This document shows, in pieces, positions 1 through 64,000 of a DNA stretch of 64,000 nt. The DNA is from Eledone cirrhosa (lineage: Eukaryota), in assembly GCA_964016885.1 (NCBI GenBank), contig OZ024740.1:302188001-302252000 (forward strand), in the 5' to 3' direction. The notes under the pieces were generated by a model. That model made no database searches. It had not been told where the DNA came from and saw nothing but the letters and a program-made list of their open reading frames with translations. Within the stretch, counting starts at the first letter, position 1; each line of letters opens with the position of its first letter. A program made the position numbers and the translations under genes.

Positions 1-14359: not shown

Positions 14360-14466
14360 TTAATTGTTTCTACTTTAGGGACAAGGCCAGCAATTACCCA
14401 GTGCATTACTGGTACTTTATTTTATCGACCCCGTAAGGATGAAAGGCAAAGTCAACCTCGGCGGGA
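14360..14466 (-). mobile_element. partial SINE (3' half)
   Basis: Family tail and core only. Confidence 0.8.
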
Positions 14467-14799
14467 TATAATTAATGTTAGAAAATGGTCAGACTTACAA
14501 CATTTGATTAATAATAAAGTGGTTAAAGTGACGAAGAATAACACACAGAAGCCGTGTGTAGGCATTTGAATTTGCAATGAATGATACATGTTAGAAGGAA
14601 CCCACTTAAATGTCTAAGCATCACTCCACTTAGCGATGGGTCTTGTAGGTGCACAAATGTTCGAATTTTAAACAGGAGCTCACAATTCTAGTGATCAGCC
14701 ATGCAACAGGGGAAAGTAGACAATCTAGCTGACGTTATTCACCCATATAAGATCCAAGAAATTTATCTGGCTCTGAAACTCCTTCAAAAGTGGCCCATT

Positions 14800-15330
14800 C
14801 ATCTAAACAGAGATGGACAAAACCTTCGCAACTGTTATGAAAAAAGATTTGGTTTGTCATGGATTCATTAAATGTAACAAGCCAATCCAAGGTAGAAAGT
14901 TGAAAATATCTGCTTCTGGGTCTAAGAGCGTGACATAATTGAGGGAGACTGTAAAGTGAGGTATCATAAGGAAATATGTCCGTAATGTATATTAGTACTT
15001 TTCAGATGTCTCATTGATTGACGGTAGTAAACGCGTTGTTTCTATGACATGTCTTTGGGACAAGACTGGATTAAATTCAGATATGCCAGACGCCTGACTG
15101 ATGAAAAACTTTAAACTTTACTTCTTAGGAATATGATTGTGTACATGATTCTACAAGATTTCCCTAGGTAATCTGTTTATGAAGCAATCCGCAACGTCAT
15201 ATCTTGCCAAAGATTTGAAGTTGTATAAACAAGACTACGATTGATGCAGCTATCCGGTGCTTTGAGAAAACAACGGCAAACTTCAACACTGAGCATATAA
15301 AAACATCGAAATAACAGAAATAACTTTATT
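14800..15330 (+). mobile_element. possible piggyBac-like transposase relic
   Basis: Only a short YEAIRNVISCQRFE-like stretch near 15175-15225 resembles the piggyBac MSRNRF region; otherwise degraded. Confidence 0.25.
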
Positions 15331-15464
15331 CCAGTGTTATGGCTTTCTGTTTTTTTTTCCTGTTCAAATTCTACATGTCTGATGAGGTCACAGATGTTGC
15401 ATAATGGTTATATATATACCAGCGACTATGAATAAACGAATTAAGTTGTTGACTTAGACTTTTT

Positions 15465-15515
<51 letters not shown>

Positions 15516-15516
<1 letters not shown>

Positions 15517-15973
15517 CGAAGGAAATGTGGTAAGGAAACAGGTGGACCATAAAGCACCAAAGTACTCAATACTTAGGGTAGTAGAGTGGGTAATAGGAAC
15601 GAGTATTTTTCTATATATTTACCCCATATTGTTTTACTTATTGTTTCGACTTCCTCCCCCTCCCTAGTATCTTCTTTGACCTCCTGCCCAGCTGTAGATG
15701 GCACTATCAACGCACGACTGGGTTTCCTCCGCCCCCTCTCCCTCTTTCTTCTACTGGCAGGTCCAGCTACCCCTTCCCTCCACAAATTGCCATGATAGAA
15801 TTATTATGTCTCAACAACAAACTTTTGACCAATCCTTGTGACAATCACTTTTACCATATATGGAATTACCCCCTGAGAAGCTCAGCTATTCTAATACCAG
15901 GATAAAAATGTTCATTTAGTCCCGAATTAGCCGTGGAAACGGCTTGAGCTCAGCCGTCGGTGTCCTACTCGTT

Positions 15974-15978
<5 letters not shown>
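15516..15978 (+). mobile_element. (TA)n-flanked PLE-type element with inverted 5' segment and decayed HHR
   Basis: ATAGGAACGAGTA (about 15593) is inverted to TACTCGTTCCTAT (about 15966). HHR-like CTGAGAA(15873)...GAA-ACGGCT-tgagctc-AGCCGT-C. Homologous to 40529-40720. Confidence 0.6.
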
Positions 15979-16025
<47 letters not shown>

Positions 16026-18494
16026 ACTATGTGTTATAGGGACATATGCACGGGTGTATTGTCTGAGTTTGATTGCGCCTGAGTATGTCTGCATGTAATC
16101 GTTCAAAAGTACATATAACATTTCACGATTCTTAATTTTCTTTTCAGTCTTATTTCATTTCATTGCATTTCATTTCACATAATATTCTACGAGTTTATTT
16201 CGGCTGGATCTAAATCACTTGATATAACTTGCAAAATAAAATCAGTTAATGTGTTGTGAAGCGAGAAAACGTGACTTCTGATAATTCTCAGAGACTATAT
16301 GAATTATTTAACATTTAAACTTTAATATCTTCCACGTTTCTGTTCAGAAATTTCAAACTAACACTAAAACATAGTAGAATGACTTTGACATGCACTGAGG
16401 CGCACAATTGGACACCGACCTCTTGGCTGTGACATTGAAACCTGGGGAAAATAGTAGTCAGCTTCAAAAATTTTGAAAATTCAGAAGTGGAAAACAAAGG
16501 CTCTTCAGATTATGCTTCCATGTGATCATTCAACTATAGGAATCTGTTACCAATGAGTTTATATGTGCTGGACGTGATGTATGGATAGGAGGGTTGTCTG
16601 ACTGTAAAACCTGTCAATTCTGTATCTTTTTAAAGTATGTGTCCTATAACAAATACTTCTAGTCCGTTAGTATTTGATGAATTGTCTTCCTACTCCTAAT
16701 TTTCTGTATCAGGATATTATTTGAAAATCCTACCCTCGGGCTTTGAAGAATGTTACCCGCCCGCATCTGAATCTGCTAATCTATCTCCGGCGAAATGTTA
16801 TTTTAAGTGGTAGTATTCCTGCAACATTGATTTTTTTTAGGCATTTAAAGAAACACTATACATGACAAAAAAGTACATTACACGATATTACATACGTTAT
16901 AGCATAAATAGGTCTGGTTAGGTTCTGAATATGTAAACTAAACGACTAATTCTGTTTTTTTTTTAAGTCAAGGGAGACAACCGAGAAACATTACCGATGT
17001 TCAACCCCATCCCAACCACACTCCTGCTTATCCCCCCCCCACCCCAGATGTTTATTCCACCCCAGCTCGGGATTCCTACATGCCCTATTATTTAGGACAC
17101 GAGAGTAGATTTGAGAAGTTCTATTCTTTCCCCATTCACCCCAGCTAGTGTTCGTCCAAAAATGTGTGCAATTTTGTGGCCCGTTTCACAAAAAGGAAAA
17201 TGAAATCGATGCTATTACTTAGATTCAAATGTATATCTCATACTCAAATATCAATAGCTTAATTCAATCTAGCATATTAGTAGATTAGTGCAAGTAATGA
17301 GAGGAAGATGGAAAACATCACGGAAAATCTTTTATTTTTTCATGTTTTTTAATTTCTTTTTTTTTTTTAGGATACAGATACGTGAAATAATAAACGAAAA
17401 ATGAGACTTACTTCTACAGTTCACTTAATATATATGTGCAACACGGCTTTCAAAAACATGTAAACTCATATTTACCACTGAAATCTAGCTCATGTATCGC
17501 TAAAAATAAAATCAATAAAAAAATCAATAAAAAAATCTGAAAAAAAATCAATTATCAATTTATTCTTCTATGGCAAATATATAGCATTTTGGGATCAATA
17601 TTTTATTTTGATTTTTTTTTTTTATCAGCTCGCGTTTTTCTTTTATATCAGTAGTAAAGACAAATTAGGCTAAAATGTTTACTTTTTTAAATCGTGTCTA
17701 ATATAACATTTCAAACAGCAGCTGTTATTGTTGCTGCTTAGCCCCAGGATAGTCTCGATCATGCAGCATTGTTTACTCAAACGTTGCCGCTAAATGTTAT
17801 ATTTTTATGTTAATTTATTTGATCAGTTGAGATGAGTAATAACAACTTTCTTTTGTAGCATCTTCATAATCTGTCGATTCGAGTTAAGCTCTATCGTGTA
17901 ATCTGCAATTTAAATAATTACCTTGGACAGGTTATTATGACATGTAATGTCAAGAATGTAACAATGTCTTAAATATCCAGCCTTCTGTGATGTGACACTG
18001 TTAAATATCTATATACCGCTAAGGCATATGCAATTTTCCTAGCATTGATAATAACTTAATATATATCTAAAAAAGACAAGAGGTGAAATTAACACCAATG
18101 TAAGAGTGACAACAAGTGTTGTAAAGTCTGCAACAAAAATAGCCACAGGCGCTCAAATCCAGTGATAGAAGAATATTTGGGTTTTACGTTTATTGTTGTT
18201 GGCTGCGTTGTTGCTGCTATAGCTGTTGCTGCTTTTGATGTTATTTACACGAAGGTCAGTCCTGATCAGGTAGACCTATGATCAAACAATTCTAGCTGTG
18301 ATTATAAGGTTCTCTTTTCAATGATAGTAAAATTAGAATGACATTATAAAATGCTTCCTACATTTTAATAGAACATCTCTTAACTCTAATAAATACAAAT
18401 AACATATACAAACTCCCGTGTTGGAAATAATCAACCACCGACTTTGTAGCGGTGGTATAGTAACGCAATGGATATCAATAATAATACCGTTTTA

Positions 18495-19280
18495 TGATTT
18501 AGGCACAAGGCCAACAGTGCGTTAAAGGTACTTTATTTTATCGAGCGCATAAGGGTGAATGCAGATTTCACATTTGCGGGATTTGAACACAGAACTTAAA
18601 GTGTCATAACTAGATGCCGCAAAGTATGTTGCCCGACGCTCTACTGATACTGCCAATTCACCGCTCTTATCAATAATAAGCATTTTTGGTTTAGGCACTA
18701 GGTCAATCATTTTCGGGGGAGGATGAGGGTGATTAATTCGACCCCAGTACGTTACAGGTAGTTTATTTTATCACACTGTTAGGATGAATAGCAAGGCTAA
18801 CATTGGCGTGATTTGAACTCCGAATGTAAAGGGTTGTAAACAATATGGCGCAAATCCCGTTGTCCGACGTTCTACTGATACTGCCAATTAGCAATAATTG
18901 TTTCTACATTTGGCACAAGGCCAGCAAATACCCAGTGCATTACTGGTACTTTATTTTATCGACCACCTAAGGATGAAAGGCAAAGTTAACCTCGACAGGA
19001 TTTGGACTCAGACCGTAAAGGTACATAACTATGCTGGAAAGCATGGCGTCCGACCCTCTACCAATACTGCCAATTCACCGCCAATTAGCAATAATGATTT
19101 TTTATTATAGGCCAGCAAATTGGGTGAGGAGAAAGTCGATTAAATCGACCCCAGTGCATTACTGGAGCTTTATTTTATCGACCCCGTAAGGATGAAAGGC
19201 AAAGCTAACCTCGGCGGGATTTTAACTCAGAATGTACATGTCCATAACTCTATGCTGCAAATCCTGTTGTCCGACCTTCT
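18495..19280 (-). mobile_element. four head-to-tail SINE copies
   Basis: Family core and head repeated at about 18540, 18770, 18960 and 19180. Confidence 0.85.
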
Positions 19281-19796
19281 ATTGTTACTGCCAATTATCG
19301 ATAAAATTAAAGCCAATAAAAAAGTGTAGTATGTAGTTAAATTGTGTTTATGAAATGAAGGTTTCAGACTGGTGCACAGTACACCGATCAATAGTGGCTG
19401 AACTGCTAAGTGCCAAAGTATAAAACATGAACGTAAATTGGACGTAAATGTGCGAACATAATGTACGAACATAAAGATACTCAGACACATATTTATATCG
19501 TAGATGTACAAACGGAAGAAACAAAATTCATCATATGAATAGAAAGAAATAAAATGAACGACAGAAAATCCTCCCATATTTTACACGCTCAACAATTAAA
19601 ATGTGGGAGATATTTTTGTTACAACCTCTATAAGATTTCCGTGTTCCGATTCTGATCTGCACAGCGTCAGACATGTATATTGCTCCCAGATTCGAACTGA
19701 ATTGTAATCGATTAAAGCTCCGAGCTGGTCATTTGCGAAGCATGTGGGACGCGTGATTACAAATAAAATATGTAAAACTAAAACTTCTATCTCTCA

Positions 19797-19950
19797 TCTA
19801 TATATATAAAACTGAGGATGTCTGTGTGTGTGTTTGAATCCATAAAACTCGAGAAGCACGCAACCGACTGTTTTCAAACTTTACACATGTAATACTTATG
19901 TTTCAGGGAGAGTTCTGATGAAAAAATTTCAAATTTTCAATGCCCTAGGT
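19797..19950 (+). mobile_element. 5' part of a Helitron-like non-autonomous element
   Basis: TCTATATATATAAAACTGAGGATGTCTGTGTGTG... start (5' TC plus microsatellite, typical of such elements), nearly identical to 55165-55330; interrupted by the PLE at about 19950. Confidence 0.55.
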
Positions 19951-20110
19951 CGACACAGACGAACTGGGCCTCCTACTTAGACTTACCTACGACACTAACT
20001 ACCTAGACAGCCATGACCTTAGACGTTTCTGCCCTAGTAGACCCATAAGAGGTAGACCCCCCCACCATACCCTCAATGGCTAAAAAGACTCCCATGGAAA
20101 GGTAGATTGG

Positions 20111-21440
20111 GTGGACCAAAGCTATACGGACCCCCAAAACAATGATCAGGTAAGACAAATGGTCGCACATGCAATAGGGGCTAATATCAAAACTACCCTA
20201 AAGGGCCACATATTCAAGTTCAACGAGAATATCTACATCCAAAATGAGGGAGCAGCCATTGGCACCAGCATAGCTGGTGATGTTGCCAACCTTTTTATGG
20301 TATGGTGGGAGAGGAGACTTAAAGATCTCCTTAATGAGAGCTCCATAGACCTCATCATGTACTCTCGTTACGTAGACGATATCAATATAGTTATAAGAAC
20401 ATCCCCACTAGAGAGCACTAACAAGTTTGATTTAGAACGTAGCACAATGGAAAGCATCCAGCAGATAGCTAATTCCATACACCAGAGTATAACTGCAACT
20501 GTCGACTACCCTTCCAAACACCCTAACAATAGACTACCTGTATTAGACACGGAACTCTGGATTAACACTATAGACGAGAGAGCCCAAATTCTCCACTCAC
20601 ACTATGCTAAACCCATGGCCTCCAAATACCTGATACTCAAAAACTCAGCAATGTCCAGTAGTGTTGAGGTTAATATTCTGATCGCAGATTTGGTACGAGT
20701 GATGAAGAATGTGTCCCGCATGTGCGACCCAACAGAAATGGAAAGACACATCCAACACTTTATCAACCGCATGCAGTTCTCTGGCTACAACCAAAGAGAC
20801 AGCGTCAGAGTATACGAAGGAGCCATGGAGAAGTATAAGACCCTCATAGAACTGGACATGAAAGGAATTTTCCCATTATACAGGAGCAAATCATGGAATA
20901 GCTTAGATAGGGCTAGACATAAGATAGGGAAAGCCACCTCATGGTACGACAACTAGAGATACCAGAGTGTCATGTTTGTGGACGCTACCCCTGGAGGGAA
21001 ATTAGCTAACCAGTGTAGAAAGGCCCTGAGAAAGACCCACTTAAAGATTAAGGTGGTAGAAAAGCCAGGAACCACCATAAAATCCTTGATCAGCAAAACC
21101 TACCCTTTTAAGAAAACCCACTGTACTAATAGGAAATGTATCTTATGTAAGGTAAACCCCCGGATAAACTGTAAAACTAGAAACGTAGTCTATAGCATAA
21201 GATGTACAGAGGGTACTTGCAGAAACATGACAACAACATACATAGCCGAGACAGCTCGTAGCATAGGTGAAAGGATAGACCAACACTGGGGGGAACTAAA
21301 AGGACGAACATGCCAGATAACAACACGACGGTAACATAGACAACATAGAAATTAGAATAATATGTAAACATAGAAATGACCCAGCAGATAGGCAAATCAG
21401 AGAGGCCAGTGAAATAGAACTTAGAAGGCCAAGGCTAAAC
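20111..21440 (+). pseudogene. PLE reverse transcriptase plus GIY-YIG endonuclease (stop at about 20954, frameshift at about 21290)
   Basis: YIQNEGAAIG..., YSRYVDDI, LPVLDT; then C..C..C and NVVYSIRC...TYIAETARSIGERIDQH (GIY-YIG). Confidence 0.9.
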
Positions 21441-21764
21441 AGAAAGAATGAAAGGAATAACAACAACACCCAAACAAACAACACTGACCTAAGAGAAGTA
21501 TAACTAAATAAATAAATAAATAGATAAATAAATAAATACATACACAAGCACAATAACAACAAAAACATATAAACACACACTAGTAAAGATAGAATACATT
21601 AACCAATACACATTCACCCAATCACGAACACACATCAAACAAAACACTATACACACACGCAAACGCATGCGCAAAGAAGACAAAATAAAATAAACAAATA
21701 AATAAATATATAAACAGACTAAATAAAGATGGCGTAAAAAACACTATGTAACGGGAGGAAACAA

Positions 21765-21816
21765 TAGCACCACTAACGATGTTGCAGATGTGCAACGAAA
21801 GAACTTTGATAAACTA
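21765..21816 (+). ncRNA. decayed hammerhead-like motif at the PLE 3' end
   Basis: CTAACGA (CUGACGA with G5A)-T-GTTGCA-gatg-TGCAAC-GAAA-GAAC-TT; perfect stem II, weak stem I. Confidence 0.45.
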
Positions 21817-22074
21817 TATATATGTGTTTGTGTCAATATTTTATCTGTATTATTTTTTACCCTTGGTCAGTCAATGGCAACATTCAGGACCGAATAAATT
21901 AGATTACCGATATAAAAGACACAGAAGCGAAAAGTGAAAACCAACCAAACAGTGAGTGTGTTCTGTTATTAATTCTGGCAATATTACACAAATATGAACC
22001 TCCCCAAGTATAACAATATTTGTTTCGACACACGATTTCATATCAAAAACCTCGCAAAACTAATTCATCGCCGT

Positions 22075-22168
<94 letters not shown>

Positions 22169-22200
22169 AATAAATCTTCCTTCAAAGATTTATTTCAGCA

Positions 22201-22261
22201 AACACTATGTACACTTCAGTGGACCAGGTTACGTAGAATCCTGGCGACATCATCATATATT
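22201..22261 (-). ncRNA. decayed HHR related to 31546-31603
   Basis: Minus: AATAT-ATGATGA-T...CCAGG...CCTGG...T-GAAG-TGTACA-TA-GTGTT; two core substitutions; between (TA)n tracts. Confidence 0.5.
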
Positions 22262-22548
22262 GTGTAATATATATACCTTCATATATATATATATATATAT
22301 ATTCAGTTCTGTTCATAAGGTATTGGTCAATTCGAGGGGTCACGCTGTACGACGAATCCAAAGACCACTTCAATGCACACTCTTGCCTACACTAGTTCAT
22401 CCGTTCTTTCCGATTTCTTTCGTTCCTTTCGATTTATATTGATTGTTTTTTATTCCATTTATTTCACACGTTATGCTTATATATTCACTCTTTCTATTAT
22501 TATCATCTATTCTACATTTATTCCTATTACATCATCTCTCTTCTGATT

Positions 22549-22588
<40 letters not shown>

Positions 22589-22978
22589 ACTTTTCCTCTT
22601 ATTCTATCTCCCTATTTTTTTTAAATCCTACATGTATCTATCTCTATCGTTTCTTTGAATCCCCAACTTCCTCTCCAAAATATTTTAATAAAAATCGATT
22701 TACATCCCTATCTTCCTATTCTCTTTATCTGTCTCTATTGAGCTATCTCTATCTCTCTCGCACTTTCTCTATTCCTTTACTTCTCATTTTCTATTCGCTC
22801 TGCTATCCATCCATCTATCTATCTATCTATATATCTATCTATACATCTATCTATCTATTTTATAGCATGACCCCCACGTCTGGACTTTCAGACGGTGGGT
22901 CAAGTCATCTTCACCATTCCCTGGGGTAAAATTTTCGTTTGGAAAAAATTTCGCCGGTGAAAATATTGTAAACAAATC

Positions 22979-23158
22979 TTGCATTCAGTTATGGACGCTG
23001 CGTTCAGTACTAGAAGTGGTGCAGAGGCGGTAAGAGTGTTAAGCTCGCAGTCACCCCTTCTCACCACCTCATTGAAAGACACGATATTGGATGTTGATTG
23101 TAACATCAACACTAACACAAAGACCAATAACATGCAAAATATAAACAACACCAACCAG

Positions 23159-23233
<75 letters not shown>

Positions 23234-24699
23234 AATGACAACAAGAACAACAACAGCAACAATGATAACACCAACACCACCAACAACAACACCAACACCA
23301 ACAACTCCACGAACAAGGAAAAGATTTCCTTTGCTCAAACCATCCAAAAGACGGAACTGTTCACATACCTTGACATTTCCAATGCTAGAGAAATGTTAAG
23401 CGATGCAAAAGAGTACGTAACTTTTTCTCCTCAACAGTTACGCAGAGAAACTGTTCTAAAAACAGTAAAAAACCAGTTCAATTATCCCAAAACGACATTG
23501 AACTGGTTCTGAAGAATTCCACGAAGGGTATTGCCTTCATCCAAAAAGGGAAACTTTTTGGAAGCATTTCGGTGTGGTTGAAAGACCAATTGACGGCAAA
23601 AAAATATTCTGTATCGCCGATTATGTCCCCCGTTACACCTTTTTCCCCACATATATGGGAAAAAGGACAAAAAAGATAAAAATTTCGAACATTGCACCAA
23701 ATGTAAACGTCTGGTGGCTTTTAACCAGCTTCATCGATTTCGACGAAGACACCATCATTTCGGTGGGAAAGTCCTCCAGAGGCACATACAATGGTACAAG
23801 CAAGGAAGTTCTGGTCCAAATGAGGCCAGAACGGATAGCTAAAATACCCCAACGTGTGCCTCTGGATGGAATTTCACAGATAAACATTTCTGTTGAGGGT
23901 AGACGACCTTCATGTTACCACTGTTTAAGCAGTGGTCACCTGAAGGCTTACTGTCCTTAGTTAACTACAAAAAAGAGGCACTACTGCCAACACCCAAAAC
24001 AACAACACAACCACCACCACCACCACCACAACAACAACAACAACACGCAAACATAACCAAAACAAGAACAACAAACCACCCTGCAAGCACAGTCCCACCC
24101 AACCCACTCCACCTAAAACCACTGCAAAAACACCCACAAACACAACAGCTCCCCAAAACTCCCTTCCAAATAACACAGACATTTCAACAGATGAGGCCCC
24201 CTCATCATCACCAAGTGACGATGAGGGAGAGCCTCTCCGTTCGAAAAGAAAGAAGAAAAGACACCACAAGAACAGCAGACAAAAACCACCGCAACACAAC
24301 ACGAACATTACACATACATAAACAGTAAAAACAAAACTTTAATGGAGGTCATCTCCAACGACCCTTCGGTTTTCACCGAAGGGAAAACTTTTTCGAACTG
24401 TGTAGACAAACCTAATTTAAAGATGATTAGGGTCCCTACGGACAACTATAAGTCTTTAAAGGAAAACTTTCCTAAGGACGTGGGTAATCCTTGTGTTAAA
24501 CCCATTAACCGCGTCCTTTTAAAACGTTTCCCCACCCTCACCCCAGACACACCCACCCAGACACCCACACCCCATCAGGCACCCTTCCCCACCAAACATC
24601 TCCATCCCCACCCCGCTGGAAACCACCGCCCACCCTGACAACCCATCTAACACCCCCATGGAAATCGTGCGGCCTGATCCCCAGGACACGATGAGGTGA
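22979..24699 (+). pseudogene. Tx1 ORF1 (frameshifted)
   Basis: Fragments 22979-23512, 23574-23960 (CYHCLSSGHLKAYCP zinc knuckle) and 24342-24699; homologous to 45693-47593. Confidence 0.8.
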
Positions 24700-24736
24700 G
24701 TGTTTACTTCTCTTCTTTTAACTTTTCAGAACCAAC

Positions 24737-27700
24737 ATGGCCAATATAAGAGTTGGATGGTGAATGTACGCGGCCTAGTGATGCCCTGGAAACAGGGCAA
24801 ACTCTTAAACGACCTCAGGTTGCACAGTATGGATGCTGTAGCCATTTGCGAGTCCAGGGTCCACAGCGAGCGACAGCTGGCTCCCATCTTCGATGACTTT
24901 GAGATCTACGCATCTCTCTGTTACCCGGTGGGTGGGGTTGCCGTTTTGCTGCGAAAACACCTGGGCCTCGTGACACAGAGGGTACATCTGGACCCGGAGG
25001 GTCGACTGGTGGTCCTAGACGTTGACGGTATTGAAGGTGGGGCCTTCAGGCTGGTGGCCGCATATGCCCCATCCGGGACACCGTGGCCAGACTTCTTCAA
25101 ACGTCTAGAGACTTTTCTGTGAACGTCCCGCCTCTTGCTCTTAGTGGGGGACTGGAATGGAATCCTAGATACACGTTGGGACTATGTGGATGCATGTCCC
25201 AATAAAGCGGGGTGTAACAGCCTCAAACAGTTAATCGGTCGATTTTACCTGGCCGATAGATATCGACTAGATTTTCCGACTGTGCCACTGTGGACGTGGA
25301 CATATCGTAGTGGAATATCTAGATCGTACCTAGATAGGGTTCTAGTTAGAAATAAGTATGGGGACATGTTAAGCTGTCCACAAATGTTCATGGTTGCCTA
25401 TTCAGATCAGCCTAGTGACCTGCATGGTCAACCTTGATAGAACCCATAGACACGGACCCGGCTACTGGAAGCTGAACTTGTCGTTACCGACATGCAAAGC
25501 CTACAGTAGACGGATTAGCACTTTAGTTAAGCAGCACTTAACGGGGGCCATTGTCAACAACAGATGGTGGTACTCTCTCAAGAGGGCAGTTAGATTAGAC
25601 TCGATAGGATTTAGTAAAGAATTAGTGTTAGATAGAAATAGGACCGATAAGGAACTGGTAGATAAAGTAGAAGAGGAAATTAGAACTGGCAACGTAGCCA
25701 GCGTACTAGCAACAAGAACAGCCTTGGACCAGTTCTTCGACGCAAAGCTCGAGGGCTGCGTTGTCAGAAGCAAAATACGTGCTCTGGGAGACGAGGGAGC
25801 CAAAGCTGTTAGCTGGGCCCGAGAGACAGAGGCAAAAAGTGGCAAAAAGTTCACGATTCGGTCTTTGAAGGACCTAGACGGACGTGTGATACGTGATCCG
25901 AAGCAGATATTGCGGCCTTTCAGCAGAACTTTGCTCAACTGTTCGGGCAGGGCGGCGCGCTGGGATGGGCTATGGTTTTCGGTCCATACCTCGACGGCCT
26001 ATCCCGACTCTCGGACAGCGAGGCGTAGGTCTGCGAAAAGCCGATTTCAGCCGCTGAGATAGGGGACGCACTGAGCCAATGCGGCAAACGCAAATCTCCA
26101 GGTCCCGACGATCTACCCTACGAATTTTACGTAGCAATGCCGGACTTAATCTCCGATCTCCTGGAAGCGGTCTACTGCAACTGGCAGCAGAACGGGAGAA
26201 TTCCCAGTTCTGTGACTGGAGAGTACTCACACTAGTCAGGAAGGACGAGAATAGGGGGGATGACATAGGCAACTTCCGGCCCATAACTCTGCTAAACACA
26301 GGGATACAGATTTTGGCCAAGGTGTTGGCAAAGAGGCTGGAGCTTGTCGTCGAGAACCTGGTGGGAGAAGCGCGGACATGCACAATCCCGACCAGGTCCA
26401 TACAGGACAACCACCATCTCATGCTATACATCATAGTGAGGGTAGCGTGTAAATCCAGCTTCGGTGTGTCCCTGATCAACTTGGATCAGTCTAAGGCTTT
26501 CGATAGGGTTGACCATCGTTACCTGGATGCGGTGCTCGATGCGGCAGGCTTCGGCCCCGTGTTCAGGGGCTGGATTGCTGCAATGCACAACAGCAACCTC
26601 TGCTCAAGGGTCAAGGTGAACGGCTACCTCTCGGAGCCGTTCCATATCACGCGATCCATTCGACAAGGATGTCCTCTCTCCTACCTTCTGTACGTACTGA
26701 CTCTCGAGCCACTACTGCGGAAGGTGGAGTTATTGCAGGGCATCCCTCTGGAACTGGGACTGCGGAAAGCGGCGTCGGCCTACGCCGTTGACGTGACAGT
26801 ACTGGTGTCGGGCGCCTCGCAAGTCGAGGAAGTCGGCACCTTACTGAAGGAATACGAAAGGTTCACAGGAGCGAAGCTGAACCGGGACAAGTCCATCGGT
26901 TTGCAACTCGGATCGTGGAGAGGCAAAATATGCCTTCCGATGGCGTCGTCGAACGCTGGACGGTAAAGCTGCTCGGGGTCTGATTTGATCCGGACCTCCA
27001 GGTGGAGAAGAACTGCAACGAGGTGACGGCCAAGGTGTTTGCGCTCACCCAGAAGTGGGGCGAGTGCAAACTATCCTTGAAAGGTCGAGTGGAGGTGGCG
27101 ACACTTTTATAGCGTCCGCCATCTACTACCGCTTGACCGCTGTGCCTTGTCCAGCCAAAATGCTCACCAAAATAAGCGCGCGCTCTTCCAATTCCTTTGG
27201 AGGAGGCGGGCTTCTTTGGTGAGAAGATCCATCTACTACCAACACCCTTCCAACGGAGGGCTGGGGTTGCCGTGGCTGACGATGCGCAAACACGCGCTCA
27301 GGCTACGGCATCTCTACGTATTCCTCACCGGACAACCGGTGTGGGCCCCGTTCGTGAGGCGAGCCTTCCTTACGAGCTGCAGTCCTGGATCAAGCAAAGA
27401 CCGAGGAAAATGGACGACTGGTACATCCAATGTGCTCAGGCGCTATGGCAGGCGGACCCGGCGATCAGTGAAGACTCCACTTCGTCATTCTTTAGAGGGT
27501 TGATCCACAGCAAGTGCGACGACATGCTTGGTGAAATTCTAGGCGTAGAGGAAGACGAACTGCCCAGTCTGTTCGGTAGGACCTTCCGCCCGGGACCGAT
27601 GGACAACTTCCAAAGTCCCTGGCCTGGCAGTGCTACCGAGGAGCTCTACCAGTTCGAGACAAGCTCTACAGACATGGGCGCCCGGGCAGGGACCCTTCGA

Positions 27701-28130
27701 AAAAGATCTGTCCGAGGAGCGTGCGAGACGAAGAAACCGTCGCGCACGCATTAATACACTGCCCAGGCGTTACCGACCTGTGGGGCTATGTAGAATGACT
27801 ATTGTCGCGGGTGGGACCAATCCGGTTGACCTCCGAGTCCATTGTAATGATCTAACCACCACCCTCCTTCAAAAACGAAGGAGAGGCGGTTTTCCTTTGT
27901 GTGATAGCTATGGAGAAAGAGGTTGTATGGTGGACAAGGTTGAAAGGGCTGAGGTCAGACACCTTTCTCTCCGGCCAACAACTGATTCTTTATTTTCAAA
28001 TACCACTTTAGAAGAAGAATCAGGATGGAGAGAGAGGTGCTGTACCCCAGCAAGTTTTATGAAAGGTGGGTGAAAGTGGCGAGAATGGTCCGAGTGAATG
28101 AGCCTTCTCTCTATATAATCCTGTAGGCTG
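24737..28130 (+). pseudogene. Tx1 ORF2: APE endonuclease plus RT (multiple stops and frameshifts)
   Basis: VNVRGL, LVAAYAP, GDWN, SYLDRV, PGYWKLN, NFRPITLLNT, LDQSKAFDRVDH, SIRQGCPLS, AYAVDV, GGLGLP. Confidence 0.93.
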
Positions 28131-28611
28131 AGGAAAAAGAGGAGAGGAAAGGGGTACAAACTCTTCGTACTCCTGGAGATGAGGGTTGCACATTTTTTCG
28201 GGGGTATGTGTTACCCCTATGTAATGTCTCCCCCTATTCGTGAAAATCGATTAACTTTTAAATTGTATTTGTGATAGTATTTTATACGTTTTTATTGTAT
28301 CTAAACATCCCTCTTTGTATTTGTCCCCTTCTTTTGTGCCCCTGTGACTAATAAAGAAACATATCTATCTATCTATCTATCTATCTATCTACCTAATTAT
28401 CTAAATATCTGTCTTTGTTTCTCTATTTCGCTAAGTTTCCTACATTTTTCTGTCTCTATAGCACTTACTGTGTTTTTGTCGTTCAAACCATTTCCACCAT
28501 CAATTTTTCGTTTTCCATTTTCTTCATGTTTAACCCTTGCTATCCCCAACACATAATTTCCAGTCTTCCATATATAACCCTTAATTCCCCCTCCCTCTAT
28601 CTCATTCTTTT

Positions 28612-28734
<123 letters not shown>

Positions 28735-29033
28735 TACATATATATATATCGCTGTCTGTCACACACACGTCTTGTCCCCCCTCCCACTCTCTCTCAGTTT
28801 TCTATCGCTCCTTCTCACTTAGTTATATACATTCATATTCATTGTTAACTTAAATCAATAGCCTATTGGTTTCTGAAGAAATCTCTTTCTCACGTGACCA
28901 TTTACATCCGGTGTACTGACATTTTAATACTTATTTGTTTTACGTTTTGTTTTGCCATTTTTCTTTCTGCTTGTTGCAACACACATCACTGCTAACACTG
29001 ACAGATTTGTTTGGTCATGCATAAACAAATATA

Positions 29034-29102
<69 letters not shown>

Positions 29103-29123
29103 ACATAAATATAGAGATATGTA

Positions 29124-29196
<73 letters not shown>

Positions 29197-30613
29197 AGGT
29201 GGGTGTATATATATACTTGGGAGATTGTTTTCTTATAGAATTATAAATAAAATAAAAATATTACTGATGGTTGGCCTCAAAGCTGCTAGTATACATTACC
29301 TCTTGCGTCGACTGAATTAGCCATAGAAGGCGAATTTCGGGGCCTTATATATGCCACGATGTTTATAGTACATGCATACATACATATGATCAGGCAGAGA
29401 TGGTAACATGTATGTGTGCTTGTGTGTGTACGTATGTCTGTGTACACAGCGTGAAAGGGAGAATATGTGAGAGATAAAGAACGAAAAACTGGAGATATTT
29501 ACACAGACAATATGCACACATCCATATATTTATAGATACGTAGCTTTTCTTAAATATGAACCAGTCGTTATTTATGGACTAGACTGAAAAACTAAAGAGA
29601 GCAATGCACTGAGAAAATAAATATGCATATGTTAAAATACACACGAGACTGAGTGGCACTTTCTAATGCTTCAATCTTCAACCTCATACGAGCTTGTCAG
29701 TTTCTATAGACGAGGTTTCCATATCTTCGATCGGTGGAATTTTACGTGTTTTTATTATGTGTATATGAATAATTGGTTTAATATACAATAAATTATTATA
29801 CGCTTAATGTAAGACTCATGCAGATTGTAATGTAAGATATATGATTTTAGGTGTGACACATTTAATCAAAAGACGTATCCTTCTACATAATGCCTATCTA
29901 CTCGATTTCACAAGGATCGCATTAAAATGGACCTTATACAAGATGCCATACAATTCATTCGAACTCAAATCTTCGTAATATATACCGTATTTTCTAACCT
30001 CGTGACTATGCACTCAGGCACGCCCTACTCACACATAGACATAGGTAAATGCTCAAACAAACATATATATCAGAAGCACAAAACAACAATGTATTTCATG
30101 TGTGAAAGCTAGACATGCTACAAATTACAGTCAAAATTGTCTCTCACATTAATATCTGGGATTTATAAAGGAAACTAGGTATACAACTACAAATAAAATA
30201 ACTGAAGGTGTCATGATTGACCTGGAAATACAAAAAACAAAATCAATAAGAGAAGCTGGAAATATTAGTTAAATGATACACACACGTACTTATACAGGAA
30301 TACACACTCATAAACCACCACACGCAGTCGAAAACGTGCAACAACGATTACACACGCATCTATATTTTAAATATAGGGCAAACAGCCATTCGAAGCACAG
30401 ACATGTAGCTCTAAACGTATTGAAATTAATGCACACAGACACACACACACAAGCAACGAGACATATACATTGACTGAATACTGTAAGAAATCAATAAAGC
30501 CATATGTGAAAATAAACGAGCATAGTAATATGCATATTTAATGAAATATATTATAACATACCATTGAAATCATAAGCAGACACTCTGAAGTACACGGACA
30601 TATACAACATCGA

Positions 30614-30837
<224 letters not shown>

Positions 30838-30891
30838 GGATATAGATATATATAAATAAATATATACAGGTGTCTATGATCGTGTATAGAT

Positions 30892-31449
<558 letters not shown>

Positions 31450-31545
31450 GTATATATATATATGTATATATATATGTATATATATACATATATATATTTT
31501 CAGCCCCATGGATTTTATCTATTACCTTCACTTATTATATTTCGA

Positions 31546-31603
31546 ATACCTGATGATATCACCGGATTCATACGGAACTCGGTCATTGAAATGATCATAG
31601 TAT
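31546..31603 (+). ncRNA. type I hammerhead ribozyme, intact core
   Basis: ATAC-CTGATGA-T-atcACCG...CGGTcat-T-GAAA-TGATCA-TA-GTAT; palindromic stem III (ATGATCAT), AUA triplet. Confidence 0.72.
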
Positions 31604-31712
31604 GATAAACCTTTCAAGGATTTACACAAGCCTAGCCTGCTGTCATTTCATTATATATATATGTATGTGTGTGTGAGTGTGTGTGTATGTATCTATATAT
31701 ATATTATATATA

Positions 31713-31794
<82 letters not shown>

Positions 31795-32592
31795 TTCATC
31801 ATCATCACCATTATATGGAAAAATATACCTACAATTAAACTTCACGTGTGTGTTGATATTTGTATATTTGTAGGGCTGGGTGTGAGTGAATGAATGTATG
31901 TGCGTATCTGTGTGTGTGTATATATGTGTGTGTGTGTGAGAGAGAGGGATATTTTCTGCGTTTATGCGTGTGTGTATTGCTGTATACATGGCAGTATACA
32001 AATTAATACTTTTCACTATGTTTTACCTGGAAACCTACGCAGATGTTCACTCCACCTAAACATGTAGAATAATTATAACATCAATTTCTCAATCTGACTG
32101 TCTAAACGGTCATGACATAATTGTCTAACGATGTTAGGTTACCGGAGAAATATTTACATTAAAATATACGTTGCGTTTGCCAGTCTTCTCCAACATATAT
32201 AATAATGTATTATTTAGATTTACAACCACAATCAAACACCTAATAGAAAACGTACATGCATATATTACTAATCCTGTAATTTAAAAGCCTGTCTATGTAC
32301 AATGTTAATGGGAAGACATATATAAACTACTTGAAGAGTGCAATTATGCCCTGTAACATTCGCGAACATCACTTAAAATATAATCTTCTTCTATATCAGA
32401 AGTCAAAACAGAATAAAAGACGATTTAAACGCGTGGGATAATATGTGGGGTTAATACATATGTTTTGATATAAAATATTGTGTTGTAATGCGGAAATTCA
32501 CTAATTGCAGGAATAAACGTATGTAAAGTTTATACTTTTCTTGAAAACATTATTCAGAACCTGCGTTGCGTATGCAACACACCAATCAACAA

Positions 32593-32875
32593 ATAATTGT
32601 TTCTACTTTTGGCACAAGGCCAGGAAATACCCAGTACATTACTGGTACTTTATTATAATGTTTTCTCATATAGGCACAAGGACAGCCATTTGGGAGGAGG
32701 GGAAAGTCGATCAAATCTACCGCAGTGTTTGACTGGTACGAAATGTTATCGACTCCGTAAGGATGAAAAGCAAAGTTAACCTCGGCGGGATTTGAACTCA
32801 GATCATAAAGGGGCGTAACTCTATGCTGCAGAGCATGTTGTCCGACTCTCTACCGATACTGCCAATTCACCACCA
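32593..32875 (-). mobile_element. SINE copy plus partial second tail
   Basis: Family core at about 32750-32800, head at about 32850-32875. Confidence 0.85.
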
Positions 32876-32949
32876 ATCAATAAATAATAATGCAATTCGG
32901 TTCAAGCACTCAACGTCATGTTTTTTCTTCGAAATGTGATTTGTTAGTC

Positions 32950-33470
32950 AGAGACGGAATATACGAAGAATAAGGAAAATGCTGTAGATGTTAAAGAGTC
33001 CTTTATTAACAAAGCCGTAATACATATTTCAATGATGATCGTGGCTACCTGATTGTTCAAATACGTAACCGGTCAAGTGATGCCACCAGAGAGCATTTTT
33101 CTGTAATAATGTTATTATGTTTCCGGGGCAATCTAATCTAAAGAAAAGAGAACGAAGAGAAATTATATTTCCATAGGCGATGTCCTTTCCCTTTAGGCTG
33201 GATTTCCTCAGAAACGTAACCTTATTACATAGATATGATGTCTGATGATATCACGTGGCCGGTTACTTTATTGAACAATCACTTAGATACGATCATTATT
33301 AAACTTTGCCTTTCATCCTTACGGGGTCGATAAAATAAAGTACCAGTAATACACTGGGTAATTGCTGGCATTGTGCCTAACGTAGAAACAATTATTAAAC
33401 TATTACCACACCATTGATAATAAAGGTCTCTTTAATATCTACACCTAACATTTTCTTTATTCTACATACA
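32950..33470. mobile_element. diverged inverted-repeat (MITE/fold-back-like) element interrupted by a SINE 3' fragment (33303-33397, +)
   Basis: 32960-33090 is the diverged reverse complement of 33240-33300 plus 33410-33470. Confidence 0.5.
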
Positions 33471-33520
33471 CATATATATATATATAGTTAAAAGAATAGA
33501 GGTGTAACACACAAGTTATT

Positions 33521-34143
33521 ATATATTGGTAAACGGAATAGAAAATGCTGACAAATTGTTCACAGTTGAAAAATGTTTTATTCACATGACCTCTACCGAC
33601 CAATCAAAATTGTTTTGACCACAAGAATTTTTGCAAACACCAAGTAGCGCTGGAGCCACTTTTTTAACATAAAAACAGTCTTGGCGCAAAATCAATTTTT
33701 TACATTCACATGACCTCTACTGACCAATCAAAATTGTTTTGACCACAACAATTTTTGCAAACACCAAGTAGCGCTGGAGCCACTTTTTTAACATAAAAAC
33801 AGTCTTGGCGCAAAATCAATTTTTTACATTCACATGACCTCTACCGACCAATCAAAATTGTTTTGACCACAAGAATTTTTGCAACACCAAAGTACCGCTG
33901 GAGCCACTTTTTTTAACATAAAAACAGGTAGAATTCCCAAAACTAATCAGATCAGAGAAAACAACACGGACACTCTATCTCAAAATTATTTTTGAAAAGC
34001 ATTTAGAAATGCGCAACCGGTAAAAACTTAAAAACTTAAAACCACAACTGAATACTAACCCATACAATTACTAATACTCTTTTATTCCTAATTAAACCAT
34101 TTTTCAACTGTGAACAATTTGTCAGCATTTTCTATTCCGTTTA

Positions 34144-34152
<9 letters not shown>
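33521..34152. mobile_element. element with about 55-bp perfect terminal inverted repeats and an internal 124-bp tandem repeat (33581-33927, about 2.8 copies)
   Basis: ATATTGGTAAACGGAATAGAAAATGCTGACAAATTGTTCACAGTTGAAAAATG at 33521-33575 is inverted at 34098-34152; units start at 33581, 33705 and 33829. Confidence 0.85.
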
Positions 34153-34236
<84 letters not shown>

Positions 34237-34375
34237 TAGTTATAACAACAACAAAGATCAAAATCCGGAGAGAGGTATATATATATAAATATATGTAAAC
34301 CAGAAGAACAAATATGTATTGGTACAGGTTAATGATAGATAAATAAAGAAACACACACACACATACGTACATACA

Positions 34376-34432
<57 letters not shown>

Positions 34433-34604
34433 TGTGTGTGTGTGTTTGTGTGTATATATATATATACAATGGGGAATTTATATCGATTTGTTGACAGAGA
34501 CCAACGTGGATTCCTATGTAAGTGTTCTTTCTACATCAGCCAAAACCTCCTGTGGGAAATCAGCTTTGGAGCATATCATATCTATTCCTTCATATATATA
34601 TATC

Positions 34605-35350
34605 TATCGAGGGCGGGTAAAATTCCCGGGATCCATGGACGAGTTCTCTCCAGCGGTCACTGTCCCTCATTCTCTGTCTCCAAGAGACCAGTGTCTGTCC
34701 TTAGGTCATCAGCATATGTTAACCTCGGTCTTCCTCTTCCAGTGTGTCCATGCAGGGACTCCCACAGGAGCACCGAGTGCAGTGTTAACTCGGATGTCGG
34801 TGAGCATGTCCAGCTAACCTCAGTCTACTCTGTGTCACTTTTGAGCTGACTCTTGGGAGGCTCCCGTACAGCTCTGGGCTTTTCGTCCTCACTGAGGATG
34901 AAGAACTCAGAGCTGTACGGGAGCTCTGATTAATGTTCAGAGCCATCCTCAACATTCTCGTGTAGCACCCATCCACCATCTGACTGAGTTTCTTGGTCAG
35001 TGTCCAATCTCAGACACGTACAGCAGCACAGACTCCACTACAGAAACGAAGAGACGGATCTTCAGGTCTTTACGAAGGTCCGACTTCCACACCGATCTCA
35101 AGCTGTGGTACGCCGCCCAGGCTTTGCTCTTCCTCTCAACCACATCATCTTCGGTATTCCCAATCTTTGCTCCCAAATACAGGAAGTCCTCAACCAATTC
35201 TAGCGGCTTTCCGCCTGCATTAGGTGACAAACACTGTGAAGGAGGCACATGATTTGATGCAGGAGGTGGAGACTCTGTCGATGAGTGTGGGGCTGAGAAT
35301 GAATGAGATTAAGACAACATATCTGGTAGAGAATATTATGAAGCCAGAGA

Positions 35351-35352
<2 letters not shown>
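34605..35352 (-). mobile_element. RTE/RTE-X LINE 3' fragment with inverted 5' segment (35222-35352 on +)
   Basis: VEDFLYLG...KAWAAYHSLRSVWKS...VESVLLY, DGCYTRMLRMALN, RLRLAGH on minus; the upstream RT segment ...EVETLSMSVGLRMNEIKT on plus. Confidence 0.85.
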
Positions 35353-35390
<38 letters not shown>

Positions 35391-36154
35391 TCATCATTAT
35401 CACTTTATGTTCGCTTTTCCCTGCTTGCAAATGTGTGTGTGTGTGTGTGTATTTGTGTGTGTGAGGGGGGGGTATGAGTGATTGTGCTGTGAAGAAATAA
35501 AAAGATTAGAATATAAAAGTTATCAGCACAAAAATACTATTGTATTATAATTGGTTAGACTATTTCACTATCTGTGTACAAATGCAGCGATTCCGCTCAT
35601 CACTTTAGCATTTTTGTAACATTACGCATCTTCATTGTATGCATTATCCCGTGTCATATTTTGTACAGTGCGTGTGCCTCGTTATGTATCTATAATGCTT
35701 CTCTTTAACAATATATCTCTGCTTTTCAGAAAATCGATTTAAAAAAAAAAAAATAAAACTAGGGAGGCTAGGCTGACCCCATTCATAAAACACAACTCTT
35801 ATGTCCACGTTATCAGGGAAAGCTTGATTTCAAACAAAACACTTAGACAAAATAGAGTTAGATATATTCTCAATCAATCATTGCGCTATAAACAGTGGAA
35901 ATAAGACACGCAAAATCCGTGTGTACATAAAGTATTCAAGATGAGCCCCCAGTCACTCCAAAAAGAATATCTGCAATAAGGATCCACATAAAGATCGAAA
36001 AACAAACAAGAATCCACATGTCTAGAGATAATAGATCTCACAATCGGGAATACAAATTTAAATACAAGTAACAGATCTAAATATACAACGGAAATACACA
36101 ACTACAATAATAACAACACACAAATACTAATAAAAGAAATAATATAGAGGAACC

Positions 36155-36310
36155 TTCTTCTTCTTCTTCTTCTTCTTACACAAACACTCCTTCCAACGTA
36201 ATCGTTAACAACTGATCCAGTTGGTGCCCGATCGAGACCACTGGAGCCCATGGATGTTATCCAAACATCTTGCTCGTGGTCTCCCTTGGTTCTCTTGCCA
36301 GTTGGTCTTG
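36155..36310 (-). mobile_element. RTE 3' end with (GAA)n tail
   Basis: Minus reads roughly RPTGKRT(K)GRPRARCLDNIHGLQWSRSG followed by AAGAAGAAG. Confidence 0.6.
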
Positions 36311-37001
36311 AAACCTTATTCTAAATATCCCTTTTTAAGGCAGAAACCAGAATTACAGAGACAAAGGTTTAAGTATATTCACGCGATCCAAAAATAACTT
36401 ACAATAATTCTCTGAAAATGTTAACACCTATACCAATAGATATTTCAAGCATAGGTCTATCATTTACACCAACACCTTACAAATGAAACATACCAGAAAT
36501 TAAAGATTATATTTTGATTGGCTGCTGAAGATGCAGATTAATGAAACAATCTAAAAAAGAAAGCATGCTGGTATTATAGCATGTCCAATGTACTAGACAC
36601 ATCACCTAAATGACTTCCTAGATATTGTGATGAAGGATTTCTCCCCAAACATTCGGATCTTTCAACCAGATAATATAAACGAAATCACCTCTATTCTTTC
36701 TTTGCATCTTATGAATCTACATAGTAATATTTCACACAGTTACATAATCGAATCAATTAAATACTATCGATAATCATTTCCTTACAAACGTTCAAATCGT
36801 CCTGAGAGAAAATACAGAACAGATTACAATTTGTTTTGGAAGCCAGTTATTTCGTGTACGTCGGTAAAGCACACCGATATAAATCAGGAGCAGCCATTTA
36901 ACAAATCTTGTAACAATATATGCTATTTTTCCCATGAGATACAACGAATCAAAAATCTATGAAAATACTCCCGAATTTATATAGACGAATTTAACTGATT
37001 T

Positions 37002-37042
<41 letters not shown>

Positions 37043-37620
37043 GTGTTTGTGTATGTGTGTGTGGGGGTGGGGTGGGGGTTGGTGGGTGAAATGATTCTTG
37101 AACATCTGTTGGATTTTGTACAGAGATAATCCTGTTATATTGTACTATTATCAAACGTTTGGTATCTTATATGAACCATTTCATCTGATTCAATGTGAAC
37201 ACAGTACCAGTAAACTCTTTTTCTTAATAGCCAGAAAGAACCCAATTCTGGAATTTAAAACGTTCCTATGCCAAAACTTTCACTCGTTTCCTTTATATCA
37301 TTCAGAATAGACCCGGACTAACGTTTGAGTCAATTTAGCAAAACTATTCATCACAACATCAATAAAGCATATACTAGAAGAGAGGAAAATACTGATCAAG
37401 TGGAAATAACTTCTAAATTTAGTCCATATTATAAGAAAGCAAACCGAATTAAAGCAAGAAAGAGCGAAAAGACATCCAATCCCATACACAAAAGCAGATC
37501 AATTGATATATTTCGACGTTTTTCCGATTCTATTAATGCAGCGATTCGGCAACAGAACCAACGTATTAGTAAGGAAATGTATTTCATAGCAAACTAGAAC
37601 GAAGCTCTTTGTGCTTCAGC
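36310..37620 (+). mobile_element. heavily decayed PLE RT relic
   Basis: Fragmentary IIACP, FLDIVMK, NL.SNISH, EHSTSKLFFL and TRTNV..NLAK motifs in PLE RT order. Confidence 0.5.
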
Positions 37621-37829
37621 TAACATGACACTAAATTCCTTTCATATTGAAACCAGAATTGCGCCGATGGCCATGACGATAACATTTTTAGAAGGATGTG
37701 ATCTGTACATACTATAAAATATACAACACCAACACAAATATAACCTTGAAAACTAATTAAAATGATCACGATAACGATGGCCGGTCAATAAAAAGAACCA
37801 GTGTTACAACAAATATATATATATATATA

Positions 37830-39870
37830 GTGAAAGAGTGAAGAATAACATAGTCGGCTGTACAAAAGGGGTTTTATTCTCAGTATTAACAATTGTTTCA
37901 TTGATCAGGTGAGTCTAAAAGCCGCAATCACTCGAAGTTGCGTCACTCGACCTTAATTACAGTGTGCGTCTCTGATCAAATCATCGGAATACTGGAGGGT
38001 GTAACGCATGGCATTGATATTTATAGATACATCGGAGAATCAAGTGAATGAAAACAATAACATCAATAATAAAAGATAATAATAAAGAAGTAAAAATGAA
38101 AATGATAAAGATGTAAACAATAAGTAAAAAATAAGTACAAAATACGGTTGCTGATAATAGTAGTAGTGGTGGTGGTAGTTGAAGTTATAATGGTGAGTAT
38201 GTGGATGTGTAAAATAGTGATGACGGTAAAGATAACAGTAACATGAACAGAAATACGAAATACATGATATGTAGTATAAATTGGTGAAATAAGAATGCAA
38301 GAGGTACAATCTCAGAGGATTAAAATAAAAAATAAAAAAATAAAAAATAACAAGTAAGAGAAAAAGAGATAAGGGACAGGCGACAGAGCGTGAGGATAAG
38401 GATTCGAGGATGAGACATAAGGGATAGGATTAAGGACGGGGAAGGGGTAGATAGATAGATAGATAGATAGATAGAGAATAAAAAGTGAAAGGGGCCGTGA
38501 TGATATATGGGTGATTAAGGCCTGGCAGACTGATTGATTTAGCTTAATGGAGGTGATGCGGTTATAGAGAGAGTGAAAGAAATGTTGGGAGATTTATGAT
38601 GTTGATTTAATGATCGGTTGGTCGGTTGACAGCTAATAACAGAGGAGTGGTTTGGAGCTAATACATTACAACCTGGGTGGTTCTGCTTGAATTCCGAGAT
38701 TGCAGGATCGAATCATGTCGGTTGTGGTTTGAAGATAGAGAACTTGGCGACTACTTTGTGCCTACAGAACATTGATCGTTCTATTTTGTTGTTAAGCAGC
38801 ATTTTATCATACTTTAAAATATGGAGCAGCTCCATATTGCAAAGTCCGCAGTGGGACATTCTGTTTTGTAGGCCCTTGCACTCGGTAACTTCGACCAGCT
38901 AATCTCATATTCCTGGTTGATGTCCTTAAGCTACCAGATCTTGTGGGCCAGCGTCGTTGAGTTCTCTACTCTACGGTTTTTTATAGAATGCCTATGCACG
39001 TACCATCTTTTTTTTAATCACCGGCTGTAGAACCTATGTAGTTCCATGCTAAGATGCCTGATTCACTATACTTGATTCCAGGCATCTATTTTGTAGTGGG
39101 CATTTTTCCGGCATGTGGTAGTTACATTTGGAGGCCTTCCTGTGTGCATCTTCTCCGTTGCGGTTTTGTATGTTGTTAGGGATGGGCTGAGATTTAGGTT
39201 TATTGATGTTTTGTTGCGATGTGCTCTGACGTGTGTGTGGTTGTGATGTTGTTATGTGTGCGGGTTTTGTATTTGGTGCTATGGTGTATGTTGGTAGAGA
39301 ATCTTTTATAGTTGATTTTATGTATGTGTGATTCTGTTAGCTGCAGTAGGGTAAGAGAGTTTGATAGTATTTCCGTTAAAGATTCTATGGTATTTGTGTA
39401 GTTTAGGGAAGTGTTTGTCAATTAGTTTAAATAATGTAGAAGGTAGGGTGGTTTTTATAGAGGAGTTGAAGATTGGATTGAACCATAGATATTTCTTATC
39501 TCTGGATTTTATGTAGTTTCTAGGGGTACCTATATTAGTGTTCGGTTCGACTATTCCTCGTGCTCGTTGCCTATTTCCATGTTTAGTTCTATATTTGTTA
39601 TTCCTATAGGTGCGAGTAGCGTAGTTGCTGTCTTTATCTGGTATGTATTTGAGCCCTTCCTTGTGGCCTGCCTTATGTAAAGATATGTTATAGTAGTTTG
39701 CGTGTTCATTAAAACTCTCTAGGTTAGAAAATAGGCGGGATATTCTGAGGGATATACTATGTAATTAAGATCGAGTGACGCAACTTCGAGTGAATCACCT
39801 GATCAATGAAACAATTGTTAAACATAATTGTTAGTACATGTTATTATTCCCTCTTTCACTACTATTATTT
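37830..39870 (-). mobile_element. decayed PLE 3' half with terminal repeat at 37830-38000 and inverted partial copy at 39760-39870
   Basis: Minus strand encodes RDKKYLWFNPIFNSSIKTT (PLE WFNPP motif) near 39460-39500; AACAATTGTTTCATTGATCAGGTGA...CACTCGAAGTTGCGTCACTCGA is inverted at 39770-39820. Confidence 0.75.
37881..37994 (-). ncRNA. type I HHR with long stem II (U4C variant)
   Basis: Minus: CAGTATT-CCGATGA-T-TTGATCAG...(about 60 nt)...CTGATCAA-T-GAAA-CAATTG-TT-AATACTG. Confidence 0.68.
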
Positions 39871-40027
39871 CACTCCAAGAATGACCTGCATGGGGATTCT
39901 CTCAAACTCGCTACCTAACTAAGGAAACTTCTTGTTGAGTCAAACAACGCCGTACGTTAAAACTATCCATAGTACAGAGTACACACAACTTCTGACTGGA
40001 TTACCTAAAACTATAACTTATCCCATA

Positions 40028-40120
<93 letters not shown>

Positions 40121-40157
40121 ATATATAATATCAAAAGATGGTTAAAAGAGTTCCATG

Positions 40158-40228
40158 TATTTTATTATGCGCATTTCAAAAACAAATATCATCATGCAAT
40201 AACATTTGTGTTTTCATCAGATAAAATA
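40158..40228 (-). ncRNA. type I hammerhead ribozyme, intact core
   Basis: Minus: TATTTTAT-CTGATGA-aaacACAAATGTTA...TGATATTTGTtttt-GAAA-TGCGCA-TA-ATAAAATA; 8-bp stem I, palindromic stem III, AUA triplet. Confidence 0.8.
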
Positions 40229-40328
40229 GGAACACATGATGAAGGTTAAAGAACACTTGTGAATAGTGCAGTTTTAAATCAACAATATATATATATATAT
40301 ATATAGTGCTAGAACACTGGAAGGTAAT

Positions 40329-40474
40329 ATCCGTAGTGGTAGAGCGCTCAGTCCATGGGACGAGTTAGGTGAAACGCTAAGGTGAAATAATTGTTCTCGG
40401 TATGGTGAACTAACTGCTGTGTAACCTCTTCTACCTAACTCGTCCCATGAACTGAGCGCTCTACCACTATGGAT
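40329..40474. repeat. 42-bp inverted repeat with 62-nt spacer, (TA)n-flanked
   Basis: 40329-40370 versus 40433-40474: one mismatch and one G.U pair. Confidence 0.9.
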
Positions 40475-40481
40475 GGTACTC

Positions 40482-40528
<47 letters not shown>

Positions 40529-40532
<4 letters not shown>

Positions 40533-40720
40533 AAAAAGTTTAAACCCGACGGCAGAGCTCAAGCCGTTTCGACGGCTTTTTCTGGACTGATATAGCCGTC
40601 GAAACGGCTTGAGCTCTGCCGTCGGGGTTAAACTTTTTCCTATTACCCTCTCTAGTACCCTAAGTATTGAGTACTCTGGTAAGTTATGGGCGATCTGGTT
40701 CCTTACCACACCTCCTTCGT
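40529..40720 (+). mobile_element. fold-back terminal-repeat fragment carrying an HHR 3' half; family of 15516-15978
   Basis: Arms 40529-40577 and 40594-40642; GAA-ACGGC-ttgagctct-GCCGT-C-GGGG; 40643-40720 is the reverse complement of 15516-15600. Confidence 0.7.
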
Positions 40721-40908
40721 TATATATATATATATATATAAAAGAAAATTTCTCTCTACATGGCTGAATACAATATATATAATCTGAATCTTTTCGAATA
40801 TTAATAATAACATTCGATGCGTTTGCAATTTTGCAAACAAGCCTCAATTTTATTGCCATGTCAGTAGAATGAACACTTCATTCTTGCTCTTGTGTTGGCA
40901 CACGAACA

Positions 40909-40958
40909 GAACTGCAGACACTAATGTTTCTGGGTATCACCCTTCATCAGTACAGCTC
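40909..40958 (-). ncRNA. type I HHR (inverted unit), intact
   Basis: Exact reverse complement of 41199-41248. Confidence 0.82.
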
Positions 40959-41198
40959 ACAGTTCATGTGCCAAACTCTCAGAGCTAGTGAAAATGTATG
41001 CTATTTTCAAAAATACACAGTGAAACTGACTGGCCAGTCTGCTGATATGCAAATCTGGCTGATCAGTGGATCGGCTAATATGCAGATCTGACTGATCAGC
41101 TAGTATGCTAATATGCAAATCAGGTCAAATCAGTCACTGTGTATTTTTGAAAATAGCATATATTTTCACTAGCAATGACAGTTTGGAAGGTAAACAGT

Positions 41199-41248
41199 GA
41201 GCTGTACTGATGAAGGGTGATACCCAGAAACATTAGTGTCTGCAGTTC
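41199..41248 (+). ncRNA. type I HHR, intact; predicted cleavage after C41240
   Basis: GAGCTGTA-CTGATGA-A-GGGT-gat-ACCC-A-GAAA-CA-ttag-TG-TC-TGCAGTTC. Confidence 0.85.
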
Positions 41249-41622
41249 TGCTAGTATGCCTACACAAGAGCAAGAATGAAGTGTTCATTCTACTGACATG
41301 GTTATAAGATTGTGGCTTGTTTGCAAAATTGCAAACAAATCGAATGTTATTATTAATATTCGAAAAACTGATTACATTTATTGTATTCAGCCATGTAGAG
41401 CGAAATTTTCTTTTTTATTTGAATTTGGCAAAGCAGGCCATTTATCGCTCGTATACTGGCCAGTCTGCTGATATGCAAATCTGGCTGATCAGTGGATCGG
41501 CTAATATGTAGTTCTGACTGATCAGCCAGTCTGCTAATGTGCAAATCAGGCAGACCAGTCACTGTGTATTTTTGAAAATAGCATATATTTTCACTAGCTC
41601 TGACAGTTGGCATGTGAACAGG

Positions 41623-41673
41623 GAGCTGTACTGATGAAGAGTGATACCCAGAAACATTGGGTGCCTGCAGTTC
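41623..41673 (+). ncRNA. type I HHR, probably inactivated
   Basis: Same motif, but with a stem II mismatch (GAGT/ACCC) and triplet GCC instead of GUC. Confidence 0.7.
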
Positions 41674-41819
41674 TGATCGCATGCCAACATAAGAGCAAGA
41701 ATTAAGTGTTCATTCTACTGACATGGCTATAAAATTGAGGCTTGTTTACAAAATTGCAAAGGAATCGAATGTTATTATCAATATTCGAAAAAACTCAGAT
41801 TACATTATATATATATATA

Positions 41820-42710
41820 TTTCTCCTCTTCTCACTTCACCCCGTTCGCAACGAAGTCATTTTCTTTCTCACTCACATTTGAATTCGCTGCTGAAAGGTC
41901 TATTTTCTAAGCGCTCATATATTCACCTAGCTTATGCTAACAGAATAACTATGAAGCTTGTTCCCTTCCTTCTACGGTTAGCTATCCTCTTTGTTGTTAT
42001 CTCGTCTCACTCGCTTTACGCGTTTTAATTGTCCTAATAACTTAATTTAGTTATTATTGCACCGACGTGAGGTATATGATTTTTAATGCAATGAAATATC
42101 TATGATCGTCGGCAAATCACTGATGAGGGACTTATATTATTTTATTACATGTTATCCATGTGCAACCAGCAGTATTCTTCTCCCCATTTTTTCACGTATA
42201 TTTACCTATACTGCGCTTCTGTTTTTTTTCTCTCTCTCTCTCTCTTACTGCTCCCTCTGTTTCTCCTACTTTCTTTCGCCCCCTCTGTCATGTCCGTTAA
42301 CTCTTCCTCACACTTCCACTCACTCACTCACTGTTTCTCCTATTCTCACTTCACCCCGTTCGCAACGAAGTCATTTTCTTTCTCACTCACATTTGAATTC
42401 GCTGCTGAAAGGTCTATTTTCTAAGCGCTCATATATTCACCTAGCTTATGCTAACAGAATAACTATGAAGCTTGTTCCCTTCCTTCTACGGTTAGCTATC
42501 CTCGTTGTTGTTATCTCGTCTCACTCGCTTTACACGTTTTAATTGTCCTAATAACTTAATTTAGTTATTATTGCACCGACGTGAGGTATATGATTTTTAA
42601 TGCAATGAAATATCTATGATCGTCGGCAAATCACTGATGAGGGACTTATATTATTTTATTACATGTTATCCATGTGCAACCAGCAGTATTCTTCTCCCCA
42701 TTTTTTCACG
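41820..42710. repeat. direct repeats of about 380 bp with 514-bp period (LTR-like), (TA)n-flanked
   Basis: 41820-42200 is nearly identical to 42335-42710, with a unique spacer of about 135 bp. Confidence 0.92.
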
Positions 42711-42747
42711 TATATATATATATATATATATATATATGCAGAGAGAT

Positions 42748-42835
<88 letters not shown>

Positions 42836-43086
42836 TGAAATAGATATATAGATAGATAGGTACAGATATATATTCCTTGAGAAAGATACGTTACTCCCCG
42901 TTACTACAGCAACATCAACTAGAAAGAACGTGAGTTGCGACGGCACTGGTGACAAGCTGTAACATCCACAAAGGTAACGTTAAAACCACACCACCCAGGC
43001 TTGTAAATCGGAAGGAGAATATTCGAGGTGCAACATTCAAATATACACACATGTTTACACACACACACACATATATATATATATAT

Positions 43087-43744
43087 GTTGCAACGTTATT
43101 TGAAATATCCAGTTCTGCGTTTACAGATTGACTTTGTTAGTTTCAGAAGATCCCGTTAAGGGTGAAAGCAGCGATTCTTTGCTTAAACTTTAATCTGTTA
43201 TTTAATAAATATTTGCTCTACGGTTCTTATATATTTGATATATATTTATCCTTATCGAGCCCTCTTTTGATTGTAGTCTTCAATTTTGTTATTATTACTA
43301 TTTGGCTCCCCCGGTTGAGCACTCTATTGACTTATATTCATCATGCAGAAACAACATCTGAATATTTCTACAAAGAACATACCCGTACCAAACAGGAAAA
43401 CATACCTAAAACTCCTGATACAGAAAACAGACACGTTCATTAAAAGGTTGCGTTGGCGTGCCTTTTATTTCGATAATCCGCGAAAAGCAGACAACAAACA
43501 GGATAAATTTGGATTTAAAACCTATAATAACCCCCCCCCCCCCCCGTGGAACCCAGCATTGCTCCGTTCTTTGCCAGCGAACGTTTCCACGAACCAAAGT
43601 ATCGTCTTCCTGTCTTCCTCCAGTTGCAACGTTTTTTGAAATATCCAGTTCTGCGTTTACAGATTGACTTTGTTAGTTTCAGAAGATCCCGTTAAGGGTG
43701 AAAGCAGCGATTCTTTGCTTAAACTTTAATCTGTTATTTAATAA

Positions 43745-43748
<4 letters not shown>
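43087..43748 (+). mobile_element. internally deleted mini-PLE: two about 125-bp direct terminal repeats around the 5' end of a PLE ORF
   Basis: 43087-43212 matches 43623-43748 almost exactly. ORF 43343 reads STKNIPVPNRKTYLKLLIQKTDTFIKRLRWRAFYF...FGFKT, the typical PLE N-terminus. Confidence 0.88.
43139..43189 (+). ncRNA. type I HHR fold, U4A core variant (identical copy 43675-43725)
   Basis: AGTTT-CAGAAGA-T-CCC-gttaa-GGG-T-GAAA-GCA-gcgattctt-TGC-TT-AAACT; stem I is extended by ACAGATTGA/TTAATCTGT. Confidence 0.72.
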
Positions 43749-43808
<60 letters not shown>

Positions 43809-44161
43809 ATGTATATATATATATATCTGAGCGTGTATATATATATATATATATATATGTACGGACGTATGCATGTAAAGTTCGTTTATCGAATAATCTA
43901 CGATATCTTTACAAATAAGGGGTGTGTAACCTTGATAACAACCATACAGCCAGAAACAGCTGTCATTTCCTTCCCCCTTGCTTCTGCTAGAGAGGGGTAG
44001 ATGGTGGTAGCCATCAACTTTAAAATTCATAGCTAAAGGCTTTCAAAGTATATTATTCGATATACAAACATTTCACACATATATGTATACAGGTATGTTG
44101 TAGTAAACAGCTTTATTCTCACCCCCCCCCCCCCCTCTCTCTCTCTCGATATATATATATG

Positions 44162-44193
<32 letters not shown>

Positions 44194-44259
44194 CACACAT
44201 ATGTGTGTATGTGTGTGGATGTATATGCATTGTATACGTATATACTAGTGTACCAAAAC

Positions 44260-44740
44260 ACATAAATGTTATTATAGAAAGAATTAAATGAAATGTAACC
44301 ATGGTTTTGACATGACAGATGTTCATCCGTATTTAATCTTTCTCCGAGAAACCTTGATGAATTCTCCGTTTAACAAGATGTGAGATGTCGTGAAAAATCA
44401 TGAAATCACCCTCCAGAAGTAACACGTTACTATGTTATTTGAATTCGAAATTTATGAAAATTGCTTTCTATCGCGTATAGAAGAATTTTTATAGATTCAT
44501 GAAGCTGTTTCTTTTATGCTTTTTTTCTATATCGTCAAATGGTGCTACTCTTTTGGAATACGCTTGTTTTTCTTTTTCTTGTATTTTATGAAACTAAATC
44601 GTTAGACTCTATATTATTTTATTCTATTCGGCAATAAGATGTTTTCATACTATTTGTATTTTTATAGTGTTTGAATCTATTTCTGCTTTGATGTACTTAT
44701 TATCAATGGTATTTAATTTCCTACATCAGAATTTTCTATA
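44260..44740 (-). mobile_element. decayed PLE-like 3' end with HHR remnant at 44291-44334
   Basis: Minus: AAATA-CGGATGA-ACAT-ctgtc-ATGT-C-AAAA-CCATGG-TTA-CATTT. Confidence 0.45.
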
Positions 44741-44762
44741 TATTCTTCAGTAAGAATATATG

Positions 44763-44909
<147 letters not shown>

Positions 44910-44926
44910 TTATATATATATATACA

Positions 44927-44988
<62 letters not shown>

Positions 44989-45430
44989 TTCATTCATTAT
45001 TGGTATAGAGCGCTTTGATAGTAGTAAAAATCAGTAAAATCATTTTAATTCTAAAGCTATATTGAATATTTAGCTATATTACTTTTTTCTTTTACCAATT
45101 TCAATTCATCTATCAGGAAAAAAATAATAAATGTATAGAATGAAAATGAAATTAAATATCCGAATTATTCATAAAGAATTTTATTCTTGATAGTCTTAGA
45201 TATCTAACCAATATAACGTAAACAGTAACTGGAACAAATAAGATGTACAAAATTCATTTGTCCACTTACACAGTATAAATAGATATAGTGAAGATTTCGA
45301 TGACTTTTACCAGAAACTGCTTTTGATATCAGTCAATAGAGAGGTGTATTATTTATTTATTATCAACGATATTGATGCCTATTTTACTGTTGTTGTTTTG
45401 CTATGTTATTATTTTGATGTTGTGTTACTA

Positions 45431-45463
<33 letters not shown>

Positions 45464-45464
<1 letters not shown>

Positions 45465-48400
45465 GAGTCTGAACGGGCGTCTTTTTGCTCGCTCTCGTAA
45501 GTTACCTGTCAAAACTTATTTATTGAATTTTTTGTTGTTGTGTAAGGCATACAAAGCCCTTGGACTTTGCCCTGTGAAGTGGAAGGAATAATATTTGGGC
45601 CTTTTGGCCCAAATATTTGAACACTTTTACATTTTAAAAAATTATCGAAAAAAAAAAGAAAACATGACTGAGCCACGCCCCCAGCGATATGTATGCTGTC
45701 GTGTGATACAACAAACACCACCACAATCAACGTGAACAAAAACAGCAATGATATCAACACTGAGAACTCTAAATTTGAAAAAAATGACAGTAACAGGGAC
45801 AATGAAAATACAGATAACAGACAAAATGACAAATGCAACAGCAATATCAACACCACTAACATGAAAACAAATATCGACAACACCAACAGCAACAATACCT
45901 ACTGCACCGAGAACAAAGGCGGCACCAAAGACAACAATGATAACAGCAACAGTGATAACAACAACACCACCAAGAACAACGACAACAACAACAACACCCC
46001 CAACGAATACAAGAAGAACACTTTCGCTGCGGCAGCAGCCAAAAAGAGGCTATGCTTCAACATGGACCTCTCAAACGAAGATGAAAAGTTGTCCCTGGCC
46101 TGGAAGATCATCAAGCAAGAGCAAACATGGGCCAACTTAACTGTCCCGGTAGAAGCTATTGAGGCAGTGGAGCGCAGAACGGTGCAATATAGATGCATCT
46201 CAGCACAAACCAAAAGGGCAGCTTTAATTCCACAAACAGATGTCGAAGTCGCGCTGAGGTGCATCAGAGATGACACCGAATACATAGCGAGGAACAGACA
46301 GTACGGCACCATTTCAGTGCTGTTCAAGTCAGAAGCCCTCGCTATGAAACACGCTATGACTCCTTGCAAAACCAGCAAGGTCATAATGTACCCCTCCCAC
46401 ATGGGAAAAAGAACGGCCCGTCTCCGCATTCACAGAATCCCACCAGAACAAGACATGCGGTGGCTTCTGGGATGTGTAATTGTGGAGGGACGGATACCTT
46501 CCCGATAGAAGTGTCAAGAACGGCCAGAGAGGACTGGTCCGGGGTTGATCTGGAGATACTTCTCCAGATCAGGCCGGAGAATGTGAAGACAATCCCGGAC
46601 CACATCCGCCTTCAGAATGGGACGGTCATTCATATTATGAGCTAGGGCAAAAGGTCTCATTGTTTTGTTTGTGGGTAATAAACACATATGCGAGCCTTCT
46701 GCCCTCAACTGCTGAAAGATGCAAGGGGTCGAAGGGCTCCACTGCTGCCGACGCCGGGGCGAGGACCATGACCAGAACCAGCACCAGCAAAACTACCAAC
46801 AACAACACCAATAGAAAGACCACCACCAACATTGACCACCCAGGGGGAAGACGAGGAAAGTTGTCAAATTCCCCCTCCCCCCAAAAATACACACATCAAT
46901 AAAAACCTAAACACACAGACAGACACACTTACAGACACAGACGCCTCATCTACCAGTAGTGAAGATGAGGGAAAACCAAAATCCCCCAAAATACAATAAT
47001 GGAAACACAAAAAGAAAAAAAACTCAACAAATCACAAAATCACCCACAATAAAAAATACAGACACCACCTACGCAAACATCTCTCCAATAACACCAACAT
47101 CAACACCACAATCACCATCACCAGAATCCCCCAAACGCAAACAACCTAAACAGACGCAAGAACAAATACACACACAAACATCTGAAACCACAGCACCGCA
47201 CTCACAACAAACACAGACACAACCGAAACGGCACCATCAAAACCATCACCACCACAGCAACGCAAACAAATAAAATCACACCAACAAAACATACAATACT
47301 TCGTGCTCGTCAGAAGGGCCAACAAGGAATTGATGGCCCTCGTAGCACGAAGTGAAAATATACAAAAAGACGGGGACATTTTTAAATCGAGCACACTTTG
47401 CGTGCCGGAAGATTTGTTTCTGGTGCGAATGTCGCTCGATTTATTCAAAGAGATACGAGACAGCTTTCCTCGGGACGTGGGAACCCCGAACGTAAAACCC
47501 ACTTCAAGACTTTTAAAGGGGTTCCCAAAAGAAACCCCGCCAACTATGGAGGTCGAACCACGCGACCTTCACAAGAGCCCGGAAGGTAAGTAAACCTTTC
47601 CTCTCTCTCTGTCCCTAGAAATGGATCTAATTGCCGTCATTTTCGACGACTATCAGATCTTTGCATCTGTTAGTCGGCCGGGAATGGGAGTTGGGGTGGC
47701 AGTGTTGTTTAGGAAAGGCCTGGATCTCGAGGTAAGGTCAATCTTCCGGAACCCGGACGGGAAGCTGGTGGTCCTGGACGTGAACAATAACGAAGGTGGT
47801 GCCTTTAGACTGGTGGCCGTCTACGCCCCTACAGGGTCAGGGCGGCTGGACTTCTTTAGACGCCTGGAACCCTTTCTGGCTACGTCTCGCCCTTTACTGT
47901 TAGCGGGGGACTGGAACGGCATCTTTGACGCACGCTGGGACTGTGTGGCAGTATCAGATAGGAGCCTGGGGGGCAAAAGCCTCAAGAATCTGATCAGCCA
48001 GTTTCAACTGTCTGACAGGTACCGACTAGATTTCCTTAATGCGCCAGTGTGGGCCTGGACTAACCGCATAGGGTCATATAGATCGTATATAGACATGATA
48101 TTCATTAGGAAAATAGACAGAAATAGTGTAAGCTGTCCACGTTTTAAAACGGTCGCCTATTCAGTTCACAAATGTGTGATCTGTATGATCAACCTAGATA
48201 AGACACGTAGATTAGGACCTGGTTACTCGAAGCTGAACATGTCATTGCCGGCAAGTAAGGCTTACAGGGAACAGGTCAACAATTTAGTTAAGAAAAAGTT
48301 GACAGAGGGAGTCGTCAACAATAGATGGTGTGGGGCTCTCAAAAGAGAGATTAGGGTAATGTCGATAGAGTTTAGCAAAGAAGTAGCGTTAGAGAAAAAT

Positions 48401-51143
48401 AGAAAGGAGGGTGAGTTGGTAGATAAGTTAGACGAGGTTATTTGTAGTAGCATTGCAACTAACGTGCTAGCGGCGAGAATGGCATTAGACGATTTCTTCA
48501 ATGCGAAACACGAAGGTTGCTAAGGCGCGTGCTCTGAGAAACGAGGAAACCAAAGCTGTTCAATGGGCCGCGTGGCAGAGGCGCAGCTTGGTAATAAAAC
48601 CACGATTCGGTCTTTGACGGACCGAGATGGACACGAGCTGAGCGATTCCAAGCGGATCTGTGAGGCCTTTCGCCAACATTTTGCTAGGTTGTTCGGGGGA
48701 GGTTAGGTTCAGAGGCGGTGGCGAACTTCAGTATCTACCTCGATGGCTTGCCGCAACTCTCGACGGCCGACGGTGAGCGCTGTGAAAGGCCGATTACTTC
48801 AGCCGAGATTCAGAATGCCCCTGTTAGCTGCATGAGGCGCAAGTCACCCGGTTTTGATGGTCTGCCCTACGAGCTTTACGTAAATATGCCAGAATTGTTC
48901 TCTAATCTCCTCGAAGTGCTCTACTGCAACTGGCAACAGAACGGGAGCATTCCCAGTTCTGTGATCCGGGGCGTAGTGACGCTGATGAGGAAACACGAGA
49001 ACAAGAGGGACACATTAGACAATTTCAGGCCCATAACTCTGTTCAACACAGAGTTTAAGATTTTGGCCAGGGTGTTAGCGAAGAGGTTGGTGCTTGTCTT
49101 CGGGGATTTGGTTGGGGAGGCGCAAACTTGCTCCATCCCAACCAGGTCCATATACAACAACCTCCACCTGATGCGATACATCATAGAGAAGGTAGGGTGT
49201 AAATCTGGCTTCGGTGGGGCTCTGATCAATTTAGATCAATCGAAAGCATTCGATAGGGTCGAACATCGGTACCTGGAAGCTGTCCTCAAGGCGGCTGACT
49301 TCGGCGCCGTCTTCAGAAGATGGATAGCTGCAATGCACAGCGGCACCTGCTCGGTGGTCAACATGAATGGCCACCTCTCGGAACCATTTCAAGTCTCCCG
49401 ATCGGTCCGTCAAGGTTGCTCTCTCTCCTCCCTTCTGTACGTATTGACTCTCGAGACTTCACTGCGGAAACTGGAGCTGTGGCAGGGCATCCCACTCGAA
49501 CCGGGACGCGGAAAAGCTGTGTCGGCTTATACGGAAGACATTACCGTGATGGTGTCGGACACCTCAGAAATCTAGGTGGTCGGCAACTTATTGGAGGAAT
49601 ATGAAAGGTTGACGAGAGCAAAACTTTACCCGGAAAAGTCGGTGGGCTTGCAACTCGGCTCCTGGAGAGGCACGTCCATGCTGTCCAATAACGTCGTTAG
49701 GCGCTGGACGGGCGGACCCGTAAAGCTGCTCAAGGTTTGGTTCGGGCCAGACCTTCAGATGGATAAGAATTAGGACGAGGTGACGGGAAGGGTAGCCATT
49801 CTCACCCAGAAATGGGCTGCTAGAAAGCTATCACTGAAAGGTCGAGCGGAGGTGGCGAACGCGTACATCGCGTCCGTCATCTACTACCGTCTGACCGTCG
49901 TCTCTTGCCTCCGTTCGCGCCTCGCCATCTTGGAGCGGCTCCTCTTCAAATTCTTGTGGAGGGGTCAGGTTCCGCTGGTGAGGCGGTCCATCTGCTGCCA
50001 GCACCCTCTACGTGGAGGGCTCGGCATACCGTGGCTAATGACGCGCAAACTCGCGCTGAGGCTGTGGTATCTCCAGATATTCGGCCTAAATAGGTGAACA
50101 GGTGTAGCGCCGTTTGTCAGACGGGCCTTTCCGCAGCGCGTTTCTTTGACTGTGCTGCAGTCCTCGGTCAAGAAGAGATCGAGACTGGGTGACTGGCACC
50201 TGGAATGTTGCCAGGCACTCACTGCCCTCTACCAGGCGGGTAATGCGGTCAGTGGAACTTCCACTCCTGAGTTCTATAGAAGATTAGTGGTGGGCAAGTG
50301 CAACGACGCACTCGGAGAGGCTCTGGGAGTCGACGAAGTCGAACTAACCAGTCTGTACGGGGGATCTTCGAGCCGGGGACGATGGATAATTTCCAAAAAT
50401 CCCTCGCTTGGCAGTGCTACTGGGGGGCACTGCCGGTTCAAGATAAACTCTACAAGCACGGAAGTGCTGTCAGACGGACCTGCCCGAGATGTGCGCAGAG
50501 CGACGAAACCGTTCTGCACGCACTCGTCCAGTGTCCGTGCATTACTGACTTGTGGAGTTATGTCGAACAATTGTTGTCGCGTGTAGAACGGATCCGGCTA
50601 TCGGCCGAGTCCATAGTGAAGATCGACCCGCCGCCTTCTTTTGGCCAGGAAGGGCAGGAAATTGTTTCACTGTCTGGTGGAAGTAGCGAAAGAGGTTATA
50701 TGGTGGACGAGGTTGAAAGGGCTGAAGACAGACACTTTTCTCTTCTGCCAATCCCTCATCAACTTTTTCAAGTTTCACTTGGACAGGAATGTGAGGGTGG
50801 AGAGAGAAGTACTGCCCCCCAGTACATTTCCTGATAGGGGGGTGAATGTGGCGAGAATGGCGCGTGTGAGTTGGCCTACTCTGGTCATGCGCCTGTGGGT
50901 TGGTAAATTTGAGGAGGAGAGGGGTGCCCTTCCAGGGTGTTCTCGAAGCGTCGGGTCGTTCAGGGTTGGTGGGGTACCTGAGCGAACGCTGGAGGTCATT
51001 CCCCCCATTTTTCTTGTTGTATTTTTATTGGTACTTCGTTATTGTTATTCATATTGTTTACTCGATTTTTCTGTAAAACCCCACTGTCCCAGTCCTTTGT
51101 ATTGTCCTCTATATGTCGGCCCTTGTGGCCAATAAATGAAATC
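45464..51143 (+). mobile_element. near-full-length disrupted Tx1/L1-clade LINE, copy 2 (diverged subfamily)
   Basis: Asn/Thr-rich ORF1 (45693-47593); ORF2 (47621-50900) with LVAVYAP, GDWN, KSPGFDGLPYE, NFRPITLFNT, LDQSKAFDRVEH, SVRQGC and CPRC..ETVLHAL..C; AATAAA; long (ATT)n at the 5' flank and short ATTATTAT at the 3' flank. Confidence 0.93.
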
Positions 51144-51157
51144 ATTATTATCTTAGA

Positions 51158-51206
<49 letters not shown>

Positions 51207-51207
51207 A

Positions 51208-51256
<49 letters not shown>

Positions 51257-51290
51257 TGGGGGAAAGAGAGTTCAGGATTTTACCGACAGT

Positions 51291-51357
<67 letters not shown>

Positions 51358-51699
51358 ATGATGGTGGTGATAAGAATAAGAACTAAATCTGATTTTCTAT
51401 ATTGTACCTCTACATTTCAACAAACTGGTTGGAAGACGGCACCCCTGATTTTCCTCTTCACGTCAAACTTAATAAGTTAATCAGGCCTTCATCGCAGAGA
51501 AGTAATCGCTTACATCACTTTCAGTCTAGTGCACAGTACAACTTCTTTGGCCATGGTTAGCAGGCAAATAAAAACTGCCTGCCCTTCTCGGCTTAAAGAA
51601 TGCCGTAGAATGATATTCACGATGGTCTAAGCTGATAGCCGGATCCGTTCTACATGTGACTGAAGCTGTTCGATATATACCCATAAGTCAGCAACGCTC

Positions 51700-52720
51700 T
51701 AAATATGTGCATGATTTTTTTTATTGATATGAGCTCATCTAGAATAGGCTCGGGTAACGGCATTTCCATACCGTAAATACCACCCCAGGAGTTTCTGGAA
51801 GTGGTCCATGGACCCCGGCCGTTATATCACATCGCTTTTACCCGTTACTAATCTCTTATAGAACGTAACGTTTGAATTTTCACAAATCGTAATGCCCGAT
51901 TCAGCGATGGCTATGAGCAATTAAAGACATTCGAGTTTTCAATCTAGTCATCACGGTCTTGGCCTGACACAGGACTGCAGCTCTGTCAAGAAGATGAACT
52001 GGAGAAATATGTGTCTAGAAAACGCCGAAAAACACCCGATCTTTGTCAAGGTAAAGGTAGAGAATCCGTTGTATCATCGCATGTTTTCTAATTATCACCC
52101 ACGGCATGACCAGTCCTCCATGCAATGAGTGTTGGCAGAAAATGCACCGCCAGATATGTGAAGCGAACCCCTTCCACAAAAACAAGAAAGAGCAAATGTA
52201 TCAGTGAGATCGGATGAGGACCCGGATAAGCCATGGTGATCAGATGGTAAGGTAGTTGTTTACGGAGCAATGTACGCGTTTGACATCTCTGTCTGACCTT
52301 TCAGCGATAGCTTTCTCTCCACTCTTTATTGTCCATCTTGCGGTGTGGATCAAACCAGACTTCTAGCAATTTAACAGGTCTGACCTTCTAGCACTCGACG
52401 GCGCTCTTGCACAGTATGTACCTGCTCCATTCCCTGCTTAAATGTTGTTCCTGCTACCTATTGCAGTTCACTAAAATCTGTACCAACCACCTCAAATGTA
52501 TTAGTTGTACGATACCCCTAGAGTGAATTCGTTGTTATATGCTGACGCGAAAGTGGAGAACCCACTGGCCTCCATATACGCGCAGGATGCCCCTCAATGT
52601 ATCCAACCCGTGCACTAGTGGTCAGTATATAAAACTGGGATGAATGAGGGCAAACATGGCTGATAGAGCGCTTGGTGTTGCACATTTCGATTAGGTGATC
52701 TTTCAATCTGACCAGAGAAC
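51700..52720 (-). mobile_element. very decayed Tx1-family relic
   Basis: Minus strand near 52340-52400 encodes PVKLLEVWFDPH, matching GPVKLLKVWFGPDL of copy 2. Confidence 0.6.
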
Positions 52721-52799
52721 ATAAAAATAATAACAATATAGCGATACCGAAAATATCGTTTTACATTACTAACAATAGTGCTGCTTAATATACTTAATG

Positions 52800-54900
52800 T
52801 GTTTACGTTTCTTTCAAAGCCTTAGCGAATGAGGCATATGATGTAATCCCACATTAAATATGTTCTAGGATTAGAAGAAATACAACATCTCTATATCATT
52901 TTAGACTGACGTTATTTGCTTCTTTAATGCTGTATAATAAAATCTCATCTCTGGCAATAAATGGTTGTCTAAAATAGAATAATACGTTGTCATGCTGGGA
53001 ATAACCGTTCAATGATATCTAAGGTTGTTTTATTAATTGCAACATTTATGTCTTTACTCATTAACAATAACATCTCCACTTCGGACCATTAATTCTAATA
53101 ATGTTATTTGTACCACTATTTCATTCGACTCCCTATATGTGGATAAACATTAGCATCACTATGATATCTCACATGATCATCTTTATTATGGCCAAGTAGT
53201 GTTTAGTCTCACTGTAAAAGGAAGGTCACAAACATATACACAATGAATAATCAGTTGTAATAATGTCTTAAACAATTATTTGTCTTTTTAATGATTACAT
53301 CTATTATCAATTGATAGAAATTAATATATCATTTTAGTTTCTTCTTTAGAAATACCGCACATACTCCAGATATGTTCATATATTTCTTTTGAAACTATCA
53401 GTTTTAAAGAACGTTTCGTAAGTTTCGGAGATTATGTTTAACGAATCCCTCAACACAGACAAAATTTGGTTATATTACTCATAAAAGTGTCTAAGAAAGA
53501 CTGGGAAAATCGATCCTTCGGTGGCGTTGTTTTGAGTAAAAGTATTTATATCTGAGTGAATAATTCCAAGGGTTAATCAATAGTCGATGGCAATAAGATT
53601 CCCATAATACTCTTTGTTAAACACTTTGTTATAATCAAGTACTACATGATCTCATTCAAGACGGTATTTGTATATATCAACAAGGAGAATCTGAAACATT
53701 AATTTAAGTAAAGTATAGCATTTGAATTTGATTTCAGTGATGTTTGTTTTACTAGACTTACAAATATGAACATTCCGTCTTACATTTAGATGCAAAACAA
53801 ACAAAAAAAAGGTATTTTATGCTCAGGCAACTTTGCTGTATATCTATCAAAATGAGATTCCAAAAAAATAACTATGGAATCAATGTGCCTGTTCGTTCTT
53901 CTTTCATTCTGCACGTCTTTACTTTTGGCTGGCATACCGTATTGAAATAAATGAAATATTTGTTTCTATCTTTATATAGATTTAATGGAATTAGCGCTAG
54001 TTATGCTGAGGTCTAGATTTTATTTTGATAAATTGTACCGACAGTCTTTTAAGACTTAAGAATTATTGCAGTCTGATGTCAGTGTTTATCAGTATTTATA
54101 CATATTTTGACCAACACTTAACTTTAACTTTAAAATAATTTCCGAGAATGTAGACACCACTAAAAAATAACAGTTGTAGGAATATACATTTTAAGGATTA
54201 TACAGGATATATGTAAAATGTTATTCCTGATATTTCCCCCTAAGATACAAACAAAGTGACAGAAACTTCATAGTTAGTCAATAGATGTGCCTCATTGTTA
54301 TGTTATAAAATAACTTCAGAATGATTCGGCCTTAGCTATAAAAAAGCCCACCGAAATACAACGAAAGTATTGTGAATTTGTGCTGTTCATTTCAATGACT
54401 ACAAATAATTGGTCGTCTATGTAAATCAAATATATCTATATTGCACCAGGATATTTTTATTTTTGCCTTGAGTGTTTAGTGTTAATGCGTATATACCAAC
54501 TTTAAAGTATTATACCTCGTGGCACAAATTGATTATGTGTGTTGATCCATAATTTTTGTCAAAAATGTCTGCATCGTTAAATAATTACCATGCAGATTAA
54601 TTAGCGGTATTTCAGTGATTCAGGCTTAAGGTTATCTATTTTATTATCATAGAAGTACTTGGTACGCCCCGTTTATTCAATACGTCTTTGCTCCAAATTA
54701 TGCCCGCGGCACCTACTTGAACAGATATCTGAAGTAGATTGTGGATCCTGCCAGTCAATGCTTGATTTCCCTCATAACAGATGGAGTAAATTGATGTCTT
54801 GCTTTAGGCAGAGGAGGAAGGTGTTCATATTTGTAAAATAGTTAGGAAATATCAGAACAAAGTTTAATAAATTTTGAGGGGCTCAATTTTTGTTGTATGT
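52800..54900 (-). mobile_element. possible decayed hAT-type transposase relic
   Basis: Only weak motifs, e.g. LKPESLKYR near 54600-54630 resembling KPSKLKRH. Confidence 0.25.
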
Positions 54901-55071
54901 ATATATATAATGTGTGCATATTGTTATAAGATAAGCTCTATATGTAGCACCATTTTAATTGCGATGTAATGTTGATTGTCACATCTATTTTATATCCAAA
55001 TGTGAATCTACTTTTAATATATGTACAATCACAAAAGCACATCTCTGCAGATGCATATATATATATATATA

Positions 55072-55125
<54 letters not shown>

Positions 55126-55164
55126 CTGGCTATCAGTGTGTAATAGTAATATATATATGTATAT

Positions 55165-56025
55165 AGATATATATATAAAACTGAGGATGTCTGTCTGTGT
55201 GTGTGTGAGTTCGAATCCCTAAAACTCGAGAACCACCCAACCGACTGTTTTCAATCTTTACACATATAATACTTATGTTTCAGGGAGTGTTCTGAGCAAA
55301 TGAAATTTCAAATTTCCAATGCCCTAGGGACCGCATTAGGCGATTTAGCGATCTCGCTCTATAATTATTAGTCTTTCTCTTTTCAGATATATACATACAT
55401 ATAACGTCGCGCCCTTATAATATATGTCTGTATGTCTGACTGCATGACGTCACTTCCCTGAGGATGTCTGTTTGTGTGTGTGTGTGAGTTTGAATCCCTA
55501 AAACTCGAGAAGTACCCAACCGACATTTTTACAAACTTTACATGTGTATTACTTATGTTTCAGGGAGTGTTATGCACATAAAATGCAACTTTTCTATTTC
55601 CTTTCATTAGGTGAAAAACTGGGTTTTTAAAGATGTTTAGGGATTTTTGGAGGCGTTACGTCAGACCGATTTCCTTGAAATTGTAATTATGTATTAGTCA
55701 GTCTCTTCTTAATACCGTGAGCAAAGAAAATCCAACTTTCTTATGGCCTAGGGCCCGCATTACGTGAAAAACCTCATTTTTTCAGCGTCTTAGGGCTTTT
55801 TCAAGGCGTTACGTCTAGCTGACTTTCCCATTTTCTTGATCTACTAGGGCCCGCATTAGATGAAAACCTGCATTTTTCCTGCTTCATCAAGGAAAATCTT
55901 AAAGATTATCCAGCCATCAGAGTATTCGGTTAATTGTCTTTACATATTGTTCAGGCATGCAGTTTTTCCACGATTAGGTCTGTTGGCGGCCCGTGTTCCA
56001 AAATACCTTATCCCGTGAAACGCCC
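55165..56025 (+). mobile_element. Helitron-like non-autonomous element with internal duplication
   Basis: TATATATAAAACTGAGGATGTCTG... start, repeated at about 55458; ends CCCGTGAAACGCC (possible truncated 3' hairpin); same family as 19797. Confidence 0.55.
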
Positions 56026-56184
56026 TATACATATATATATAAATATATATGTATAGGGTATATATAATATATATATATATATATATATCTTATATATATA
56101 CATGTATGTATCTATATATCTTTTATATATATAAGTTATATTTTAATTTGTTGGGATACAACAAGCAAATATTATATATAATAA

Positions 56185-56405
56185 TATATACAACAATATG
56201 TCTATTTAAACTGTTACTGATAAAAGATTTCCCACATATTTCACAGTGGAAATTCTTTACTCCAGAGTGTGTAGTTAATTCACTATTAGTAACAAAAGAT
56301 TTCTCACTCATTTCACAGTGGAATTTCCTTTCGCCTCTGTGTCTTTTCGTGTGTTTATTCAAGTCACTGCTTGTAACATAAGATTTCCCACAAGTTTCAC
56401 AATAT
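56185..56405 (-). pseudogene. C2H2 zinc-finger array fragment (three fingers, two defective)
   Basis: CETCGKSYVTSSDLNKHTKRH-RGERKFH-CEMSEKSF...HSGVKNFH-CEICGKSFISNSLNRH. Confidence 0.8.
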
Positions 56406-56489
56406 ATAAACAATCTATTCTTAGAACCGCCGAGGATGAGGAAGTATTGAATTTGTAAGTTATAAGATTCAACTGTTCTTTTTTTTACT

Positions 56490-57830
56490 ACACCGGAAAC
56501 TTCCACATCAACAGTTCCCATAGACCGCCTCTACTTGAAACGTAAGTAGGGAGGTCGAGGCCTAACATCGGTCCAGACAGCATTTGAGTGTCGCATCATA
56601 TTCCTCCGATAACATTTACGAACCTCCAAGCGTAAGAGCCAAACGATTGAGCAAACTGTCTGCATGAAACATGTAAGATTATGAAAGTTAGGAAGGAACT
56701 ACTTGAAAGAATCTCCCTGCAGGATAATCAAAAACCCACACCCAGGGAAATTGACCAGCAATACCGCAGCGAATTCATGGTTGAAAAACTGCATGCTTAT
56801 CAGCAAAAAATCATGCATGGATATATTGAGAGGAAGCTCCAGAGTCAGAATAATATAGATAAGCAAAGTAGTCTATCTTGGAAAAACAACCGCTTTATTA
56901 ACTCCCACTTTGAAGGATATGCTTTTGCAATCCAAGAACAGGAAATCAACACAAAATACACGATTCACAAAAGAGATAGGGATGCAGGCAAAACACCTAG
57001 ATGTGAGAAAAAATGTATACTCTGCAGAATTAACGTCGAAGATATCACCCATGTCATAAGCAACTGTCCAAAGATGTCATCACGGTACTATCTACGTATG
57101 AGGCATGATGTAGTTGCCAAAACACTGTACAATGCAATCCGTATAAAATATAGTCCCGACAATAAACAGCAAAGTGGAAAACATACACATACATAATATG
57201 AAAGTGTACTGTTGGAATATTCCAGTAAAAACTACAATAAAATGCAGGCGTAATAGACCGGATATAATGATATGTGACAGGGAAAAGAAGGCATGCACAG
57301 TAGTGGAAGTTAGCCACCCAGCAGATGCTAATATATTATTAAAGATTAGCGAAAATGAGAATATCTATGCAGAGCTAATGAGAAATCTGCAGATACTCCA
57401 ACTTTACTATACTTTCAGATTTATACCTATAATTATTGGCGCAATTGAAGTGGGTTGTGTCAGCCTTAGTACAATTCTTGAAAAGCTGGGCTTTACAGAA
57501 CCAGAAAGAACACAACTAGTTAGAAAATTACAAGTACACTCCAATAATGGAACAGTAAAAATATGTAAAACATTCCAAACATTCTGCATCTAATAACTCC
57601 ATGTACACATGTACAGATACCATGCACATACACATGCACACATATAGCGCAAAACATACACCTCCACACATATAAAAACATCCATGCAGACATTCATACA
57701 AATCTACCTCGTTGATGTTGTGTAAATTCCGATGAGAGAGTATTGTATCTATGTTAGACACCGGCTCTCTGACTATTAGCAAAAAAATTGTGAAATTATA
57801 AAACCAGAATAATCATACAAACTTACATAA
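56490..57830 (+). mobile_element. 5'-truncated R4/Dong-like element, copy A (CCHC plus restriction-like endonuclease, 3' UTR)
   Basis: FAIQEQEI, CILC...HVISNC, RHDVVAK, RPDIM, PIIIGA; (CATA)n tail. Confidence 0.9.
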
Positions 57831-57971
57831 GACATACATGCATACATGCATGCATACATACATACATACATACATGCATACATACATACATACATACATA
57901 CATACATACATACATACATACATACATACATACATACATACATACATACATACATACATACATACATACAT

Positions 57972-60785
57972 AGAGAGCTGTTAGCGAAAAACGCTGATAC
58001 CTGAAGAAGGTTGATGAGAGAAACATGCTTCATAAAAGATTCAGACGAAACCAAACATCAGTCTATAGAGATATAAAGGGCAAAATAATAAGTGTCGCTG
58101 AGGCCCCATCCCAGAAAGACATAGATTCCTTTTGGAGCAAAATATGGGGTGAAAAGAAGATTTTCAACCAAGATGCAGTGTGGCTAACAGAAATCCGAAA
58201 GAACTATTGCTCCTACACTACAACAAAAACATACGAAATAAGTGAGGGTACCCTTGAGACTGTGATAGAAAAACACCAGGAAGAGACACGATTGTCGGCT
58301 ACTGGTACAAACAAACTGATATTCTATCGGAGGTATCTTATTGACCTCTACCAACAAGTTCTTAAGGGAGATACACTTATACCAGAATGGTTGACATTAA
58401 CACAAACATTACTGGTCCCCAAGAACAAAGACACCGACTTGGCAAAAAACTACCAACCCATTGCATGCCAGAACCTGATGTATAAGATGTATACAGCCTG
58501 CCTGAAGCTATTCCTCCAAGATCACTGTGAAAATAATAACATCACAGATAAACATGCAGCTGGAAAGAAAAGGGTTTGGGGATGTGCTGAACAACTCCTA
58601 TTCAACAAAACTGCGATGCCGGAAGTGTGACAACTCAGGAGGTATATGACTACAGCCTGGCTGGACTACAGGAAAGCTTTTGATTCTGTTCCCCACTCTT
58701 GGATGATAGAGGTCGTCCAACTTGCTAAAGTCCCAGGCATTACTGTCAGAGCCATAGAGAGGCTGTCTTCTTCTTGGGCTACTATCCTAAGCTTAAAGAC
58801 AGAGAGGGAGGAATCTATTTTCACTGATAAAATAAAATATCGCTGGGATATATTTCAGGGGGACAGTCTCTCTGTGATATTATTCATCTTGCCATTAAAC
58901 CCCTTGTCCTTTCTGCTCGTGAAATGTGAGGGATACATCATTGGCTCACAGGAGGACAGAAATACAAACCTAACCCATAATTTCTTTGTGGACGATCTGA
59001 AACTCTATGCCAAGAACATGGATGGGATGAAGACAAATCTTGACCTGGTTACAACGTTCTCAAAGGATATAGGAATGGAGTTTGGCCAAGATAAATGTTC
59101 ATACATTACTGTAAAGCGGGGAAAAACAACAACCCTATCTAGCAACATTGTCATCAATGGTCTAACTGTTTCACCGATATCTGATGAGAGCTGCTACAGA
59201 TACCTGGGGATAGATGAGAACATATCCTATAATGGTATCTGTAATAAAGAACGGGTAACCAAGGAATACTACACCCGATTAAGAAAGATCTGGTCATCGG
59301 AACTCTCTACGCAAAATAAAATAGTGGCTCACAATGTGTTTGCTGTGCCTGTCCTAATACCAAAGTTTCGAATACTCAATTGGACGATAGACGAAATCCG
59401 AGCAGTTGATGTTGGAACTCGAAAAATACTGAACAACACCGGAAACTTCCACATCAACAGTGACATAGACCGCCTTTACTTGAAACGTAAGCAGGGGGGC
59501 AGAGGCCTAACATCAGTCCAGACAACATTTGAATGTCGCATCATATCTCTCCGACAACATCTGCGAACCTCGAAGCAAAGGAGCCCGTTTCTCGAGCAAG
59601 TCTATCTGCATGAAACAGATAAGGTCATGAGAGTTGGGAAGGAACTCCTCGATAGATATTCCCTGTGTGATAATCAAAACCTCACACCCAGGGATGTCGC
59701 TCAGCAGTATCGCAGTGAATCCATGGATGAAAAACTGCATGCCTATCAGCAAAAAATCATGCATGGGTATGTTGCCAGGAAGCTCCAGAGTGAGAGTAAT
59801 ATAGAAAAGGAAAGTAGTCTATCTTGGACCAACAACCGCTATATTGGCACCCACTTTGAAGGATACGACTTTGCAATCCAAGAACAGGAGATTAGCACGA
59901 AATACCTGATTCACAAAAGAGATAGGGATGCAGGCAAACACCTAGATGTGATAACAAGTGCAGACTCTGCAGAACTAACAATGAGGATATCACCCATGTC
60001 ATCAACAGCTGTCCAGAGATGTCATCGCGGTACTATCTACCTATGAGGCATGATGTAGTGGCCAAAACACTGTACAATGCAGTTCGTAAAAAAGGTAACC
60101 CCGATAATAAACACATTAAAAGCTAAAGCAATATGGAAGACATACATGTACATAATATGAAAGAGTACTGGTAGAATGTTCCAGTAAAAACCCCAATAAA
60201 ATGCAGGCATAACAGACCAGATATTATATGAGACAGGGAGAAGAAAGCATGCACAGTAGTGGAAATTAGCTGCCCAGCAGATGCCAATATAATATCAAAG
60301 ATTAGTGAAAATAAGAACATTTATGCAGAACTGATGAGAAATCTGCAGATACTCCACCCTGATTACACCTTCAGATTTATGCCGGTGATTATTGGGGTAC
60401 TGGGGTATGTTAGTAACTGCCTCAATACAAATCTTGAGAAGCTAGGCTTCACAGGAACGGAAAGAACACAACTAGTTAAGAAATTACAAGTACAATCCAT
60501 TAATGGAACAGTAAAAATATGTAAGACATTCCAAAAATGTTGCATCTAGTAACTGCATATACACATATACAGATGCAAAGCATATACACATGCACACATA
60601 CAACTCAAAACATCCACATCCACACCTACAATAATATCCATATCTACACATGCATGCATACATACATGTCTACCTAGTTGATGTTGTGTAAATTCCAATG
60701 AGAGAGTCTTGTGTCTATGTTAGAAATCGACTATCTCTCTATTCGTAAAACTTTGTAAAATTATAAAACCAGAATAACATACATA
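57972..60785 (+). mobile_element. 5'-truncated R4/Dong-like element, copy B (RT plus restriction-like endonuclease, disrupted)
   Basis: KNYQPIAC, WLDYRKAFDSVPH, IFQGDSLS, FFVDDLKLYA, YRYLGI, GGRGL, PVIIGVLG; starts right after the (CATA)n tail of copy A and ends in CATA repeats. Confidence 0.93.
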
Positions 60786-61127
60786 CAACCTATAGCCATA
60801 TTTCGCTCCGAAGTTTCGTACTGATAAGTTAATGGTTTGATTGGGGCTCTGTTTAAATAGTCGGTCTGTTTGTAGTTTGACATCATGTTTTTAGAGACTA
60901 TCATTACCTTTCATGAACATAGATTTGGTTAATGGACAATTAAAACGCTGGTGAGTTTATTTCGCTGAGCATTCCTAGTTAGGTTATTAGCATATTATGT
61001 TTTAAAGGATCTAGTAGTCATAATATATGTTTCCATTGAGTTCTTATTCGTTGATTTTATATGGTGTGACAATGTTTTAGGTGTATATTCTGATTTCGTT
61101 TAGGGGTAATCCTATGGAGGTAATGCT

Positions 61128-61196
<69 letters not shown>

Positions 61197-61933
61197 GGTG
61201 TGTGTGTGTGTGTGTGTGTGTGCGCGTGTGTGTGTGTGTGTGTGTGTGTGTGTCAGATAATTTGAAGGGCTGGAGTCTAATGACAGCCTGTATTCCCACA
61301 ACAATAATTGCACACTCTTGACTTTTTTTATGCTGAAACTGATTTGGGTATTAGTTTACCACTTCATGATTAATGTAGCATGCAATTGGTAGGACAGTTT
61401 GAGTTTAAGTATAGGTATATTATTTGCTTGAGTTCGTAGGTTTCGTTGGCTTGCGTTTATGTTAAGCCATTTAACAGTGTTGTTTGTAAATGTATATACA
61501 CAATAACGTCATATTCAAGCAAGATGAGATCCCTCATCATTTTGCACATACTGTCTATGCGTGGCTTAATGTCCAATTCCAAGACATTGACTCCGTCGTT
61601 GAGATTTACATGAATCGCCAGCAAGAATCTCTGACTTAAAAACATGCGATTTTTTTTTTATTGTAGGCAAACAAATATATTTATACATTAAAACCCAAAC
61701 CACTGACTCAATAGGAGGAACATATGAGTCATGTACTGACTAACATACTACCTGATTTCCTCTTGAAGTGATTCGTGGCTATACTCAGAAGGTTGGTACC
61801 TAAGCTGAATGTTAACACTTATACCATTATACTGTTCAAATTAAATGTCTTACGAAAATCAACAAATAATTCAGAAAGTTTTTAACAATTTTAAGCAGGG
61901 AGATTCCTCCCTCACCGTTCATTTATATATACA

Positions 61934-61997
<64 letters not shown>

Positions 61998-63141
61998 CAT
62001 ACATATCAACACAAAAGCAGACAAACACGAACACAGACCAACACACGCATACATATACGAACAACGGTACTCAGTTCTTTTTGCAACGAGTTTACAGACT
62101 AGAGTTAATTTGACTCGTCGCCATTTTCTCAGTTGAATATAATGTAGAAAGCAAGCACTGTATCACATAATCAGGATAATATATATATATAACACATATG
62201 CATATATAAACACATAAATACATACATACAAACATACATACATATGTACACACATACATACACAAATGCATTCATAAATACATACATTAATGCATACATA
62301 CATACATGCATACATACATACATACATACATACATACATACATAATACTTGCATACATACATACATTCATACACAAACACACACACACACATACATACGT
62401 ACATGAGTGCGATTATTTACAACATATCAATTTCATACTGTTTACTTACTTCTCTACCATCATCACAGCTTTGTTAACACATGAAACTTGATTCCCATGA
62501 AACACTGTGACTGAGAAATATAGCTGAACAGAGATGTTACATTACTGCCTGGCTTTAATATTTTATTACTTCTATCAACAAAATAAATTTTCTACGAAAT
62601 AGATTGCAAACAGTACAAGCGAAATAATAAAACAGAGGAAAATAAAGATACTATGACCAAAGTGTTGTGTTTGCATCACCCATCGCATGTATCAACATTG
62701 CGCCTAATACAGGGACTATATCTGACAGTATTATTCTTATATGTGGAGACATATACATAAGTCATCATATAGGATGTTTACACATTATTCTGTGATAGAG
62801 AAAGCAAATAGAACACGAAGATAAATAGAAGGGTAAATACATTGATATATTGACATATGTATGGAAAATATTCGTATATTCTGTGAATAGTTTACGACTG
62901 AATATAGATGTATCCGTGTGTAAATGTAAATAAGCATGTTTGCATGAATATTTGTTAACCATTTAACAAAAAAAAACAACAACACTTGCTGCATGATTAG
63001 ATGCATATTTAAATACTCGATGCTGAGCTATAAACATGATTCCAAAGATGTAGTTGTGGGAAAACTGCCAGGTAATGCAGCATTTCCTGGTCATTTAAAC
63101 CGAACAGTGCTCATCCCTCAGCATGGTTCACTACAGAAGAC

Positions 63142-63214
<73 letters not shown>

Positions 63215-63819
63215 AAGAAATAGAGAGAGATGAGAGAGAGAGAGAAAGAGAGGGAGATATATAGAGAGACAGAGAGAGAGACACATAAAGAGACAGAGCG
63301 AGAAAGAGATCGAGGGGGGTGGGAGACAAACAGCAGGCAGGACCTTGGTGAGGAAGGCGATTTTGGACACCATTCAGGACGAAAAACAAAACTTGACAAA
63401 TGGCGGAAAAATTCATAAGAGTCAATGGTCATCCAAAAGATGTATATGCATGTATACATACGTATATATGTATATATGTGTGGGGACAGAAATAATCGGG
63501 CTGGATACCCGATCACGTGGTTAAACCACTGGGAGTGAAGGACCCCTAGCCTTTGTCTGGGCATTCTTCTAGGAGAAGGCAATTCAGGAAACTGGGATAA
63601 CTCGGACATAAAACCAGCGGCTCAGAAGTTACCGATGATGTTTATCTTTTCTTCTTTTCGGGTTATAGCTACTGTCGCTCAGATAGTGGAATTGGCTCAG
63701 TGCACAGTCTTACCCCCTTTAAAATAATCTTCACGCACAGGCATTGCAAAATGGCATTAATTGATAATTATTAGTAATGTTATCTCGTGAAATGACCATA
63801 TTCGATAACGAGGGTCAGC

Positions 63820-64000
63820 CATCATATATGTTCTTCTGGATTTATAATTCCACAATTTTTTTGCCAATAGAGAGAGAGTCTGTTCCTAACATATATACAA
63901 GACTCTCTTGGAATTTACACGACATCAACTAGGTAGATGTGTCTGCATCTCTGCATGCATATATGTGCAGGTATAGGTGTTATTGTATGTATGGAGATGT
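63820..64000 (-). mobile_element. 3' UTR of a third R4/Dong-like copy (continues beyond the window)
   Basis: Reverse complement matches 57700-57815 and 60670-60780 (CTACCTAGTTGATGT.GTGTAAATTCC...). Confidence 0.8.

What the first reader, a model, noticed from the sequence alone, without database searches (positions are those of the whole stretch)
40741..41810. About 425-nt tandem HHR repeat with an inverted lead unit: candidate non-LTR retrozyme / circRNA source
Seen: two tandem units (cleavage-equivalent sites 41240 and 41665, 425 nt apart) are preceded by an inverted partial unit whose HHR is intact on the opposite strand. No coding capacity is evident, and a dispersed monomer lies at 10095-10445. 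Established: tandem HHR repeats of a few hundred nt release unit-length RNAs that can circularise, and inverted-plus-tandem terminal repeats are typical of PLE integration. Inference: a retrozyme family. This locus's second site is GCC, so it would not release a monomer itself, but it could form a hairpin of about 280 bp.
Basis: partly seen in the sequence, partly recalled or inferred. Interest (0 to 1): 0.8.

Follow-up and report, generated by a model that had tools for sequence, protein, structure and literature searches.

The report
Self-cutting repeat with stolen snRNA promoter
This is one of thousands of copies of a small non-coding jumping element that carries a hammerhead-ribozyme motif and a close match to the host's own U1/U2/U5 snRNA promoter, and that is likely copied into TA microsatellites by the enzymes of Penelope-like retrotransposons.

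Summary
The true unit is 437 nt; this locus's 425 nt is a deletion variant. It is a dispersed, ORF-less family with at least 1,289 and about 427 ribozyme motifs in two subfamilies. Between subfamilies the stems stay paired while the loops change. It fits the non-LTR retrozymes, but no long arrays were found (longest 2.5 units).

(1) Each unit carries a Pol II snRNA-type proximal element. A profile built from this genome's U1/U2 promoters, validated on U5, gives its best window hit here (0 of 300 shuffles), with three octamer-like repeats upstream. It predicts a start about 54 nt before the cut site.
(2) Insertions show the Penelope-like signature: (TA)n targets, head-to-head arms, and the 35-nt tail at exactly one end in 44 of 51 two-ended sites.
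(3) Three copies are fused directly to 5'-truncated coding Neptune-type elements whose own ends are unrelated to the unit. This points to mobilisation in trans.

5' ends are enriched at the cleavage site, but only moderately. Cleavage, transcription and a circular RNA are untested; no RNA run was listed. New variant of a known kind; interest 0.6.

The parts
40722..40740 (.). (TA)n target tract, left
   Evidence: sequence
40738..41023 (-). Inverted 5'-truncated arm (about m333-437 plus m1-180), ending with the 35-nt tail; no promoter match
40917..40950 (-). Intact type I hammerhead core of the inverted arm (GUC, H17 at 40917)
41024..41810 (+). Sense arm, about 1.8 units: promoter, HHR1, one 425-nt unit, HHR2, short 3' end
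41047..41120 (+). Three 33-nt subrepeats with octamer-like ATGCAAAT / ATGCAGAT / ATGCAAAT at 41047, 41080, 41113
   Evidence: U6 genes of this genome have ATGC(A/T)AAT at -76 to -78
41127..41163 (+). Match to the host U1/U2/U5 proximal promoter element (TCAGT at 41130 plus the TATAT box); predicted start 41185-41188
   Evidence: 14.7 bits; 2 of 127,456 window positions reach 12 or more, none reach 15
41183..41262 (+). HHR1 domain: extended stem I with a bulge, CUGAUGA at 41207, A.A mismatch below stem II GGGU/ACCC, self-complementary loop III CAUUAGUG, cut after 41240
41241..41665 (+). Cut-to-cut unit, 425 nt here (437 nt in the family; short deletion near 41455)
   Evidence: circular fold z -6.6
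41349..41358 (+). ATTATTAAT site, empty here; a SINE insertion hotspot in other copies
41385..41418 (+). Tail segment between the two family 3'-end positions (inferred RT start sites)
   Evidence: PMC11167929
41552..41588 (+). Second, weaker promoter match (9.0 bits; octamers mutated)
41632..41665 (+). Degenerate HHR2 (GCC, stem II and loop III changes; folds into an alternative hairpin)
41806..41820 (.). (TA)n target tract, right
   Evidence: sequence
10091..10444 (+). Dispersed single-HHR copy (HHR 10271-10304), joined at its 5' end to a SINE piece and ending in (TA)n

Best explanation
The locus is one insertion of a 437-nt protein-free repeat that carries a hammerhead motif and a match to the host's snRNA promoter, and that is likely transcribed by Pol II, likely self-cut into unit-length (probably circular) RNA, and likely re-inserted by Neptune-type Penelope-like RT-endonucleases. 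Shown: unit, copy abundance, conserved stems, promoter match, TA targets, head-to-head arms, the one-sided tail, three Neptune fusions. Inferred steps: (1) loci with promoter + HHR + unit + HHR are the source genes; (2) transcription starts about 54 nt before the first cut site; (3) two ribozymes, probably helped by pairing of the self-complementary loop III, release a 437-nt RNA that a host ligase would circularise; (4) a PLE protein nicks both strands of a (TA)n tract and primes one cDNA at each of two internal start sites about 35 nt apart; (5) the two cDNAs join head to head by microhomology; (6) running more than once round a circle, or jumping between cut monomers, rebuilds the upstream promoter and makes new source loci. 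This locus has source-gene layout but a degenerate second ribozyme.
For: Closed 437-nt permutation with no ORF. Copy counts: 912 and 1,289 motif matches, about 427 for a second subfamily, 4,858 first-look candidates. Between subfamilies, three stem I pairs change but stay paired (one G-C to A-U on both sides); stem II is kept while loop II and the stem I bulge change together. Promoter: 8 of 8 distinct U1/U2 types have TCAGT at -56 to -58; all 7 held-out U5 upstream sequences score best at -55/-56, and 0 of 5 U6 do; unit copies score a median of 12.0 (n=65) and 12.65 (n=16) bits; 0 of 300 shuffles reach the unit's score. Ends: 131 of 151 lie next to TA; 64 of 102 clusters are head to head and 0 tail to tail; 44 of 51 have exactly one tail (P 5e-8). 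Neptune-type fusions at L052/L061, L134/L242 and L029/L243; for the first two, no unit remainder lies beyond the PLE. 5' ends at m436-m3: 10 against 2.2 expected. Arms reaching upstream of the predicted start in their second round are common among 30 long loci, yet no long array was found. Circular fold z -7.8 and -6.6.
Against: No RNA evidence of any kind. An A.A mismatch replaces the usual G10.1-C11.1 pair in about 95% of copies (119 and 122 of 125), and the predicted monomer fold hides the core, so cleavage may be weak; 8 of 9 Xenopus dimers did not cut in vitro in the 2026 preprint. The cut-site pile-up drops to 6 against 2.2 (P 0.026) when joins at the CTGCAG palindrome are removed. 5' ends near the predicted start are marginal (9 against 4.7, P 0.05, post hoc), and several lie 3-8 nt upstream of it. 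The 3'-box match was not significant (77 of 300 shuffles). A head-to-head join to an RTE fragment also occurs (L039), so junctions are not exclusive to PLEs. Copies are about 88-94% identical to one another, so the family may be mostly inactive. In the anole PLE, HHR cleavage was not needed for insertion in vitro (PMC11167929).
Confidence: 0.68

Rival explanations
1. It is the same PLE-mobilised, snRNA-promoter-driven non-autonomous element, but no circle forms. The ribozyme is weak or vestigial, and copies come from linear read-through RNAs with template jumps by the PLE RT.
For: Fixed A.A mismatch and a core-sequestering fold. Many arms run through intact HHRs uncut. Template switches are visible (L029, L055). 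HHR cleavage was dispensable for the anole PLE in vitro (PMC11167929).
Against: Stems are kept across two subfamilies while the loops change. 5' ends are enriched at the cut site. Source loci long enough to template the many 1.5-1.9-mers are scarce: only 3 of 29 other long loci extend upstream beyond the query.
Confidence: 0.2
2. The unit is only the pseudo-LTR or 3' remnant of a coding Penelope-like element, and the copies are its 5'-truncated products.
For: The architecture is exactly that of PLE termini (PMC8557442, PMC3846280). The 2026 preprint derives Xenopus retrozymes from pLTRs. Only 40 candidates per search were scored, so rare coding copies could be missed.
Against: In 150 locus records no PLE ORF runs in sense directly into the unit's 5' end. 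Upstream of each unit lies the previous unit's own 3' part. The two Neptune families found have different HHRs and 3' ends with no similarity to the unit. The unit has its own promoter match. Descent from a lost pLTR remains possible.
Confidence: 0.08
3. It is a foldback or MITE-type DNA transposon with terminal inverted repeats inserted at TA.
For: Inverted termini facing outward in TA tracts.
Against: Arms vary freely in length, the two ends differ by a 35-nt tail in 44 of 51 sites, many copies have one arm only, and partial tandems are common.
Confidence: 0.02

Closest known systems
Non-LTR retrozymes of animals (coral, mussel, axolotl; Cervera and de la Pena 2020, PMC7229834; Li et al. 2026, bioRxiv 10.64898/2026.07.22.740005)
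   Same: Non-coding repeat of a few hundred nt, below 50% GC, with a type I HHR in each unit, short palindromic helix III, a mismatch at the base of helix II (U.U in axolotl HHR_Amex2), a highly paired predicted circle, monomers and dimers, and co-existence with PLEs.
   Different: No long arrays found (longest 2.5 units). A.A mismatch. Internal snRNA-type promoter match. Mobiliser traced by insertion signature and fusions rather than by pLTR homology. No RNA data here.
Newt satellite 2 (Coats et al. 1994; seen only as cited in PMC2220036, the paper itself is not held)
   Same: HHR repeat reported to be driven by an internal snRNA-type Pol II promoter.
   Different: Here an invertebrate-type genome, with an element matching this host's own U1/U2/U5 motif and dispersed PLE-type insertions instead of satellite arrays. 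Independent capture is likely but was not tested by alignment with the newt unit.
Terminal structures of endonuclease-bearing PLEs (Neptune, Penelope/Poseidon, Naiad; PMC8557442, PMC3846280, PMC11167929, PMC4209133)
   Same: Partial tandems, an inverted 5'-truncated copy, a 30-40 nt tail at one end, microsatellite targets, an HHR.
   Different: No ORF. The HHR is the extended type with a long bulged stem I, not the minimal PLE type. No sequence shared with the two Neptune families it is fused to.
Non-autonomous Chlamys elements such as MRC1 (PMC8557442, passage)
   Same: Non-autonomous PLE derivatives forming pLTRs and head-to-tail copies.
   Different: Those share 3' sequence with their autonomous partner. 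This one has an HHR and a promoter match, and no shared 3' end was found.

Membership tests
Non-LTR retrozyme | Non-coding repeat unit of about 150-450 nt (up to about 970 in the preprint) | tested here: met
   437 nt, no ORF with a Pfam hit
Non-LTR retrozyme | Type I HHR with conserved core and stems in each unit | tested here: met
   Core 97% conserved in 125 domains, 65 strictly intact; stems kept across subfamilies; non-canonical A.A at 10.1/11.1; no Rfam hit
Non-LTR retrozyme | [quoted passage not shown] | tested here: met
   Family: 9 of 30 long loci have 2 or 3 strictly intact motifs on one strand. Not met at this locus (HHR2 degenerate).
Non-LTR retrozyme | Long tandem arrays (common, but not required: 75% of families have at most 7 units in the preprint) | tested here: inconclusive
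   Longest 2.5 units among 30 mapped of 40 scored of 4,858 candidates; arrays could be unscored or collapsed in assembly
Non-LTR retrozyme | No LTR, PBS or PPT organisation | tested here: inconclusive
   Ends are variable and PLE-like rather than LTR-like; PBS and PPT were not searched for explicitly
Non-LTR retrozyme | Self-cleavage of the transcript | not testable with these tools
   Indirect only: 5' ends enriched at the cut site
Non-LTR retrozyme | Unit-length linear and circular RNA in vivo | not testable with these tools
   No RNA holder listed
PLE-mobilised element | Partial tandem plus inverted 5'-truncated copy, head to head | tested here: met
   64 of 102 clusters head to head, 0 tail to tail
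PLE-mobilised element | 30-40 nt tail at one end only | tested here: met
   44 of 51; 13 further two-armed clusters had an unclassifiable end
PLE-mobilised element | Microsatellite or AT-rich target | tested here: met
   131 of 151 3' ends have TATA/ATAT within 22 nt
Autonomous PLE (unit as pLTR) | RT plus GIY-YIG ORF flanked by the repeat | tested here: not met
   None in 150 locus records; not exhaustive
Pol II snRNA-type transcription unit | Proximal element at the host's spacing | tested here: met
   Profile from 8 U1/U2 types, validated on 7 U5, absent from 5 U6
Pol II snRNA-type transcription unit | 3' box downstream | tested here: not met
   Best score not above shuffles, 77 of 300
Pol II snRNA-type transcription unit | Capped start at the predicted site and SNAPc dependence | not testable with these tools
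   Only weak clustering of copy 5' ends, P 0.05

The most novel reading that the evidence does not exclude
An invertebrate retrozyme has independently captured the host's Pol II snRNA promoter, as newt satellite 2 did, and makes a 437-nt ribozyme-cut circular RNA. It is copied in trans by at least two unrelated Neptune families that share no sequence with it. Each insertion is made by a dimeric PLE protein that primes the two target strands at two different RNA start sites, and rolling round the circle regenerates the promoter. This would give a complete, testable life cycle for animal retrozymes.
Probability: 0.4. Interest if true: 0.78.

Novelty: new variant of a known kind. Interest (0 to 1): 0.6.

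Why it matters
Two points about animal retrozymes are open in the papers read: which enzyme inserts them (PLEs are called a strong candidate in PMC7229834 and supported by pLTR homology in the 2026 preprint), and what drives their strong transcription. This family offers genomic evidence on both. It shows the PLE tail signature with direct fusions to named partner elements, and a promoter match with a predicted start site. The one-tail-per-insertion rule also bears on how PLE proteins use their two RT start sites, where in vitro work saw no strand difference (PMC11167929). Specific source loci (L194, L195, L199, L203, L204, L207) can be tested directly.

Tried and rejected
Rfam at gathering score: 0 hits. 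ARAGORN: 0 genes. Sequencing-run search: no RNA holder listed; this is no evidence either way. Contigs of three runs of unknown kind (one sample) were laid on a dimer; they showed high repeat depth but gave nothing on expression or circles.

Idea of a SINE that had acquired the unit's 3' end as a new mobile chimera: rejected for most cases. The 30 loci examined are SINE insertions inside unit sequence with independent truncations; a few (L012/L022, L094, L098) are ambiguous.

3' box: not significant. Pol III transcription: judged unlikely, because T-runs in the promoter and tail would stop read-through, the second subfamily lacks the tail T-run, and the matched element is absent from U6 genes. 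Covariation within subfamily 1: none; its two variable stem sites are explained by CpG decay. Shared sequence between the unit and the 3' ends of either Neptune family: none. A count of dimers by gapped pattern could not be run.

Literature searches: 'retrozyme' + 'proximal sequence element' 0 papers; 'octopus' + 'hammerhead ribozyme' 5 papers, 4 listed, none on this by title or abstract start; searches found nothing on an invertebrate retrozyme with an snRNA promoter. Most subscription papers are not searched. Three look-ups of earlier scan findings returned nothing.

Full report
OBSERVATION. The window lies at G000:C1:302188001-302252000 in a 3.0-Gb genome. No call names the host; an octopus is my guess from genome size and repeat content. 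A motif scan found type I hammerheads at + 41207, - 40950 and + 10271. The second tandem copy at 41632-41665 has GCC, a broken stem II pair and an extra loop III base, and it folds into a different hairpin. Rfam found nothing at gathering score. I use monomer coordinates from a natural dimer (L055): m1 is the first base after the cut and m437 is C17. The window's 425 nt reflects a short deletion near 41455.

FAMILY. Whole-genome counts are 912 exact 39-nt motifs, 1,289 with four positions relaxed, and 427 motifs with a stem II region one base longer, mostly a second subfamily (first 100 listed). DNA searches saw 2,824 and 4,858 first-look candidates, of which 40 each were scored. Several thousand copies is my estimate. 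I mapped 120 locus records into 105 clusters, 102 after dropping three segmental duplicates, plus 30 long loci and 19 subfamily-2 loci. Upstream of each unit lies the previous unit's own 3' part, so the repeat is a closed 437-nt permutation. The longest arm is 1,083 nt with three intact ribozymes (L194). No satellite-like array was among the 30 long loci. Six of those 30 (L194, L195, L199, L203, L204, L207) have the promoter match followed by two strictly intact ribozymes.

RIBOZYME. In 125 distinct domains not selected on the motif, the core is 97% conserved, 65 are strictly intact, and positions 10.1 and 11.1 are A and A in 119 and 122. Within subfamily 1 there is no real covariation. Between subfamilies, three outer stem I pairs change but stay paired, one of them G-C to A-U on both sides. 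Stem II stays GGGU/ACCC while its loop changes from GAU to AAUC and the stem I bulge changes from UGAG to UAUA/UAAA (39 and 11 sequences). Loop III CAUUAGUG is self-complementary: the short motif is unfolded alone and forms a -10.2 kcal/mol duplex with itself, as expected for dimer-acting hammerheads (PMC4209133). In the monomer's minimum-energy fold the core pairs with loop III. Circular monomers fold at z -7.8 and -6.6 against 40 shuffles; the internal subrepeats contribute to this.

PROMOTER. I fetched this genome's U2, U1, U6 and U5 genes. Eight distinct U1/U2 upstream types share TCAGT at -56 to -58 and a TATAT box near -30. A profile built from them has a single strong hit in the unit, at m325 (16.3 bits; 0 of 300 shuffles; 0 of 127,456 window positions as high). 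With one mis-set anchor corrected, all 7 held-out U5 upstream sequences score best at -55/-56 (3.0-14.5 bits), none of 5 U6 sequences does, unit copies have medians of 12.0 (n=65) and 12.65 (n=16), and the window copy at 41127 scores 14.7. Three octamer-like motifs lie upstream (41047, 41080, 41113); three U6 types have one at -76 to -78. The predicted start is 41185-41188, at the base of stem I. Copy 5' ends near it are only marginally enriched (9 against 4.7, P 0.05, chosen after seeing the data), and some lie a few bases upstream. A 3'-box profile gave no significant hit. The precedent is newt satellite 2, which I saw only as cited in PMC2220036 (original not held).

INSERTION SIGNATURE. 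3' ends fall at two places, m136-150 and m163-189, and 131 of 151 adjoin TA. 64 of 102 clusters have two outward-facing arms and none is tail to tail. Of 51 with both ends classifiable, 44 have exactly one long end (about 50% expected; P 5e-8); 2 have none, 5 have two, and 13 were unclassifiable. This locus follows the rule. It matches the PLE tail (PMC8557442, PMC3846280), which PMC11167929 ties to two internal RT start sites, on a protein that cuts and extends both strands and is predicted to be a dimer. The two arms of one insertion share polymorphic alleles more often than random pairs (0.70 against 0.57 +/- 0.02; 0 of 2,000 shuffles; 56 records, a few overlapping). That fits a common template or time of origin, or later conversion. 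5' ends at m436-m3 number 10 against 2.2 expected (P 1e-4), or 6 (P 0.026) without palindromic joins; neighbouring windows inside the palindromic stem are also high. This is moderate evidence for ribozyme-cut templates.

PARTNER. Among 150 locus records, three have a 5'-truncated coding PLE joined directly to a unit arm. L052/L061 is head to head with family A. L134/L242 is head to head with family B. In L029/L243 a unit arm runs through about 55 unassigned bases into family B. In the first two the PLE's 3' part ends outward in TA tracts, and no unit remainder lies beyond it. I call both families Neptune-type from a CX4CX2C linker before a C-terminal GIY-YIG motif (definition in PMC8557442). 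No tree was built, and the Pfam GIY-YIG hit for family A is below cut-off. Each family has its own different ribozyme motif and 3' end, with no similarity to the unit. Against specificity, L039 is joined to an RTE fragment and L055 holds one between its arms; the LINE label for these fragments is my reading of the translated motifs.

MECHANISM AND VERDICT. The best model is a self-promoted, ribozyme-processed, PLE-mobilised element (0.68). The same element without circles is the main rival (0.2). A plain pLTR (0.08) and a MITE (0.02) are poorly supported. It meets the sequence-level criteria of non-LTR retrozymes; the RNA-level criteria could not be tested.

PAPERS SEEN. bioRxiv 10.64898/2026.07.22.740005, parts 1-3 of 5. 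PMC7229834, parts 2-3 of 6, discussion and passages. PMC4209133, parts 1-2 of 4. PMC11167929, parts 1-2 of 4. PMC13282606, part 1 of 3. Passages only: PMC8557442, PMC5680766, PMC2220036, PMC3846280, PMC10886601. No supplements were read. Supplementary figures of PMC7229834 and the repeat library of PMC13282606 may already contain this or a related family. The statement that the promoter feature is unreported rests only.

Noticed in passing
unit site equivalent to window 41349-41358; loci L092-L121: An abundant ~190-nt tRNA-like SINE (20 hits in the window) has an insertion hotspot inside the unit: 643 exact SINE-junction motifs against 1,584 empty sites, with independent truncations and duplications. 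A (TAA)n-targeting LINE such as Dong/R4 is a recalled candidate driver; untested.
   Followed up: partly
L152-L191, L222-L241, L263-L277: snRNA promoter architecture of this genome: TCAGT at -55 to -58 in U1/U2/U5; an octamer unusually close (-76 to -78) in U6; a shared TTACCTCCCTT-like motif near -260 in U1/U2 and one U6.
   Followed up: partly
window 20084-21334: Broken third PLE family: RT with YVDD, a CX4CX2C linker and a GIY-YIG-like end.
   Followed up: partly
window 25373-28073, 47594-50834, 56651-60046: Broken LINE-type ORFs: RVT_1, AP endonuclease and zf-RVT hits.
   Followed up: no
window 40306-40480, 40531-40645, 40646-40720, 30892-31290: Other short palindromic or repeated elements nested in TA tracts next to the locus. 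They recur beside unit copies elsewhere (L019, L023, L028, L041, L050) and may be ends of other PLE or retrozyme families.
   Followed up: no
L063-L091: Neptune family A (at least 1,442 candidates) has a minimal hammerhead in its 3' end. Several further hammerhead variants from other families appear in these loci.
   Followed up: partly
window 41820-41990 and 42340-42600: A direct duplication of about 500-nt period begins just right of the locus.
   Followed up: no
L247, L253, L261, L262: Some two-armed insertions appear to combine arms of the two subfamilies, suggesting two different RNAs in one event.
   Followed up: partly

Follow-up and report, generated by a model that had tools for sequence, protein, structure and literature searches.

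The systems closest to the locus described here are Penelope-like elements (PLEs) of the Hydra clade, metazoan non-LTR retrozymes, the Anolis element Poseidon and the R2 reverse transcriptase. As described by Craig et al. 2021 (PMC8557442), Hydra-clade PLEs combine a C-terminal GIY-YIG domain with DKT, CxCx5C linker, CxxC and CxH motifs, a (TA)n target, partial tandems, inverted arms with a tail at one end, and a type I hammerhead that often carries a U-U at the base of helix II; the family studied here has these traits in common with them. Metazoan retrozymes (Cervera and de la Pena 2020, PMC7229834; Li et al. 2026, 10.64898/2026.07.22.740005) resemble our loci in their 150-450-nt tandem units with a type I hammerhead and in their relation to PLE pseudo-LTRs, and both sources propose that PLE enzymes copy retrozymes from RNA circles; a rolling mode of copying, with circles cut by the ribozyme as templates, has also been put forward (PMC4209133; PMC7229834), and the descent of retrozymes from PLE pseudo-LTRs has already been argued (bioRxiv 10.64898/2026.07.22.740005). 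In Poseidon (Frangieh et al. 2024, PMC11167929), two internal start sites define the tail and both target strands are extended, as appears to be the case here; its RNA is needed for about 55 nt past the start sites, and hammerhead mutants are described as still inserting in vitro. Finally, cDNA made by the R2 enzyme runs on uninterrupted from one template end to another and includes added bases (Pimentel et al. 2022, PMC8857657), a behaviour considered again below.

The window, meaning the whole 64,000-nt stretch of Eledone cirrhosa DNA that was analysed, holds an insertion that (TA)n adjoins at both ends. All oriented parts of this insertion lie on the forward strand, and family coordinates take window position 43087 as 1, with the ATG at 257 and the predicted ribozyme cut at 98|99; in these coordinates the insertion reads as 1-468 joined to -58..127. 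An (AT)8 at 43071-43086 is the left remnant of the target, whose right part lies at 43744-43800. The near-identical direct repeats reported by a first-pass annotation are indeed present: 43087-43212 and 43623-43748 are 126 nt long, spaced 536 nt apart, with a single mismatch (43098 A, 43634 T). From the repeat comparison and the parent map, the copy stops in repeat 1, a 5'-truncated segment of the pseudo-LTR (family positions 1-127), and repeat 2 has its 3' end at the family's first 3'-end site (127, AATAAATA), which is likely where reverse transcription started.

Between the repeats come the 5' leader (43213-43342, with the family's second 3'-end site, position 215, at about 43301) and a 5' piece of a Hydra-clade reverse transcriptase-endonuclease ORF (43343-43563). 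The annotation was right about the leader and the ORF start but not about the length of the latter, given as about 65 codons: there are 70 parent codons plus three proline codons contributed by a lengthened C-run (15 C). The seam, at 43563|43564, joins family position 468 to -58 bluntly, with neither microhomology nor splice signal. The frame opened by the ATG at 43343 continues over it to a stop at 43637-43639, forming a 98-codon chimeric frame. Parent 3'-end sequence (family -58..0) occupies 43564-43622, and the right-hand piece as a whole amounts to some 185 nt of the parent 3' end, beginning 59 nt before repeat 2. Since both repeats carry a minor 3-T variant, found in 12 of 272 retrieved copies (counting the two in the window), they likely derive from one copying event and one template.

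Other structures occur nearby. At 40777-41805 (and also at 10271) there is a different family with a canonical CTGATGA...GAAA core, in which one inverted arm and two direct 425-nt units sit between (TA)n, in what looks like the same two-armed, more-than-unit architecture. A 55-nt inverted repeat, 95% complementary with a 6-nt spacer, adjoins (TA)n at 40528-40643; two 300-nt copies of 99% identity lie 514 nt apart between (TA)n tracts at 41820-42633; and CTGAAGA...GAAA words at 36525 and 58001 may be hammerheads of further families.

The PLE origin proposed in the first-pass annotation is supported by a parent family, and the autonomous parent that it had suggested looking for was found. A search of the organism's own genome returned 2,866 first-look candidates, 40 of which were scored, and 20 extended loci defined a unit of about 3,260 nt (3.26 kb) from hammerhead to hammerhead. 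One copy, L057, has an intact 708-aa ORF with the YRDD motif of the reverse transcriptase and the YIGLT motif of a C-terminal GIY-YIG endonuclease, and both kinds of motif are present in 14-15 of the 16 long copies. In the same 16, DKT was seen in 14, RW[RK] in 15 (as RWR), CxCx5C in 13, CxxC in 13 and CxH, a loose pattern, in all. A Pfam search of the parent ORF returned no match. The family also shows (TA)n insertion, pseudo-LTRs and inverted arms with a tail, and in a by-eye comparison with the published supplement (PMC8557442) it matches the entry Hydra-1_Obim. Motifs and structure together support a Hydra-clade PLE as the parent. In its 3' region, L057 also carries an old duplication of about 125 nt (unit positions 2967-3093 and 3100-3222, 78% identity). 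Copies of the family end in 3' at position 127 or 215, and inverted insertions pair one end of each kind in 80 of 89 cases (30/33 in 49 regions sampled successively along a single chromosome, and 50/56 in the seam set described below).

Each repeat contains a type I hammerhead layout under a constrained fold, with activity that is predicted only. The first (43123-43198) has its core CAGAAGA, that is U4A, at 43144-43150, a U-U at 10.1/11.1, helix II at 43152-43162, GAAA at 43164-43167, a helix III of five pairs ending at 43183 and a predicted cut after 43184 (CUU); the second (43659-43734) has the same core at 43680-43686 and a predicted cut after 43720. The shared U4A core and CUU triplet had been read correctly from the start. 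The description of the fold as well paired stands in part: each of the 13 pairs tested in helices I-III is Watson-Crick or G-U and the layout is the published Hydra-clade one, but the fold is 2.1 kcal/mol less stable than the minimum-energy structure (-13.5 against -15.6), accounts for about 0.1% of the ensemble, belongs to repeats no more stable than their shuffles (z 0.36 and 0.02), and matched no Rfam hammerhead model at E<=1.

The U4A change had been taken as something either tolerated or copied into both repeats in one round. Checking position 4 across the family makes such an account unnecessary, since 12,977 of 13,078 exact-context copies have A (36 have T and 65 C or G, split by manual count into 29 C and 36 G). 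A4 is thus the family state, U4 is no commoner than other chance changes, and the canonical CUGANGA core is not the family's, the 12,977 copies reading CAGAAGA. Contigs of two further organisms (B and C), at low depth, showed no departure from A4 at this position; the contig data hold only loop or pair-keeping hammerhead variants at a frequency of at least 5%, too few for a test. Three loci have U4 on both or all arms (C5:65765463/65766628, C5:111345206/111345691 and C9:23474979-23479271), which suggests rare source copies with a canonical core. Lunse et al. 2017 reportedly dealt with PLE hammerhead variants, and might list some at position 4.

As to function, we consider it quite probable that the U4A ribozyme is slow or dead, although protein-assisted cleavage is conceivable. 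Work on a different hammerhead reports low activity when one or two positions of its CUGA turn are mutated, except for a C3-G8 swap (PMC9901934); a natural U4C variant is said to be adequate in vivo, with U-U at helix II tolerated (PMC3088659). The cut site is not a preferred position for the family's 5' ends: of 80 inner ends, one falls within 94-104, and among the matches listed 5 of 38 distinct loci end there, against about 3.7 expected. The G15.2-C16.2 pair of the family, swapped relative to the C15.2-G16.2 of the 25 Hydra-clade families tabulated in PMC8557442, keeps the helix and thereby suggests past selection on the fold. Two other signals were set aside: the low variability of the hammerhead itself, as many copies had been retrieved by hammerhead words, and trapping of an inactive fold by A4, whose effect is merely twofold (0.12% against 0.22% of the ensemble).

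We then turn to the seam. Its exact form occurs once in the genome, and the four matches to the window seam pattern fall at three loci, each with a restart of its own; no other copy has the same deletion junction. This part of the ORF is covered by 545 copies, and only two copies of the exact 451-468 word continue with a non-parent base; on these data position 468 was rejected as a common third start site. Given the uniqueness of the window seam, no propagated mini-element is seen.

Seams of the same kind are nevertheless frequent in the family, with at least 105 loci carrying one. Three wider seam patterns gave 83, 110 and 17 matches; we mapped all 83 of the first, 32 further loci from the second and four from the initial genome search, and dropped six duplicates to reach 105, a figure that includes L083 and L086, a single duplicated event. 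Within a search range of 241-570, the ORF-side end falls inside the 32 nt from 316 to 347 at 92 of the 105 loci, and a tail of ends reaches 484, the window (468) lying in this tail. Restarts are mostly at -11..-71 (nearly all of them, with the right anchor inside the hammerhead), and of the seven loci whose ORF-side end lies beyond 457, six restart at -42 or earlier. The usual seam unit measures 340-410 nt, that of the tandem arrays 350-410 nt, and the 536 nt of the window stands out as an uncommonly long case. Seams do not coincide with the ribozyme cut site. Back-splicing was ruled out as their source (GT/GC-AG dinucleotides at 0 of 82), and as enrichment of YR initiators at the restarts is weak (0.25 against 0.19), we do not equate restart with transcription start.

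Within a locus, the seam behaves as a property of one template. In two-armed insertions the two oppositely oriented arms have the same seam at 15 of 16 loci (11 scored automatically, L073, L099 and L145 by eye, and L248; L140 is discordant and the ambiguous L136 was excluded). In 7 of the first 13 such loci the maps show that neither arm contains the other, and one arm is therefore not a fold-back copy of its partner. An arm that comes to the restart point a second time shows the seam again at 12 loci, from two times up to at least 11, and passes on without a seam at two (L004, L117). The array at L097 (G000:C2:273373500-273383700) has a unit of 406 nt, at least 11 seams that are all identical (336|-70) and a 3.4-kb interruption; a short inverted arm with its end at 215 completes it, and it is the most retrozyme-like product of the family. 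At L091 and L260, a 30-40-nt piece from elsewhere in the element is inserted within the seam.

We propose that the window locus is probably a one-off insertion into (TA)n made by rolling reverse transcription, about 1.2 times around a short end-joined element RNA. Mechanistically, a transcript starting in the pseudo-LTR would be shortened to 536 nt (family -58 to +468), with its ends held close by a predicted long stem, and these ends would be joined either covalently or by an end-to-end jump of the polymerase, two options that we hold almost in balance with a lean towards the covalent one. The enzyme would nick (TA)n, start at the usual site 127, pass the uncut hammerhead to -58, cross the seam into the ORF start, run through the hammerhead again and stop at +1. 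As the copy would extend over some 1.2 rounds, the 'terminal repeats' of the window would be the overlap of a more-than-unit copy, and hammerhead cleavage would not be needed. Since the window has one arm and one seam, its own assignment rests on the seam class.

The reading that competes best is internal deletion of a full-length copy, through a skip of the reverse transcriptase across the ORF or through later DNA repair, leaving both pseudo-LTRs in place. It fits the window layout taken alone, a full-length transcript could form the same stem with its downstream pseudo-LTR, Penelope copies with microhomology deletions have been reported (PMC3846280), and L004 runs 572 nt upstream without a second seam. 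It cannot, however, yield the identical seams on two arms or the seams repeated within loci, and it sits poorly with the tight clustering of ORF-side ends and with a window seam that has no microhomology. We regard it as unlikely, although still the foremost of the alternatives.

Two separate events, in which a short 5'-truncated copy arrived first and an ORF-internal cDNA was then joined to its 5' end, would draw on behaviour already described, as partial tandems are typical of PLEs (PMC8557442) and internal initiation has been shown for the anole PLE (PMC11167929); the unequal seams within L140 and L104 also point this way. Yet none of the copies has its end at 310-355 abutting (TA)n, and this zone is accordingly not an ordinary start site. 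The near-absence of non-parent bases after the 451-468 word and the minor variant common to both window repeats weigh against it as well, and we find this account improbable.

More doubtful still is a true non-autonomous lineage, a nascent retrozyme re-transposing with a fixed seam, which corresponds to the first-pass idea of a mini-element that had moved as a unit. In its favour, identical seams at different loci form 37 pairs where 13 are expected from the marginals, and possible source arrays exist (L097, L130, L132, L141, L142). The single occurrence of the window seam speaks against it, as do the variants: over an aligned stretch that is short (230-350 nt) and gives the comparison limited power, only one of the 37 pairs has a rare variant in common, L083/L086, explained by 1.7 kb of common flank, 11 of the 13 same-seam groups mix subfamily haplotypes, and L252 and L259 have the same seam and no private variant in common. 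The claim of spread as a unit is therefore not sustained; taken with their identity within loci, these data show that seams arise independently between loci and are fixed within one event. The last reading, a local tandem duplication, which the annotation had named as its own refuting case, or an assembly artefact, is hardly tenable even though no listed contig piece spans the stretch, as the spacer is parental leader and ORF, the right piece begins 59 nt outside the repeat, and the same architecture recurs at more than 100 other loci.

Returning to rolling reverse transcription of an end-joined RNA, the evidence on how the ends are joined points both ways. A covalent circle is backed by the reproducible seams, by the three-piece seam seen three times in L091 and by an extra T seen three times across both arms of L133. 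Jumps, or the use of several RNAs, are favoured by seam microhomology above chance (1.22 against 0.79 nt for 60 unique seams, a level reached in 0 of 4000 permutations), by extra bases at 23 of the 105 seams, by unequal seams within a locus (L140, L104, L124) and by the two arms that passed through. Both may occur, and the blunt seam of the window is compatible with either. A further caveat is that a tandem array could have expanded at the DNA level once inserted, and gene conversion could have made inverted arms alike.

What sets the ends of the RNA may be a predicted stem. Folding pairs family -23..34 with 257..319 (the 3' strand being 43343-43405 in the window), enclosing the hammerhead and both start sites and covering the ATG. 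The duplex is predicted at -29.8 kcal/mol against -17.0 +/- 3.4 for shuffles (3 of 1000 as good) and is the best partner along the unit, for regions that were picked after the seams were seen. Common seams lie just outside the stem base with co-varying overhang lengths (rho -0.57, n=105), and seams of the long class, the window's included, fall beyond an additional predicted helix (-39..-31 with 450-457). Other observations do not fit so neatly: the whole -23..319 region is not unusually stable (22 of 150 shuffles), the end-to-end closeness of the segment is generic and uninformative (median 16 against 18), the variant 26C, found in 43% of copies, breaks one predicted pair, and the long seam of L257 (475|-3) does not respect the outer helix. 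A protein footprint could set the same boundary instead, by analogy with the anole enzyme, which needs RNA beyond its start sites. Within the predicted stem, family 27-34 pairs with 257-264 (window 43113-43120 with 43343-43350) over the start codon, and an uncut transcript might, speculatively, be translationally repressed by it.

On the proposed route, retrozyme-format arrays would arise repeatedly without ribozyme cleavage. Much more tentatively, and with less confidence than the reading of the window itself, we raise the possibility that PLEs repeatedly generate such arrays by circularising a stem-bounded 5' domain without cleavage, that both enzyme subunits copy the same circle from two fixed starts, that cleavage is dispensable in vivo, and that the take-off of a retrozyme needs only a working core in one array. 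Were this so, the dispensability of cleavage would follow from a family with a crippled hammerhead having reached 13,000 copies. The formation of PLE tandems, the role of the PLE hammerhead and the origin of animal retrozymes are open questions in the literature that the seam class makes testable, since over 100 natural seams pinpoint template ends at single-base resolution, mirror arms follow a two-site rule almost strictly, and an element of great success carries a core change that has become fixed.

Compared with described Hydra-clade PLEs, mostly shorter than 3 kb in the account of PMC8557442, this family has a 3.26-kb unit with a long 3' region, RWR instead of RWK and a tail of 88 nt instead of 30-40 nt. 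Its CAGA contrasts with the CUGA of 25/25 families in the table of that paper, and its G15.2-C16.2 (CUU) with the C-G found there in all; a search of its supplement for hammerhead and N-terminal words of the family gave no match. Among the papers searched, none reports ribozyme-independent seams like these or a family-wide U4A.

Set beside retrozymes, the window has 1.2 units of 536 nt, and 12 sister loci have at least two seams; its seam is unique, where a retrozyme family is dispersed with one unit sequence, and it includes an ORF start, where a retrozyme is non-coding. The seams here are off the ribozyme cut site, locus-specific and joined to a non-consensus core, and the seam-array products show no sign of onward spread. 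The suggested intermediate between PLE and retrozyme thus survives insofar as the route yields tandem arrays of retrozyme size, but not as a product of cutting and joining at the ribozyme site, and our verdict on the window locus is a one-off by-product, neither a retrozyme nor a spreading mini-element. The preprint of Li et al. proposes local tandem amplification of terminal sequence (10.64898/2026.07.22.740005), unlike the route proposed here. In the account of Poseidon (PMC11167929) end-joined templates do not feature, and the start sites of our family lie in the leader, 88 nt apart. R2, for its part, belongs to a different enzyme class, and repeated identical seams are not the concern of the study describing its jumps (PMC8857657). 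Taken globally, the seam class is a new variation on known PLE behaviour, the link between PLEs and retrozymes being itself already in print.
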